From: Faecousia sp. | GTDB taxonomy: Bacteria; Bacillota; Clostridia; Oscillospirales; Oscillospiraceae | Length of the DNA: 64,000 nt | Direction of reading: 5' to 3' | Assembly (NCBI GenBank): GCA_045580345.1 | Contig: JAZNNO010000026.1 | Coordinates: 13,562 to 77,561, forward strand | Part shown: one piece after another, positions 1 through 64,000 of the stretch | How the letters are laid out: the number at the start of each line of letters is the position of its first letter | Numbering within the stretch: the stretch's first letter is position 1 | Program-made: the position numbers and the translations under genes | Notes under the pieces: generated by a model | The model's database searches: none | Told to the model about the DNA's origin: nothing | What the model saw: the letters and a program-made list of their open reading frames with translations, nothing else

Positions 1-138
1 GTAGCGGATTTCCCGCTGGCCAATGACCATTTGGGGTACAGAAAAGGCATTGCCCCGGTTTTCCACCGTAAGCTCCGATAGAATCAGCTGGGTGGTGGTA
101 GTACCCACATCCAGCCCCACACTGATCAGCTTACCCAA
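1..138 (-). CDS. eutA: Ethanolamine ammonia-lyase reactivating factor EutA, 5' part (runs off the window)
   Basis: Manual translation from TTG at 138: (M)GKLISVGLDVGTTTTQLILSELTVENRGNAFSVPQMVIGQREIRY, matching the EutA N-terminus (SVGIDIGTTTTQ); overlaps the ADH stop by 8 nt. Confidence 0.85.
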   Translation of the reverse strand, partial: MGKLISVGLDVGTTTTQLILSELTVENRGNAFSVPQMVIGQREIRY

Positions 139-1210
139 TACCCGTCACCTGAGAAAGGATCTTCCGCACAAGGGCTTCCGTAGGCGGTACGGGATTGGTT
201 TTGCAGCAGGGGTCTTCCAGTGCCGCTTTCACAATTTCCGCGGTCTGCGCCACAACCTCCCGGGGAGATATCCCGGCTTGGGCAAGAGTTTGGGGCAGCT
301 GCAGCTCTTTTCGCAGCCGCAAAAGGGCATTGCGTAAATTTCGCACCGCTATGGTATCCGCCGTACCACCCAAGCCTGCGCCCCGGGCAAGCTCTGCGTA
401 TACGCCGTAGGCAGCGGTATTATGCTCCACCACCGCAGGCAGAAGTATGGCATTGAGTCTTCCGTGAGCAATGTGGAACCGTCCGCCCAAAATATGGGCG
501 ATCGCGTGACACAGCCCCAGCCCCGATTGAGAAAAGGCAACACCTGCCATGGTAGCCGCCAAGTGGATATCCTGCCGCACCCCGGTATCACCCCGGTAAG
601 AGGCAGGCAGTTTTTCCAGCGCTGTGACGAAAGCATCCCGGGCCAGAGATTTTGACATTGCGCCCGCCCCGGCGGCTACATAACTTTCCAGGGCGTGGGC
701 GACCACATCGTAGCCTGCATCGGCAATGATGCTTTTGGGCAAAGTGTGCAGCAGATCCCCGTCCAAAATAGCCATTGCCGGCAGCAGGGCTTTATCCACA
801 AGGGGATGCTTACTGCCGTTATGGGACAATACCGAAAAATCCGTCACCTCCGAACCGGAGCCGGAGGTCGTGGGTATCGCCACCAGGGGAATGGGCTTGC
901 CGGCAAAGTAGATCATTGCCTTGGCGCAGTCCATCACACTGCCGCCACCCAAGGCCACCACCGTATCCGGCGCAAATTTCTGTACTAATGCCGTTCCCTC
1001 TGCTGCCAGCTCCACGGAAGGCTCTCCCTTTACCTCATAGAAATAGGCCACGCTGTCTGCTCCGGCGGCATCCTGGATCCTGCGGGGAACATCTGTATCC
1101 TTAAAAAAAGGCGCAGCCACCACCAAAAGCCGCTGGCTCTTTAGTTGCTTCAATTCCCGGATCGCGCCGTGGCCGGAAATGATCTTCGTCGTACAGAAGA
1201 ATGTTTCCAT
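131..1210 (-). CDS. Iron-containing alcohol dehydrogenase (EutG/PduQ-like)
   Basis: ALGGGSVMDCAK, IPTTSGSGSEVT, GLGLCHAIAH..HIAHG motifs; ATG at 1210 after AAGGTGGTG; directly upstream of eutA. Confidence 0.9.
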   Translation of the reverse strand: METFFCTTKIISGHGAIRELKQLKSQRLLVVAAPFFKDTDVPRRIQDAAGADSVAYFYEVKGEPSVELAAEGTALVQKFAPDTVVALGGGSVMDCAKAMIYFAGKPIPLVAIPTTSGSGSEVTDFSVLSHNGSKHPLVDKALLPAMAILDGDLLHTLPKSIIADAGYDVVAHALESYVAAGAGAMSKSLARDAFVTALEKLPASYRGDTGVRQDIHLAATMAGVAFSQSGLGLCHAIAHILGGRFHIAHGRLNAILLPAVVEHNTAAYGVYAELARGAGLGGTADTIAVRNLRNALLRLRKELQLPQTLAQAGISPREVVAQTAEIVKAALEDPCCKTNPVPPTEALVRKILSQVTGIG

Positions 1211-1291
1211 CTGTTCACCACCTTTGCTGTGAGTATTTCCCAAATGCAGGAAAATATGTGCATTTCTCAAAAAACTTGTGGAATCTCACAG

Positions 1292-1311
1292 CACTTTACC
1301 TAACTAAAGCA
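1292..1311. promoter_or_regulatory. Putative HisR (YerC/TrpR-like) operator
   Basis: CACTTTACCTAACTAAAGCA, near-palindrome with one mismatch to the recalled consensus YACTTTA-N6-TAAAGTR; a yerC-like gene ends the downstream operon. Confidence 0.6.
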
Positions 1312-1369
1312 GCAAATCAGCCATTCTTTTGTGCACAGTGCCAAAGTTGGAAAAAAACGCAAAAAACAC

Positions 1370-1398
1370 TTTACAACTTTAATTTGGTGAAGTATAAT
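1370..1398 (+). promoter_or_regulatory. SigA-type promoter of the amino-acid ABC operon
   Basis: TTTACA-17-TATAAT; a second CACTTTA half-site overlaps the -35. Confidence 0.65.
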
Positions 1399-1453
1399 AC
1401 AGCCATCAACCAACGGAGGGAATCCCCTCCACAATCAGAAAGGAACGATTATT

Positions 1454-2341
1454 ATGAAAAAGTTTTTAGCACTGATTTTGGCCGTTGTGATGATGGCCGC
1501 TATGTTCGCCGGCTGCCAGCCCAAGACCGATGACCCCACCGCTGACAAGACCGACACCACTGCCACCAAGGCTCCCGAAGCTACCGAAGGCACCGAGGCT
1601 ACCGAAGCTGCTAAGCCCGCAGACAAGACCGTTACCGTCGGTTACACCATCTACGAGCCCATGAACTACAAGGACGAGTCCGGTAAGCTGATCGGCTTCG
1701 ATACCGAGCTGGCTGAGAAGGTTTTCGCAAACCTGGGCTACAAGGTCATCTTCAAGGAGATCGACTGGAAGGCTAAGTACACTGAAGTGAACTCCGGCTC
1801 CATCGACTGCATCTGGAACGGCTTCACCTGCAACACCGCCGATGACGACGGCATTGCCCGCGCTGATAAGGTTGACTTCTCCTACAACTACATGGAAAAC
1901 CGTCAGGTCGTCGTTGCCAAGAAGGATTCCGGCATCAAGACCGCTGCTGATCTGAAGGGCAAGCTGGGTGCCGCTGAGACCGGTTCCGCTGGCGAAACCT
2001 ACGGCAAGGACACCTTCAAGGACGCTGTTATCAAGGGCTTCGATGTGCAGACCAAGTGCCTGCTGGAAGTCAAGTCCGGTACTGCTAACTTCGCAATTTT
2101 GGACGCACAGCTGGCAAAGAGCTACTGCGGTCAGGGCGACTACGCTGACCTGGAGATCGTTGAAGGTCTGGACAGCGAGGTTGAGTACTACGCCATCGGC
2201 TTCAAGAAGAACAGCGAGCTGACCGCTAAGGTCAACGAGCAGCTGGATGCTCTGGCCAAGGACGGCACCATTTCCGCTCTGGCTGACAAGTACGGTGTTG
2301 CCAACACCGCCATCAAGGACTTCTCCGACCAGAAGAAGTAA
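1454..2341 (+). CDS. Polar amino-acid ABC transporter substrate-binding lipoprotein
   Basis: Lipobox FAGC, Thr/Ala/Glu-rich linker, GFDTELA and YAIGFKK motifs of SBP family 3. Confidence 0.9.
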   Translation: MKKFLALILAVVMMAAMFAGCQPKTDDPTADKTDTTATKAPEATEGTEATEAAKPADKTVTVGYTIYEPMNYKDESGKLIGFDTELAEKVFANLGYKVIFKEIDWKAKYTEVNSGSIDCIWNGFTCNTADDDGIARADKVDFSYNYMENRQVVVAKKDSGIKTAADLKGKLGAAETGSAGETYGKDTFKDAVIKGFDVQTKCLLEVKSGTANFAILDAQLAKSYCGQGDYADLEIVEGLDSEVEYYAIGFKKNSELTAKVNEQLDALAKDGTISALADKYGVANTAIKDFSDQKK

Positions 2342-2367
2342 TCTCATAATCCCACAGGAGATACCAT

Positions 2368-3063
2368 ATGTCATTTTGGGAAGTTACTGCTTTCCTGCTT
2401 GACGGCTTCAAAATATCTCTGTTGATCTTTGCGGTGACGCTGCTTTGCGGCGCACCGCTTGGTCTTCCTATAGCCTTTTGTTCCATGAGCCGTTTCAAGC
2501 CAGTGAAAGCCATTGCAAAGGTGATCGTCTGGATCGTCCGGGGTGTTCCCCTGATGCTGCAGATCTTCATCATCTACTTTGTGCCGGGTCTTTTATTTGA
2601 GTTCCCGCTGTTTGCCAAGATCGATACTTACTTTTTCCTCGAATTTGGCATTTTGGACGCAGGCCGGGTCATCGCTGTTATGATCGCCTTTGTCCTGAAC
2701 TACGCCTGCTACTTCTCTGAGATCTATCGGGGCGGTATCGAAAGCATTTCCAAGGGCCAATACGAGGCAGGCTATGTGCTGGGTATGACCAAAAAGCAGG
2801 TCTTCCGCAAGGTTGTCTTGAAACAGGTGATTCAGAGGATCGTACCCCCTATGTCCAACGAAATCATCACTCTCATCAAAGATACCGCTTTGGCCAACTG
2901 TATCGCTGTCAGCGAGATCATCAAGCAGGCAAACGAACTGGCTGCTACCAAGGCTCTCATTTGGCCTCTGTTCTACACCGGCGCCTTCTATTTGATCTTC
3001 GTTGGTGTTTTGACCATACTGCTTGGCAAATGGGAAAAGAAGCTCAGCTATTTCAGGAGTTAA
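2368..3063 (+). CDS. Amino-acid ABC transporter permease
   Basis: RGVPLMLQ, YFSEIYRGGIESISKGQYEA, NEIITLIKDTAL. Confidence 0.93.
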   Translation: MSFWEVTAFLLDGFKISLLIFAVTLLCGAPLGLPIAFCSMSRFKPVKAIAKVIVWIVRGVPLMLQIFIIYFVPGLLFEFPLFAKIDTYFFLEFGILDAGRVIAVMIAFVLNYACYFSEIYRGGIESISKGQYEAGYVLGMTKKQVFRKVVLKQVIQRIVPPMSNEIITLIKDTALANCIAVSEIIKQANELAATKALIWPLFYTGAFYLIFVGVLTILLGKWEKKLSYFRS

Positions 3064-3064
3064 T

Positions 3065-3814
3065 ATGATACTGGAAGTTAAAAATATCAAAAAAGATTTC
3101 GGCAAAACCAAGGTTTTGAAGGATGTCAGCTTTTCTTTGGAAAAGGGACAGGTTTTGGCCATTATCGGTTCTTCCGGCAGCGGCAAAACTACGCTTTTGC
3201 GGTGTCTGAACTTTTTGGAGACCCCGGATTCCGGTGAGATCACCGTAAACGGCAAGACTTTGTTCTCTGCCGGCACCAAGTACACCGACGATCAGATCCG
3301 GGAGAATCGACTGCATTTCGGCTTGGTTTTCCAAAATTTCAATCTGTTCCCCCAATACAATGTGCTGCAGAATGTCACCCTGGCTCCCAGCCTGCTGAAC
3401 AAAGGCACAGCCGAAGAGTTGGATGAATTGGGCAAGAAACTGCTTACTCAGGTAGGCCTGGCGGACAAGTTGGAAAGCTATCCCTGTCAGCTCTCCGGCG
3501 GTCAGCAGCAGCGGGTGGCCATCGCCCGGGCGCTGGCTATGCATCCGGAGATCCTCTGCTTCGACGAGCCCACCAGCGCGCTGGATCCGGAGCTGACCGG
3601 CGAAGTGCTGCGTGTTATCCGCAGTCTGAAGGGTGAGGACAGCACCATGATCGTGGTCACCCACGAGATGGACTTTGCCCGGAGCGTTGCCGATGTGATC
3701 ATCTATATGGCCGACGGTGTCATTGAAGAGATCGGCACGCCCGAGGAGGTCTTTGACAACCCCAAGAGCGAAAAGACCCGTGCATTCCTCCACGGATTCC
3801 GGGAGAGCTTCTAA
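3065..3814 (+). CDS. Amino-acid ABC transporter ATP-binding protein (GlnQ family)
   Basis: [33 protein letters not shown]; ATG at 3065 follows the permease stop. Confidence 0.93.
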   Translation: MILEVKNIKKDFGKTKVLKDVSFSLEKGQVLAIIGSSGSGKTTLLRCLNFLETPDSGEITVNGKTLFSAGTKYTDDQIRENRLHFGLVFQNFNLFPQYNVLQNVTLAPSLLNKGTAEELDELGKKLLTQVGLADKLESYPCQLSGGQQQRVAIARALAMHPEILCFDEPTSALDPELTGEVLRVIRSLKGEDSTMIVVTHEMDFARSVADVIIYMADGVIEEIGTPEEVFDNPKSEKTRAFLHGFRESF

Positions 3815-3826
3815 GCAGGAGGCTCT

Positions 3827-4096
3827 ATGGGAAAGAATGAAAAAATCGCTACGCTGTACCGCATTATAGCCGACTTGGATTCGGCTGAGGAATGCGAGCT
3901 GCTTTTTGAGGATCTTTGCACCAAGAAGGAAGTGGAGAAAATGGCTGAGCGACTCTATGCCGCAAAGCTGCTGATGGAGGGCAAGACCTACAATCAGGTC
4001 ATTGCCGAGACAGATATCTCCTCCGCCACCTTGAGCCGGATCTCCCGGTGTGTGCAGTACGGCGAGGGTTACACCAAAGTACTGAAAGAAAAATAA
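3827..4096 (+). CDS. TrpR-like YerC/YecD (HisR) regulator
   Basis: FEDLCT..E...MAERL.AAKLL..GKTY..ISSATLSRISRCVQYGEGY. Confidence 0.88.
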   Translation: MGKNEKIATLYRIIADLDSAEECELLFEDLCTKKEVEKMAERLYAAKLLMEGKTYNQVIAETDISSATLSRISRCVQYGEGYTKVLKEK

Positions 4097-4133
4097 AAAC
4101 ACGGCTGTACCGAATTGGTGCAGCCGTGTTTTT
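4095..4133. terminator. Bidirectional intrinsic terminator
   Basis: AAAAACACGGCTGTACC-GAATT-GGTGCAGCCGTGTTTTT between convergent genes. Confidence 0.85.
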
Positions 4134-4142
4134 CTGTATAGG

Positions 4143-4907
4143 TCAAGCCTTTGGGGATTTTCGGAATGCGGTGGGATTGATGCCTGTATGCCGGCGGAAG
4201 GCATTGGAAAAATAGTACACATCGCTATATCCGCATTTTTCAGCAATTTGCGTTACGGTCAAATCACTTTCCAGCAGAAGCTGCTTGGCCTGCTGCATTC
4301 GCAAGCCTATAAAATACTGTTTGGGCGTAGTGTTGAGCTGACGGCAGAATTTCCAAATCAGTCCTGTGGTGCTTAATCCCGCGATTTCTGCCAACACTTC
4401 CATTTTCACCGGCTCCGCCAAATGGGTTTGCATATACTCCAGCACCCGGACAATATCCCCGCTATAGGCCGAATCTGCGGTTTTCATGGAAAACAAATAG
4501 TTTTCCGCAAGGATATGCTCTGCAATATGCCGAAGCATATCTGTCTGATCCGCCGCCGTTTTTACGCAATGCAAACTCCTGGCAATGGCAGCCACCTGTT
4601 CCTTTGGAATCGTCAAAATGCCCGGGCGCAACTTGGCTGTAACGGGGTGTTCTTCGCACCGAATATGGAATTGGTGGAAATCGATAGGCTCCTGGATCTT
4701 GCGGATAAACTGGGTATTGGGGGGAATATAAGAGATCATATTGGGCAAAACGGTATATCTCTGCCCGGTTTCCGGCAATTCCAGGGTATACCGTCCCGCT
4801 GTTGTAAGCATCAAGATCCCCCAAGTCCGCACGCCGGATTCCAATTGAAACGTGTCCCAGTTTTCCCTCATGTTGTAAAATAGCACACAATCTTTCAAAG
4901 CGACCAC
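4143..4907 (-). CDS. AraC-family transcriptional regulator
   Basis: C-terminal AKQLL..SDLTVTQIAEKCGYSDVYYFSNAFRRHTGINPTAFR. Confidence 0.9.
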   Translation of the reverse strand: MVALKDCVLFYNMRENWDTFQLESGVRTWGILMLTTAGRYTLELPETGQRYTVLPNMISYIPPNTQFIRKIQEPIDFHQFHIRCEEHPVTAKLRPGILTIPKEQVAAIARSLHCVKTAADQTDMLRHIAEHILAENYLFSMKTADSAYSGDIVRVLEYMQTHLAEPVKMEVLAEIAGLSTTGLIWKFCRQLNTTPKQYFIGLRMQQAKQLLLESDLTVTQIAEKCGYSDVYYFSNAFRRHTGINPTAFRKSPKA

Positions 4908-5012
4908 CTACTGTAATTTTTTATAAAAAAATTATAAATCTCTCCATTGTGTTTGTCAACAGCAGGTGCTATTCTGTTGTATATACTACAAAATTCACAG
5001 GAGGAACTGCTT

Positions 5013-6818
5013 ATGCAACCAAACGGGCTATTGAAAAAAACATTAAATTGTGACCTTTGCGTAATTGGTGGCGGTCTTTCCGGTTCCTTTGCCGCACTTG
5101 CTGCTGCAAGACACGGCGCCAAGGTCGTCCTGATGCAAGACCGGCCAATGCTGGGCGGCAATGCCTCTTCCGAGATCCGTATGTGGGTCCGGGGCGCAAA
5201 AGGCGTTTTCAACAAAGAATCCGGGCTTTTGAAAGAACTGGAAGAGCGCAACATCCACGGCAATCCCACCCTGGTGCATTCTCTGTTCGATGCTACGCTT
5301 TACGGAATGCTCCGGGAAAACGAAAACATCACGATGCTCCTTAACACCAGCTGCTTGGATGCCAAAGCAGAAAACGGACATATCCGGCAAATCACCGGCT
5401 GGCAATTGACCACTTATACATATTTTACCGTGAAAGCAAGCATCTTTATGGATTGCTCCGGCGACAGCATTTTGGCGCCTCTGGTCGGGGCTCAGTACAC
5501 CCACGGCAGAGAAGCCACCGCCGAATACGGTGAGAGCCTTGCCCGGGAAAAAGCAGACAGCCGCACCATGGGTATGTCGATCATCCTGGCAGCCCGGGAA
5601 TTGGATCACCCGGTCAAATTCGTGCGGCCGGACTTTGCCAATATTTACCCGGATGACAGCTGTTTTGCCGGTGATGTGGGTGAAAGTGTACATGCGGCGG
5701 TGAGAGATCACAAGATCGAAACCAGCGGCGCAAATCTTTGGTGGGTCGAACTGGGCGGTGAGCTCGACAGCATTCACGACACTGAGCAGGTACGGGATGA
5801 GCTGTTGGCGGCCATCTACGGCGTATGGGATCATATCAAAAACCAGGGTGATCACGGTATGGAAAACTGGGATCTGGATTGGGTAGGCTTCCTTCCCGGA
5901 AAGCGGGAAAGCCGGCGCTACATCGGTCTTTATGTGATGACCGAACAGGATGTGGTTTCCGGTGGGCATTTTGACGATGAGATCGCCTATGGCGGCTGGC
6001 CCTTGGACGACCACAATCCCTACGGAATGCGGCGCGGTGGCGATAAGCAGTTTTCCTCCATCGTGATCCCGGTAAAAGAGCCTTACGGAATCCCTCTGCG
6101 CTGCCTGTGCTCCAAGAATGTGGACAATTTGATGTTCGCCGGCAGAAATATCAGTGTCACCCACACTGCGCTTTCTTCCACCCGGGTCATGGCCACCTGC
6201 GCGGTGATCGGACAGGCCGCAGGCACTGCCGCGGCGCTGGCACTGGAAAAGGGTATTTCTCCCAAGGACGCTGTATTGCAGCACTACAAAACTGTACAAA
6301 AACGGCTGATGGATGACGGTGCATTCCTTCCCCATATACCCAGAGAGATCTCCCAGCTGACAAAACGGGCAAAGCTGAATATACCGGAAGATGACCGGCA
6401 GCGGCTGCTGAACGGACTGGAGCGCCCCCGCGTGGAGGGTGACGAAAACGGAATCTGGCAAGAATTGGGAGACACTTTGCAGCTAAGCTTTGACCAGCCG
6501 CAAAAAATCGCATCCCTGCGCCTGCAATTCGACCCGGATTTCTCCCGTTTGTCCATATCTGACAACTGGAAAATGCGTTTGTTTGCAATGAAGCTTCATA
6601 CCGGAAAGGATTTTGCACCGGTTCGTGTTGCTGCAACCATCGTAAAGGATTTTATTGTATACGCTGACGGGAAAGAGGTTGCCCGTATCGAGAACAATTA
6701 TCTCAGCTTGGTTAAGGTGCCGCTGCATATACAGGCAAAAGAGATCACAGCAAAGTGGCTTGCCACCAACGGCGCGGAAAAAGTACATCTGTTCTCTGCT
6801 GATCTTTTAGAAAATTGA
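5013..6818 (+). CDS. FAD-dependent oxidoreductase (PF12831-like)
   Basis: VIGGGLSG..AALAAARHG, LGGNASSE, DCSGD, KRESRR, NLMFAGRNIS..RVMATC; ATG at 5013 after GGAGG. Confidence 0.85.
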   Translation: MQPNGLLKKTLNCDLCVIGGGLSGSFAALAAARHGAKVVLMQDRPMLGGNASSEIRMWVRGAKGVFNKESGLLKELEERNIHGNPTLVHSLFDATLYGMLRENENITMLLNTSCLDAKAENGHIRQITGWQLTTYTYFTVKASIFMDCSGDSILAPLVGAQYTHGREATAEYGESLAREKADSRTMGMSIILAARELDHPVKFVRPDFANIYPDDSCFAGDVGESVHAAVRDHKIETSGANLWWVELGGELDSIHDTEQVRDELLAAIYGVWDHIKNQGDHGMENWDLDWVGFLPGKRESRRYIGLYVMTEQDVVSGGHFDDEIAYGGWPLDDHNPYGMRRGGDKQFSSIVIPVKEPYGIPLRCLCSKNVDNLMFAGRNISVTHTALSSTRVMATCAVIGQAAGTAAALALEKGISPKDAVLQHYKTVQKRLMDDGAFLPHIPREISQLTKRAKLNIPEDDRQRLLNGLERPRVEGDENGIWQELGDTLQLSFDQPQKIASLRLQFDPDFSRLSISDNWKMRLFAMKLHTGKDFAPVRVAATIVKDFIVYADGKEVARIENNYLSLVKVPLHIQAKEITAKWLATNGAEKVHLFSADLLEN

Positions 6819-6823
6819 CAATG

Positions 6824-6857
6824 AAAAACCCGGCTCAATGGAGCCGGGTTTGTTTTT
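6824..6857. terminator. Bidirectional intrinsic terminator
   Basis: AAACCCGGCTC-AATG-GAGCCGGGTTT flanked by A/T tracts. Confidence 0.8.
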
Positions 6858-8634
6858 ATTGCAGATGAGATTCGTTGATGAGGATGTGGACATCGTCAAG
6901 CTGCTTCTGAGAAACAGTGGTGGGTGCATCCATCATAATATCCTGGGCATTCTTGTTCATGGGGAAGGTGATGACCTCGCGGATGCTCTCCTCGCCGCAC
7001 AGCAGCATCACGATACGGTCGATGCCGGGGGCTGCGCCTGCGTGGGGAGGTGCGCCGTAGGTGAAGGCATTGTACATTGCAGGGAACTTAGCCTTCACAT
7101 CCTCTTCGCCCAGGCCCACCATCTGGAAGGCCTTGACCATGATCTCGGGATCGTGGTTACGGACAGCGCCGGAGGCGGATTCATAGCCGTTGACCACCAG
7201 GTCATACTGGTTGGCATTGATAGCCAGCAGTTTCTCCTGGTCGCCCTCGGCAGCCAGCAGGGTCTCCATACCGCCCTGGGGCATGGAGAAGGGATTGTGG
7301 CAGAATTCCAGCTCGCCGGACTCCTCGCCCATCTCATACATGGGGAAGTCCACGATCCAGCACATTGCGTACTGATCCTCGTCGAAGTGGCCGGGGATGC
7401 GGCGACCCATCATGGTACGGATCACGCCGGCGGTCTTCTGTGCGGCGGTCTTCTTACCGGCTGCCATACAGACGAATGAACCGGGCTTCAATTTCAGCTT
7501 TTCAGTGAGCACTGCGGTGTAGTCGGTGAGGAACTTGGAAACGCCGCCGGTGAGCTGGCCATTCTCGTCCACCTTCACCCAGCAGGCCTTGTTGCCGGTC
7601 TGCACTTCCACATCGTTTAAGAGCTTATCGATCCACTTACGGCCTTCGGCAAAGTTGTCCACAGCCACGGCCTTAACAGTAGCATTCTGGAAAGGACCGA
7701 ATTCACAGCCCTGGACCTCTGCGGTAATGTCCTGGACCTCCAGGTCGATACGCAGGTCGGGCTTGTCAGAGCCGTAGCGCTCCATGGCCTCGTTAAAGGG
7801 AATGTGGCGCCAGGGCCAGGGAGAGACCCGGTCATACTTACCGAAGTTTTGGAACACAGGGCCCAGCACCTCTTCCAAAGTGGACAGCACATCCTCCTGG
7901 GTGGCAAAGGCCATTTCCATATCCAGCTGATAGAACTCACCGGGGGTACGGTCAGCACGGGCATCCTCGTCACGGAAGCAGGGTGCTATCTGGAAATACT
8001 TATCAAAGCCGGAGGTCATCAGCAGCTGCTTGAACTGCTGGGGTGCCTGGGGCAGCGCATAGAACTTGCCGGGGTGGTTCCGGGCAGGTACCAAATAGTC
8101 ACGGGCGCCCTCGGGAGAAGAAGCCGTCAGAATGGGAGTGGTGATCTCCAAGAAGCCCTTCTCGGTCATACGGCGGCGGATATCAGCCACCACCTGGCAG
8201 CGCAGGATGATGTTCTGCTTCACAGCAGGGTTACGCAGATCCAAATAGCGGTACTTGAGGCGCACATTCTCGTCTGCATCCTTACTCTTATTGATCTCAA
8301 AGGGCAGGCTGTTGTGAACACATTTGCCCAGCACCTTGATAGCGGTGGGAACCACCTCGATCTCACCGGTGGCCTGCTTGGGGTTCTTGCTCTCACGCTC
8401 CCGGACAGTACCGGTGACGGAAATGGTAGTTTCCTTGTTAAGGCCCTTGATGGCCTTCATCATTTCTTCGGTCTCAACGACCACCTGGGTAGTGCCGTAG
8501 AAGTCACGGAGCACCACAAAGGCAAAATTTGCGCCAACCTCACGGACATTCTCCATCCAGCCGACGATGGTTACATTCTCACCGGCATTACACAGGCGAA
8601 GCTCTCCGCAGGTATGGGTTCTGGATTGCATCAT
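6856..8634 (-). CDS. aspS: Aspartate--tRNA ligase
   Basis: RTHTCGEL, RLKYRYLDLR, PEGARDYLVP, YALPQAPQQFKQLLM, CFRDED, GAPPHAG. Confidence 0.97.
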   Translation of the reverse strand: MMQSRTHTCGELRLCNAGENVTIVGWMENVREVGANFAFVVLRDFYGTTQVVVETEEMMKAIKGLNKETTISVTGTVRERESKNPKQATGEIEVVPTAIKVLGKCVHNSLPFEINKSKDADENVRLKYRYLDLRNPAVKQNIILRCQVVADIRRRMTEKGFLEITTPILTASSPEGARDYLVPARNHPGKFYALPQAPQQFKQLLMTSGFDKYFQIAPCFRDEDARADRTPGEFYQLDMEMAFATQEDVLSTLEEVLGPVFQNFGKYDRVSPWPWRHIPFNEAMERYGSDKPDLRIDLEVQDITAEVQGCEFGPFQNATVKAVAVDNFAEGRKWIDKLLNDVEVQTGNKACWVKVDENGQLTGGVSKFLTDYTAVLTEKLKLKPGSFVCMAAGKKTAAQKTAGVIRTMMGRRIPGHFDEDQYAMCWIVDFPMYEMGEESGELEFCHNPFSMPQGGMETLLAAEGDQEKLLAINANQYDLVVNGYESASGAVRNHDPEIMVKAFQMVGLGEEDVKAKFPAMYNAFTYGAPPHAGAAPGIDRIVMLLCGEESIREVITFPMNKNAQDIMMDAPTTVSQKQLDDVHILINESHLQ

Positions 8635-8890
8635 ATTAAAAGTCCCCTTATTGTTCAATTTGATAGCTTATTTTCTCACAAAAACCCGCAAATGTCAATG
8701 ACTATGGTATGGGATTTTATTTTATATACACATTTTCCACAAATTTGCCCATCTCGAAAAATTTTTTATGTGAATACTATGAAAAGTTGAAATTTTTGCA
8801 TTTTTTCCATTGATTTTGTGGGAGTTTTGTCATACAATAGTTGGGCACGCGCCATCAGGCAGCAAAAGTGACGAATCCGAGGTGATCAGA

Positions 8891-9373
8891 ATGCTGAATA
8901 TCGTTCTGGTAGAACCGGAAATTCCGCAAAACTGCGGCAATATCGCCCGCACCTGCGCTGCCACCGGCTGCAATCTCCACTTGATCCGTCCTTTGGGCTT
9001 TGACATTTCCGAAAAAGCCGTAAAGCGGGCTGGTCTTGACTACTGGAATTTGGTAAATGTCCGGGATTATGAGAATTTGGAGGACTTCTTTGCAAAGAAT
9101 GATGTCCGCCAAATGTGGTGTCTTTCTACAAAAGCTCCCCGGTGCTATACTGAGGCTAAGTTTGAGGATGGGTGCTACCTGTTCTTCGGCAAGGAGACCA
9201 AGGGCCTGCCGGAGGATTTCCTGGATTCCCACTTTGATGCGTGTGTGCGCATCCCTATGCGGGCAGAAGCTCGCAGTCTGAACTTAAGCAATGCGGTGGC
9301 TATCACCGTTTTTGAAGCCCTGCGGCAATTGGATTTCCCAGGATTGCAGGACTTTGGCAAAATGAAAATCTAA
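8891..9373 (+). CDS. trmL: tRNA (cytidine/uridine-34-2'-O)-methyltransferase
   Basis: LNIVLVEPEIPQNCGNIARTC, KRAGLDYW, FGKETKGLP, RSLNLSN (SPOUT fold). Confidence 0.93.
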   Translation: MLNIVLVEPEIPQNCGNIARTCAATGCNLHLIRPLGFDISEKAVKRAGLDYWNLVNVRDYENLEDFFAKNDVRQMWCLSTKAPRCYTEAKFEDGCYLFFGKETKGLPEDFLDSHFDACVRIPMRAEARSLNLSNAVAITVFEALRQLDFPGLQDFGKMKI

Positions 9374-9404
9374 ACAATGCAAATACATTACGGAGGAATG
9401 AACA

Positions 9405-10604
9405 ATGAACTACAACAAGAAGTCCATCGAAGACATTGAAGTAGCCGGCAAGCGCGTTCTGTGCCGCTGCGACTTCAACGTACCCACCAAGGACGGCAAG
9501 ATCACTTCCGACAAGCGTATCGTTGCCGCTATGCCCACCATCGAGTACCTGGTCAAGAAGGGTGCCAAGGTGATCCTGTGCTCCCACATGGGTAAGCCCA
9601 AGGGTGAGTGGAAGCCCGAGCTGAGCCTGAAGGTGGTCGCTGACCGTCTGAGCGAGCTGCTGGGTAAGGAAGTCATTATGGCTGCTGATGTTGCCGGTGA
9701 GGATGCAAAGGCTAAGGCTGCTGCTCTGAAAGAGGGCGATGTGATGCTGCTGGAAAACACCCGTTACATCAAGGGCGAGACCAAGAACGATCCCGAGCTG
9801 AGCAAGGATCTGGCTTCTATGGCTGATATCTTTGTCAACGATGCTTTCGGTACCGCTCACCGCGCTCACTCCTCCACTGCCGGCGTAGCAGACTACCTGC
9901 CCGCTGTTTCCGGCTACCTGGTTCAGAAGGAAGTTTCCATCATGGGCAAGGCTTTGGCCAACCCCGAGCGTCCCTTCGTGGCTATCCTGGGCGGCGCTAA
10001 GGTTTCCGACAAGCTGAATGTTATCAATAACCTGCTGGAGAAGGTCGACACTCTGATCATCGGCGGCGGTATGGCTTACACCTTCCTGGCTGCTCAGGGC
10101 TACACCGTTGGCAAGAGCCTGGTTGACAACGAAAAGTTAGACTACTGCAAGGAAATGATGGCTAAGGCTGAAGCTAAGGGCGTAAAGCTGCTGCTGCCTG
10201 TTGATACTGCTGTTGCCGCTTCCTTCCCCTCCCCCATCGATGCTGAGATCGCTGTTGACTATGTGGATTGCACCGCTATCCCCGCTGATCAGATGGGTCT
10301 GGACATCGGCCCCAAGGCTTGCGCTGAGTTCGCTGCTGCCGCTAAGGCTGCCAAGACCGTTGTTTGGAACGGCCCCATGGGCGTGTTCGAGAACCCCACC
10401 CTGGCAAAGGGCACCATTGCTGTTGCTCAGGCACTGGCTGACAGCGACGCTGTGACCATCGTCGGCGGCGGTGACTCTGCTGCCGCTTGCGAGCAGTTGG
10501 GCTTCGCTTCTCAGATCACCCACATCTCCACCGGCGGCGGCGCTTCCCTGGAGTTCTTGGAAGGCCTGGAGCTCCCTGGCATCGCCTGCTTGCAGGACAA
10601 ATAA
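9405..10604 (+). CDS. pgk: Phosphoglycerate kinase
   Basis: [39 protein letters not shown]. Confidence 0.98.
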
Positions 10605-10619
10605 TCCCTTGAATTTATA

Positions 10620-10675
10620 ATGTAGGGCGGGGGTCTTACCCCCGCTACTACATCGCCCGTGTATCCACCCTACAT
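10620..10675. repeat. Degenerate GTAG-type REP doublet
   Basis: GTAG-GGCGGGGG-TCTTA-CCCCCGC hairpin plus an inverted ATGTAGGGTGG copy ending at 10675. Confidence 0.5.
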
Positions 10676-10735
10676 ATTTTATAACTTTGTAAATTACATC
10701 GAATTTCGATGCACATATAAGAAGGAGAATAAGAA

Positions 10736-11515
10736 ATGAACAGAAAGTATCGTAAGACCGTCATTGCCGGTAACTGGAAGATGAACAAGACCCCCTCCGA
10801 GACCAAGGAGTTTATGACACAGCTGAAGGCGATCATGCCCAAGGGTCGTTGGTGCGATGTCGCTCTGTGCGTTCCCGCTATTTGCATTCCCGCTGCTGTC
10901 CGCGCTATGCGTGAGACCCGCGTGGGCATCGGCGCTGAGAACTGCCACTTCGAGGCTAAGGGCGCTTATACCGGCGAGCTGGCTACCAATATGCTGGTGG
11001 ATGCCGGCTGTAAGTACGTGATCATCGGCCACTCCGAGCGCCGTGAGATGTTCGGCGAGACCGACGCTACTGTTAACGCTAAGGTTTTGGCTGCTCTGGA
11101 AGCCGGTCTGACCCCCATCGTATGCTGCGGTGAGACCCTGGAGCAGAGAGAGAACGGTGTTACCACCGAGCATATCGCTATGCAGATCAAGCTGGCTCTG
11201 AAGGGCGTTTCCGAGGACAAGATCCGCAAGGTAGTCATCGCCTACGAGCCCATCTGGGCTATCGGCACCGGCCTGACCGCTACTCCCGAGCAGGCACAGG
11301 AGGTTTGTGAGAACATCCGCGCTGTGGTTCGCAAGCTGTACGCTTCCAAGAACGCCCGCGCCATCTCCATCCTGTACGGCGGCAGCATGAACGAGAAGAA
11401 CGCTTACGAGCTGCTGGCTCAGCCCGACATCGACGGCGGCCTCATCGGTGGCGCTTCCCTGGTCCCCGAGAAGTTCGTCCAGATCATCGAAGCTGCAAAT
11501 CAGCCCACCGTGTAA
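10736..11515 (+). CDS. tpiA: Triosephosphate isomerase
   Basis: [41 protein letters not shown]. Confidence 0.98.
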
Positions 11516-11524
11516 TTTCACCTT

Positions 11525-11556
11525 AAAGAGACCGCCCAATGGGCGGTCTCTTTTTT
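11525..11556 (+). terminator. Intrinsic terminator after pgk-tpiA
   Basis: AAAGAGACCGCCC-AAT-GGGCGGTCTCTTTTTT. Confidence 0.88.
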
Positions 11557-11623
11557 GCAAACTGTTGCATTTTGGCAACAAATACAGTAAAATATATAAG
11601 ACATTTTGAAAGGAGGACAGACT

Positions 11624-13237
11624 ATGCATACCAAGATTCTTTGCGCCGATGATAAGCAGGTAGTCAGCGCCGCTGCTGAGCTTTTGGTTAGTGGCGAATT
11701 GGTGGCAATTCCCACGGAAACTGTTTACGGCTTGGGCGCTGACGGATTGAATCCCGATGCCGTTGCCAAGATCTTCAAAGCCAAGGGTCGTCCCCAGGAC
11801 AATCCTCTGATCCTCCATATTGCTGATGCCAAAGACATGGAAAAATTCTGCCACAGCATTCCGGAAAGTGCCTGGGCATTGGCGGAAACATTTTGGCCCG
11901 GTCCGCTGACCATGGTGCTGCCCGCTAAGGATATTGTTCCCAAATGCACTACAGCCGGTCTTCCCACGGTAGCTGTCCGCTGCCCGGATTGTGAGATCAC
12001 AAGAGAGATTATCCGCAAGGCCGGCGTGCCTGTTGCCGCCCCCTCGGCGAACCTCTCCGGCAAGCCCTCCACCACCACAGCGGAGCATGTTTATCACGAT
12101 CACAACGGGAATATCCCCCTGATCGTGGACGGCGGCCCTTGCCGGGTGGGCGTGGAATCCACCATTCTTGATCTGACCGACGAGAAACCCCGACTGCTGC
12201 GGCCCGGCGGCATTACCGTTGAGGCAATGGCACAAATCGTGGGTGAGATCGTCATAGATAAGGCCGTCACCGGCTCTATTGACAAGGATACCGTTGTAAA
12301 AGCGCCGGGTATGAAGTACCGGCACTACGCCCCGGAATGCTCCGTCATCATCGTGGACGGCTCTACAGAAGCTGCTTCCCGGTACATAGGAAAGCACTTT
12401 AGCCCCAACAACCGGGTTCTGTGCTTTGAAGAAGAATTGCAGGCTTTCTCCGATTTTGCGCCCCTGTCCTATGGTAAAGAAGCCGACACGGACACTTTGC
12501 TTGCAGGGCTCTTCGCCGCTTTGCGGGAGCTGGATGACCCCAGCATCGGCACAGTGTTTGCCCGCTGTCCTGCAGGTAGCGGCAAAGCAATGGCTGTGCA
12601 GAACCGGCTTTTGAAGGCAGCGGGATTCCACCGGGTAAATGCAGAGCGGTTTGTTTTGGGCATCACCGGTGGCACTGGCTGCGGCAAGACCACTTTGCTG
12701 AAAGCTTTTGAAGCCATCGGCGGCGTGGTCATGGACTGCGATGCCATTTATCACGAATTGCTGAAAAACGATGCTTCTTTGCTGCACTCCATTGAAGACC
12801 GTTTCCCCGGCTGCGTAGAAGCGGGTGAATTAAACCGCAAAAAGTTAGGCGCGATCGTCTTTTCTGACCCGGCGGCTTTGGCAGATTTGAACACCATCAC
12901 CCACGGCGCTGTCAAAGCTGAAGTGCTGCGGCGTTTGGATGTGGCGTCTGTGCCTGTGGCTATCGATGCCATCGGTCTGTTTGAGGGCGGCTTGGCTGCG
13001 CTTTGCGATGCCACTGTAGCTGTTACTGCGCCTTTGGAAGATCGTATTGCCCGGCTCACTGTTCGGGATAATATCACCCCGGAGCAGGCAAAGCTTCGCA
13101 TCAACGCCCAAAAGCCGGAATCCTGGTTCCGGGAGAACTGCGATCACATTCTGGAAAACAATGGCACAGCCAGCAATTTCCAAGAAAAATGTTTTGCCTT
13201 TTTTGATAAGCTGTCTATAATAAAGAAAAAGGCTTGA
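11624..13237 (+). CDS. Fusion: threonylcarbamoyl-AMP synthase (Sua5/TsaC) + dephospho-CoA kinase (CoaE)
   Basis: N-terminal PTETVYGLGA, KGRPQDNPLILH, APSANLSGKPS, PGMKYRHYAP; from ~12650 GITGGTGCGKT..DCDAIYHELL..LNRKKLGAIVF..LNTITH; one open frame. Confidence 0.9.
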   Translation: MHTKILCADDKQVVSAAAELLVSGELVAIPTETVYGLGADGLNPDAVAKIFKAKGRPQDNPLILHIADAKDMEKFCHSIPESAWALAETFWPGPLTMVLPAKDIVPKCTTAGLPTVAVRCPDCEITREIIRKAGVPVAAPSANLSGKPSTTTAEHVYHDHNGNIPLIVDGGPCRVGVESTILDLTDEKPRLLRPGGITVEAMAQIVGEIVIDKAVTGSIDKDTVVKAPGMKYRHYAPECSVIIVDGSTEAASRYIGKHFSPNNRVLCFEEELQAFSDFAPLSYGKEADTDTLLAGLFAALRELDDPSIGTVFARCPAGSGKAMAVQNRLLKAAGFHRVNAERFVLGITGGTGCGKTTLLKAFEAIGGVVMDCDAIYHELLKNDASLLHSIEDRFPGCVEAGELNRKKLGAIVFSDPAALADLNTITHGAVKAEVLRRLDVASVPVAIDAIGLFEGGLAALCDATVAVTAPLEDRIARLTVRDNITPEQAKLRINAQKPESWFRENCDHILENNGTASNFQEKCFAFFDKLSIIKKKA

Positions 13238-13246
13238 AGGAGAATT

Positions 13247-14629
13247 GTGATGGAAGAACTGAAGAAATCTCTGCTGAATGAAACGCAAAACGGCTATGCC
13301 CAATTGACCGATACCCAGCGCTCTGAAATGGAAAGCTACTGCGCCCGCTACAGAGCCTTTATGGACACCTGCAAAATGGAGCGGGAGGCTACTGCCTGGG
13401 CTGTGGAGACCGCGAAGGCAAACGGCTTTACGGAAATGGTGCCCGGCAAGGAAGTGAAAGCCGGCGACAAGGTGTATTTCAACAACCGGAATAAGAGCAT
13501 TATCTTAGCTGTTGTGGGCAGCGAAAGCCTGGCCGAGGGCGCGAATATCTGCGCCGCCCATGTAGACTCTCCCCGCCTGGACTTAAAGCCCAATCCCCTT
13601 TATGAAGATGCAGAAATTGCCTATTTCAAGACCCATTACTACGGCGGCGTAAAGAAGTATCAGTGGGCCACCATTCCCCTGGCTATCCACGGTGTTGTAT
13701 ACCGCAAGGACGGCTCTGTGGTATCCGTCACTGTGGGCGAAGATGAAAGTGATCCTATTTTCTATATCTCCGACCTGCTGATCCATCTGTCCGCTGACCA
13801 GCTGCAGAAGACCGCAGCCAAGGTCATTGAAGGAGAGCAGCTGAATGTGATCTTGGGTTCTGAGCCCCTCCAGGGCGAGGGCAGCGACCTGGTAAAGCTG
13901 CACATTATGAAGCTGCTGAACGAAAAGTACGGCCTTGTGGAAGAGGATTTCCTGTCCGCTGAGCTGTGCGTCCTGCCCGCCGGCAAATGCCGTGAGGTAG
14001 GCTTTGACCGCAGCCTTTTGGGCGCTTACGGTCACGATGACCGGGTCTGCGCCTTTGCAGAGCTTTACTCTCTTTTTGCTATCGGCACCCCCAAGCACAC
14101 CGCTGTATGCATTTTGGCTGACAAGGAAGAGATCGGCTCTGTGGGCGTGACCGGTATGCAGAGCGATGCTTTCGAGTATTTTATGGAAATGCTCTGCCAG
14201 GCCCAGGGCGTGAATCTGCGGCAGTGCCTTGCCAATTCCTTCTGCCTGTCCGCTGACGTTTCCAATGCCTTTGACCCTAATTTTGCCGAGGTTTCCGACA
14301 AGCGGAATAACTGCAAGTTAAACTACGGCATTGCCATTTTGAAGTACACCGGCTCCCGTGGCAAGGCCGGCGCATCCGATGCCTCCGCCGAGGCTATGGG
14401 TCACGTCCGCTCTACTTTGGACAAGGCCGGTGTGAAGTGGCAGATCGCCACATTGGGCAAGGTGGACCAGGGCGGCGGCGGTACGGTGGCTGCCTATATG
14501 GCAAACCGGAACATTGTTACTGTGGACGCAGGCGTGCCTGTCCTCAGTATGCACGCACCTATGGAGCTGGTGAGCAAGCTGGACTGCTATATGACCATGC
14601 TTGCCTGCAAAGCAATTTACTTGGCATAA
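13247..14629 (+). CDS. M18 family aminopeptidase (ApeA-like)
   Basis: AHVDSPRLDLKP, HYYGGVKKYQW, HDDRVC, DKEEIGS, SMHAP. Confidence 0.92.
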   Translation: MMEELKKSLLNETQNGYAQLTDTQRSEMESYCARYRAFMDTCKMEREATAWAVETAKANGFTEMVPGKEVKAGDKVYFNNRNKSIILAVVGSESLAEGANICAAHVDSPRLDLKPNPLYEDAEIAYFKTHYYGGVKKYQWATIPLAIHGVVYRKDGSVVSVTVGEDESDPIFYISDLLIHLSADQLQKTAAKVIEGEQLNVILGSEPLQGEGSDLVKLHIMKLLNEKYGLVEEDFLSAELCVLPAGKCREVGFDRSLLGAYGHDDRVCAFAELYSLFAIGTPKHTAVCILADKEEIGSVGVTGMQSDAFEYFMEMLCQAQGVNLRQCLANSFCLSADVSNAFDPNFAEVSDKRNNCKLNYGIAILKYTGSRGKAGASDASAEAMGHVRSTLDKAGVKWQIATLGKVDQGGGGTVAAYMANRNIVTVDAGVPVLSMHAPMELVSKLDCYMTMLACKAIYLA

Positions 14630-14690
14630 CCGGTTTTTCAGGCGTGCCGACCCGGCACGCCTGCCTTCATTTTACATATAGAGGTTTCCT

Positions 14691-15608
14691 ATGGCTGAAA
14701 TTCTGCTAAAATCCGCTTCGTTTATATGCTTGATCGCGCTGGGCTATCTTCTCAAGCGCAAGGGGCTTTTCGGCAAGACCGATTTTAAGATCCTGTCTAA
14801 AATCGTGCTGAACATCACCCTGCCCTGCGCCAACATCGTGAGCTTTTCCAAATATCCACCGGATACATCTTTGCTATTGGTGGTATTATTGGGCTTTGCT
14901 ATGAACTGGCTGATGCTGCTGATCGCCTGGTTCGCAAGCCGGGGCTATGAGCGTCCCAGCCGGGCCGTCTGGCTCAACTGTGTCACCGGCTACAACATCG
15001 GCACTTTCGCCCTGCCCTTTGTGCAGAGCTTTTTAGGTCCTGCCAGCCTGGTGGGCACCTGCCTGTTCAATACCGGCAATGCGCTGATGTGCAACGGCAC
15101 TACCTATGCCATCTCCATGAATATTATGGAGGGCACTAAGGGACTGAACTTAAAAAGCATCGGCAAAACACTGCTGAAATCCATGCCCTTCCTTACCCAG
15201 ATCATCCTTTTGCTTGTCTGCATCGTGGGGCTGCGGGTCCCCGAGGAAGTTGTGACTTTCGTCACCCCGGCATCCAATGCCAATGCGTTTTTGGCCATGT
15301 TTATGATCGGTTTGATGTTCGATTTCCACATTGAGAAATCTCGGATCAAGGAAATCAGCAGCATTTTGGTCATTCGCTATATTGTATCCTTCGCTGCTGC
15401 GGCTGCTTTTTATTTCCTGCTGCCCTTTGAGCTGCCCATCCGGCAGGCTTTGGCCATTACCGTTTTGGCGCCTGTGGGTACAGTGTCCACTGCCTTGGCT
15501 GTAAAGGCCGGCGGCGACCCGGCTATGGCCGCCAGCGCCAACTCCGTTTCTATTTTGATATCCATTCCCTTAATCTTGGGACTTTTAGCTGTTTTCGGCA
15601 CTGTTTAA
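14691..15608 (+). CDS. AEC family membrane transporter
   Basis: Multiple TM segments; LSKIVLNITLPC, GYNIGTFALPFVQ, NAFLAMFMIG. Confidence 0.8.
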   Translation: MAEILLKSASFICLIALGYLLKRKGLFGKTDFKILSKIVLNITLPCANIVSFSKYPPDTSLLLVVLLGFAMNWLMLLIAWFASRGYERPSRAVWLNCVTGYNIGTFALPFVQSFLGPASLVGTCLFNTGNALMCNGTTYAISMNIMEGTKGLNLKSIGKTLLKSMPFLTQIILLLVCIVGLRVPEEVVTFVTPASNANAFLAMFMIGLMFDFHIEKSRIKEISSILVIRYIVSFAAAAAFYFLLPFELPIRQALAITVLAPVGTVSTALAVKAGGDPAMAASANSVSILISIPLILGLLAVFGTV

Positions 15609-15662
15609 CTTTACATTTCGCAACAGAAATGTTATACTACATATCACGAAGGAGGTGCATCG

Positions 15663-16823
15663 ATGCGAGAATATTTACAAAAAATCGGCCAAGCTATCCG
15701 CAAGGGTGACTGGGTCTTGCTGCTGCTTTGCATCATCACCACCGCCTTTGGCTGCCTGGTGATTGCCAGCGCCACCAGCTATCTGGAATCCTTCCGTTAT
15801 ATCGGTATGCAGCTCGTCGCTGCCTGCATCGGCATTCTCTTCTTCGCCATTATGGCGACCGTGGATGCAGAATTTTGGCTGGAGCATCGGCTGATCCTGG
15901 TTATATTTAATATTTTGATCCTGGCCTTGCTGATCCCCTTCGGCGAGGAAATCGGCGGTAACCGAAGCTGGGTCAAATTTCCCGGTGTTCCCTTTAACAT
16001 CCAGGTGGCTGAGATCTGCAAGATCTCCTACATCCTCATTATGGCATCGGTCATGAATGCCCACAAGGAGCGGATCTCCTCTTTCCGATCTGTCTTTACC
16101 ATGGTATTCCACTTAGGACTTTTGTTCGTTACCAGCTTTATCCTTTCCGGCGACCTAGGAGTGTGCTCCATCTTTATTTTCATTTTTGTGATCATGGCCT
16201 TTGTTGGCGGTGTAAACTACCTTTGGTTTGCCGTGGCAGGCGGTGGTATTGCCTTGGTGTTCCCCGTTGTTTGGGCCAACCTGGACGATTATCAGCGGCT
16301 TCGTATTGAAGTTCTGTTTAACCCCGCGCTGGATCCATCCGGTACCGGTGTTCGGTGGCATACCAATCTGTCGCTGAAGTCTCTTACCGGCGGCGGCATG
16401 ACCGGCCAGGGCCTGTTCAGCGGTCACCGCACCCAAAACGGTATTCTTACCGGTCAGCACACAGACTTCATCTTCTCCACCATCGGCGAAGAATTGGGTT
16501 ATGTGGGCTGCATTGCGGTACTGCTGCTACTTGCCTGCATCATTGCCCGGTGCATTTGGGTCGGCCTGCGCAGCCAGGACTATGCCCGGCGGATGATCTG
16601 CTTCGGCGCTGCAGCCGCTCTTATTTTCCAGTTGCTGATCAATGTGTCTATGTGTACCGGTGTCGGCCCGGTTATCGGTCTGACCCTGCCCTTTATCAGC
16701 TACGGCGCTACCTCCATCGTTACGTTGTACGCAATGCTGGGATTGGTATCCGGCGTATATGCACGCCCCACTGCCACCTCACACGAACGATATATCCGCG
16801 CTCCCTTTTTAAGTAACCGCTGA
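15663..16823 (+). CDS. FtsW/RodA/SpoVE (SEDS) family protein
   Basis: GGNRSW..IQVAEICK, YQRLRI, HTDFIFSTIGEELG, GLTLPFISYG. Confidence 0.92.
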   Translation: MREYLQKIGQAIRKGDWVLLLLCIITTAFGCLVIASATSYLESFRYIGMQLVAACIGILFFAIMATVDAEFWLEHRLILVIFNILILALLIPFGEEIGGNRSWVKFPGVPFNIQVAEICKISYILIMASVMNAHKERISSFRSVFTMVFHLGLLFVTSFILSGDLGVCSIFIFIFVIMAFVGGVNYLWFAVAGGGIALVFPVVWANLDDYQRLRIEVLFNPALDPSGTGVRWHTNLSLKSLTGGGMTGQGLFSGHRTQNGILTGQHTDFIFSTIGEELGYVGCIAVLLLLACIIARCIWVGLRSQDYARRMICFGAAAALIFQLLINVSMCTGVGPVIGLTLPFISYGATSIVTLYAMLGLVSGVYARPTATSHERYIRAPFLSNR

Positions 16824-16994
16824 ATAAATCGACTGCGGTTATTGGCGGATCTTTTAGCCCAACTTTTCAGCTTTGAAAACTTGAAATACACAAAGTATTC
16901 CTGCGTTTCCCAAGCTTTAATTTGGACTAAAATCTCTTGCCACTCACTCTTGCCGATTTAATCACCGGTTACTCAAGTTTAACTAACAAGGAGA

Positions 16995-18434
16995 ATGACT
17001 ATGAAAGCATTTATGGATAAGGATTTCCTGCTGGAAACCGAAACCGCCAAGCACCTGTTCCACGACTATGCAGAAAAAATGCCCCTGGTTGACTACCACT
17101 GCCACTTAAATCCCCAGGAGATCTATGAGGATCGCCGTTTCAACAACATCGTGGAAGTATGGCTGGGCGGTCAGAACCCCGACGGCTCTTTCGCCGGCGA
17201 CCACTACAAGTGGCGTCTGATGCGCTCTAATGGCATTGACGAGAGCTATGTCACCGGCAACAAACCTCCCTACGAGCGTTTTCTGAAGTTAGCTGAGGCT
17301 CTGGAAATGGCCATTGGCAACCCTATGTACCACTGGTGCCACTTAGAGCTGCAGCAGTTCTTCGGCGTATATGAGCCCCTCACCACCGAGAGCGCACCCC
17401 GGATCTGGGAGATCTGCAATGACAAGCTGCAAAACGACCCGGAGATGTCCGCCCGGGGTCTGATCAAAAAGGCAAATGTGGCCTTCATCGGCACCACCGA
17501 CGATCCCATCGATGATCTGCAGTGGCATGAGAAGATCGCTGCCGACAAGACTTTCGATGTGGTGGTGGGTCCCTCCTTCCGTCCCGACAAGGCTGTGAAC
17601 ATTCACAAGGCCGGCTGGAAGGAATATATGGAAAAGCTGGCCGCCTCCGTTGGCAAGGAAAAGCTTGCCACTATGGCAGATGTGCTGGACGCTCTAGTCG
17701 AAAGAGTGGAATACTTCCACGCACGGGGCTGCAAGGCCAGTGACCACGGCTTGGACTATGTTCCTTTCCAGGATTACACCGTCGAGCAGGCAGATGCCGT
17801 TTATCAGAAGGCTCTGAAGGGTGAAAAGCTCACCACCGAGGAAGTGGAAGGCTTCCAGACTGTGATCCTTCTGCACTTAGGCAAGGCCTACACCCGGCTG
17901 AACATCACCATGCAGCTGCACTACTCCTGCCTGCGCAACAACAATCAGCGGATCTTCAAGGCACAGGGCCCTGATACCGGTGTGGATGCCATCGCTCAGA
18001 ACACCTGCGGCGGCAACATCTCCAAGCTCTTGTCCGCTTTGGACGAGGCAGGCAGCCTGCCCCAGACCATCCTCTACTCTCTGAACCCTGTGGATAACGC
18101 ACAGCTGGGTTCTCTCATCGGCTGCTTCCAGGATGCAAGCATCCCCGGCAAGATCCAGCACGGCTCTGCCTGGTGGTTCAACGACAACAAGACCGGTATG
18201 GAAGAGCAGATGATCTCCCTGGCAAACTTGGGATTGCTGGGCAACTTCATCGGTATGCTCACCGACTCCCGCTCCTTCCTCAGCTATGCACGGCACGATT
18301 ATTTCCGTCGGATCCTGTGCAACTTAGTTGGCAAGTGGGTGGAAAACGGCGAATACCCCAACCTGGAATCTTCCCTCAAGAAGATCATCGAGGGTGTCAG
18401 CTGCCGCAACGCTATGCGCTACTTTGATCTGTAA
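16995..18434 (+). CDS. uxaC: Glucuronate (uronate) isomerase
   Basis: FMDKDFLL, DYHCHL, GDHYKWRLMR, TTDDP, GSAWWFND, MLTDSRSFLSYARHDYFRRILC. Confidence 0.96.
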   Translation: MTMKAFMDKDFLLETETAKHLFHDYAEKMPLVDYHCHLNPQEIYEDRRFNNIVEVWLGGQNPDGSFAGDHYKWRLMRSNGIDESYVTGNKPPYERFLKLAEALEMAIGNPMYHWCHLELQQFFGVYEPLTTESAPRIWEICNDKLQNDPEMSARGLIKKANVAFIGTTDDPIDDLQWHEKIAADKTFDVVVGPSFRPDKAVNIHKAGWKEYMEKLAASVGKEKLATMADVLDALVERVEYFHARGCKASDHGLDYVPFQDYTVEQADAVYQKALKGEKLTTEEVEGFQTVILLHLGKAYTRLNITMQLHYSCLRNNNQRIFKAQGPDTGVDAIAQNTCGGNISKLLSALDEAGSLPQTILYSLNPVDNAQLGSLIGCFQDASIPGKIQHGSAWWFNDNKTGMEEQMISLANLGLLGNFIGMLTDSRSFLSYARHDYFRRILCNLVGKWVENGEYPNLESSLKKIIEGVSCRNAMRYFDL

Positions 18435-18471
18435 TAAAAAGGGCCTGGCCCCACCGGCCCAATTCCTTTTT

Positions 18472-19119
18472 TTACTTCATTTCCAGGAATTTGGCGGGAT
18501 CCATAGGCTTGCTGTCGCAGGTGACGCTAAAATGCAGGTGGTCGCCCAGCGCGCTTTCCAGCAACGCGGTATTGGCCACAGCACCGATTGCCTGTCCGGC
18601 AGTGACTTTTTCACCGGGCTTCACGGTGACCGTTTCCGCAAGGCTTGCGTAACGGGTGGTATAGCCGCCGTCATGACGGATCACCACGGTCATACCCATG
18701 GCATCGTCATCATAGACAGAATACACCTCACCGTCAGCAGCCGCACAGACCTTTGCCCCAGCCTCGGCAGCAATGTCCACACCGTTGTGGACACGCCAAT
18801 CCCGGGTGGTCTGGTTATAGGTCAGGCTATCCATAGCATACACTGCCACAGTCTGCCCCTCCAAAGGAGACACGGTCTTGATGGTCACCTTGGGGGTTGT
18901 GGTGGGCTGGGTAATTGGCTCACCGTTAGGGCCGGTAGCCACCACTGCCTGGTGATTGGAACCTACAATAGTAGGAACAGGATCTTCCATGGATACATTG
19001 GGGTCTTCGGCATTGCGATAGTACAAAAGTCCCGCAATACCGATGGCAGCAGCACATAGCGCAAGGGCTATGTAGTAGCCCCTACCGTTCACGCTGCCGG
19101 AATACTTTTTCTTGCTCAT
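18472..19119 (-). CDS. M23/LytM peptidase with N-terminal TM anchor, SpoIIQ-like
   Basis: GYYIALALCAAAIGIAG TM segment; HNGVD and HLHF zinc motifs; sigF-like promoter upstream. Confidence 0.8.
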   Translation of the reverse strand: MSKKKYSGSVNGRGYYIALALCAAAIGIAGLLYYRNAEDPNVSMEDPVPTIVGSNHQAVVATGPNGEPITQPTTTPKVTIKTVSPLEGQTVAVYAMDSLTYNQTTRDWRVHNGVDIAAEAGAKVCAAADGEVYSVYDDDAMGMTVVIRHDGGYTTRYASLAETVTVKPGEKVTAGQAIGAVANTALLESALGDHLHFSVTCDSKPMDPAKFLEMK

Positions 19120-19140
19120 TTTATAGCACCTCCGTAGTCA

Positions 19141-19168
19141 AGTATTACCAGTATTTTCAGTTCTAAAC
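19141..19168 (-). promoter_or_regulatory. SigF-like promoter of the M23 gene
   Basis: GTTTA-N14-GGTAATACT, then GGAGG. Confidence 0.5.
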
Positions 19169-19297
19169 GGATTTTGGAATCTTTTTTGTTTTTTCCCTGT
19201 TTTGCCGTCCGCTTTACCCCACAAAAGTGTTGACAAACGTCGTATTTTAAGGTATATCTATACTATTACGAAAAACAAAAAGGAACGGGGGAGGATA

Positions 19298-20419
19298 ATG
19301 TCCAAAGAACTCATCAGACTCCAGGATCTCACTATGGAGTTCGACGGGGAGCGGATACTTGATGGTATCAATCTCTATTTTAACGATCACGAATTTCTCA
19401 CGCTGCTTGGCCCCTCCGGCTGCGGCAAGACTACCACTCTGCGAATTATTGGCGGTTTTTTGACCCCCACCTCCGGCAGAGTGCTTTTTGACGGCCAATG
19501 CATCAACGATGTGCCTGCCTACAAGCGGCAGATCAACACCGTTTTTCAGCGGTATGCCCTGTTTCCCCACTTGGATGTGTACGGAAACATCGCCTTTGGT
19601 CTGAAGGTGGCAAAGCTCAGCAAGGAAGAGATCCAGGAACGGGTGCAGGATATCCTGGCCGTTGTGGGTCTGAAAGGCTACGAGCATCGCCGTATCGACA
19701 GTCTTTCCGGCGGTCAGCAGCAGCGTGTTGCCATTGCCCGGGCGCTGGTGAACCGGCCCAAGGTCCTGCTTTTGGATGAACCTTTGGCGGCTCTGGACCT
19801 GCGTCTGCGCAAGGATATGCAGAACGAACTAAAACGCATTCAGCAAGCTATGGGTATCACCTTTATTTATGTGACCCACGACCAGGAAGAGGCCCTTTCC
19901 ATGTCCGACACCGTGGTGGTTATGGACAAAGGCCGCATTCAGCAGATCGGCAAGCCCGAGGATATTTATAACGAGCCCAAGAACGCCTTTGTGGCTGACT
20001 TCATTGGCGAGAGTAACATCTTAGACGGTGTAATGCTTGCTGACTACAAGGTCAAGTTCTTTGGCCGGGTCTTTGAGTGCGTGGATAAGGGCTTTGCCCC
20101 CAATGAGCCTGTGGATGTGGTCATCCGCCCGGAGGATATTGACTTTGTCCCCGCCGGCGAAGGCCATTTGGTGGGCACTGTCACCAGTGTTACCTTTAAG
20201 GGCCTCAACTATGATATTATTCTGGACTTCCGTGGCTTCAAGTGGCTGATCCAGACCACCGATTACCACGGTGAGGGCGAAACGGTGGGTATCCGCCTGA
20301 ACCCCGAGGATATCCACATTATGCACAAGAGCGAGTACTCCGGTATGTTCGGTGACTACAGCTCCTACTCCGCTGAGTATGACGAGCTGACGGAGGATGT
20401 AGCCGATGAAGAAGAATAA
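19298..20419 (+). CDS. potA: Spermidine/putrescine ABC transporter ATPase
   Basis: [38 protein letters not shown]. Confidence 0.93.
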
Positions 20420-21230
20420 GTCCATTCTTTTGAGCGCGCCCTACATCCTGTGGATGCTGCTCTTTACCTTGATCCCTTTGGGTGTGATGGTATTTTATGC
20501 CTTCACCGACCCGGACACCGGCGCTTTTACCTTAGGGAATCTGCGGGATTTGGGGCTGTTTCTGCCCACCTTGGGCACTTCGGTGTGGTACTCCCTGCTG
20601 TCGGCCATCATCTGCCTGCTGCTGGGCTATCCTGTGGCTTATTTCATTGCCCACCGGGGCGCAGTTGCCCAAAAGATCCTGTATATGCTCATTATGCTGC
20701 CCATGTGCATGAGCTTTTTGCTCCGCACTTTGGCCTGGGTAGGCCTGCTGGAAACCAACGGCATCATCAATGTGATCCTTGGTAAGTTTGGCCTTGGCAC
20801 AGTGGAGGCCATCGGCACGCCCGGCGCAGTGATCTTGGGTATGGTCTACAACTACCTGCCATATATGATCCTGCCCCTGTACGCCATCATCGTAAAGATC
20901 GATAGCCGCCTTATTGAGGCCGCTGAAGACTTGGGCTGCAACGGCCTGCAGGTGTTCGGCCGGGTGATCTTGCCCCTCAGCGTGCCGGGAATCCTCTCCG
21001 GCATCACGATGGTATTTGTCCCCGCTGTTTCCACCTTCTATATCTCCCAAAAGCTGGGCGGCGCAGACACTATGCTCATCGGCGACATTATCGAAAAGCA
21101 ATTCAAGACCAGTAACAATCCCAACTTAGGCGCGGCGCTGAGTCTGCTGCTGATGCTGATGGTTCTGGTCTGCACCGGCATTATGAATCGCTTCGGCGAC
21201 GAAGATGAGGAAGGCGGTGTGGTGGTATGA
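20406..21230 (+). CDS. potB: Spermidine/putrescine ABC permease
   Basis: [30 protein letters not shown]. Confidence 0.9.
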
Positions 21231-23248
21231 AAAGAACCAACCGAATCCTCACGATTCTGATTTTTGCCTTTCTGTATCTGCCTATGCTGGTGCTGATCGT
21301 GGCATCCTTCAACACGGGCAAGAATCTGACGGTCTTTGAAAGCTTCACCTTGGGCAATTACAAAGACCTGTTCCAGGACAAGGACCTTTTGGGTCTGCTG
21401 GGCAACTCCCTGCTTATCTCCATTTTGTCCACTGCCATTGCCACAGGCTTTGGCACTTTTGCCGCTGTGGGCATTCACAATCTCAAGCCCCGTATGCGCA
21501 AGACGGTGATGAGCCTGACCAACATTCCCATGACCAACCCGGACATTGTGACCGGTATTTCCCTGTCGCTGCTGTTCGTATTTATTGGCACGACCCTGCT
21601 GCACCAAAAGGAAAGTCTGAACTTTTGGACGCTGCTCATTGCCCACATCACCTTCAATTTGCCCTATGTGATTTTGAATGTGATGCCCAAGCTGAAGCAG
21701 ATGGACCCCGCTTTGCAGGACGCTGCAATGGATCTGGGCTGCACCCCGGTGCAATCCTTCTTTAAGGTCACCCTCCACGAGATCATGCCCGGCATTATCT
21801 CCGGTGCGATCATGGCCTTTACCATGAGCCTTGACGATTTTGTCATCAGCTATTTTGTCACCGGCTCTGGATTCCTTACCCTGCCCATTGAGATCTATTC
21901 CTACACCAAAAAGCCTATGCAGCCCCGGGTTTACGCAATGTTTACCCTGCTGTTCCTGCTGATTTTTGTGCTGATGGTGGTTATGAATCTGCTGCAGATC
22001 CGTTCTGAGCGGAAAAAGACCGCAAAGCAGGAAACCACCAAATCCGGTCGGATCTTCCGTCGGGTTTGCGCAGGTTTCTGTGCCGTTGCCATCTTCTTTG
22101 GCGCAGGTTGGCTTATCTTCTCCACCCGGCAGGATAAAGTCACCTTAAATGTGATGAACTGGGGTCAAAATATCGCTGACGGCAGCGACGAAACCATGGA
22201 CATCATTGCTGCTTTTGAGGAAAAGTATCCCCACATCGATGTCAACTACACCACCTACGAGTCCAACGAATCCCTCTATGCCAAGCTGGCCGGCGGCGGT
22301 GTGACGGTGGATCTCATCATTCCGTCAGACTATATGATCGCCCGGCTCATCGATGAGGATATGCTGAATCCTCTGAATTTTGAGAACATTCCCAACTACA
22401 AGTTTGTCCAGGAGCAGTTTAAGAACACCGCATATGACCCGGATAACGCCTACTCTGTTCCTTATACCTGGGGCACTGTGGGTATCATCTATAACACCAA
22501 GTTTGTAGACGAAGCCGATGTGACCGGTTGGGAGCTGCTGTGGAATGAGAAGTACGCCGGCAAGATACTGATGTTCGACAACTCCCGGGACGCCTTTGGC
22601 ATCGCCCAGTTCTTAGAGGGCATCAGCATCAACACTACGGACAAAAAAGAGCTTCAGCAGGCCGCAAACAAGCTGGCCCAGCAGAATCCTCTGGTTCGGC
22701 AGTATGTGATGGATCAGATCTACAGCGCTATGGAAGACGAAAACGCCTGGATCGCCCCCTACTATGCCGGCGACTGCATGATGATGATGGATGCCAACGA
22801 GAACCTGCAGTTCTATCTACCGGAGGAACAGGGCTTCAACCTGTTCATTGATGCTATGTGCGTTCCCAAGTGCAGTGAGAACCAAAAAGAGGCGGAGCTA
22901 CTCATCAACTTCCTGTGTGAGCCGGAAATTTCCGGCGCCAATATGGACTATATCTGCTACGCCTCTCCCATTGAGGGCGCAAGAGATCATATGGATGAAT
23001 ACCTTGCCGAAAGCCAGGTCATTTACCCCGATGATTCCATTTTGGAAAAGGGCACCAGCTATCTGTTCCTGCCCCCGGAAGTAAACCGGTTGATGGATAA
23101 CCTGTTTATGGAGGTTCGGATCAGCGGCGGTGACACCGGTGAAAGCGAGGAAGAACCCTCTGCCCTGCCTGTGATATTGACCTTTGCAGGATTGGGCATT
23201 GCGGCGGCTTTCCTGTTCCTGCCCAAAAAGAAATCCAAGCATAAATAA
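21227..23248 (+). CDS. Fused PotC permease + PotD binding protein with an extra C-terminal TM tail
   Basis: FLYLPMLVL..SFN, AHITFNLPYV, FTMSLDDF, then LNVMNWG..PSDYMI..YSVPYTWGTVGI; ends in a hydrophobic stretch + KKKSKHK. Confidence 0.9.
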   Translation: MKRTNRILTILIFAFLYLPMLVLIVASFNTGKNLTVFESFTLGNYKDLFQDKDLLGLLGNSLLISILSTAIATGFGTFAAVGIHNLKPRMRKTVMSLTNIPMTNPDIVTGISLSLLFVFIGTTLLHQKESLNFWTLLIAHITFNLPYVILNVMPKLKQMDPALQDAAMDLGCTPVQSFFKVTLHEIMPGIISGAIMAFTMSLDDFVISYFVTGSGFLTLPIEIYSYTKKPMQPRVYAMFTLLFLLIFVLMVVMNLLQIRSERKKTAKQETTKSGRIFRRVCAGFCAVAIFFGAGWLIFSTRQDKVTLNVMNWGQNIADGSDETMDIIAAFEEKYPHIDVNYTTYESNESLYAKLAGGGVTVDLIIPSDYMIARLIDEDMLNPLNFENIPNYKFVQEQFKNTAYDPDNAYSVPYTWGTVGIIYNTKFVDEADVTGWELLWNEKYAGKILMFDNSRDAFGIAQFLEGISINTTDKKELQQAANKLAQQNPLVRQYVMDQIYSAMEDENAWIAPYYAGDCMMMMDANENLQFYLPEEQGFNLFIDAMCVPKCSENQKEAELLINFLCEPEISGANMDYICYASPIEGARDHMDEYLAESQVIYPDDSILEKGTSYLFLPPEVNRLMDNLFMEVRISGGDTGESEEEPSALPVILTFAGLGIAAAFLFLPKKKSKHK

Positions 23249-23251
23249 GCT

Positions 23252-23285
23252 TAACCCCACGGCTGTAATTAGCCGTGGGGTTATT
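23252..23285 (+). terminator. Intrinsic terminator after the pot operon
   Basis: TAACCCCACGGCT-GTAATT-AGCCGTGGGGTTATT. Confidence 0.8.
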
Positions 23286-23298
23286 ATAATGCTCTTTT

Positions 23299-23382
23299 GT
23301 AGGGGAGGCATATGCCTCCCACTTTTCGCCGCAAGGTGATCTGACCTTGTTGCATCCGGAAGGGATACTATCCCTCCCCTAC
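23299..23382. repeat. REP doublet (REPIN-like), GTAG family
   Basis: GTAGGGGAGGCATATGCCTCCC ... CGGAAGGGATACTATCCCTCCCCTAC in inverted orientation; near-identical element at 31457-31534. Confidence 0.8.
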
Positions 23383-23393
23383 AAAGTTTTTTC

Positions 23394-23444
23394 TTGACAA
23401 ATTAAAGTTTTCTGTATATACTATATTTAACAATTAGGTTAAAT
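23394..23444 (+). promoter_or_regulatory. SigA promoter and palindromic operator of sdpRI
   Basis: TTGACA-17-TATACT followed by ATTTAAC-AATTAG-GTTAAAT (23425-23444). Confidence 0.7.
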
Positions 23445-23463
23445 GTTAAAAGGAGGTTATGTA

Positions 23464-23739
23464 ATGGGACTGCAACAAACACTAAAGGCCCTGGCTGATC
23501 CCATCCGTCGGGAAATTCTCAACATGCTAAAGATAAGCAGGATGTCCGCCGGAGAGATCACCGACCACTTCCCTGTGACCGGTGCATCTATTTCCCGGCA
23601 TTTGTCCGTGCTGAAAGAGGCGGACTTAGTCCGGGACACCCGGGAGGGGCAATTCATTTTCTACGAATTGAATGCTTCCGTGCTGGAAGAAATGCTGCTT
23701 TGGGTCAAAGATTTGAAAGGAGATCAAGAACATGATTAA
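23464..23739 (+). CDS. ArsR-family autorepressor, SdpR-like
   Basis: KALADPIRREIL..MSAGEI..SISRHLSVLKEADLV..REGQFIFYELN; overlaps the sdpI-like start. Confidence 0.88.
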   Translation: MGLQQTLKALADPIRREILNMLKISRMSAGEITDHFPVTGASISRHLSVLKEADLVRDTREGQFIFYELNASVLEEMLLWVKDLKGDQEHD

Positions 23740-24814
23740 GAAGAACAAATGGAATCTGCTGTTTTCCTCCATCGTTATCCTGCTGCCCATCGTTTTTGGG
23801 CTTATCTTTTGGAATAAACTCCCCGAAGAACTGACTACCCACTGGGGCGCAGACGGTCAGGCCGACGGCTGGATGACGAAAGGCGCTACTATTCTTATTC
23901 TGCCGCTCATTCTATTGGCTGTCCATTGGCTCTGCTTTTTGCTTTCCACCAAGCTGCCTGGCGGCAATGATCAGAACCCCAAGTTGCTCGGCATTGTGCT
24001 TTGGATCATTCCCATTATTTCCCTGGCCGCAAACGGCACTATCTACGCAGTTGCTTTCGGCAAGGAGATCAATCCGGTATTCTTTGTATTTCCGCTGATT
24101 GGTATTCTGTTCATCGCCATCGGCAACTATCTGCCCAAGTGCAAGCGCAATATCGCCGCCGGCATCAAGATCAAATGGGCCCTCCAAAACGAGGAAAACT
24201 GGTATGCCACCCACCGTTTCGGTGGCAAAGTTTATGTGATCGGCGGATTTTTCCTGCTTGCTTGTATGTTCCTGCCCACCGCCATTGCTCTTTGGGCCGG
24301 TGGTATCGCCCTGCTGGTGCTGATTCTTACGCCTGTCATCTATTCCTATGCCTACTACAAAAAGCAGGTCAAAGCCGGTAACTACGAGGTAGAACCACTT
24401 CCCTGCCTCAATACCAAGACCGCGAAGATCATCTCTTTGGTGACGGTTCCCATTATCTTGGTTCTTGTGGTGGTAATTATGTTCACAGGCAATGTGAAGG
24501 TCAACTATACAGAAACTGCCTTTGCCATTGAAGCAAGCTTCTGGTCTGATCTGACTGTGGAGTATGATGCCATTGAAAGCATCGAGTATCGGGAAGAAGG
24601 CGTCGCCGGCACCCGCGCTAACGGTGTTGGCAGCGCCCGGCTGCTGGTTGGCATATTCCAAAACGAGGAATTTGGTAACTACACCCGTTACACCTACACC
24701 GGCAGTAAACCTTGTGTGGTGTTGAATGTGGATGGAAAGATTTTGGTTATCAACGGCATCGACGAAGCCGTCACAAAGACAATTTACGAAACCATCCAAG
24801 AAAAAATCAAATAA
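23732..24814 (+). CDS. SdpI-family membrane protein (DUF1648 + SdpI + C-terminal PH-like domain)
   Basis: LPEELTTHWGADGQADG, GNYLPKCKRN..GIKIKW..ENWYATHRFGG, C-terminal GTRANGVG...G.FQNEEFGNY. Confidence 0.82.
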   Translation: MIKKNKWNLLFSSIVILLPIVFGLIFWNKLPEELTTHWGADGQADGWMTKGATILILPLILLAVHWLCFLLSTKLPGGNDQNPKLLGIVLWIIPIISLAANGTIYAVAFGKEINPVFFVFPLIGILFIAIGNYLPKCKRNIAAGIKIKWALQNEENWYATHRFGGKVYVIGGFFLLACMFLPTAIALWAGGIALLVLILTPVIYSYAYYKKQVKAGNYEVEPLPCLNTKTAKIISLVTVPIILVLVVVIMFTGNVKVNYTETAFAIEASFWSDLTVEYDAIESIEYREEGVAGTRANGVGSARLLVGIFQNEEFGNYTRYTYTGSKPCVVLNVDGKILVINGIDEAVTKTIYETIQEKIK

Positions 24815-24817
24815 GGC

Positions 24818-24849
24818 AAACCCCCGAAACATTCGTTTCGGGGGTTTAT
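24818..24849. terminator. Bidirectional terminator
   Basis: AAACCCCCGAAAC-ATTC-GTTTCGGGGGTTT. Confidence 0.8.
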
Positions 24850-24851
24850 TC

Positions 24852-25538
24852 TTACAATTCTTCCAAGTACGCTACGCCGGGTACGGATTGTACCTGCTCC
24901 AACACCTCTAAGTGGTTGCTGCGCTTTTTGGATTTCACCGTGGCAATGTAGGCACGGTTGCCGGCATCGCTGTCAGATTCCTGCTCCCGCTGGACATTGT
25001 AGATCTCCAGTTCCTTTTCCCGGACAGCCCGGAGAAAATCACCCAAGGCCACTGTATTGGACAGTTCGATGTAAACTTCCATCTGGCGGCTTTTGCGGTG
25101 CATATTGTTATCCATCCGCTGCAGCACGGTAATGACAAAGAACATTGCAAAGCCACCTACAAGGGCCGCTTCATAAAAACCAATGCCCAAAGCCAGTCCC
25201 ACGCCTGCCGCTGTCCAAAGACCGGCTGCGGTGGTCAGACCCTTGATCTGATTCCGGCGGGTAACCACGATCGTACCGGCACCCAAAAAGCCGATGCCGC
25301 TGACGACCTGTGCGCCCATACGCACCGGATCGCCGGTCTTGAATACTTGATATATGTACTGATTGGTTAACATAATAAGGCAAGCGCCCACGCACACCAG
25401 CATATAGGTCCGCAGGCCCGCAGGACGGTTCTTCATACCTCGCTCCAGGCCCAGCAGGCCACCGATGATCACAGCAGCCACAATGCGCACCGCCACTGCC
25501 AAATATGTCACTTCTCTTATATCCATTCTAAGTTCCAT
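24852..25538 (-). CDS. MgtC/SapB family protein
   Basis: GLERG..RPAGLRTYMLV, DPVRMGAQVVSGIGFLGAG, GLTTAA. Confidence 0.93.
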   Translation of the reverse strand: MELRMDIREVTYLAVAVRIVAAVIIGGLLGLERGMKNRPAGLRTYMLVCVGACLIMLTNQYIYQVFKTGDPVRMGAQVVSGIGFLGAGTIVVTRRNQIKGLTTAAGLWTAAGVGLALGIGFYEAALVGGFAMFFVITVLQRMDNNMHRKSRQMEVYIELSNTVALGDFLRAVREKELEIYNVQREQESDSDAGNRAYIATVKSKKRSNHLEVLEQVQSVPGVAYLEEL

Positions 25539-25578
25539 TATCTACACCTCATTACATCTTTATGTTCCTTTTGGGAAA

Positions 25579-25947
25579 TCATTCCGCTGCGATAGCCTCA
25601 ATCTCGCACAAAACGCCCTTGGGCAGGCTCTTTACCGCTACACAGCTACGGGCAGGCTTGGAAACAAAATACTGGGCATATACCTGGTTAAACTCTGCAA
25701 AATCACCCATATCTGCCAAAAAACAGGTGGTTTTGAACACTTTCGTAAAATCCACGCCGGCAGCATCCAAAATAGCGCCGATGTTTTTACAGCTTTGGTG
25801 TGTCTGTGCCACGATTCCTGCGGGGATCTCCCCGGTTTGGGGATCTACAGGAATCTGACCGGAGGTATACACCAGGCCGTTTACCCGGTAGCCCTGGGAA
25901 TAAGGGCCGATGGCCCCGGGGGCTTTCTCTGTTACGATAGGTTTCAT
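25579..25947 (-). CDS. RidA/YjgF family deaminase
   Basis: APGAIGPYSQ, SGQIP, KTTCFL, PARSCVAVKSLPKG..EIEAIA. Confidence 0.93.
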   Translation of the reverse strand: MKPIVTEKAPGAIGPYSQGYRVNGLVYTSGQIPVDPQTGEIPAGIVAQTHQSCKNIGAILDAAGVDFTKVFKTTCFLADMGDFAEFNQVYAQYFVSKPARSCVAVKSLPKGVLCEIEAIAAE

Positions 25948-28064
25948 TTTGTTCCCTCCACATTTCGTTCCCGGCTTTGGCAGGTAAACAGGATCACCTG
26001 CTTCTGATCTGCCGCCTCCCGGAGAATTTCCAAAGCTGCCCGCATGCGGGTATCGTCAAAGCGGACCAGGGCATCGTCCAAAATAATGGGAGCATCCGGG
26101 GTCAGTTCCTCGGCCACTGCCAACCGCAAAGCCAGGTACAACTGATCCACTGTGCCGTCGCTGCGCCACAGAGTGCCGTGCAAGGTATTCTCGCCCTCTG
26201 CGCCCGCCTCTACGGACAGATCCTGCAAAAGGCTCAGTCTGTTATACCGCTGACCGGTCAGCTTTCCAAACAGGCTCTGCGCCCTCTGAGAGATACGGGG
26301 TGCGAACCGCCTCTGCAATTCCTGGGTGGCTTGCACCAGGGTTTCCTGCGCCCGGGCCAAAGCCCGGTAGTGCAGCTCCAGGTCGGCAATGCGGGCCTGG
26401 GCTTTTGCTTTTTCCTGCTCCAGCTGCTCCGCCTGGCCCAGGGTTTCCATCTGACCCTGGCACTGTCCCAATCTTTGCTGCAAGCTATGCTGCTCCGCAG
26501 TTGTTTGGGCTATGATCCAATCCGTTTCCTCCGCTGCGCAAGTTAGTGTATCGGGGAATTTGGGTGCTTCCACAGTTTTGCCTGCGCCGGACAGCGCCTG
26601 CAGTACATCCTCGGCCTGCTTGGCAAGGGTCTGTTTTTGCGCAAGGGCACTGTGCTTCTGCTGCATCACACGGCAGTTTTCTTCAAACTGGGTAAGGCTT
26701 TCGCCACCGGTCAAAGCCTTGATCGCGCGGTCGTTTTCTTCCAGCTGCTTGTTGATCTGCTCCACCTCTTGCTGGCGATCGGCAAGTTCTTTTTCATACT
26801 CGCGCTGGGTTTTGGCATATTCGGCCGCCATTTCTTCCCAACGGTCTGCAGGAATACCATGATAGCGTTCTGTTAACTGGGCAATTTGGGCTTTCAGTTT
26901 TTTCTGCTTTCTTACGCCACAGAAAAACAGCACAGCAGCCAAAGCTAACAGCGCGCCGCCAACAATAGGCACAAAAAACAGCATTGCAATACCCAAAGCG
27001 GCGCAAATACCGCCTGCAATATAGGGTACCGGTTTTTTCAAATCGTTTTCCAACTGAGAAAGTACCTTTCGGTCAAGGATGGCATCCTGCACAGCTTTTT
27101 CCGAATCCTTGCCCCGGAAGGGTTCTGCTGCCTCCGGCATTTGGGGCATGGCAGGCGCAGACTGGGAATGGAGTTCTTCCCGGGTCTGCCGAAGCTTCTG
27201 CACCGTGATCAAATCTTGTTGCAGCTTCTCCGGGGCGGGAATGCCTGCGCAATCCTCCTGTGCCCGGGCAAGGGCCTGGGCAGCAGCATCCCGGGCTTCC
27301 CGGGCAGCTGTCAATTTCTCAGCATACCGGAGATATTCTGCATATTCCAGTGCCTGTTTATGGTTTTCCCAAACCTCTGCTGTTGCCTCATTTTGCTGCA
27401 TCCTCTGTTCAATAGCAGCTACTTGCTGCTGCAAAGCAGAAAGCTGCTGCAGCTTCTCTTCCACACCAGCAAGCTTTGCTTCCTGCTCGGGGAGCAATCC
27501 CGTTTTATTATGTCGGCAGCGGTTTTTCAGATCCTTCAGCTTTTGCGCCAGGTCATCGGATGCGCCGCTTTCGTCAGCGGTAGTCACCAGCTCATTGAGC
27601 CGTCTGCGCAAGGATTCGTCCTCCGTCACAGGCATCTCCGACTGGCGCAGGAATCCGGAACGGGCAAACACGGACCGCTCCACGCCCAAAAGTACCTGTC
27701 CGGGTGCGGCAACGCTCAGCTCCGGCACAGGAATACCCGTACGGGTCTCGTAGGCTTTCACATCGCCCATAGGGACACGGCCCTTATTCTGCCGCTCAAT
27801 GGTGATTTCCCGGTTCTGCCACAAAATATCCATTCTGCCGGACATAGGCTCACCGGACCAAGGAGCATAATGTACTTTGTCTGCCAATACACCAGTTTTG
27901 GACCGGGCGCCGGTATCGATGCCGTAAAGCATCGCCATAATAAAGGCACACCAGGTACTCTTACCCCACTCGTTGGGGGCTTCGATCAGATTCATGCCCG
28001 GCTCAAAGGTCAGGGTCTGCCGGGACAGTTTGCCAAAGGTGGCAGTCATCGAAAGAATTTTCAT
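25944..28064 (-). CDS. YhaN/SbcC-like coiled-coil ABC-type ATPase
   Basis: FGKL, PNEWGKST, long coiled coil, SDGTVDQLYLALRLA, PIILDDALVRFDD, QVILFTC. Confidence 0.85.
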   Translation of the reverse strand: MKILSMTATFGKLSRQTLTFEPGMNLIEAPNEWGKSTWCAFIMAMLYGIDTGARSKTGVLADKVHYAPWSGEPMSGRMDILWQNREITIERQNKGRVPMGDVKAYETRTGIPVPELSVAAPGQVLLGVERSVFARSGFLRQSEMPVTEDESLRRRLNELVTTADESGASDDLAQKLKDLKNRCRHNKTGLLPEQEAKLAGVEEKLQQLSALQQQVAAIEQRMQQNEATAEVWENHKQALEYAEYLRYAEKLTAAREARDAAAQALARAQEDCAGIPAPEKLQQDLITVQKLRQTREELHSQSAPAMPQMPEAAEPFRGKDSEKAVQDAILDRKVLSQLENDLKKPVPYIAGGICAALGIAMLFFVPIVGGALLALAAVLFFCGVRKQKKLKAQIAQLTERYHGIPADRWEEMAAEYAKTQREYEKELADRQQEVEQINKQLEENDRAIKALTGGESLTQFEENCRVMQQKHSALAQKQTLAKQAEDVLQALSGAGKTVEAPKFPDTLTCAAEETDWIIAQTTAEQHSLQQRLGQCQGQMETLGQAEQLEQEKAKAQARIADLELHYRALARAQETLVQATQELQRRFAPRISQRAQSLFGKLTGQRYNRLSLLQDLSVEAGAEGENTLHGTLWRSDGTVDQLYLALRLAVAEELTPDAPIILDDALVRFDDTRMRAALEILREAADQKQVILFTCQSRERNVEGTK

Positions 28065-29104
28065 GGCAGGACCACCTCCTCACCTTCCAAAAGGCTCCGG
28101 GAGAGCTTTGCTGCCAGCAAAATCTCTTGCTTTTCCTCCTCGGGCGCATTGTCAAGGGCTTGCTTCAGCAGGCCAAAATACACGCCCTCAAAGCTATCTT
28201 TCCCCAAGCTGCCCCAAATATCTGCCGGCCGGGTGGTTTTATCCCGGAGGGTCAAATTGGGCAGGTGGGCATATTCTACCTGCAATGCAGTGAGGTTGGG
28301 AGTATCGCAAGCGCCCACCAAAGTCACACGGTAGTGATCTTCACTGTTTACCGGGGGCAGCACCCGGGGAAGTTCCTCCGGCTTTGCCTCCAAATCGTAA
28401 AAACGGGGTGTATCCAGGGGCACAAACTTCACAGAAGCGGTATCTTCCAGGGTCACGACATACACGCCCTTTTCCCCCGGTTCGTCATAGCCCTTGCCCA
28501 TAGGGCAGCCGGGCCAGGCGCACAAGGTTCTGCCGGCGCGGAATTGGTCTGCTTTGTGGATATGACCTAAAGCCAGATAGTCAAGACCGGACTCCTTCAC
28601 CTGGGCTTTTGTAATTGGGTTATAGGGAGAGCCTGCCTGGGTGGGGTCGCCGTGGAAGATGCCTACAGTATATTTTTCCAGACACTGGGCGGAAAAGCCC
28701 TGCAAAAGGGCATCGCAATCCATACTCTCAAAGCCTGCGCCGTACACCCGCAGGTCAAGCTGGGGCACTGCCACGGATTCGATGCGGGAGGACTTAAAGA
28801 TGTGGACATTCTCCGGCCACATTTCCTTCAGCCAGGCACTGGCGCTGTCGCAATAATCGTGGTTGCCCGGGGTGATAAACACCGGCACGGACATTGCTTT
28901 CAGCACATCGTAAGCGATCTGATAGCCCCGGGGGCTATAAGCGCCGTCAAACAGGTCGCCGGCGATCAAAACCGCATCGCACTGCTCATTGCGGCAAATT
29001 TCAAAAATCTTTCCCGGCACAGACTCTAAGGCCTTCCGCAACTGGGGGCCATGACCCACCAGCGGGGCATCCAAATGCCAATCAGCCGTGTGCAGAATCT
29101 TCAT
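28061..29104 (-). CDS. YhaO/SbcD-like metallophosphoesterase (DNA repair exonuclease)
   Basis: LHTADWHLD, AGDLFD, PGNHD, DYLALGHIH. Confidence 0.88.
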   Translation of the reverse strand: MKILHTADWHLDAPLVGHGPQLRKALESVPGKIFEICRNEQCDAVLIAGDLFDGAYSPRGYQIAYDVLKAMSVPVFITPGNHDYCDSASAWLKEMWPENVHIFKSSRIESVAVPQLDLRVYGAGFESMDCDALLQGFSAQCLEKYTVGIFHGDPTQAGSPYNPITKAQVKESGLDYLALGHIHKADQFRAGRTLCAWPGCPMGKGYDEPGEKGVYVVTLEDTASVKFVPLDTPRFYDLEAKPEELPRVLPPVNSEDHYRVTLVGACDTPNLTALQVEYAHLPNLTLRDKTTRPADIWGSLGKDSFEGVYFGLLKQALDNAPEEEKQEILLAAKLSRSLLEGEEVVLP

Positions 29105-29873
29105 AGTAATCCACCCTTTCCGCCTTGCGGCACAGGCCGGTTTGGCTGTCAATGGTAAATAGGACCGCTTCCATTTTGGTAGGGCCGCCTGCCCAGCGGT
29201 AACGCTCCGGCAAATCCCCACGGAATTTGGCGATAGACAGGTTCGGCTGAATGCCCAGCACGGAGATCTTCGGTCCGGTCATTCCCAAGTCGGTCACATA
29301 GCCCGTGCCCTGGGGAAGCACCTGGGCATCGGCGGTGGGAACATGGGTGTGGGTGCCCCATAGGGCACTGACCCGTCCGTCCAGCATATAGCCCATAGCT
29401 AATTTTTCAGAGGTCGCCTCTGCGTGCAGCTCCACCAAAATGATCTTGGTATCGATGTCCTTCAGTATCCTTTCAATCTCCAGGAAGGGATTGTCCGGGG
29501 TGTAATCCATATTCACCCGGCCCTGCAGGTCAATGACCGCCACCGGGCCGATGGAGGTTTCATAAATTCCATAGCCCCGGCCGGGAGCCTGGGGGGCATA
29601 GTTGGCGGGGCGCAGGATCCGGGAGGCGTCCTCCATATAGTCTACGATCTCCCGCTTGGCATAGGTATGGTTGCCCATGGTGATCACATCAGCGCCGGCA
29701 TCCAAAATGTCTTCTGCCTGGTTGGGGGTAATGCCCACAACGCTGGCGTTCTCGCCATTGACCACCACAAAATCCGCGCCGGTCTTTTTCTTCATCCAAC
29801 GCAGGCTCTTGCAGACCCGATCCATACCCGGGCCGCCAACCACATCTCCCACTGCCAAAACCTTAAAATCCAT
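29082..29873 (-). CDS. ymdB: YmdB-family metallophosphoesterase
   Basis: GDVVG, NGENA, TMGNH, HAEATSEK, GTHTHV, TDLGMTGP. Confidence 0.9.
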   Translation of the reverse strand: MDFKVLAVGDVVGGPGMDRVCKSLRWMKKKTGADFVVVNGENASVVGITPNQAEDILDAGADVITMGNHTYAKREIVDYMEDASRILRPANYAPQAPGRGYGIYETSIGPVAVIDLQGRVNMDYTPDNPFLEIERILKDIDTKIILVELHAEATSEKLAMGYMLDGRVSALWGTHTHVPTADAQVLPQGTGYVTDLGMTGPKISVLGIQPNLSIAKFRGDLPERYRWAGGPTKMEAVLFTIDSQTGLCRKAERVDYYEDSAHG

Positions 29874-29997
29874 AATAAAACTCGCATTCTAATAGTATGA
29901 TTTGTATAGTATACACTAAAAAGCAGCACAAAGCAAGTATTCGATAAAAAAATATTGAAAAAGATTGGGCGTGTTCCCAAGAACACGCCCAAGTCTA

Positions 29998-31323
29998 TTA
30001 AAATGCTACTTTTTTGATCAGTGCCACTGCGCACAGGATCAGTGCGCACAGCACATAGGCCCAGCGGCCCATATTGTACCACAGCTTGCCGTGGGGTTTG
30101 ACAACGCCCTTGTTGATCTCCCCAAGCAGCTGGTCTTTCTTCATAATCCAGAACCAGGAGATTGCACCCAAAGTTGCGCCAATGGGGATGATGTAAATGG
30201 ACACGATATCCATCCAGGGGCCCCACTTGTGAATGGGCTCCATAAACAGGCCCACACCCAGGCAGATCGCGCTGACCAGCAGCAACGCAAGCTTCCGGTT
30301 TACCTTGGGGAAGCGGTTTTCCACGGACTCACCCACAGCCTCAAACATATTCTGCAGAGAGCTAATACCGGCAAAGACCATTGCGGTATACAGGAAGATG
30401 GCAAACAGCCGGCCCAGAGGGATATCCTGCAGGATCTTGGGCAAGGTGACAAACAGCAAGGAAGGGCCTGCGCCCACATTCAGGCCATAGGCAAAGCAGG
30501 CAGGAATGATAACCAGCGCCGCAACCAAGGCTGCAACAGTATCCAAAACAGCGGTCCGCACTGCCATCTTCACCACATCGGCCTTTTCATCCAGGTAAGC
30601 ACCATAAACGATCATACCGCTGCCGGTAACGGACAGGGAGAAAAAGGCCTGTCCCATTGCCCAAACCCAAACCATGGGGTCTTTCAATGCTTCCCAGCGG
30701 AAGGTGAACATAAACTGATAGCCCTTTGCTGCGCCGGGCAGGAATGCCACCCGCACCGCCAGGATCAAAAACACGATGAAGAACACGGGCATCATGACCT
30801 TATTGCTTCGCTCGATGCTCTTTGCGCCCAAAAGCAGGGTCAGCGCTGCGCCCACCACCACGATGATATGGAAAGGTACAACGGACATATCTGCGCCGGA
30901 GAAGCCCTCAAACCAAGCGCCGGTATCCACGTGCATCAGCTCACCGGTAATGGATGAGAAAAAGGCCTTCAGCACATAGGCGATGATGACCGCATAGCCG
31001 ATGGCGATGCACAACGAACCTGCCAGGGGCAGCGTACCCAACAAACCGCCGGCTTTGCCCATGGTCTTGCCACGGGTTGCCCAGGCTTCTTTATAAGCAC
31101 CCAAAGTACCGGTTTTGGCACGGCGGCCGATGGCATACTCAGCAGACAGACCAACTGCGCTGAACAGCGCCACAAAAATCAGATACGCTACCAAAAAAGC
31201 GCCACCGCCATTGGCACCCATCTTTGCAGGAAATCCCCACACATTGGCCATACCCACGGCAGAACCCACAGCCGAGAGGATAAATCCCCAACGGCTGCCA
31301 AACTGTCTTTTCTTACCTTCCAT
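29998..31323 (-). CDS. Sodium-dependent transporter (NSS/SNF family)
   Basis: GSAVGMANVWGFP..NGGGAFL, GQAFFSLS, GPSLLFVTLP. Confidence 0.92.
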   Translation of the reverse strand: MEGKKRQFGSRWGFILSAVGSAVGMANVWGFPAKMGANGGGAFLVAYLIFVALFSAVGLSAEYAIGRRAKTGTLGAYKEAWATRGKTMGKAGGLLGTLPLAGSLCIAIGYAVIIAYVLKAFFSSITGELMHVDTGAWFEGFSGADMSVVPFHIIVVVGAALTLLLGAKSIERSNKVMMPVFFIVFLILAVRVAFLPGAAKGYQFMFTFRWEALKDPMVWVWAMGQAFFSLSVTGSGMIVYGAYLDEKADVVKMAVRTAVLDTVAALVAALVIIPACFAYGLNVGAGPSLLFVTLPKILQDIPLGRLFAIFLYTAMVFAGISSLQNMFEAVGESVENRFPKVNRKLALLLVSAICLGVGLFMEPIHKWGPWMDIVSIYIIPIGATLGAISWFWIMKKDQLLGEINKGVVKPHGKLWYNMGRWAYVLCALILCAVALIKKVAF

Positions 31324-31456
31324 AGTAACCTCCATTGTTGGCAAAAACCCTTGAAAAATCCCATTTTTCGCCATTTCGTTATCCGCTTTAGTTTACTATG
31401 AGAAAGTGGTTTTGTCAAGCAAAACCCCCTGCGCAAAAGAATGTGGAAACCTAATT

Positions 31457-31534
31457 GTAGGGGAGGCATAGCATGCCTCCCGAACTTACCGCAAGCAATT
31501 TCGTTTTACGGGAGGGATAATATCCCTCCCCTAC
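31457..31534. repeat. REP doublet (REPIN-like), GTAG family
   Basis: GTAGGGGAGGCATAGCATGCCTCCCG ... CGGGAGGGATAATATCCCTCCCCTAC; shares spacer word CCGCAAG with the 23299 copy. Confidence 0.8.
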
Positions 31535-31548
31535 GAGAGCAATGTCTG

Positions 31549-31579
31549 AACAACGCCCCCTCGTTGAGGGGGCGTTGTT
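31549..31579 (-). terminator. Hairpin at the 3' end of the XRE gene
   Basis: AACAACGCCCCCTC-GTT-GAGGGGGCGTTGTT. Confidence 0.65.
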
Positions 31580-31805
31580 AACTCTCTTCTTTTTTGGGAG
31601 GGTATGGTTTGCGTTCGTCCGTCAAGTCCATCAAAAAGTCCAGGCTGGTCTTGTAATACTGAGCCAGGATGATCAAATTATCCGTAGTGGGAACCATATC
31701 ACCGGATTCGTACTTAGATAGGGTGCTTTGGCTAATACCGGTGTCCATCTGTACCTTTAGCTGGGTGTAGTCCTTTGTTACACGAATCAGTTTGATGTTC
31801 TTCAT
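31578..31805 (-). CDS. XRE-family HTH regulator
   Basis: TQLKVQMDTGISQSTLSKYESG..PTTDNLIILAQYYKTSLDFL; GGAGG upstream of the ATG. Confidence 0.88.
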   Translation of the reverse strand: MKNIKLIRVTKDYTQLKVQMDTGISQSTLSKYESGDMVPTTDNLIILAQYYKTSLDFLMDLTDERKPYPPKKEES

Positions 31806-31852
31806 ACAAGACCTCCCAATGTCAATATATTCAATTATTGCATAATTTAGTC

Positions 31853-31905
31853 TTGACAGACATATTTTGTAGGAATATAATATTCTTGTTCTGAATATTA
31901 TATTC
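31853..31905 (+). promoter_or_regulatory. SigA promoter overlapped by two palindromic operators
   Basis: TTGACA-17-TATAAT; GAATATAATATTC (31873-31885) and GAATATTATATTC (31893-31905). Confidence 0.7.
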
Positions 31906-31929
31906 AACGTAAAAAAGGAGTGTTATATT

Positions 31930-32505
31930 ATGGAAGAAAAAATTCTCATCAGAACAGAGAAAACCACATCTGCTAAAATTTGTGCGACTGCACTAACTTG
32001 CGCCATTATTGCCTTTGCTATTTTAGCTCTCCCTGCAATAGCAACCACCCCTGCAGAATACTTAGTTGAATCAGTTATACTACCCGGTCTTTTACTTGCG
32101 GTTATTGCATTTATTTTGATCTTGACAATTGGAGCATTGCTAAACCAATCTGAACTCACTGTCACCGACAAAAGAGCTTACGGCAAAGCTGCCTTTGGCA
32201 GACGCGTGGACTTGCCCTTAGATTCTATTTCCTCTGTGGGTACGGGTATTTTCAAGTGTTTATCCGTTGCTACCTCCTCCGGACGCATAACTTTTTGGTT
32301 TATTCAAAACCTTGATGAGTTTCATGATGTATTAGCCAAGCTACTGATAGAGCGACAGAGCAAGCCTGAAAAGCCTGTTGAAATCAAGCATGAAATCCCT
32401 CAAAGCAATGCCGATGAACTTAAGAAATACAAGGATCTTTTGGATTCCGGCATCATTACTCAAGAGGAATTTGATGCAAAGAAAAAGCAACTTTTAGGCT
32501 TGTAA
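31930..32505 (+). CDS. Membrane protein with PH-like domain and C-terminal SHOCT domain
   Basis: Two TM helices; ELTVTDKRAYGK..FGRRVDLPLDSIS; ADELKKYKDLLDSGIITQEEFDAKKKQLL. Confidence 0.85.
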   Translation: MEEKILIRTEKTTSAKICATALTCAIIAFAILALPAIATTPAEYLVESVILPGLLLAVIAFILILTIGALLNQSELTVTDKRAYGKAAFGRRVDLPLDSISSVGTGIFKCLSVATSSGRITFWFIQNLDEFHDVLAKLLIERQSKPEKPVEIKHEIPQSNADELKKYKDLLDSGIITQEEFDAKKKQLLGL

Positions 32506-32573
32506 CGCACTATATAAACTTCTAACCAAATTCAACATTAACTATACGCAATTATAGAAAGAAGGTTATTATT

Positions 32574-33059
32574 ATGAAGAAAAGCATTTCTGCTCTGTTT
32601 GCACTGATTTTGACATTGAGTTTGTGCTTGAATTTAACCGCGTGCACTGGCAGTCATAAATTGACTCTTGTTAATTATAAGGATTATTTATCATTCAATA
32701 TAAGTGATAACTATACTTCTCAGTCTGTAGATGTAGGACACTGGGGCTCACAAAGCAGAAAAACAGCTTTATCTTTTACCGTTTGGTCCAACGGTGTCTC
32801 CTCAAACTTCAATTACAACAATGTAACGATTAAAGTCCGCATTTACGGCACCTATGGCATTGCCGATCTGCGTTCTATCAGTGATTCTCCCGATTCCTAT
32901 GAGAATTTTGAACTTTTTGTCAATCTTAACCCTAACATTTCCGGAGCAACTTTAGGCGGAGTAGAGACTGAAAAAATTTCAGGGAACGGCAAAGCAATCG
33001 TAAGCTGCGACTACAGCTATGAAATTGTAAGCATCAGCGGCACAGTTTCACCCGCATAA
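32574..33059 (+). CDS. Hypothetical lipoprotein
   Basis: Signal peptide with LTAC lipobox; AT-rich coding. Confidence 0.7.
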   Translation: MKKSISALFALILTLSLCLNLTACTGSHKLTLVNYKDYLSFNISDNYTSQSVDVGHWGSQSRKTALSFTVWSNGVSSNFNYNNVTIKVRIYGTYGIADLRSISDSPDSYENFELFVNLNPNISGATLGGVETEKISGNGKAIVSCDYSYEIVSISGTVSPA

Positions 33060-33092
33060 AAAACAGGGAACAGCAATCTGTTCCCTGTTTTT
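33058..33092. terminator. Bidirectional terminator
   Basis: AAAAACAGGGAACAG-CAAT-CTGTTCCCTGTTTTT. Confidence 0.88.
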
Positions 33093-33093
33093 A

Positions 33094-34374
33094 TTATCTC
33101 TGATATTCAAACTGGAAGTCGTAGATGTCCACGGTGTCGCCGTCCTGGATACCCATATCCTCCAGGCGCCTGAACAGGCCGCATTTACGCAGCTGTACAT
33201 CGAAATAGTTCCGGGATTCGTAATCGTCGAAATTGATGTTCATGATCAGCCGCTCCAGCCAAGTGCCGGTGATGAGCCAGGTGCTGCCGTAGTGCTCGAT
33301 CTCCAATTCCTTGGGATCGCCGGCAGATTCGATGACCTCCACATACTCCGGTTCGTAAATGGTCACCGGAGGCAATGTGCGGAGCTTTTCTGCCACCACA
33401 CGCATCAGATTCCGGGTGCCCTGGGTGGTACCGGCAGATATCTCATACAGTTCGCAGCCCTTTTCTTCCACGTGCTTACGCAGCCGCTCCAAATTGTCGG
33501 ATTCCGGCATCAGCAGGTCGCACTTATTGGCCGCCACGATCATGGGCCGATTACTTAGATCCACAGAGTAATTGGCCAGCTCCTCACAGATGGCATCGAA
33601 GTCCTCCACGGGATCTCTGTCCTCGCAGCCGGACACGTCTACCACATGAACCAGCAGCCGGCAGCGGTCGATATGGCGCAGGAAGTCATGGCCCAGGCCT
33701 GCGCCGTCAGCCGCGCCCTCGATAATACCGGGGATATCCGCCATAACGAAGGACACACCCTCGTCCACATAGATCACGCCCAAATTGGGGTACAGGGTGG
33801 TAAAGTGGTAATTGGCGATCTTGGGCCGGGCATTGGAAGTGACAGAAAGGAGCGTGGATTTACCCACATTGGGGAAGCCCACCAGGCCCACATCTGCCAA
33901 CAGCTTCAGCTCCAAGATCACATCCCGCTCCTGGCCGGGCAGGCCTGCCTTGGCAAACCTCGGAACCTGCCGGGTGGGGGTTGCATAATGGCCGTTACCC
34001 CAGCCGCCCCGGCCACCCTTGGCAAGAATGAAATCCTCGCCGGTGGACATATCCACGATCACAGCGCCACTCTCGGCATCCCGTACCACAGTGCCCCGGG
34101 GCACTTGAATGATCAAGGGCTCTCCCCGCTTGCCGCTCATATTCCGGCCCTGTCCGTTCTGACCGGACTGAGCGGCGTACTTGCGCTTATAGCGAAAGTC
34201 CAGCAGTGTGGACAGGTTGTCATTCACCCGCAGGATCACACTGCCACCGTGACCGCCGTCGCCGCCATCCGGGCCGCCGGCTGCCACATATTTTTCCCGA
34301 TGAAAGGCCACCGCACCGTCGCCGCCGCGTCCGCCGCAGACGGTGATGCGCACCTTATCTACAAACATTTCCAT
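33094..34374 (-). CDS. obgE: GTPase ObgE/CgtA
   Basis: Gly-rich Obg fold FHREKYV..GGPDGGDGG, GFPNVGKST, DIPG, NKCD. Confidence 0.97.
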   Translation of the reverse strand: MEMFVDKVRITVCGGRGGDGAVAFHREKYVAAGGPDGGDGGHGGSVILRVNDNLSTLLDFRYKRKYAAQSGQNGQGRNMSGKRGEPLIIQVPRGTVVRDAESGAVIVDMSTGEDFILAKGGRGGWGNGHYATPTRQVPRFAKAGLPGQERDVILELKLLADVGLVGFPNVGKSTLLSVTSNARPKIANYHFTTLYPNLGVIYVDEGVSFVMADIPGIIEGAADGAGLGHDFLRHIDRCRLLVHVVDVSGCEDRDPVEDFDAICEELANYSVDLSNRPMIVAANKCDLLMPESDNLERLRKHVEEKGCELYEISAGTTQGTRNLMRVVAEKLRTLPPVTIYEPEYVEVIESAGDPKELEIEHYGSTWLITGTWLERLIMNINFDDYESRNYFDVQLRKCGLFRRLEDMGIQDGDTVDIYDFQFEYQR

Positions 34375-34401
34375 ATTGAAAAACCTCCTTTTCGGAACGG
34401 T

Positions 34402-35658
34402 TTAAGCTTTTGTTTTCTTTCGGCTTGCTGTCAATTTTTGATAAGCAAACACAAAACCAGCGCTGATGGCCACCATCAGGATGCCATCCGTTATAAGGAT
34501 ATGACGGTATGTGCCAAACAAGTCAAAACAGAAATTTGCCAGAGTATTGCCAAGCAAAAAGCCGATGCTATTTGCTGCAGTAAAAATACCCAGCACTTTG
34601 CTATAGTCCTCGTTCCGGAACATATCTCCCGCCATCAGCGGAAGCAGTACTGTCTGCAAAGGCAATGCCAAACCGGCAAATACCGCATAGGTCATTGCAA
34701 TCACTTTACCCATTGCAGAGCCGGACACCACGCAAAGCAGGACCACCATTATAAGAGCTGCCCCATTGCAGGTCAAAACCGCAAAGCGCAGACCTTTTTT
34801 ATCGCTGACAGCGCCTATCAGGAATTTGGATGCCGCCAGCATCAGAGAATACACACTGGTGACCAGGGCAACATAGGTAGGGTCTACCCCCTGGTCCTTC
34901 ATATGGGCCGCTGACACACCTGCGCTGCTGGCAAGCACCATACCTGTGAGGATCAAGCAGGCGCAAATAATATAAAAATAGGGTTTTACAGCTCTGTCCG
35001 CATAAGCATTGCCTTTCCAGGCGCGGGTCTTCTCCAGCTGCTTTCCGGCCACGGGGCGTTTCTTTTCTTCTTTGGGGACATCCCGGAAAAGCAGCACCAG
35101 CACAATACCGGATACCAACAAGATGCCAGCAACGACCCAGTACACCTTCCGATAGCCGAAGACCTCGCCACCGTAGATCACAGAGCTGAACCAGGGCGCA
35201 GAAACCGCTGCACCCAAGGCATTGGCGCTGAGCACCACGCCCAAAACAACGCCTTGATGCTCTGCAAACCACTGCCGGATCACATAGCCAATGATGGTCG
35301 TGCCGGCAAAGGTCAAGCCTACGCCCAAAAGCACGCCGCCGATGTACAGGCCGATCACATTGGTGGCCAGTGCATTGGCAACACAGGACAAAACGAGGGC
35401 AAGCATACCTGCGCCGATCAGCTTTCGCGTGCCGAATTTCAGCGCCAACATTCCGAAGAACATATTCATAACGGCTGTGGAAACATAGCGCAGGCTACTG
35501 CTCACCGCATAGGCGCTGCGGGAAATTCCCAGTGCCTCGGTAGTGGCCACAACAAAGAGCCCCGCATTGCCGCTGCAAAGACCCAGGCCTACCACACACA
35601 GAACAAAACAGGCCGCTGCAATGACCCATTTATATTCCAGTTTTCCCTTTTTCCCCAT
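34402..35658 (-). CDS. MFS transporter
   Basis: About 12 hydrophobic segments; KFGTRK and GAVSDKKGLR motif-A-like loops. Confidence 0.85.
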   Translation of the reverse strand: MGKKGKLEYKWVIAAACFVLCVVGLGLCSGNAGLFVVATTEALGISRSAYAVSSSLRYVSTAVMNMFFGMLALKFGTRKLIGAGMLALVLSCVANALATNVIGLYIGGVLLGVGLTFAGTTIIGYVIRQWFAEHQGVVLGVVLSANALGAAVSAPWFSSVIYGGEVFGYRKVYWVVAGILLVSGIVLVLLFRDVPKEEKKRPVAGKQLEKTRAWKGNAYADRAVKPYFYIICACLILTGMVLASSAGVSAAHMKDQGVDPTYVALVTSVYSLMLAASKFLIGAVSDKKGLRFAVLTCNGAALIMVVLLCVVSGSAMGKVIAMTYAVFAGLALPLQTVLLPLMAGDMFRNEDYSKVLGIFTAANSIGFLLGNTLANFCFDLFGTYRHILITDGILMVAISAGFVFAYQKLTASRKKTKA

Positions 35659-35682
35659 TGTTATCAATCCTCGCGCACAGAG

Positions 35683-35712
35683 AAAAAGGCTGTCGCAATG
35701 CGCGACAGCCCC
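35683..35712 (-). terminator. Intrinsic terminator after rpmA
   Basis: Minus strand GGCTGTCGC-GCATT-GCGACAGCC-TTTTT. Confidence 0.75.
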
Positions 35713-35721
35713 TCATTTCCA

Positions 35722-36006
35722 TTACTGCTCAGCAGCGTACACAGAGCACTGCCGGCGATCCTTGCCCTTGCGCTCGAAACGGACAGTGCCGTCAACCAGA
35801 GCGAACAGGGTATCATCACTGCCGATGCCCACATTGACACCGGGGTGGATATGGGTGCCTCTCTGGCGAACCAGAATGTTGCCAGCCAGAACGAACTGAC
35901 CGTCAGCACGCTTTACGCCCAGGCGCTTTGCCTCAGAATCACGGCCGTTCTTAGTAGAACCACCGCCCTTATGGTGAGCAAAGTACTGAATACCAATCTT
36001 CAGCAT
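35722..36006 (-). CDS. rpmA: 50S ribosomal protein L27 with Prp-cleaved N-terminal extension
   Basis: MLKIGIQYF|[23 protein letters not shown]. Confidence 0.97.
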
Positions 36007-36010
36007 AGTA

Positions 36011-36334
36011 TTACACCTCCAAAACTTCGATAAAATCCGGATATTCATCCCGCATATTGCACAGAGTCAGCAGCATGCCGGCGAGTACTGCCTGGACACT
36101 TTCTTCCTCATCGCAAGCGGCGGGGAGGGTCAGGGTGATGCGCGCATCCTCTTCCTTGACCCGGACCTTGGCCTTTGCGCCGCACACATCATTGATTGTG
36201 GCTTCAGCCATGGTCACAATAGCGGAGATGGCGGCACAGACGATATCTTTGCCATTTTCAGCATATCCGCTATGACCCGAGATCGAGAATCCTGTGATTC
36301 TGTCTTCCTCGGTAAAAAACTCGCATTTTGTCAT
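36011..36334 (-). CDS. prp: Ribosomal-processing cysteine protease Prp
   Basis: [16 protein letters not shown]; lies between rplU and rpmA. Confidence 0.92.
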
Positions 36335-36336
36335 AA

Positions 36337-36648
36337 TTACAGTGCGATCTTGGTGATTTCCACCTTGGTGTAGGGCTGACGATGGCCCTGCTTCTTCTTC
36401 TCGTTCTTCTTGGCCTTGTACTTGAAGACAGTGATCTTCTTGGCCTTGCCGTTCTTGATGGCCTTAGCCTCAACGGTTGCGCCCTCCACAACGGGAGCGC
36501 CGATCTTGGAGTTCTCGCCGTCCAGGATAGCCAGGACCTTGTCGAACTTCACGGTAGCCTCAGCTTCTACCTCCAGCTTCTCGATGTACAGAACATCGCC
36601 CTCAGCTACGGTATACTGCTTGCCACCGGTCACGATAACAGCTTTCAT
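36337..36648 (-). CDS. rplU: 50S ribosomal protein L21
   Basis: [19 protein letters not shown]. Confidence 0.97.
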
Positions 36649-36673
36649 TTCTTTTTCACCTACTTTATTATTT

Positions 36674-36740
36674 GCAGACTCGCTCTAAAGGCGGGTGCAT
36701 TTTGGGCGCACCAACTTAAGCCTCTTCAATGCGGCTTGAC
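36674..36740 (-). ncRNA. L21 ribosomal protein leader
   Basis: 5' UTR after TTGACT-17-TAAAAT: GCCGCA..AGAGGC..GGTGC..GCACC..GCCTTT..GCGAGTC, resembling the L21 leader in position and terminal words. Confidence 0.6.
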
Positions 36741-36806
36741 TATTTTAGCAGAGGTTTTCCGGAAAGTCAAGGACTTTTTCACCCTTTTTCTTCCTATTTT
36801 AAGGAT

Positions 36807-37688
36807 TTACACCACTCTTGCGCCCTCAAAGTCGATATGCAGGGGCATAATGGTCCAATCGTGGGTGGTAATGGTGGGAAGCTTGGCCTCCAGCTTTTCC
36901 CGGATGGCCTTATTGCGGGTGATGCACAGGAGCGTAGGACCTGCGCCACTCAGGCAGAAGCCAACGCCATAGGTACGAGCCAAACTTTCGATGGCTTCAT
37001 AGTCGGCAACCAGGCTCTTTCGGTAGGGCTGATGGAGCTTGTCCCGCATGGCATTGTGCAAAAGCTTTTCATCGCCCAACTCCAAAGCTTTCAGCACCAT
37101 AGCGCCGTGGGAGATGTTATAAATGGCATCTGCCCGGCTCACCTGCTCCGGCAAAACCGCTCTTGCCTTCACCGTAGGCAAGGTAAAGTCGGGAACCAGC
37201 GCCAAAATCTCCCACTCGGGATGAAGCGGAAAGCTCACTGCCACAGGCAGGCCGTTATCCACCATGGCAGCGGTCAGCCCGCCAAAGAAAGCAGGCGCTA
37301 AGTTATCCGGGTGACCTTCCATAGCGTTGGTGATATTCAGCAGGCCCTGGGTGGACAGGCGGTTACCCCGCAGCACATTGGCACCCATTGCGCCTGCCAC
37401 CAGCAAGGCGGCAGAAGAACCCAGGCCACGGCAAATGGGAATATGGGCATCGATATGGATCTTCACGCCCCGGATCTCCTCGCTGAGAGAAGACAAAACA
37501 GCGCAGTAGGACACATAGGCCAAATTGTCCGGGCCGGTAAATTCCTCATCGCAGCCGGTGATCTCCAGGCCGCATTCCGTTTCCTCAAAGGTCACATCGG
37601 TATAAAGCTGCAGAGCACAGCCGAAAGCGTCAAAGCCCGGGCCCATATTTGCGGTGGTAGCCGGGACACGAATCGTTACACTGCCCAT
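36807..37688 (-). CDS. thrB: Homoserine kinase
   Basis: VPATTANMGPGFD, PICRGLGSSAA, EGHPDN, SGAGPT. Confidence 0.95.
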   Translation of the reverse strand: MGSVTIRVPATTANMGPGFDAFGCALQLYTDVTFEETECGLEITGCDEEFTGPDNLAYVSYCAVLSSLSEEIRGVKIHIDAHIPICRGLGSSAALLVAGAMGANVLRGNRLSTQGLLNITNAMEGHPDNLAPAFFGGLTAAMVDNGLPVAVSFPLHPEWEILALVPDFTLPTVKARAVLPEQVSRADAIYNISHGAMVLKALELGDEKLLHNAMRDKLHQPYRKSLVADYEAIESLARTYGVGFCLSGAGPTLLCITRNKAIREKLEAKLPTITTHDWTIMPLHIDFEGARVV

Positions 37689-37689
37689 A

Positions 37690-39147
37690 TTACAACCCCA
37701 TCACGAAATCCAGCATAGCGGTCTTCTCGATCACGCCGGTATGGAGTTCTTTTTTCTGCTGCAGGCCGGCCAAATTCTTGGGAATCTCCCAGCCGGTGCG
37801 CTTTTCAAGATAATCCATTTGGGCAAATTCGTCCATTTCCTCTACTTTTTCCAAAGCGGACAGCACTGCTGCCGGGAACTTATAGGCAGAGGCAGTGGAC
37901 AGGACCACCATAGGCCGGTTGTCACCGGTTTGGTTTACATAATCTTCTGCCACAGCCCAGCCGGTAGCGGTGTGGGTATCGCAGAGGTAGTTCTGTTTCT
38001 CAAATACATTCTTGATGGTGGCAAGAGCCTTTTCATCATCACAGAAGCCTGCCCAGAACTCGGACAGAATGGCTTCCTTCAGACTTTCGGGAACAGTATA
38101 CACGCCTTCTGTATTCAGCTGCTTCATCAGCTCAGCGACCAGCGCGGTGTCACCGGACAGGAAGTACAGCAGACGCTCCAAATTGGAGGAAACCAAAATA
38201 TCCATAGAGGGAGATTCGGTCTTGTGCAGGGGGCGGCGGCGGTCATAAGTACCGGTCTGAATGAAGTCGGTGAGGACATTGTTGGCATTGGATGCGCAGA
38301 TCAGCTTGCCAACAGGCAGACCCAGCTTCTTTGCCAGCCAACCGGCTAAGATGTCACCAAAGTTACCGGTGGGAACGCAGAAGTTCACGGTGTCGCCCAT
38401 CTTGATCTGACCCCGATGGAGCAGATCCGCATAGGCCTTGAAATAATAAGTGATCTGAGGGGCCAAACGGCCGATGTTGATGGAGTTTGCCGTAGACAGG
38501 CGGAGCTTGTTGCCGGCAGGCAGGCGGCCATTTTCCGCAGAGGCAAAGATATTCTTCACACCGGTCTGGGCATCGTCGAAATTACCCTTAACAGCGCAAA
38601 CAGCCACATTATTACCCTCCTGGGTCACCATCTGTGCCCGCTGGACAGCAGAAACACCGCCGTCGGGGTAGAACACGCAGATCTTCACGCCGGGCACATC
38701 CGCAAAACCGGCCAGGGCGGCCTTGCCGGTATCACCGGAGGTCGCGGTGAGGATGAGGATATCCTCCTGCATTCCCTTTTCGGTCTTAGCTGCGGTGAGC
38801 AGCTGGGGGAGCATACACAGGGCCACATCCTTAAATGCAGAAGTAGGGCCGCGGAACAGCTCCAGCACAGTAAACTTGCCGGTGTCCACAGTGGGGGTCA
38901 GCTCTTCGGTCTGGAATTTACCCCGGTAAGCTCTGTCCACCAGGGTTTCCATATTGGGGATATCCGGCAGCATTGCGCCGATGATCCGGGCAGCCATGGC
39001 CATGGTATTTTCCTGCAAGGTTGCCTCCACATCGATCTTGGGAAGCTGGGCAGGTACATACAAACCGCCGTCGGGGGCAAGGCCGGAGAGCACCGCCTGG
39101 GCGCTGTCAACGGTAGCTTGATGGTTTCTTGTGGAATGGTATAACAT
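37690..39147 (-). CDS. thrC: Threonine synthase
   Basis: YHSTR, GLAPDGGLY, GPTSAFKD, ATSGDTG, NSINIGR, VPTGNFG. Confidence 0.96.
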   Translation of the reverse strand: MLYHSTRNHQATVDSAQAVLSGLAPDGGLYVPAQLPKIDVEATLQENTMAMAARIIGAMLPDIPNMETLVDRAYRGKFQTEELTPTVDTGKFTVLELFRGPTSAFKDVALCMLPQLLTAAKTEKGMQEDILILTATSGDTGKAALAGFADVPGVKICVFYPDGGVSAVQRAQMVTQEGNNVAVCAVKGNFDDAQTGVKNIFASAENGRLPAGNKLRLSTANSINIGRLAPQITYYFKAYADLLHRGQIKMGDTVNFCVPTGNFGDILAGWLAKKLGLPVGKLICASNANNVLTDFIQTGTYDRRRPLHKTESPSMDILVSSNLERLLYFLSGDTALVAELMKQLNTEGVYTVPESLKEAILSEFWAGFCDDEKALATIKNVFEKQNYLCDTHTATGWAVAEDYVNQTGDNRPMVVLSTASAYKFPAAVLSALEKVEEMDEFAQMDYLEKRTGWEIPKNLAGLQQKKELHTGVIEKTAMLDFVMGL

Positions 39148-39233
39148 AATATCCTCCTCTTATCTCTTTCCCTTTTTGCGCTATCTGCACAAAAACAGCG
39201 GGGAATTTGCAGAATTATTGTTTTTTAAGGTTA

Positions 39234-39281
39234 TTGCATTTATGTAAGGTATATGATATACTCTAATTTATCAAATTGCAA
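39234..39281. promoter_or_regulatory. Overlapping divergent SigA promoters (hom-lysC-asd / thrC-thrB)
   Basis: Plus strand TTGCAT-17-TATACT (39234-39262); minus strand TTGCAA-17-TATCAT (39281-39253). Confidence 0.55.
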
Positions 39282-39342
39282 GTGTTATTATTTACAAAAG
39301 CTTTTACGGGTTATAGAAAAAACTGATAAGGAGAGAAAGACA

Positions 39343-40467
39343 ATGAAGATTGGTTTGCTTGGTTTCGGTGTGGTTGGCAGAGGCGTTTACGATCTGACCG
39401 CCACCCGGGATGATATGAAAGTCGCCAAGGTCGTATGCCTGGAGGATGTGACCCTCCCCGATGCCGAAGTGACAAAGAATTTCCAGGATGTGCTAAACGA
39501 TAACACCATCGATACTGTGGTGGAGGCTATGGGTGGCCTGCACCCGGCTTATGAGTTTGTCCGGGCTGCCATTGAGGCCGGCAAGCACATCGTCACCTCC
39601 AACAAGGCTTTGGTTGCCAGCTTCTATGACGAGCTGATTCCCTTAGCTAAGGAAAAGGGTGTTTGCTTCCGCTGCACCGCTGCCGTTGGCGGTGGCATCG
39701 GCTGGCTGTCTGAGCTGGAGCGGGCTCGCCGTATGCAGGCCATCGAAAAGGTGGGCGGCATTATGAACGGCACCTGCAACTACATTCTCGATTCCATGAC
39801 CCGTTTGGGTCTTACTTACGCCGATGCCCTGTCCCAGGCACAGGCTTTAGGCTATGCAGAGGCCAATCCCACCACTGACGTGGAGGGTATCGACACCTGG
39901 CACAAGGTGATCCTGTCTTCCAACATTGCTTTTGGTATCAGCCTGGACACCGACACCGTGCCTGTTGCCGGCATCAGCAAGATCAAGGCTTCCGATGTAG
40001 AAAACTTCACTGCCCACGGTCTGGTCTGCAAGCTGATCTCCACCGGTAAGTGCCAGGACGGCAAGGTCAGCGCCTATGTGCAGCCCACCCTGGTAAAGCA
40101 GGGCGAGCCCGAGTCCGCCGTTCCTGCCAACTACAATCTGATCACCTTTGTGGGCGCTGCCTCCGGTCGCATGAGTTTCTACGGCCAGGGCGCAGGCCGC
40201 TACCCCACTGCATACAATGTAGTGCAGGACTGCGCTGATGTTTTGGCAGGCAAGGGCTTCTACAGCCCCTACGGCGAAAAGGTCGCTGCCAAGAACACCG
40301 ATGTGCTTTCCTACTATGTCAGCGGCGCTGCTGATAGCTGGCTGAAGGATAACACCCAGGAGACCTGGGGCGATGCCATCATCACAAAGCCCGTTTCCGT
40401 GGAGGAAATGCACGCATGGCGCAAGGCCAACCCCGAGGCCTTCATCGCCGCTTTTGCTGAAAATTGA
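39343..40467 (+). CDS. hom: Homoserine dehydrogenase
   Basis: GLLGFGVVG, VTSNKA, GIMNGTCNYIL, ALGYAEANPTTDVEG, YGQGAG. Confidence 0.94.
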   Translation: MKIGLLGFGVVGRGVYDLTATRDDMKVAKVVCLEDVTLPDAEVTKNFQDVLNDNTIDTVVEAMGGLHPAYEFVRAAIEAGKHIVTSNKALVASFYDELIPLAKEKGVCFRCTAAVGGGIGWLSELERARRMQAIEKVGGIMNGTCNYILDSMTRLGLTYADALSQAQALGYAEANPTTDVEGIDTWHKVILSSNIAFGISLDTDTVPVAGISKIKASDVENFTAHGLVCKLISTGKCQDGKVSAYVQPTLVKQGEPESAVPANYNLITFVGAASGRMSFYGQGAGRYPTAYNVVQDCADVLAGKGFYSPYGEKVAAKNTDVLSYYVSGAADSWLKDNTQETWGDAIITKPVSVEEMHAWRKANPEAFIAAFAEN

Positions 40468-40491
40468 TTCATCCCGAAAGGAAGGAATTTT

Positions 40492-41808
40492 ATGCTGAAA
40501 GTAACCAAATTTGGCGGCTCCTCTATGGCAGACGCCGGTCAGTACCGGAAGGTGCGGGACATTATCCTGTCCGATCCGGAACGCAAGGTCGTGGTTGTTT
40601 CCGCTGCCGGCAAGCGCCACAGCAAGGACCACAAGATCACCGATCTTCTGTACCTGTGCCACGCCCACACCCAGTACGGTGTTCCCTGCGACCCCGTCTA
40701 CGAGCTGATCACATCCCGCTACTTAGAGATCCGGGAAAAGCTGGGCATTGAAGTGGATCTGGAAGAGGATTTTGCAGAGCTGAAACAGCGGCTGGATGCC
40801 AAGCAGGTCACCCAGGACGAAATGGCCAGCCGCGGCGAATATTTCTCCGCCAAGCTGATGGCTGCATTCTTAGGCTTTAAGTTCGTGGACGCTGCAGAGT
40901 GGGTATTCTTTAACATCGACGGCACTGTGAACAAGAAAAAGTCCTATGCCGCGCTGAAAGAGAAGATGACCGGCGAGGGCATCGTGACCCCCGGCTTCTA
41001 CGGTGTGATGCCCAACGGCAGCATCCGTACCTTCTCCCGGGGTGGCAGTGACATCACCGGTTCTTTGGCAGCCGCTGCACTGGATGCCGGCGTTTACGTG
41101 AACTGGACCGACGTTTCCGGTATTCTGATGGCTGACCCCCGGATCGTGGAGAATCCCCATCCCATCTCCGAGATCACTTATGACGAGCTGCGAGAGCTGG
41201 CTTATGCCGGTGCAAACGTGCTCCACGAGGGTGCTATCTTCCCTGTCCGGGAAAAGGATATCCCCCTGAACATCCGCAATACCAACGACCCCGCCGCTCC
41301 CGGCACTATGATCAAAAAGCATTTTGAGACCGAGTCCGATCCCGACCGGATCATCACCGGTATCACCGGTAAGAAGGACTTCTCCATTATTACCATCTTC
41401 AAGCGGGGTCTCACCTCTGAGGTCGGCATTCTGCGGAAGATCCTGTCCGTTTTGGAGCGGTACAATATTTCTGTGGAATTTGTTCCCAACGGCATTGACA
41501 ATGTCTCCCTGGTGATCCCCACCGCCACCATTGCTCCCCATCTGTACAACTTTATGGCAGATCTGCAGCAAGAGGTAAACCCCGACAATGTGGTCGTCCA
41601 GGATCAGATCTCCATCGTCACTGCCGTGGGCCATCAGATGGCTTTCCGTCCCGGTGTGTCCGGCAAGATCTTTGCCGCCCTGGGCCAGGCAGATATCAAC
41701 ATCCGTATGATCAACCAGGGCCCCGATGAGTTGAACATCATCTTTGGCGTGGAAAACAAGGATTTCGCCAGCGCCATCCGGGTTCTGTACAACAGCTTTA
41801 TTAAGTAA
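40492..41808 (+). CDS. lysC: Aspartate kinase
   Basis: KFGGSS, VVVSAAG, SRGE, FSRGGSD, TDVSG..ADPR, ACT domains. Confidence 0.94.
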   Translation: MLKVTKFGGSSMADAGQYRKVRDIILSDPERKVVVVSAAGKRHSKDHKITDLLYLCHAHTQYGVPCDPVYELITSRYLEIREKLGIEVDLEEDFAELKQRLDAKQVTQDEMASRGEYFSAKLMAAFLGFKFVDAAEWVFFNIDGTVNKKKSYAALKEKMTGEGIVTPGFYGVMPNGSIRTFSRGGSDITGSLAAAALDAGVYVNWTDVSGILMADPRIVENPHPISEITYDELRELAYAGANVLHEGAIFPVREKDIPLNIRNTNDPAAPGTMIKKHFETESDPDRIITGITGKKDFSIITIFKRGLTSEVGILRKILSVLERYNISVEFVPNGIDNVSLVIPTATIAPHLYNFMADLQQEVNPDNVVVQDQISIVTAVGHQMAFRPGVSGKIFAALGQADINIRMINQGPDELNIIFGVENKDFASAIRVLYNSFIK

Positions 41809-41822
41809 TCGGAGGTAGTTTT

Positions 41823-42824
41823 ATGAAGAAATATACCGTTGCTGTGCTGGGCGCCACCGGCGCTGTGGGCCAGGAAATGATGAACATTTTGGAAGAGCGC
41901 AACTTCCCTGTCGGCAAGCTGATCCCCCTTGCCAGCGCCCGGAGCGCAGGCAAGACCCTGAAGTTCAAGGGCGAGGATATCACCATTCAGCTGGCCTGCG
42001 ACGAGGCTTTCGAGGGTGTGGACATCGTGCTGGGCGCTGCTGAGAATGACATCGCCAAGAAGTTTGCTCCCGCTATCGTAAAAGCCGGTGCTGTGTTCGT
42101 GGATAACTCCTCCGCATTCCGTATGGATCCGGAAGTACCTCTGGTTGTTCCCGAGGTCAACCCCGAGGATGTGAAGTGGCACAAGGGTATCATCTCCAAT
42201 CCCAACTGCTCCACCATCATCACTGTCACCGCTGTCAACGCGCTGAACGCCATCTCCCCCATCCGTGCCATGACCGCCTCCACTTACCAGGCTGTATCCG
42301 GCGCCGGTGCTGAGGGCCCTGTGGAGCTGATGAACGAGGTGGAGGCCCTTAGTAAGGGCGAGACCTACGAGCCCAAGGTATTCCCCTATCAGATCGCTTA
42401 CAATCTGATCCCCCAGATCGGCGGCGAGCAGTTCGAGGGCTATACCAGCGAGGAAATGAAGATGCAGAACGAGGGCCGCAAGATCATGCACCTGCCCGAG
42501 CTGAAGGTCTCCTGCACCTGCATCCGTGTGCCTGTTATCCGCAGCCACTCCATTTCCGTGTCCTGCCACTTTGATGTTCCTGTCACTGTGGAGCAGGTTC
42601 GTGAGGCTATCGCCAAGGCTCCCGGCTGCAAGCTGGTTGACGACCTGGCTAAGAAAGAATATCCCATGCCCCTGGAGACCAGCGGCCAGGATATCGTGTA
42701 TGTGGGCCGTATCCGTCCCGACCTGACCGACGATAACGGCATCTGCCTGTGGTGCTGCGGTGGCCAGGTTCGTAAGGGCGCTGCCACCAACGCTATTCAG
42801 ATCGCTGAACTGCTGGTTAAGTAA
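41823..42824 (+). CDS. asd: Aspartate-semialdehyde dehydrogenase
   Basis: GATGAVG, DNSSAFR, NPNCST, TYQAVSGAG, RKGAATN. Confidence 0.96.
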   Translation: MKKYTVAVLGATGAVGQEMMNILEERNFPVGKLIPLASARSAGKTLKFKGEDITIQLACDEAFEGVDIVLGAAENDIAKKFAPAIVKAGAVFVDNSSAFRMDPEVPLVVPEVNPEDVKWHKGIISNPNCSTIITVTAVNALNAISPIRAMTASTYQAVSGAGAEGPVELMNEVEALSKGETYEPKVFPYQIAYNLIPQIGGEQFEGYTSEEMKMQNEGRKIMHLPELKVSCTCIRVPVIRSHSISVSCHFDVPVTVEQVREAIAKAPGCKLVDDLAKKEYPMPLETSGQDIVYVGRIRPDLTDDNGICLWCCGGQVRKGAATNAIQIAELLVK

Positions 42825-42837
42825 GATTTGCACAAAG

Positions 42838-42865
42838 AACCCCGTGTCGCAAGACACGGGGTTTT
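42838..42865 (+). terminator. Intrinsic terminator after asd
   Basis: AACCCCGTGTC-GCAA-GACACGGGGTTTT. Confidence 0.85.
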
Positions 42866-42877
42866 CAGCGTTATATG

Positions 42878-42903
42878 CGGGAGGGATGCTATCCCTCCCC
42901 TAC
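42878..42903 (-). repeat. Single REP copy, GTAG family
   Basis: CGGGAGGGATGCTATCCCTCCCCTAC, 24/26 identical to 31509-31534. Confidence 0.8.
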
Positions 42904-42912
42904 TATAAGGTT

Positions 42913-44730
42913 TTACCTTTGGTCGATGACAGCATCGATCTGGGGGCTGATATTGCTCAGCAGGTCAATATCGTAGGTCTTGCCGTCAATGGTCAGCTTC
43001 AGGCGCACATCGTCGATGAGCTCGTAGGAAATATCTGCCATACGACCGTTAAGATCGTAGCCGTAATTCCGCCGCCAATGCTTGAAGTCCAGCCAGGATC
43101 TGGGTTGAACGATCCGCAAAGGTGCCGGTTGCCGGTGCATACCGTAAATGTTGCCATCTACCTCATTCCTCTCCCGACCCAGCATTACCAGATGGTCGCA
43201 ATGGGAAACAATATTTTCAAAGGTATCAAAGAAGAATCCGGAAAAACCGGTGCCACCGGGTGAGCGCCACTTCGGCAGATCGTGCCAATAGTGGACAATG
43301 CCGTACTTTTCACATTCCAGACAGATGTTGCGAACGGTCTTGATATCCTCGCAGGTGTGGGAGTAGATGCCGTTACCGCCATTTTCATGCTTGTTCATTT
43401 TGGAATCCACCACGATATTGTGGCGCACCACCTGGTCTTCGGTGGAGGCCTCCAGGAAGATACCGCCATAGGTGTTGGTGGTATGCAAAATCACATTGCC
43501 TTCGATGAGAATGTTGGTATTGTAGGAATCCAACCAAATGCCGCTGGCATAGGTCACACCGCTAAAATAGTTATTGATAATCAAACTGTTGTGAAGCCGG
43601 TGCATTTTCAGGGCTGCATTTTCAGAAAGGGATTCAAAATCGTGGTAGCAGTTGTCGATAAAGCGGCAATCCTCCACCAAAACAGAGGGCATAATGTTAT
43701 CAAGATAGAAAGTCTCGGAGTTTCCAGGCATACCGGTGAGTCCTACAATGCCACAATGAGAAAACTCACAACCGCGGATAATATGATGACCGCGGGGCGC
43801 AGTAGAGAAACGGTTGGGACACTGGAAACCAATGTCCATACCACAGCCATTGGCATAGAGCACCTTACAATCCTCTACCAGCCAATGGTGGCCGCAGTTG
43901 GTGCTGACCACGCCCGCCTGGGGAGGGGGAAAGCCGTTGCCGCCCTTGGTAAAGGACAGATTTTTCAAATGAATGTAGGAGAAGTACTTTTCCTCCGGGT
44001 AGAAGCCGTATTCCCGGGCGGTGAATTCCAGAATATGTCCGTCAGGTGCAGAATCGCCCTTAAAACGCAGGTGGATTGTCAGACCGTCGTCTTCCACAAA
44101 GAAGCGGTTGTCCTTTTCGCCCAGCTGGTAGTAGTTGAGCACCTGCTCCATACGCTCGCCGTCGCAGAACAGCATACCCCGCCGCATAGCAACGATCTGC
44201 TTCATCACATCATTCTGGGCATTGAACAGCTTGGGTACGGGACCGTTCCACCAAGGCAAGGTGGGGCCGTTGACAGCGCCAAAGGGATTGGTGCCGATGA
44301 AATACTGCCGGTCAAATTTGATTTTATAGACTTGGGCGTCCGGCTGGTCGAAATCGAAGCGATTGCGGATAGAGCCTTCCTGCTTTTTCCAGCCCTCGCT
44401 TTCAAAAAAGCCGCCGTTATAAATTTCTGCGCCGGTCACTTCTACCTGCTCACCCTCTGCGCCGCAGAACATCACCATTTCCGTATTGCTCTTGCCGGAG
44501 AAAATGGGACGAACAGTTTCCCGATACACACCCTCGTGGATCACCACTTTGGTGCCGGGTGTTGCCAAAGGCACAGCCTGGGCGATGGTCAGGAATGGCT
44601 TTTCCGCACTGCCGTCGCCATTTGCAGAGCCGTTTTTCTGAGAAACATGGAGAACAGTCTTATACTGGGTTTTATCTTCCCACAGGTCATAAGCCTTGCC
44701 ATTGGGCAGAATATACTTTTTATCAATCAC
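42913..44730 (-). CDS. Right-handed beta-helix protein, GH120 (beta-xylosidase)-related
   Basis: HVSQKNGS..GSAEKPFLTIAQA..PGTKVVIHEGVYRETV, FPPPQAG..GHHWLVEDC, Asn-ladder repeats; no signal peptide. Confidence 0.7.
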   Translation of the reverse strand: MIDKKYILPNGKAYDLWEDKTQYKTVLHVSQKNGSANGDGSAEKPFLTIAQAVPLATPGTKVVIHEGVYRETVRPIFSGKSNTEMVMFCGAEGEQVEVTGAEIYNGGFFESEGWKKQEGSIRNRFDFDQPDAQVYKIKFDRQYFIGTNPFGAVNGPTLPWWNGPVPKLFNAQNDVMKQIVAMRRGMLFCDGERMEQVLNYYQLGEKDNRFFVEDDGLTIHLRFKGDSAPDGHILEFTAREYGFYPEEKYFSYIHLKNLSFTKGGNGFPPPQAGVVSTNCGHHWLVEDCKVLYANGCGMDIGFQCPNRFSTAPRGHHIIRGCEFSHCGIVGLTGMPGNSETFYLDNIMPSVLVEDCRFIDNCYHDFESLSENAALKMHRLHNSLIINNYFSGVTYASGIWLDSYNTNILIEGNVILHTTNTYGGIFLEASTEDQVVRHNIVVDSKMNKHENGGNGIYSHTCEDIKTVRNICLECEKYGIVHYWHDLPKWRSPGGTGFSGFFFDTFENIVSHCDHLVMLGRERNEVDGNIYGMHRQPAPLRIVQPRSWLDFKHWRRNYGYDLNGRMADISYELIDDVRLKLTIDGKTYDIDLLSNISPQIDAVIDQR

Positions 44731-46004
44731 GCCTTCTCACCTCTATGTTTCAGCACAAATTCCATATGTCGATTCCAGTCCCAACGGGAGAAGTGGTGAG
44801 AACCGGGCCGGAGGGCATAGCCGATATGGCCTTCGTTATATACCACTGTGGGACAGGGGATCTGAGGATCGGACTCGAAGCCCTTCAGTCCCTGCACCTC
44901 AAAGGCAGGACTTGCCGCAGCAGCGCTCATAAAGTCCGCCAGCTGGTAACGGGACATATCACCGTCAGCAGCAAGCAGGTTTACATACCGGGGCGCAATG
45001 GCCGCCACCATAAAGTGGGCATCGTAGGGAATATCCCGGAAATGATCCTGGTAGTCGGCAAGGCCGTCGCACCACCACTGCATATACCCCTCTGCAACCA
45101 GGGTCTTCAGCTTGCCCTCGTCCAAGCCCACAGTAAGGCCTGCGCCGCCCCAACCGGAGCAGTTGACAAGCGCTGCAAAGATTCGCTCATCCTGGGCACC
45201 GCACCACAGGGCGGTCTTGCCCAAACGGGAATGACCGGCGACGGAAATGCAATCCTTGTCAATATCGTCCCGGGTCATCAGATAGTCCACAATACGGCTG
45301 CCTGCCCAGGCCCACATACCGATCTTGCCCCATTCGTTCTTCGCCCGGCCCTCCGGCTTGTAGAACACCTTGCCCATACCGTTTTCACCCAAAGCTTCCG
45401 GGTAAGTCTTGGCAAAATTATCCCGGATAATATCATTGTAGCACATATGGACATAGGCAAAGCCGTTGTCAATGATCTCCTCAATGGGGGCATACCGGGT
45501 CTCTACATCAGCGGTGGGAGCAAGCTCCCGCAAAGAGGGATTGAAGGCCAGGTGGATGATCACCGGGGGCTTTTCCTCGTAGATGGGGCGAATAAACTGA
45601 ATAGGGAAAGAGAAGCGGCCATAGGGTGCATCAAAGGACAGATTGATCCGCTCCACAATTGCCTTGCCTGCATAGCTCTTGACAGTGCCCGCATAGGTCT
45701 TGGAGGCGGAGGAATAGACGATCTCTGCGTCCAGCTTTTCCGGGGCGGCGGGGGTGTGGCCAAAGCCATATTCCCGGACAGTATAGAGGATCTCCTCACG
45801 GCGCTGCGCCCACTTGTCTGCGGTGACGGGTGTGCCGTCATTCATAACCATCAGCTCGGGCAGCTTCCAATCGGGAGAGGCCAGCAGCTCATCCTTGGTC
45901 TTGTCGGTTTTGCCGTTACGGTAGAGAATTTCGCCGTTATAAGGATAGGCGCACTTGGGCATCTCCCAACCAGCATCGATGGATTGAATGTATTTCTTTT
46001 CCAT
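44727..46004 (-). CDS. Alpha/beta hydrolase, CE15 glucuronoyl-esterase-like
   Basis: WAWAGSRIVDYL, GHSRLGK nucleophile elbow, DAHFMVAAIAPR; ATG at 46004 after AGGAGG. Confidence 0.8.
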   Translation of the reverse strand: MEKKYIQSIDAGWEMPKCAYPYNGEILYRNGKTDKTKDELLASPDWKLPELMVMNDGTPVTADKWAQRREEILYTVREYGFGHTPAAPEKLDAEIVYSSASKTYAGTVKSYAGKAIVERINLSFDAPYGRFSFPIQFIRPIYEEKPPVIIHLAFNPSLRELAPTADVETRYAPIEEIIDNGFAYVHMCYNDIIRDNFAKTYPEALGENGMGKVFYKPEGRAKNEWGKIGMWAWAGSRIVDYLMTRDDIDKDCISVAGHSRLGKTALWCGAQDERIFAALVNCSGWGGAGLTVGLDEGKLKTLVAEGYMQWWCDGLADYQDHFRDIPYDAHFMVAAIAPRYVNLLAADGDMSRYQLADFMSAAAASPAFEVQGLKGFESDPQIPCPTVVYNEGHIGYALRPGSHHFSRWDWNRHMEFVLKHRGEKA

Positions 46005-46126
46005 AGTATGTTCCTCCTGAAATATTAAGGGCATTTTCCTAATATAGGTTCATTTTATCACGAAACGATCCGTATGTACAGCCAAATTCCTCACCCTATT
46101 TGTTCAAAACTGAACCATTTCGGTAC

Positions 46127-46160
46127 AAAAACGCCCCCACAGAAAAGTGGGGGCGTTTTA
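46127..46160 (-). terminator. Intrinsic terminator after glgP
   Basis: AAAACGCCCCCAC-AGAAAA-GTGGGGGCGTTTT. Confidence 0.85.
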
Positions 46161-48494
46161 TCAATACTGAGTAGGCTCGATGTGCCAGATCTCTTCTGCG
46201 TACTGACGGATGGTCCGGTCAGAGGAGAACTTTGCGCCGCTGGCGATATTCCAAAGGCACTTACGGCCAAAGGCCAGCTTGTCGGCATAGTCCCGGTTGG
46301 CCCGCAGCTTGGCTTCCACATAGGATTCATAATCCAGCAGCAGGAAGTAGTGGTCTGCCCGGTGCCAATGGGTGCCGTCCAGCAGAGCGTGGTACAGCTC
46401 TCTCTGGTCATCGTCGGTGGGCACAGTGCCGTCAACCAGGGTGTCGATGGCCCGGTGGAGACGGGGGTTTCTGTCATAGATGCCACGGGGATTGTAGCTG
46501 TCCCGGGCGGCATTGATCTCCGGCACAGTATGGCCGAAGATGTAGTTATTCTCCATACCCGCTTCCTTCACGATCTCCACATTGGCGCCGTCCAAAGTAC
46601 CCAGGGTCACAGCACCATTGAGCATCAGCTTCATATTGCCGGTGCCAGAGGCTTCTGTGCCGGCAGGAGATATCTGCTCGGAGATATCCGCAGCGGGAAT
46701 GATGGACTCGGCATAGGAGCAGTTGTAGTTCTGCACGAACACCACTTTCATCTTATCATTCATATCCGGGTCATTGTTAATGAGCCGGGCAATACGGTTA
46801 ATATAGCGGATAATGGCCTTGGCCCGGGCATAGCCGGGAGCGGACTTGGCGCCGAACAGGTACACGGTAGGCTGGAAGTCCTGCAGGCTGCCGTCCTTCA
46901 GCCGGAAGTAGATATCCATAATAGACAGCGCATTCAGCAGCTGGCGCTTATACTCGTGCAGCCGCTTGACCTGCACATCAAAGAGGAAATCGGGATTCAA
47001 ACGAATATCCTCTTTCTTGTGGATCAGCTGGCAAAGCTGCTCCTTCTTCTGCCGCTTGACCGCATTGAACTGGCGGACCAGATCGTCATTGATCATGGGC
47101 TTCAGATCATTCAGCTTATCTAAATTCTTCAGGAAGTCACCGCCGATGCGGTACTTGATCAGCTGGGTCAGCTCAGGGTTACACAGGCCCATCCACCGGC
47201 GGGGTGTCACACCGTTGGTCTTGTTCTGGAACCGCTCCGGGAACACCTCATACCACTGACGGAACACATCGTCCTTGAGGATCTGAGAGTGGATCTCCGC
47301 CACGCCGTTGACATAGGTACCCACGTACACGCTGAGATTTGCCATATGGGCGGTATTGTCCTTGACGATGAACAGGTGGGGATGCTCGCTCTTCAGCTTC
47401 TGATCAATGCGGCAAATGATGTCCACGATCTCCGGCACGACGCTGCGAAGCAGATCCAAATCCCACTTTTCCAGTGCCTCACCCATAACCGTATGGTTGG
47501 TGTAGGAAAAGGTCTTCTGTGCGATCTCGAAGCTCTGCTCAAAGTCCATACCTTCTTCCATCAGCAGACGGATCAGCTCGGGAATGGACATAGCCGGGTG
47601 GGTATCATTCAGCTGGACACAGTAGAAGTCCGCAAAATGGCTCATATCCGTGCCGTGGGTGGTCTTATAGACCCGGAGCATATCCTGCAGAGATGCAGAA
47701 GACAGCACATACTGCTGCTTGATACGCAGGCGCTTACCCTCCCAGGTGGAATCATTGGGGTACAACACACGGGTGATATCCTCAGCCTTATTCTTTTGGG
47801 TCAAAGCCCGGAGATAATCCTGGTCATTGAAGGCATTGAAGTCCAGTTCCTCCTCTGCCTCGCACTGCCACAGGCGCAGAGTGTTAATATTCTGCGTGCC
47901 ATAGCCGATGACAGGCACATCGTAAGGCACAGCCAAAACAGTATGATCGGGGAATTTCACCTTGACGGTATGGTTATACCGGCGGTAGGACCAGGGATCG
48001 CCGAATTTCGCCCAATCGTCGGCATTTTCCTTTTGGGAGCCGTTTGCATCAAAGCTCTGCTTGAACAGGCCGAACCGATACCGCAGACCGTAACCGGACA
48101 GGGGCATATCGGTACTGGCGGCAGAATCCAGGAAACAAGCAGCCAAACGGCCCAAACCGCCGTTGCCCAAGGCAGCGTCCTCGATCTCCTCCAAAACAGC
48201 CAGGTCCACGCCTCGCTGGGCAAAAAGCTGCTTCATTTCGTCCAGGATGCCCAGGTTATAGAGGTTAGAATACACCAACCGGCCGATAAGGTACTCGGCG
48301 GAGATATAGTAGGCCTTCCGGGCGGGCATACGGGTATGCTTGGCGTGATTCCAGTTGTCGGAAATGGACATCATCACAGCCTCGCCCAAAGCCTCATGCA
48401 GCTCCTGGGCACTGGCCTCCCGCAAGGATACGTCATAGGTGTACTTCAGCTTAGCCTCGGTCCACTTCAAAATATTCATGCAATTATAGCTCAT
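46161..48494 (-). CDS. glgP: Glycogen/maltodextrin phosphorylase
   Basis: LGNGGLGRLAACFLDS, LYPND, QLNDTHP, KRLHEYKRQ, EASGTGNMK, FSSDRTI. Confidence 0.96.
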   Translation of the reverse strand: MSYNCMNILKWTEAKLKYTYDVSLREASAQELHEALGEAVMMSISDNWNHAKHTRMPARKAYYISAEYLIGRLVYSNLYNLGILDEMKQLFAQRGVDLAVLEEIEDAALGNGGLGRLAACFLDSAASTDMPLSGYGLRYRFGLFKQSFDANGSQKENADDWAKFGDPWSYRRYNHTVKVKFPDHTVLAVPYDVPVIGYGTQNINTLRLWQCEAEEELDFNAFNDQDYLRALTQKNKAEDITRVLYPNDSTWEGKRLRIKQQYVLSSASLQDMLRVYKTTHGTDMSHFADFYCVQLNDTHPAMSIPELIRLLMEEGMDFEQSFEIAQKTFSYTNHTVMGEALEKWDLDLLRSVVPEIVDIICRIDQKLKSEHPHLFIVKDNTAHMANLSVYVGTYVNGVAEIHSQILKDDVFRQWYEVFPERFQNKTNGVTPRRWMGLCNPELTQLIKYRIGGDFLKNLDKLNDLKPMINDDLVRQFNAVKRQKKEQLCQLIHKKEDIRLNPDFLFDVQVKRLHEYKRQLLNALSIMDIYFRLKDGSLQDFQPTVYLFGAKSAPGYARAKAIIRYINRIARLINNDPDMNDKMKVVFVQNYNCSYAESIIPAADISEQISPAGTEASGTGNMKLMLNGAVTLGTLDGANVEIVKEAGMENNYIFGHTVPEINAARDSYNPRGIYDRNPRLHRAIDTLVDGTVPTDDDQRELYHALLDGTHWHRADHYFLLLDYESYVEAKLRANRDYADKLAFGRKCLWNIASGAKFSSDRTIRQYAEEIWHIEPTQY

Positions 48495-48503
48495 ACAAAC
48501 TCC

Positions 48504-49964
48504 TTAACGCCCGCAAATACGGGTCAGATTTTTTATTTTCTCTGCTAATGGCTCGGTAATAAAACCTTCTTTTGCCCGCCAGGTCCAATTATTACCAAAA
48601 GTTCCGGGGAAATTCATCCGAGCCTCTTCTCCCAAGCCCAAATAGTCTTGCATCTGCACCACTGCCAAATCAGCAACGCTTGCCATGCATAGGCAGATCA
48701 TCCCCCACACCGGGTCTTTGGGCTGCCCCATATAGTCTATGGCGCGGGAGGTTGTTTCCGTTCCTGCTTCGGCAAACCACTGGGCAAGGGGCATATTGTC
48801 GTGAGTGCCGGTGTAGCAGACGGAATTTTTTATATGATTATAGGGCAAATAGGCATTGTTTCCGTCCCCATCAAAAGCAAATTCCAGCACTTTCATACCG
48901 GGTAAATTCGCCTCATCCCGTAGTTTATGGACATCCGGGGTCAAAAATCCCAGGTCTTCCGCGATCAGCGCTGTATCCGGCAAGGCCGCTTTCACCGCCT
49001 GCAGGAAGTCAATACCAGGGCCTTTCAGCCACTGACCCTCCCGGGCATTTTCTGCCCCGTAGGGGATGGCATAGTAACCGGCAAAGCCGCGGAAATGGTC
49101 AATGCGGATCACATCATAAAGCTTAGCAGCCTGTTTTAATCTGCGAAGCCACCAGCGGTAGCCATCCTTTTTATGAGTTTCCCACCGGTACAAGGGGTTA
49201 CCCCAAAGCTGACCGTCTTCACTGAAATAATCCGGGGGACACCCGGCAACAGCGGTGGGTGTCAACGTTTCGTCCAAGCTGAAATAGTGGGGCTCACTCC
49301 ACACTTCCACGGAATCATAAGGCACATAAATGGGTACATCTCCAATGATGGAAATGCCCAAATTGTGGCAGTACGCTCGCAGCTGTTCCCACTGGGTAAA
49401 AAACAGGTACTGGACAAACAGGTAGAATTTGATCTCCTTGTTCAGTTCCCGGAAGGATCCGTTTACCGCATATCCATCACGGCATTTCAGTTTTTCCGGC
49501 CATTCATACCAAGGCTTGCCGCCAAATTGGTCTTTGAGCGCCATATAATGGGCAAATTCCGCAAGCCAGCTTTCGTTTTTGGCACAAAACTCGGTAAGGG
49601 CATCTTCGTCCCGGAACCGGGCATAGGCCTTCCGCAAAAGACCCAATCGGTTTACATAAAGTAGGCCAAAGTCCACTTTTGCAGCTGTTTCGCCCCAGTT
49701 GCAGGCATCGATCTCCCCTTGTTCCAGCAAGCCTTGCTCTACCAGCAGATCCAAATCAATGAGATAGGGATTGCCTGCGAAGGCGCTGCAGGACTGGTAG
49801 GGAGAATCTCCGTAGCCGGTAGGCGTCAAAGGCAAGACCTGCCAATACTTTTGCCCGGCCTTATGGAGGAAGTCCGCAAAGCGATAAGCCTGCTTTCCCA
49901 TCGTGCCCACACCGTAAGGTCCGGGCAGAGAGGTAATATGCATCAAAATCCCGCTTCCCCGCAA
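48504..49964 (-). CDS. malQ: 4-alpha-glucanotransferase (GH77)
   Basis: RGSGILMHITSLP, GDSPYQ, GQLWGNPLY, RIDHFRG, AEDLG, YTGTHDN; TTG start after GGGGGAG. Confidence 0.95.
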   Translation of the reverse strand: MRGSGILMHITSLPGPYGVGTMGKQAYRFADFLHKAGQKYWQVLPLTPTGYGDSPYQSCSAFAGNPYLIDLDLLVEQGLLEQGEIDACNWGETAAKVDFGLLYVNRLGLLRKAYARFRDEDALTEFCAKNESWLAEFAHYMALKDQFGGKPWYEWPEKLKCRDGYAVNGSFRELNKEIKFYLFVQYLFFTQWEQLRAYCHNLGISIIGDVPIYVPYDSVEVWSEPHYFSLDETLTPTAVAGCPPDYFSEDGQLWGNPLYRWETHKKDGYRWWLRRLKQAAKLYDVIRIDHFRGFAGYYAIPYGAENAREGQWLKGPGIDFLQAVKAALPDTALIAEDLGFLTPDVHKLRDEANLPGMKVLEFAFDGDGNNAYLPYNHIKNSVCYTGTHDNMPLAQWFAEAGTETTSRAIDYMGQPKDPVWGMICLCMASVADLAVVQMQDYLGLGEEARMNFPGTFGNNWTWRAKEGFITEPLAEKIKNLTRICGR

Positions 49965-49993
49965 CTGACTCCCCCCTATCCGAAATCTCTCAC

Positions 49994-50092
49994 AAAGCAG
50001 TGTATGGCAAAACAGCCTCAATGGTTCCGGGCTGGAAAAGTATTGCCATTACAGCATTTTTCATACTTTTTCACCTTTGCCTATACCTGTTT
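49994..50092 (-). ncRNA. Candidate structured 5' leader of malQ-glgP (three-way junction)
   Basis: Three helices and a possible loop-loop pairing read by eye; lies downstream of TTGACA-17-TACTCT. Confidence 0.4.
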
Positions 50093-50202
50093 AGAGTAAT
50101 ATGTTTTTGGCGTTTTGTCAAGAAAAACAGCGGCGCTTTCGTAATTTTCGCCATTTTCGCAAAACTCCGGGGATTTCACGGCAAAAATGTAGAAAAAACG
50201 AC

Positions 50203-50233
50203 AAAAACGGATCTGTAAAACAGACCCGTTTTT
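50203..50233 (-). terminator. Terminator after the acyltransferase gene
   Basis: AAAAACGGATCTG-TAAAA-CAGACCCGTTTTT. Confidence 0.75.
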
Positions 50234-50260
50234 GGAAAAATATATGTATTTGCTTACTTT

Positions 50261-51352
50261 TTATCGCAATATATAGCCGTAGCCGTTATAGAGTGTCTGG
50301 CCGGCTTTGACCCGCTCCAGGAACTTCCTCTGGAAATCATTTTTCGGTACCAATTCATCCAGCGGTCCAATCGTGGGCGTACCGAAAACATGCCAAAACA
50401 GGGAGTATCCATTGACGGTGGTAACCACAATGCGGAACCGCTTCTGGAAACGGACAATATTGGATTCCGGATTCAAAAATTCCTTGATGTCGGTGTTCAG
50501 CAGCCAGGAGCTGCAAACATAGGCCTTAAAATCTACATCCGCATAATGGTCGGCAAAGAACTTGTCCGCAAGGGCAAAGGCCTCGTCGATCAGATCCGGC
50601 GTCATTCTGCCATCGGCAGGAATGTGGACAGAGAGCACATCGTCGCCGGTTTGCAGTACCTTTTCATAGTCAGAAACCTTGATGGTGATGGGGGTATTGG
50701 AAAAATTGCCATTTTCGTCAAAGGTAAAGCACTCCATAGTGTCTCCGTCCTGCCGGATATACGGCTCAAACAACTCCCCGGTATAGGTGGATGGGGGCCG
50801 TTTGCCGGTGGGCATATACTGGAATCCGGGGAGGGCAACAGAAAGCATCTGTCCGGTTTGCTTATTCCGGTAAACCTCAAAGGCGCTGTTGAATTTGGTG
50901 ATCTCAAACAAGAGTCTTCCGATCCGGTACTCCAGCGGTATCAAATGATTGACCATAGAGTAACGGTGCAGACCCCGCAGGCCGTAGCTGCCGTATTGAG
51001 TCTTGCTTTTCTCCAGGGATTCTTTGTATTTTTTCAATGCGCCGAGCTTATAGGAGCTGGGTATGCCCCGCTGACCCAGCACTTCATCCATCCGCTCATA
51101 GCGGGCCAGGAACAGCACCGCAAACAGAAAACCTTCTTCTTTCCCGTCCTTTTCCGGCAGGGCCTCCACCTGGGCCAAGGTATACTTTTTGTTGTCAAAA
51201 ATATCATCATGGTAGGTCTGGATCAGCTCCAGCAGATCCTCCCGCTCCCGCAGAAATGCCAGGTAGTCAGCCAAAGCCTTTTCCTGCTCCGGCGTAAATT
51301 CATAGCTGGGCAGCTTTTTATGCAGTTCTTTTACGGTAGAGATCAGTTCCAT
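50261..51352 (-). CDS. Acyltransferase-domain protein (NAT_N/GNAT_C, DUF5596-like)
   Basis: RIGRLLFE, VLSVHIP, CSSWLL..L.PESNIVRFQKRF. Confidence 0.75.
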   Translation of the reverse strand: MELISTVKELHKKLPSYEFTPEQEKALADYLAFLREREDLLELIQTYHDDIFDNKKYTLAQVEALPEKDGKEEGFLFAVLFLARYERMDEVLGQRGIPSSYKLGALKKYKESLEKSKTQYGSYGLRGLHRYSMVNHLIPLEYRIGRLLFEITKFNSAFEVYRNKQTGQMLSVALPGFQYMPTGKRPPSTYTGELFEPYIRQDGDTMECFTFDENGNFSNTPITIKVSDYEKVLQTGDDVLSVHIPADGRMTPDLIDEAFALADKFFADHYADVDFKAYVCSSWLLNTDIKEFLNPESNIVRFQKRFRIVVTTVNGYSLFWHVFGTPTIGPLDELVPKNDFQRKFLERVKAGQTLYNGYGYILR

Positions 51353-53586
51353 AGTTCTTCCTCCTTGAGAAGATCATCAATTGTTGTGTATAGGTCACTG
51401 GGTTCAGCGGGATGCATATTCTTAAGGGGCAGCGCCTTAAATGCATCGAAGATCTTTTCGCGTTCCGCCAGGAAATCTTCCGCGGGAACGGCTGCACCCT
51501 TTTCGGATTTTTCTGCCCAGGCAGCCAGCACATCCGCCTCCTTGGTGTAGACGAATGCCACCAGCTCATAGGCCGCGGTGCGGCAATAGTCATTGAGGAT
51601 ATTATCCTTGAGGGCATCCTCGAAATAGGGATTGACCTTCCGGTTCTTTCCCTGGTGGCACAGGGTCTCATACATAGAATAGTCGCTGTGGGCAGAGAGC
51701 ACCCGGGCAAAGCCCTCCAGCAATTTCCTGTTGGCGGCAAATTTGGCAACAGCTGCATCCTTTTCGCCTTCTGCCAGGGTAATGCAGGCATCTATGTAGT
51801 CGATATGGAGCTTTTGGGTCAGCGCAGAGCGGATCAGGTCCACACAATCCCGCAAAACAAATCTGGCTTCCAACACATCCTTAGGCAGCGCCTTGATTTT
51901 TTCCAAAAGGGCTACGATCTGCTTATTGTAAGGCTTTTGCTCTGCCACCACTTTGGACCATTTCTCCATAGCCTTTTCGTGGTTAGGATGGTTGACATCT
52001 GCTAAGCTTCGGATAATGCCGCTTTTCAGCAGGTTGAATACACAGCTGGTATAGTCGATATCCGCCAAATTCAGCATGGGCACAAAGCTCTGCCAAATGT
52101 CATCCATTACCTCGGCATTTTCTCCATAGCGGTTTTGGCACATAGTACTTGCCACCTGGCTGATGCTGCGACCGGTGGGTTTCCATGCATTTTCTGCAAA
52201 GTAGGCGAGCATCAAAGTATCGCTGTGGGACATCTCCGGCCAAAAGTCCATACCCTTACAGCAGGGATCGGCATCGGCCTGGGCGATCTTCTTTTCGATA
52301 AAATCATAGTCGCCGTGGGTATTGGTCTGAGGCATATAGCCGTGGAACAGGCCAAAGATCCAGGGGAAATTGCCCATTATGCCCCACTTGTCCATATTGC
52401 TCTTTTCAAATTTCAGATCGACTGTATAATCCAGGATCAGGGTATTGTCCGGGTCGAACATCTTGACGATTTCCTGCACTTCCTCCGGGGTCAAGCGGAA
52501 GTAGAAATCCCAAGCGGCGATCAGCACCTTGGCATTGGGGTGATTTTCGTGGATATGGGTCAAAAACCGCTTGTAGGCAAACTTTTTCAGCTCCAGATTT
52601 TTCTTGGGGTCGTCGCTGAATTTCCGCTCAGCCAAACCGATGGTATGGAACAGATCGGGCCTGCCGTATTCTTTCACACTGGCCTCGGTGAGCTTCATAT
52701 AATTTTCTACATTTTTATCATCGAATATATCCCAAACCTGGCCTGTCTGCTCGGAATATGTAGAGCTTACCTGGCTCATAAGGGTGGGCTTTTCCGCCTC
52801 CAAAAACTTCACGGGGGTACGGGAGTACCAGTGGGTCATGGTGCCGAAATCCTCCGGGTGCATCAGATCGTGCTGGAAGGCATAGTCCATCACCTTTTTC
52901 CGAAGCTGACCCCGATACTGCAGCGGCCAGGCGGTGGTGCGGTTATTATAGCCTGTACCGGCACCAGGCAATTTCTCATCCTCGGGAGGATAGGGTACGA
53001 TATCCGGAAAGGCCTTTTGGAAGATATCGTCCATACCGATGCGGAGCATAAAGGTATTAAGTCGGGCTTTTACCAGCCAATCGATCTCCCGCTTCCATTC
53101 CTCCCAGTCCCAGTGCTCCGCCTGGAATCGGGTCAAGCCCCGGTGGGCAAAGTAGCGGATAGCCCGGTACTGAAACCGGGGGCTCTCAACAATATGCAAA
53201 TCGGTAATGTCGATGGTGTCTTTATGGGGGATCACATCGCCATCCCAAAAATAGTGGCAACCGGCTCTGCGCTCGAAGAAATCGTACACACCGTATAAGG
53301 TAGAACGGCCCCGGCCGCCGGCAATAAACAAAAAGTTCCGGCCTCCCTCTTTCTGAGAGATGATGCAGTAATCGTCGGTGCCGCTGCGGACAGGAAATCC
53401 CCCATCCAGCTTGGCGAAGGCAAAGGGCTGCACATCATCTGCGCCGATGACCACCATATCCTCCGTATCACTGGGGGTAGTCTTGACAGAAAGCTCTGTG
53501 CCGGTGATTTGGGCATACAGATCCCGGAAAATCTCAGCCGCTTTTTTGTAAGCAGGGCCACCTGCCTTGGGTGCCAAAATAAACAT
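51343..53586 (-). CDS. Divergent GH89-like alpha-N-acetylglucosaminidase protein
   Basis: N-terminal GH20b/GH67-like domain (GGRGRSTLYGVYDF), then PRFQYR..WDWEEWKREIDWL..LN; no signal peptide. Confidence 0.65.
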   Translation of the reverse strand: MFILAPKAGGPAYKKAAEIFRDLYAQITGTELSVKTTPSDTEDMVVIGADDVQPFAFAKLDGGFPVRSGTDDYCIISQKEGGRNFLFIAGGRGRSTLYGVYDFFERRAGCHYFWDGDVIPHKDTIDITDLHIVESPRFQYRAIRYFAHRGLTRFQAEHWDWEEWKREIDWLVKARLNTFMLRIGMDDIFQKAFPDIVPYPPEDEKLPGAGTGYNNRTTAWPLQYRGQLRKKVMDYAFQHDLMHPEDFGTMTHWYSRTPVKFLEAEKPTLMSQVSSTYSEQTGQVWDIFDDKNVENYMKLTEASVKEYGRPDLFHTIGLAERKFSDDPKKNLELKKFAYKRFLTHIHENHPNAKVLIAAWDFYFRLTPEEVQEIVKMFDPDNTLILDYTVDLKFEKSNMDKWGIMGNFPWIFGLFHGYMPQTNTHGDYDFIEKKIAQADADPCCKGMDFWPEMSHSDTLMLAYFAENAWKPTGRSISQVASTMCQNRYGENAEVMDDIWQSFVPMLNLADIDYTSCVFNLLKSGIIRSLADVNHPNHEKAMEKWSKVVAEQKPYNKQIVALLEKIKALPKDVLEARFVLRDCVDLIRSALTQKLHIDYIDACITLAEGEKDAAVAKFAANRKLLEGFARVLSAHSDYSMYETLCHQGKNRKVNPYFEDALKDNILNDYCRTAAYELVAFVYTKEADVLAAWAEKSEKGAAVPAEDFLAEREKIFDAFKALPLKNMHPAEPSDLYTTIDDLLKEEELWN

Positions 53587-53693
53587 AGGCATTCCCCTTT
53601 CAAAGTCGTTCTTAGAAGAATTATACCATTATCTGCTCCTATGGGCAACCTAAAAAACAACAGAAAAGGTTCAATTTTTAACTATAACTATAC

Positions 53694-53726
53694 AAAAAAC
53701 CTGCGAACACAAGTTCGCAGGTTTTT
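53694..53726 (-). terminator. Intrinsic terminator after msmX
   Basis: AAAAACCTGCGAAC-ACAA-GTTCGCAGGTTTTT. Confidence 0.88.
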
Positions 53727-53739
53727 CTTATTAAGTAAA

Positions 53740-54939
53740 TTAGGCTTCCAGGTTGATGCCGGTGTCCTTGCTGAACACGTGGCAGTTGTGGCCGCCGAAG
53801 TCGAAGGTCACCTTGGTGCCGGACTTCATTGCAGCAACCTCTGCTTCGCTCATGTCCATGGTGGAAACAACAGCGACAACGTCCTTGCCGTAAGCGTTCA
53901 TGTGCAGGTGGACGGAAGAACCCATCATTTCGTGCACGTCGATCTCAGCCTCAACGCCCTTGTCGCCCAGAGTGATGTGCTCGGGACGGACACCCAGGGT
54001 GATAGCCTGCTCTTCGACCTTGTTAGCAGTCAGGGCAGCCTGCTTCTCATCGCTCAGCACAACAGTGTGGCCGTGCAGCTCGATAGCGTACTTGCCATCA
54101 ACCTTGACCAGCTTGGACTCGAAGAAGTTCATCTGAGGTGCGCCGATAAAGCCGGCGACGAACAGGTTGTAGGGGTGGTTGAACACTTCCTGAGGAGTGC
54201 CGATCTGCTGGATGAAGCCGTCCTTCATGATGACGATACGGTCGCCCAGAGTCATAGCCTCGGTCTGGTCGTGGGTAACGTAGATAAAGGTGGTATCGAT
54301 ACGCTTGCGGAGCTTGATGATCTCAGCACGCATCTGGTTACGCAGCTTGGCGTCCAAGTTGGACAGAGGTTCGACCATCAGGAAGACCTTGGGGTCACGG
54401 ACGATAGCACGACCGATAGCCACACGCTGACGCTGACCGCCGGACAGAGCCTTGGGCTTACGGTTCAGGTACTCGGTGATCTCCAGGATCTCAGCAGCCT
54501 GCTTAACCTTCTTGTCGATCTCGCCCTTGGGAACCTTGCGGAGCTTCAGAGCGAAAGCCATGTTATCATAAACAGTCATGTGGGGGTACAGAGCGTAGTT
54601 CTGGAAGACCATTGCGATATCGCGGTCCTTAGGAGCTACATCATTGACGATCTTGTCGTCGATGATCAGTTCGCCCTCAGTGATCTCTTCCAAACCGGCG
54701 ACCATACGCAGAGTGGTGGACTTACCACAGCCGGAAGGACCGACCAAAACGATAAATTCCTTGTCTGCGATCTCCAGGTTGAACTCCTGAACAGCCACGA
54801 CGCCCTTGTCGGTAATCTGCAGATTGACCTTGGTGCTGACGCCTTCGGTGTTCTTCTTGTTCTTCTTTCTGGACTTCTTCTCTTCGTCGCCCAGGTAGGG
54901 GTAGATCTTCTTGACGTTTTTCAGAACAACAGTTGCCAT
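53740..54939 (-). CDS. msmX: Orphan sugar ABC transporter ATPase (MsmX/MalK/UgpC family)
   Basis: GPSGCGKST, RDIAMVFQNYALYPHM, LSGGQRQRVA, YVTHDQTEAM, GVRPEH; Walker B reads VFLMVE; Lys-rich N-terminal insertion. Confidence 0.9.
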   Translation of the reverse strand: MATVVLKNVKKIYPYLGDEEKKSRKKNKKNTEGVSTKVNLQITDKGVVAVQEFNLEIADKEFIVLVGPSGCGKSTTLRMVAGLEEITEGELIIDDKIVNDVAPKDRDIAMVFQNYALYPHMTVYDNMAFALKLRKVPKGEIDKKVKQAAEILEITEYLNRKPKALSGGQRQRVAIGRAIVRDPKVFLMVEPLSNLDAKLRNQMRAEIIKLRKRIDTTFIYVTHDQTEAMTLGDRIVIMKDGFIQQIGTPQEVFNHPYNLFVAGFIGAPQMNFFESKLVKVDGKYAIELHGHTVVLSDEKQAALTANKVEEQAITLGVRPEHITLGDKGVEAEIDVHEMMGSSVHLHMNAYGKDVVAVVSTMDMSEAEVAAMKSGTKVTFDFGGHNCHVFSKDTGINLEA

Positions 54940-55117
54940 AACTTCTCGACTCTAAACATACCGACTCCTCGCGTATGCTCTCACTGCCGGCGTAAAAATG
55001 TCCGGTCAGCATTACGACAGGTCTCCACACTGCCGCACCGTGAGTCAAACGGATAAATTTCCTCCTTTTTTTACGTCACGGACTTAATTTTGTGGAGTTA
55101 AGGCCGTGCGATGGGAT
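54940..55117 (-). ncRNA. Highly structured 5' leader RNA of msmX (5 helices, 2 pseudoknots)
   Basis: P1 55077-55108; P2 55042-55048/54946-54952 enclosing P3, P4 and P5; perfect 7-bp and 8-bp long-range pairings. Confidence 0.65.
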
Positions 55118-55123
55118 GGTAGT

Positions 55124-55152
55124 ATGATAGCACAGATTTCCTGCGCAGTCAA
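55124..55152 (-). promoter_or_regulatory. SigA promoter of msmX
   Basis: TTGACT-17-TATCAT with extended TG. Confidence 0.7.
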
Positions 55153-55196
55153 CTGTTAGTTTTCACAGAACTTGGCAAAATTTTTGTGCATTGTGC

Positions 55197-56480
55197 TTAT
55201 TTTACGGTGAAACCTCCGTTTTCTGTCACTTTCAGGGTGATACCATAGTAAGCGGTCATTGCCTTTTGCAGGTAGGTCACATCCTGCACGCCTGCAGTTT
55301 CATAGCAGGAGTGCATGGCCAGCTGGGCAAGACCGATGTCCACACTGGGCACTGCCACCTGGCGCAGGGAGATATTGCCCAAGGTAGAGCCACCGGCAAT
55401 GTCTGCCCGGTTGCAGTAGGTCTGCACAGGCACATCGGCCTTTTGGCAGACCTTACGGAAGATGGCGGCGGACTGACCGTCGGTGGTGTACTTCTGATTG
55501 GCATTGAACTTGATCACCACGCCGCCGTTCAGCACGGGAGCATTATTCCCATCGGACAGCTCCGGGTGGTTGGGATGGAGGGCGTGACCGTTATCTGCCG
55601 ACACTAAGAAGGATTTTGCCTTCTGACAGCTTTCTTCCAGGTTAAGCTCCCGGCAGATCCGGGACAAAGCACTTTCCATAAAGTCTGCGGCTGCGCCTTG
55701 GTAAGAACCGGAACCCACCTCCTCGCTGTCAAAGACAGCCAGCACGGGAATGTTGGGGGTCTCCCCTGCCTTCAGGAAGCCTTGTGTACAGGCCCAGGCG
55801 CATTCCAGGTCGTCAATGGCAGGCGCAGAGAAGAATTCCTCCTCCAAGCCCCAAACAGAAGTTTCCTGCCGCACATACAGGTAAAGATCGTGGCCCAGTA
55901 CCTTGCCGCCGGCCAATTCTTCCAACTCCTGCCAGAACTTGTCCCCGGTATCCTTGCCACCCAGCAGCGGAATGGTGTCCACCGCCAAATTCCAGGCATA
56001 GCCTTCGTTGATCTTCCGGTTCATATGAATAGCCACATTGGGAATCAGCAGCAGATCCCGGCCAAAATCCACCAGGCGGTTCTCAACACCCTCTTCGGTT
56101 TCCACTGTCACCCGGCCAGCCACGGACAGAGGCCTGTCCAGCCAGGGGGAGATGATCGCGCCGCCGTATTTTTCCACTGCCAGGCGGGTATACGCACCTG
56201 CTAAAATGCCGTTTTCTTTCACCTTAAAACAGGGCCGGTCTGTGTGGCTGGCGCTGATCAGAAAGCCCTCCGGTGCTGCCTTGGGCAGTCGGAATGCCAA
56301 AACTGCGCTGCCGCCACGGGTCAGATAGTATTTCCCCCCGGGGACAAGCTCCCAGGCTTTATCCTCCTGCAGACGGGTATAGCCCGCTTTCCGAAGTTCT
56401 GCTTCCAAAGCCGCCGTAGCATGGTAAACGCTGTGGGCGCTGTTCAAAAATTGGGCTAACGCTTTCATATTCTTGTCCAT
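55197..56480 (-). CDS. M18 family aminopeptidase (ApeB/aspartyl aminopeptidase-like)
   Basis: ASHTDRP, VEKYGG..WLDRPLSVAGR, IPNVAIHMNR, DSEEVGS, HALHPN, GGSTLG, LAMHS. Confidence 0.92.
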   Translation of the reverse strand: MDKNMKALAQFLNSAHSVYHATAALEAELRKAGYTRLQEDKAWELVPGGKYYLTRGGSAVLAFRLPKAAPEGFLISASHTDRPCFKVKENGILAGAYTRLAVEKYGGAIISPWLDRPLSVAGRVTVETEEGVENRLVDFGRDLLLIPNVAIHMNRKINEGYAWNLAVDTIPLLGGKDTGDKFWQELEELAGGKVLGHDLYLYVRQETSVWGLEEEFFSAPAIDDLECAWACTQGFLKAGETPNIPVLAVFDSEEVGSGSYQGAAADFMESALSRICRELNLEESCQKAKSFLVSADNGHALHPNHPELSDGNNAPVLNGGVVIKFNANQKYTTDGQSAAIFRKVCQKADVPVQTYCNRADIAGGSTLGNISLRQVAVPSVDIGLAQLAMHSCYETAGVQDVTYLQKAMTAYYGITLKVTENGGFTVK

Positions 56481-56500
56481 ACGAATCCTCCTCTGGTTTT

Positions 56501-56540
56501 GGAGATTGCCACACCAGTCTGCGGACTGGTTCGCAATGAC
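56501..56540. repeat. Dispersed palindromic element GGAGATTGCCAC...TCGCAATGAC
   Basis: Same terminal words as 63108-63204; internal hairpin ACCAGTC-TGCG-GACTGGT. Confidence 0.7.
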
Positions 56541-56599
56541 ACAGTTATATTATATGATTTCCACTCTTTCGTCAACCGGACCTCAAAAAGTTTTCCACA

Positions 56600-56725
56600 G
56601 GTCGAAATCCGTCGAAATGTTCCGTTTTTACCGAGTTTATATATAATTTGTCGTTTTTTGTCGAGCAATTGTTTTTATTTTTCCTTGCAAAAAGTGAAAG
56701 GATATGCTAAATTATATTTGTCGCA
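56600..56725 (+). promoter_or_regulatory. spo0A regulatory region with 0A-box-like sites and SigA promoter
   Basis: GGTCGAA, CGTCGAA, TGTCGTT, TGTCGAG, TGTCGCA (consensus TGNCGAA); TTGCAA-17-TAAATT at 56685-56713. Confidence 0.55.
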
Positions 56726-56783
56726 ACTTAGGTAGGCTTTCTACCAAAAAGGGGAATATCTTCAAAAGTCAGGAGAGGAATTT

Positions 56784-57560
56784 ATGGACAATCACACCTC
56801 CGTAGTTATTGCGGACAATTCAGAAGAATTTTGCAGCGCTCTCACCGCCGCACTACATCAAACCGACCGGTTCCGGGTCTTGGATACAGCCAACGACGGA
56901 GAACGGGCCATCGCCCTGGTGTCGGAACAGAAACCGGAGATCCTGGTGCTGGATATGATGCTGGCGAAAAAGGACGGCATCAGCGTCCTGAAGGCCATCG
57001 GCACTTTGGAGCATAAACCCACGGTGCTGGCCACCTCCGGGTTTATTACCGATTATGTAGCATCCGCTGCCGCCAATTTGGGGGTGCGGTATCTGATGCT
57101 GAAGCCCTGCGACACCAGCGCAGTGGTCGAACGGCTGGAGGAGATCCGGGGTGGGGAGAGCCTGCGGACACCTGCCGCCCGTCACAGCGGTCAGCAAAAC
57201 ATCGAAACCATGGTCACCAACATTATTCATGAAATCGGCGTGCCTGCCCATATCAAGGGCTATCAGTATCTGCGGGAAGCCATTATCATCGCCGTGGAGG
57301 ATATGGACGTGATCAACGCCATCACCAAGATCCTCTATCCCCAGGTAGCAAAGACCTTCCAGACCACACCCAGCCGTGTGGAACGGGCTATCCGCCACGC
57401 AATCGAAGTTGCCTGGGATCGGGGTGACCTGGACACCTTGCAAAAGTTCTTCGGCTACACTGTCAGTAATACCAAGGGCAAACCGACAAATTCCGAGTTC
57501 ATTGCCCTCATCGCAGACAAGCTCCAGCTGCAGATGCGCTCTGCCGCTGTGAATTTCTGA
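56784..57560 (+). CDS. spo0A: Sporulation master regulator Spo0A
   Basis: Receiver domain + [43 protein letters not shown]. Confidence 0.97.
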
Positions 57561-57565
57561 AAACG

Positions 57566-57592
57566 AAAAGCCCCGCCAATGGCGGGGCTTTT
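57566..57592. terminator. Bidirectional terminator
   Basis: AAAAGCCCCGCC-AAT-GGCGGGGCTTTT. Confidence 0.88.
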
Positions 57593-57603
57593 GCGTATTT
57601 GAA

Positions 57604-59010
57604 TCAGAATTTGATCACACCAACAGACTGCAGCAGCAGGAAGGTCAGAAGCACAGGGGTGATGTACTTCACCATAACCACATACAGCTTTTCCCGTCTG
57701 AATTTAAACTTACCAACGGTAACTTCGTCAATGATCATCTTGGGCTTTGCGATCCAACCCACAAAGATGCAGGTCGCAATGGAGATCACAGGCATCAGCA
57801 CATAGTTGCTGGCATAATCCAGCACATCCAAAAGCTGAACATTCTGTGCAGTGGGCAGGTCAGCCTCAAAATACAGTGTGTTGTAGCCTAAGCAAACAGC
57901 AAGGCCCACAACTGCGGCAAACAGCGTAACTACGCCTGTGGCCTTCTTGCGCTCCATAGAGAACCGATCCACAACGCAGGAAACAACTGCTTCCATAATG
58001 GAAACAGAGGAAGTAAGCGCTGCAAAGGACACCGTCACAAAAAACAGAACACCCACAATCAGACCCACCACCGGGCCCATGGCGGTGAACACCTTGGGAA
58101 GTGCCACAAACATCAGGCTGGGGCCGCTGGCATTCAAGCCCTCTGTGCCCATAAAGGTAAACACCGCGGGAATCACCATCATACCGGCCAAAAATGCCAC
58201 GGTGGTATCAAAGAATTCGATCTGGGTAACAGACTTATTCAGATCCGTGTCCTTGGGAACATAGGAGCCATAGGTGATCATAATGCCCATTGCCACACTG
58301 ATAGAATAGAACAGCTGGCCCATCGCATCGGTCAGAACTACCAGGAACTGCTTGAGGGTCATTCCGCTAAAATTAGGGATTAAATAAACCTTAAAACCTT
58401 CCAAACCTGTGCGGACAGTGCCGTCGGCATCCGTATGCCGCAGGAACAAAGCATACACCGAAATGCCCAAGATCAGCACCAGCAGAATCGGCATCAGCAC
58501 CTTGGACAGTCGCTCAATGCCCTTGTTGACACCCTTGTAAACCACAAAGGATGTGGCAATCAGGTAAATAGAAAACCAAATGATGGGACTCCACTGGTCG
58601 CTGATAAAGCTCTTAAAATAACCGTCCGCTGCCGCAGCCGCGCCCTGGCCGGTCACGAAAACGCTTAAGTATTTCAGCACCCACCCGCCGATGGCGCAAT
58701 AGTAAGGCAGGATCAGCGCCGGAATAATGCAGGCCAGCACACCCACCCAGCCCATTTTGGGGTGGATCTTTTTGTAAGCCATTAAGGGGCTGAGCCCGGT
58801 CTTTCTGCCGATGGATATTTCCGTGATCAGCAGGGTAAAGCCAAAGGTCAATGCCAGGATCAAATACACCAGCAGGAACAATCCGCCGCCGTCCTTTGCT
58901 GCCAAATAGGGAAAACGCCAAATATTTCCCAAGCCCACCGCGCTGCCGGCTGCCGCCAAAACGAAGCCCAAGCGGCCGGTAAAGCTGCCACGGTTTTGCT
59001 TCCTCTCCAT
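57604..59010 (-). CDS. Sodium-dependent transporter (NSS/SNF family)
   Basis: AAGSAVGLGNIWRFPY..GGGLFL, GQLFYSIS, AALTSSVS. Confidence 0.92.
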   Translation of the reverse strand: MERKQNRGSFTGRLGFVLAAAGSAVGLGNIWRFPYLAAKDGGGLFLLVYLILALTFGFTLLITEISIGRKTGLSPLMAYKKIHPKMGWVGVLACIIPALILPYYCAIGGWVLKYLSVFVTGQGAAAAADGYFKSFISDQWSPIIWFSIYLIATSFVVYKGVNKGIERLSKVLMPILLVLILGISVYALFLRHTDADGTVRTGLEGFKVYLIPNFSGMTLKQFLVVLTDAMGQLFYSISVAMGIMITYGSYVPKDTDLNKSVTQIEFFDTTVAFLAGMMVIPAVFTFMGTEGLNASGPSLMFVALPKVFTAMGPVVGLIVGVLFFVTVSFAALTSSVSIMEAVVSCVVDRFSMERKKATGVVTLFAAVVGLAVCLGYNTLYFEADLPTAQNVQLLDVLDYASNYVLMPVISIATCIFVGWIAKPKMIIDEVTVGKFKFRREKLYVVMVKYITPVLLTFLLLQSVGVIKF

Positions 59011-59173
59011 AAATATTGCCTCCAAATTATTCACAAACATCTTTTCATAGTTTACTATCAAACGGGATGTTTTGCAAGCACTTTCTTCCAATTCCCCCTT
59101 TTTCTGTAAAACCCCTTTGTTGACAGCGCAGCATATTTTTCTTATAATGTAAAAAACAAAGGAGGTAATACCT

Positions 59174-59455
59174 ATGGCAAATGAAGAAATTTTAGAGCAA
59201 GAGGAATCCATCCTCACCCTCACCGATGAAAACGGCGACGAGCTGCGGTTTGAATACCTGGATTGCATTGAAATGGACGGCACTGAGTACCTGGTGCTGA
59301 TGCCCGAGGAATCCAACGAGATCGTGATTCTGGAGATCCAGCCCGTGGACGAGGAAAACGAAAACTATGTAGCTGTGGAAAGTGAAGAGACCTTAGATGC
59401 GGTTTATGCTATCTTCAAAGAGCGCTACAAGGACGTTTTGGAATTTGAAGACTGA
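59174..59455 (+). CDS. DUF1292 family acidic protein
   Basis: ILTLTDENGDE..FEYLD.IE.DG.EYLVL.P; strong GGAGG. Confidence 0.85.
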   Translation: MANEEILEQEESILTLTDENGDELRFEYLDCIEMDGTEYLVLMPEESNEIVILEIQPVDEENENYVAVESEETLDAVYAIFKERYKDVLEFED

Positions 59456-59457
59456 CA

Positions 59458-59486
59458 CAAAAGCCACCCTTCCGGGTGGCTTTTTT
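59458..59486. terminator. Bidirectional terminator
   Basis: AAAAGCCACCC-TTCC-GGGTGGCTTTT. Confidence 0.85.
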
Positions 59487-59991
59487 ATCGGAATATGCGG
59501 TCTGCAAGGCCCCGGGAACGAAGAGCATAGTATAGGGCTGTGCCTAAAGTGAGCATAACCGCCAATTCACCAACGGCTACATACAATGCATTCAGCCAAA
59601 ATCCCCCGCCAATGTACACGCTCAGCTCCCAGCCCACCAAAAAGGCATTGCTCAGCGCCGGCAGCAGCATAGCAAAAAGCGGATAACCCTTGATCTTCAC
59701 TTTCCGCAAGCCGTACATACCGGACACCGCCAGCAAGGTGGCAAGGCCGCCCACCGGTACATCCAAGGGCAGTGCCCCGGCAAAGGTCAGATTGAACAGC
59801 GCACAGCCCACAGTAAGGCCCGGAATTGCTGCCGGGGTGAACAGTGCCAGCACGCACAGGGCCTCCGAGGCCCGGAACTGAATGGCAAAAGAGGCAGAAT
59901 TGGGAATCAGAACATTCTGCAGATGGGTAAGCCCCACATACAAGGCGGCGATCATCGCCCCCTGGGCCAAAAAACGGCTTTTGTTTCTCAT
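59485..59991 (-). CDS. queT: QueT family queuosine-precursor transporter
   Basis: AMIAALYVGLT, IQFRASEAL, AIPGLTVGC; preQ1 riboswitch upstream. Confidence 0.9.
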   Translation of the reverse strand: MRNKSRFLAQGAMIAALYVGLTHLQNVLIPNSASFAIQFRASEALCVLALFTPAAIPGLTVGCALFNLTFAGALPLDVPVGGLATLLAVSGMYGLRKVKIKGYPLFAMLLPALSNAFLVGWELSVYIGGGFWLNALYVAVGELAVMLTLGTALYYALRSRGLADRIFR

Positions 59992-60010
59992 AGTTTTTCT
60001 CCTGAAACAC

Positions 60011-60059
60011 AAAAAATGGGCACAGCCGTGCCCATAAAAAATGAGCGCATTGCGCCCAT
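60011..60059 (-). terminator. Two tandem terminator-like hairpins in the queT leader
   Basis: ATGGGCGC-AAT-GCGCTCAT-TTTTT then ATGGGCAC-GGCT-GTGCCCAT-TTTTT. Confidence 0.7.
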
Positions 60060-60065
60060 CACATT

Positions 60066-60105
60066 CCTAGTTTTGTTTACCGACAGGATGGTCACGAACT
60101 GTCCT
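60066..60105 (-). ncRNA. preQ1 class I riboswitch
   Basis: GACAG-UUCGUGACCAUC-CUGUC stem-loop followed by GGUAAACAAAACUAGG; upstream of queT, downstream of TTGACA-16-TATAAT. Confidence 0.88.
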
Positions 60106-60205
60106 ATGTATTTTCTTTATTATACCCCATTTCCCTCCTCTGTCAACTCTATATTTTTACTTGCCATTTTCTGCATCGGTGGTATAATAGAAGCAGGTGA
60201 TATTT

Positions 60206-61087
60206 ATGAAAAAAATGCTTTTTGTCTTCAATCCCTGTGCCGGCACAAAAAAAGCCAACCGATTCCTCGCGGGCATTCTAGACGCTTTTAACCGGGCTGA
60301 CTATCAAGTGCAGGTATATGTGACCGCCGGCCCCAAGGATGCCGTGACCGCTGTGAAGCAGTTTGCCCCCGGCATGGATCTGGTGGTGTGCTGCGGCGGC
60401 GACGGCACTTTTAACGAAACCGTTGCCGGCCTTTTAGAAACAGGCCTTTCCATTCCTGTGGGTTATATCCCCGCCGGCTCTACCAACGATTTTGCCAACT
60501 CTTTGAAGCTTTCTTTGCATCCTCTAAAGGCTGCCAAGGCCATCATTGAAGGTACGCCCCAGCCCCTGGATATGGGTTCCTTTAACGGGCGTTATTTCTC
60601 CTATGTGGCTTCCTTCGGCGCTTTTACCAAAGCAAGCTATGCCACCCCCCAAAGTGTCAAAAACGCCTTGGGCCACACCGCCTATGTTCTGGAGGGCATC
60701 AAGGAGATCGCATCCATTCGCAAAATGCCCGTGCGCATGGAGCTGGACGGTGAAGTAGTGGAGGATGACTATATTTTCGGCGCTATCTGCAATTCCACCA
60801 GTGTGGGCGGCATTCTGACCTTAGATCCCAACCAGGTGGATATGAGCGACGGCAAGTTCGAAATCCTGCTTTTGCGAGCGCCCCGGGATCTCTTCGAGCT
60901 GACCGAGTGCATTACCGCTGTACAAAAGCAGCAGTACAACAGCCGGATGATGACCTTCCGCACCGCCAAAACCGTGCAAATCCACGCAAGCGAGGATATG
61001 ACCTGGACTTTGGATGGAGAAATGGCTGACGGCGCTAAGGAACTGACCGTTTCCAATCTCCATCACGCAATTCAGCTGGTTCACTGA
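60206..61087 (+). CDS. Diacylglycerol kinase family lipid kinase (YegS/BmrU-like)
   Basis: NPCAG, CGGDGTFNE, IPAGSTNDFA, LDGE. Confidence 0.9.
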   Translation: MKKMLFVFNPCAGTKKANRFLAGILDAFNRADYQVQVYVTAGPKDAVTAVKQFAPGMDLVVCCGGDGTFNETVAGLLETGLSIPVGYIPAGSTNDFANSLKLSLHPLKAAKAIIEGTPQPLDMGSFNGRYFSYVASFGAFTKASYATPQSVKNALGHTAYVLEGIKEIASIRKMPVRMELDGEVVEDDYIFGAICNSTSVGGILTLDPNQVDMSDGKFEILLLRAPRDLFELTECITAVQKQQYNSRMMTFRTAKTVQIHASEDMTWTLDGEMADGAKELTVSNLHHAIQLVH

Positions 61088-61097
61088 GAGGTAGCTT

Positions 61098-61568
61098 ATG
61101 CGCAACACCACTTTGTGCTATATCACCCGGGGAAACGATGTGCTGATGCTCCACCGGGTCAAAAAAGAAAACGATGTGAACAAGGACAAATGGATCGGCA
61201 TCGGCGGCAAATTTGAAGCAGACGAGACTCCCGACGAGTGCCTTTTGCGGGAGGCAAAGGAGGAGACCGGTCTGACCCTCACTTCCTGGAAATGCCGGGG
61301 CATTGTCACTTTCCTCACAAATGGCCCTTGGGAAGGCGAATATATGTATCTGTTCACCGCCGACGGCTTCGCGGGTGAGCTGAAAGAATGCGACGAGGGT
61401 GAGCTGCGGTGGGTGAGCCGGGAGTTTTTATCGGAACTTCCCCAATGGGAGGGCGATAAGATTTTCTTAGACCTATTGTGGCAGGATGCGCCCTTCTTTC
61501 TGCTGAAGCTGCGCTACGAGGGCGACAAGTTGGCAGAAGCCGTACTAAACGGCGAAAGAATCAAATAA
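61098..61568 (+). CDS. Nudix hydrolase, 8-oxo-dGTP diphosphatase (MutX-like)
   Basis: TTLCYI, GIGGKFE.DETPDEC..REAKEETGL, WEGD. Confidence 0.9.
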   Translation: MRNTTLCYITRGNDVLMLHRVKKENDVNKDKWIGIGGKFEADETPDECLLREAKEETGLTLTSWKCRGIVTFLTNGPWEGEYMYLFTADGFAGELKECDEGELRWVSREFLSELPQWEGDKIFLDLLWQDAPFFLLKLRYEGDKLAEAVLNGERIK

Positions 61569-61571
61569 GCG

Positions 61572-61606
61572 AACCCGGTGCGCAGAACGCGTGCCGGGGC
61601 TTTTTT
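61572..61606 (+). terminator. Intrinsic terminator
   Basis: CCCGGTGCGC-AGAAC-GCGTGCCGGG followed by a T tract. Confidence 0.65.
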
Positions 61607-61670
61607 ATTCTTGCATACGGAAACTATTTTCGTTATAATGGTATTACAATATATAATAAGGAGAATCCCT

Positions 61671-62339
61671 ATGGAGATTTCGGAAATTCTGGCAAGATGC
61701 GACCACACCCTGCTGTCCCCTGCCGCCACATGGGCAGATATCAAAGCCATCTGCGATGACGGCATGAAATTTAAGACCGCATCGGTGTGCATTCCCGCAT
61801 CCTTTGTCCAACAGGCCAAGGCCTACACAGAGGGCAAGCTTCCCATCTGCACTGTCATTGGTTTCCCCAACGGCTACGCTACCACTGCCGCCAAGTGCTT
61901 TATGGCCTACGATGCCATTTCCCACGGCGCAGACGAGGTGGATATGGTTGTGAACATCGGCTGGGTAAAAGAGGGTAAATTTGATGCCGTTACCGAGGAA
62001 ATTCGCCAGGTGAAGGCCCACTGCTGCGGCAAGATCCTGAAAGTGATTATTGAAACCTGCCTGCTCACAGACGAGGAGAAAATCGCCCTGTGCAAATGCG
62101 TCACCGATGCAGAGGCGGATTACATTAAAACCTCCACCGGATTCTCCACCGGCGGGGCTACCTTTGCAGATGTGGCACTTTTTGCCAAGCACATCGGGCC
62201 TAAGGTAAAGATCAAGGCCGCCGGCGGCATTTCCAGCCTGGAAGATGCTGAAAAATTCATCGCCCTGGGCGCTGACCGCCTGGGAACTTCCCGCATTGTA
62301 AAGATCGCCAAGGGTTTACAAAACGACGGAACTTATTAA
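61671..62339 (+). CDS. deoC: Deoxyribose-phosphate aldolase
   Basis: [45 protein letters not shown]. Confidence 0.96.
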
Positions 62340-62351
62340 GGAGGAATTCTT

Positions 62352-63104
62352 ATGTCCAACTTCCCTACTACTCCCCATATCAATGTTTTGAATGAGATCG
62401 GGTTCGGCAAGACCGTGCTGCTGCCCGGTGACCCTCTGCGGGCTAAATTCATTGCAGAAAACTTTTTGGAAAACCCGGTACTGGTGAACAATGTCCGGGG
62501 TGTAAATGGCTACACCGGCTATTATAAAGGTGTAAAGGTGTCCGTGATGGCTACCGGTATGGGTATGCCCGCTATGGGTATTTACTCCCACGAGCTCTTC
62601 ACCCGGTTCGGTGTGGAGAACATCATCCGGGTAGGCTCTGCCGGCTCTATCCAGGAACACATCAATCTTTACGACATCGTACTGGGGCAAGGCGCTTGCA
62701 CTGATTCTAATTGGGCTACCCAGTTCCATCTGCCCGGCACTTTTGCCCCCATCGCCGACTTTACCATGCTGTGCGAAGCGGTAAAAGCCTGTGAAAATCA
62801 CAAGGCCACCTACCATGTGGGTAACATCAACTCCTCCGATGTATTCTACGGAGATCACGAGGGTGTTCCCGAGGGGCTGGACAGCGTATATGGCCTGAAA
62901 AAGATGGGCGTGATGGCTTTGGAAATGGAGGCTGCCGCTTTGTATATGAACGCTGCCCGGTACGGCAAGCGGGCTTTGTGTATCTGCACCATTTCCGACC
63001 ATGTGCTGTAGGGTGTGGAGACCACCGCCCAGGAGCGGCAGACCGCATTCACCAAGATGATGGAAGTGGCCTTGGATGTAGCTGTCGCGATGGATAAGAA
63101 GTAA
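62352..63104 (+). CDS. deoD: Purine nucleoside phosphorylase interrupted by an in-frame TAG at 63009-63011
   Basis: TPHI, LLPGDPLRA, TGMGMP, IIRVGSAG, EMEAA, TISDHVL*GVETTAQERQTAFTKMMEVAL; the conserved tail continues 30 codons to TAA. Confidence 0.88.
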
Positions 63105-63107
63105 GCA

Positions 63108-63204
63108 GGAGATTGCCACATCGCGTGAATTAAGGTATGATTGCCCCCGGCAATCATAGTTATTAACGATTCGCTGCGCTCTGCAACACGCTCCTCGCAA
63201 TGAC
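63108..63204. repeat. Dispersed palindromic element GGAGATTGCCAC...TCGCAATGAC with a nested palindrome
   Basis: Ends match 56501-56540; contains TATGATTGCC-CCC-GGCAATCATA (63136-63158). Confidence 0.7.
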
Positions 63205-63226
63205 GAGGAAAATTGAGGTACATTTT

Positions 63227-64000
63227 ATGAAAAGAGTTTTTTTGATCGTACTGGATTCCTTTGGTATCGGCGCGATGCCGGATAGCGAAGCATTCGGCGA
63301 CAAGGGCGCAAACACCCTTTCGTCCTGCGCCGCCACCGGAAAACTGGATATCCCCAATTTGATAAAGGCCGGTTTGGGGCAGATCGACGGGGTCACCTGT
63401 CTGCCCAAAGGAAATCTGACCGGAGCTGTGGCAAGACTGGCAGAAGCCTCTGCCGGCAAGGACACCACCATCGGTCACTGGGAGATCGCCGGTATTGTAT
63501 CTGAGAATCCTCTGCCCACTTATCCGGAGGGTTTCCCGGAGGAAATTATCGCGCCTTTCTGCGAGGCCACCGGCCGGGGTATTTTGGCCAATGCGCCATG
63601 GTCCGGTACGGCGGTCATTGAAAAGTACGGTGCAGAGCATCTGCGTACCGGAGATCTGATCGTCTATACTTCCGCTGATTCTGTATTCCAAATCGCCGCG
63701 CACGAGGAGATCGTACCCCCGGAGCAGCTTTACGAATACTGCCGCATTGCCCGAAAACTTCTCCAGGGCAAGCATGGCGTGGGCCGAGTCATCGCCCGTC
63801 CCTTTGTGGGTACACCGGGGAATTTCACCCGCACCGCCAACCGCCACGATTTCTCCTTAGAGCCGCCCAAGGAAACCCTGCTGGATGCTTTGCAGAATGC
63901 CGGCCTTGCCACCATCGGTGTGGGCAAGATCCACGATATTTTCGCCGGGCGGGGCTTAAGCGAATATGTCTACAATAAAAGCAATGCAGATGGAATGGCT
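63227..64000 (+). CDS. deoB: Phosphopentomutase, 5' part (runs off the window)
   Basis: Manual translation: MKRVFLIVLDSFGIG, GKDTTIGHWE, YTSADSVFQIAAHE, GRVIARPF, RTANRHD. Confidence 0.95.
   Translation, partial: MKRVFLIVLDSFGIGAMPDSEAFGDKGANTLSSCAATGKLDIPNLIKAGLGQIDGVTCLPKGNLTGAVARLAEASAGKDTTIGHWEIAGIVSENPLPTYPEGFPEEIIAPFCEATGRGILANAPWSGTAVIEKYGAEHLRTGDLIVYTSADSVFQIAAHEEIVPPEQLYEYCRIARKLLQGKHGVGRVIARPFVGTPGNFTRTANRHDFSLEPPKETLLDALQNAGLATIGVGKIHDIFAGRGLSEYVYNKSNADGMA

Follow-up and report, generated by a model that had tools for sequence, protein, structure and literature searches.

In Actinobacteria, the msiK motif is an orphan structured leader found before a shared sugar-ABC ATPase gene, with no ligand assigned to it. 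Its structure is unrelated to that of the malK-I motif, and the same is true of malK-II and malK-III. All three malK motifs were described as candidate cis-regulatory RNAs in malK 5' UTRs, near the SD (Weinberg et al. 2017, Nucleic Acids Res 45:10811, PMC5737381). In that paper, malK-II and malK-III likewise appear as orphan structured leaders near the ribosome-binding site of shared sugar-ABC ATPase genes, with no ligand, and no binding is recorded for the few ligands tried with malK motifs (PMC5737381). Our literature search for 'malK-I' found no later experimental validation of that motif.

Structured RNAs can act directly at the site of ribosome binding. SAM-II and preQ1-II are H-type pseudoknot riboswitches at the ribosome-binding site, in which a hairpin loop pairs with the strand just upstream of the start codon. 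A different arrangement is seen in phage T4 gene 38, where the ribosome-binding site is split and a small hairpin spanning ~20 nt brings a distant SD closer.

Here, we analyze the leader of an msmX gene in a stretch of 64,000 nucleotides from Faecousia sp., referred to as the window. A preliminary description, made from the letters alone, had presented this leader as a double-pseudoknot RNA and as its top candidate.

Results

The msmX leader is a full-length malK-I RNA

The genes surrounding the leader and the predicted promoter are as follows.

53740..54939, minus strand: msmX/malK-type ABC ATPase gene, 399 aa, with ABC_tran, OB_MalK and TOBE_2 domains; the regulated gene
51343-53592, minus strand: NAGLU-like alpha-N-acetylglucosaminidase (hydrolase) gene, neighbor of msmX
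55197-56480: M18 aminopeptidase gene, neighbor of the msmX leader
56784-57560, plus strand: Spo0A gene, with Response_reg and Spo0A_C domains
55124..55152, minus strand: predicted sigma-70-type promoter, TTGACT, 17-nt spacer, extended -10 TGcTATCAT

The msmX gene starts with the ATG at 54939 and is not adjoined by a permease or binding-protein gene. Spo0A and the NAGLU-like gene flank the locus, which is consistent with a spore-former-derived, glycan-degrading lineage of gut Clostridia. The nearest named relatives of the MsmX protein are found in Faecousia and in other Oscillospiraceae MAGs from animal guts. At residues ~14-45 (54800-54900, minus strand), a lysine-rich insertion (…PYLGDEEKKSRKKNKKNTEG…) separates the first strand of the protein from its Walker A region. 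In many homologues, the alignment begins only at residue 35-49, and some leaderless homologues have a K/R-rich insert at the same position.

The segment 54934-55115 on the minus strand (182 nt) matches the Rfam family malK-I (RF03069) with 142.2 bits against a gathering score of 60.3 (E = 3.5e-29). The match covers model positions 1-181 of 181, is not truncated and extends into the first two codons of msmX (AUGGCA). It was reproduced in three separate searches. In the Rfam scan of the whole window it is the single match above threshold, and the motif is present as a single copy in the whole genome. Apart from the score, the leader shares with the family its helices P1-P5, the invariant blocks ACUCCA, AAAGGAGGA, GGUGCGGCAGUGUGGAGACCUG and AUGGCA, its location in the 5' UTR, up to the start codon, of a malK-type ATPase gene, and a host within the Clostridia. 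Nothing of substance differs from malK-I; the peculiarities of the window are a complementarity between the A-run and the P4 loop and a TTG after the SD.

By sequence comparison, the msmX leader is thus the known orphan motif malK-I and not a new class. The preliminary description had correctly placed it among riboswitch-like cis-regulatory leaders of the malK/msiK kind. It had also stated that the element would count as known if a full-length Rfam hit turned up, and with such a match at hand its novelty does not stand.

malK-I accompanies the stand-alone form of msmX

Of 151 genomes sampled from the window's family, 52 carry the motif; in an order-wide sample it was detected in 6 of 151, and 14 control genomes gave no match. 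With an HMM built from our alignment, the leader was located immediately in front of msmX at 55 of 80 named Clostridia loci, among them records of Flavonifractor, Angelakisella, Lachnospiraceae, Christensenellaceae and Holdemanella. For comparison we used 87 malK-I instances from Oscillospiraceae and other Clostridia in an anchor-based analysis; 34 instances from different genera were aligned. One genome (G090) contains two malK-I copies (L006 and L007, on contigs C28 and C10) before two msmX paralogues, and has seven MsmX-like matches in total.

A different organization is seen in six loci (L086, L098, L126, L131, L132 and L133), in which the MsmX-like gene lies directly behind a permease gene ending in …EGVTGGAVKG*, with a normal SD and no leader. 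From these leaderless, permease-adjacent loci it follows that the malK-I leader goes with the stand-alone form of msmX. A block that first resembled a shared leader in the six loci proved to be the 3' end of the permease gene. The sister motifs malK-II, malK-III and msiK gave no Rfam match in the window or in the 35 scanned loci of homologues lacking malK-I, and those 35 loci matched no other Rfam family either.

Transcription of the leader

The site TTGACT-17-TGcTATCAT is the sole promoter-like site within 54700-55400. It matches 10 of 12 positions and has the TG extension, in agreement with the promoter proposed earlier at 55124-55152. From this predicted promoter, transcription would start at ~55117, the first position of the motif. 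A promoter conserved at a fixed distance was considered for the family and rejected: the mean score was 8.2 compared to 7.3 in shuffles, and a clear site is present only in the window and a few relatives. In many GC-rich relatives the malK-I motif comes right behind an upstream coding end. At six such loci (L002, L004, L013, L015, L030 and L033), the 60 nt ahead of the motif contain a conserved, coding-like end (…TTCCGCGGCGA…GTC…GCGG…) with no recognizable promoter in between, and the leader may therefore be co-transcribed there with the upstream gene.

Metatranscriptome contigs from gut libraries bridge the AUG into the leader without differences (54785-54970 in X1, 54895-54976 in X3), and a third contig extends to 55041. 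These contigs, from which transcript start and ends are not derivable, weakly support co-transcription of the leader and msmX, with DNA carry-over possible. No contig was found over 55078-55281, which proves nothing about transcription there. Over 55010-55043, the summed contig depth in runs X1 and X2 is very high on the invariant P3 block, where the contigs have loose ends (…TTCCTCCTTTT…). This depth shows that many related malK-I leaders of other organisms are present in those gut libraries.

Helices P1-P5 are conserved and covary

The leader folds into five helices, with an SD-like element in the linker between P1 and P2.

55077..55108, minus strand: P1 hairpin, CACGG-c-CUUAA / UUAAG-u-CCGUG, 10-nt loop CUCCACAAAA
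55061..55068, minus strand: conserved A-rich SD-like element AAAGGAGG, ~118-121 nt before the AUG, containing AAGGAGG (55067-55061)
55048-55042 / 54952-54946, minus strand: P2, UUGACUC/GAGUCGA, 3' strand ending 5-6 nt before the AUG
55013..55037, minus strand: P3 hairpin, UGCGGCAG / CUGUCGUA, invariant loop block GUGUGGAGAC
54983..55010, minus strand: P4 hairpin, GCUG-a-CCGG / CCGG-CAGU, variable loop ACAUUUUUACG
54955..54979, minus strand: P5 hairpin, AGCAUAC / GUAUGUU, cap CGA-GGAG-UCG, family loop consensus GCGGAGGC

These are the helices of the Rfam malK-I consensus and also those drawn in the preliminary description; they are kept in the family with compensatory changes. The consensus extends the P4 drawn there and has two further pairs inside its P3 loop. 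Among the 34 aligned instances, 23 of the 31 predicted pairs in P2-P5 show compensatory changes. They are numerous in P2 (pairs 94-98/189-193), and the P4 stem covaries strongly while its loop is not conserved. P1 was misaligned by MAFFT and was assessed instead by plain MFE for each instance. A P1 hairpin with (C/A)UCC in a 10-12-nt loop forms in 77 of 85 instances, representing 71 distinct stem sequences. The P3 sequence GUGGAGAC is unchanged in essentially all 87 instances. The loop of P5 is capped by GGAG and reads GCGAGGAGUC in the window, where the family consensus is GCGGAGGC. In both G090 copies the P5 loop is atypical (GCAAGUUC). For the leader as a whole, the MFE is modestly better than that of shuffles (z = -1.8, not decisive), and support for the structure comes from sequence comparison rather than from thermodynamics.

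Px crosses P2 as a candidate second pseudoknot

Two long-range pairings had been proposed for the window, here called PK1 and PK2. A further hairpin, Px, was not listed in the preliminary description.

55092..55097, minus strand: 5' side of the candidate pseudoknot PK1, CUCCAC in the P1 loop
55028-55023, minus strand: 3' side of the candidate pseudoknot PK1, GUGGAG in the P3 loop
55075-55068 with 54998-54991, minus strand: PK2, CGUAAAAA with UUUUUACG, 7-8 bp in the window
55052-55049 / 55041-55038, minus strand: Px hairpin, CCGU / ACGG, with the 7-nt loop UUGACUC (55048-55042) that is the P2 5' strand

PK1 was originally described as the seven-pair helix CUCCACA/UGUGGAG. Six of these pairs (CUCCAY with GUGGAG in the family) are possible in 31-34 of 34 instances, but the seventh is kept in only 6 of 34. 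In 80 of 84 cases, pairing of the P1 loop with the P3 loop is more favorable than its pairing with the SD-like element, with medians of -10.3 and -6.8 kcal/mol, respectively. No two-sided covariation was detected in the 34 aligned instances, and PK1 is not provable in this way because both sides are almost invariant. The P1-loop variants AUCCAC, CUCCU and CUCCC are not followed by a change in the P3 loop. PK1 by itself therefore does not account for the invariance of GUGGAGAC, which must have some further cause. On this comparative evidence, PK1 is a plausible long-range pairing.

PK2 is restricted to the window. As a family feature it was rejected, since only 28% of the alignment cells pair and, in an alignment-free test, the 33 other instances reach at best 1-5 bp, the same as shuffles.

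The Px stem (CCGY/RCGG) directly flanks the P2 5' strand. At least 4 bp are formed in 81 of 83 distinct linkers, compared to 28% of shuffles. The stem covaries: pair 4 is C-G in 54 cases, U-A in 18, U-G in 7 and G-C in 2, and pair 3 is G-C in 78 and C-G in 4. Both G090 copies carry the variant CCCGG/CCGGG, in which pair 3 is swapped to C-G. Since the Px loop is the 5' strand of P2, the two helices cross. Their geometry is that of a classical H-type pseudoknot, with 4-5 bp in stem 1, 0-2 nt in the first loop, 5-8 bp in stem 2 and P3-P5 as the long loop. The two stems may coexist as an H-type pseudoknot, or they may be mutually exclusive. The label 'double pseudoknot' thus holds in altered form: the second crossing is that of Px against P2, and PK2 drops out.

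The strong SD lies far upstream of the start codon

Each of the 87 instances carries the distal SD 110-124 nt ahead of its AUG, and the median energy of the duplex with the anti-SD is -11.8 kcal/mol. It is located 4-11 nt 5' of Px and 9-17 nt from P2. The 20 nt before the AUG of the leader-linked genes have a median of only -2.4 kcal/mol and reach -6 in 6 of 87 cases, so that a proximal SD is weak or missing in 81 of 87. The contrast between a strong AAGGAGG far upstream and a weak SD at the start codon, pointed out earlier for the window, is therefore a conserved trait. The usual place of the SD is taken by P2, whose distance to the AUG is 4-8 nt, most often 6 nt, in 31 of 34 instances.

Leaderless MsmX homologues, in contrast, have a normal proximal SD in 27 of 34 cases. 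The median is -8.6 kcal/mol for the 19 homologues of the window's family, of which 14 reach -6 or better, and -8.8 kcal/mol for the 15 named ones, of which 13 do so; the six permease-adjacent loci belong to the named homologues. Lack of a proximal SD thus goes with the leader, not with the gene family or these genomes. Only one of 85 instances has five or more consecutive U residues ahead of the AUG, which makes transcription attenuation unlikely.

Discussion

The observations are very probably best explained by an ordinary member of malK-I, a riboswitch-like 5' leader that acts in cis on a stand-alone msmX/malK gene, probably at translation initiation. The RNA consists of the P1 hairpin with its CUCCAY loop, an A-rich linker with AAAGGAGG, and the putative Px/P2 H-type pseudoknot enclosing the P3-P4-P5 three-way junction. 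Via PK1, the loop of P1 is probably docked to the invariant loop of P3. The P3-P5 junction docked to P1 would then serve as the sensor, and Px/P2, next to the AUG, as the expression platform. Control is most likely exerted on translation initiation, since there is no terminator and P2 occupies the usual position of an SD. A ligand or factor would cause the Px/P2 pseudoknot to form or to melt and would thereby decide whether a ribosome is loaded at the AUG. Folding may turn msmX either on or off.

The arrangement resembles SAM-II and preQ1-II in that the Px loop pairs with the strand just before the AUG, and by analogy the folding would set ribosome access. In those riboswitches, however, the 3' strand contains the SD, whereas in the msmX leader the P2 3' strand does not resemble an SD and the only SD precedes the entire pseudoknot. 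Simple occlusion of the start site leaves two features unexplained, an AUG without its own SD and a strong SD kept 110-124 nt upstream.

The distal SD can be accommodated in two ways, which differ in the direction of control. It is possible, if somewhat doubtful, that AAAGGAGG is the true SD of msmX within a discontinuous ribosome-binding site: closure of Px/P2 would loop out the ~95-nt P3-P5 region and bring the SD near the AUG, such that the folded, presumably ligand-bound RNA activates translation. A distal SD that is never lost, a proximal one missing in 81 of 87 leader-linked genes, the normal SDs of leaderless homologues, the narrow distance between P2 and the AUG and the lack of a conserved start codon after the distal SD all argue for this reading. 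A comparable solution exists in T4 gene 38, where the SD is also too far from the AUG and is brought nearer by an intervening helix; the msmX leader, unlike that small hairpin, would have to loop out a three-way junction of ~95 nt plus a pseudoknot, and would be left with a long spacer even then. The single-stranded stretch (d1 + d2) that separates the SD from the AUG once P2 has closed measures 13-24 nt with a median of ~19 nt, and d1 alone 9-17 nt. The usual SD-AUG spacing is ~5-9 nt. In addition, a 95-nt domain and a helix between the SD and the AUG would have to be accommodated on the 30S subunit. Alternatively, the distal SD could be a standby site in an OFF switch, holding a 30S subunit while a stabilized Px/P2 blocks the AUG, with the waiting ribosome moving on when P2 opens. 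This reading is unlikely; it draws on analogy with standby models from the literature. The same SD data would fit it; a 30S subunit bound 4-11 nt 5' of Px would abut the pseudoknot, and the variable distance between SD and Px suits a loose tether better than a fixed spacer. Opening of P2, however, would leave the SD still ~118 nt from the AUG along the chain.

Two further explanations assign the conserved GGAG elements or the distal SD to other partners. CsrA recognizes GGA in loops, and the leader has three conserved GGAG elements, two of them in hairpin loops. A regulator of this type could bind the GGA motifs of the P3 and P5 loops and of the SD-like element and thereby repress or activate msmX. 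We consider such a protein-sensing leader very unlikely: CsrA (PF02599) was not found in the window's genome (75% complete) and was found in only ~9 of the 52 malK-I-bearing genomes of the sample, and many bearers that are 95-100% complete lack it. The distribution of the csrA gene does not fit that of the leader, and CsrA control was rejected on these grounds; a protein other than CsrA is possible as the regulator. It is still harder to credit that the distal SD drives a small upstream ORF, as had been suggested for the TTG at 55048, and that translation of this ORF controls msmX. In the window, this TTG lies 12 nt after GGAGG and opens an out-of-frame ORF of 108 codons, and GUG CGG CAG UGU GGA GAC CUG UCG UAA inside P3 reads as a frame of nine codons. 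The TTG has no conserved counterpart, since in most homologues the distal SD is not followed by an AUG, GUG or UUG at SD spacing. The GUG in P3 is ~19-26 nt from the SD, the stop of its frame is changed to CAA in 7 of 34 instances, and the P3 block shows no synonymous variation but varies along with the P3 base pairs.

As a class, the msmX leader is nothing new; it is a further example of an orphan motif that was already published in 2017. What remains of interest is the SD arrangement, the Px/P2 pseudoknot 4-8 nt before the AUG and the invariant GUGGAGAC loop, which sharpen the experimental tests of on versus off. MsmX-type ATPases energize several sugar importers at once, and because they serve several importers the leader probably reads a general carbon or energy signal. 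Combined with the discontinuous ribosome-binding site, this yields a speculative and rather doubtful picture in which the only SD of msmX, ~118 nt upstream, becomes usable only when Px/P2 closes and loops out the P3-P5 sensor, so that a carbon-state signal switches translation on. If true, the discontinuous site would mean that a known orphan motif contains an expression platform of a new type.
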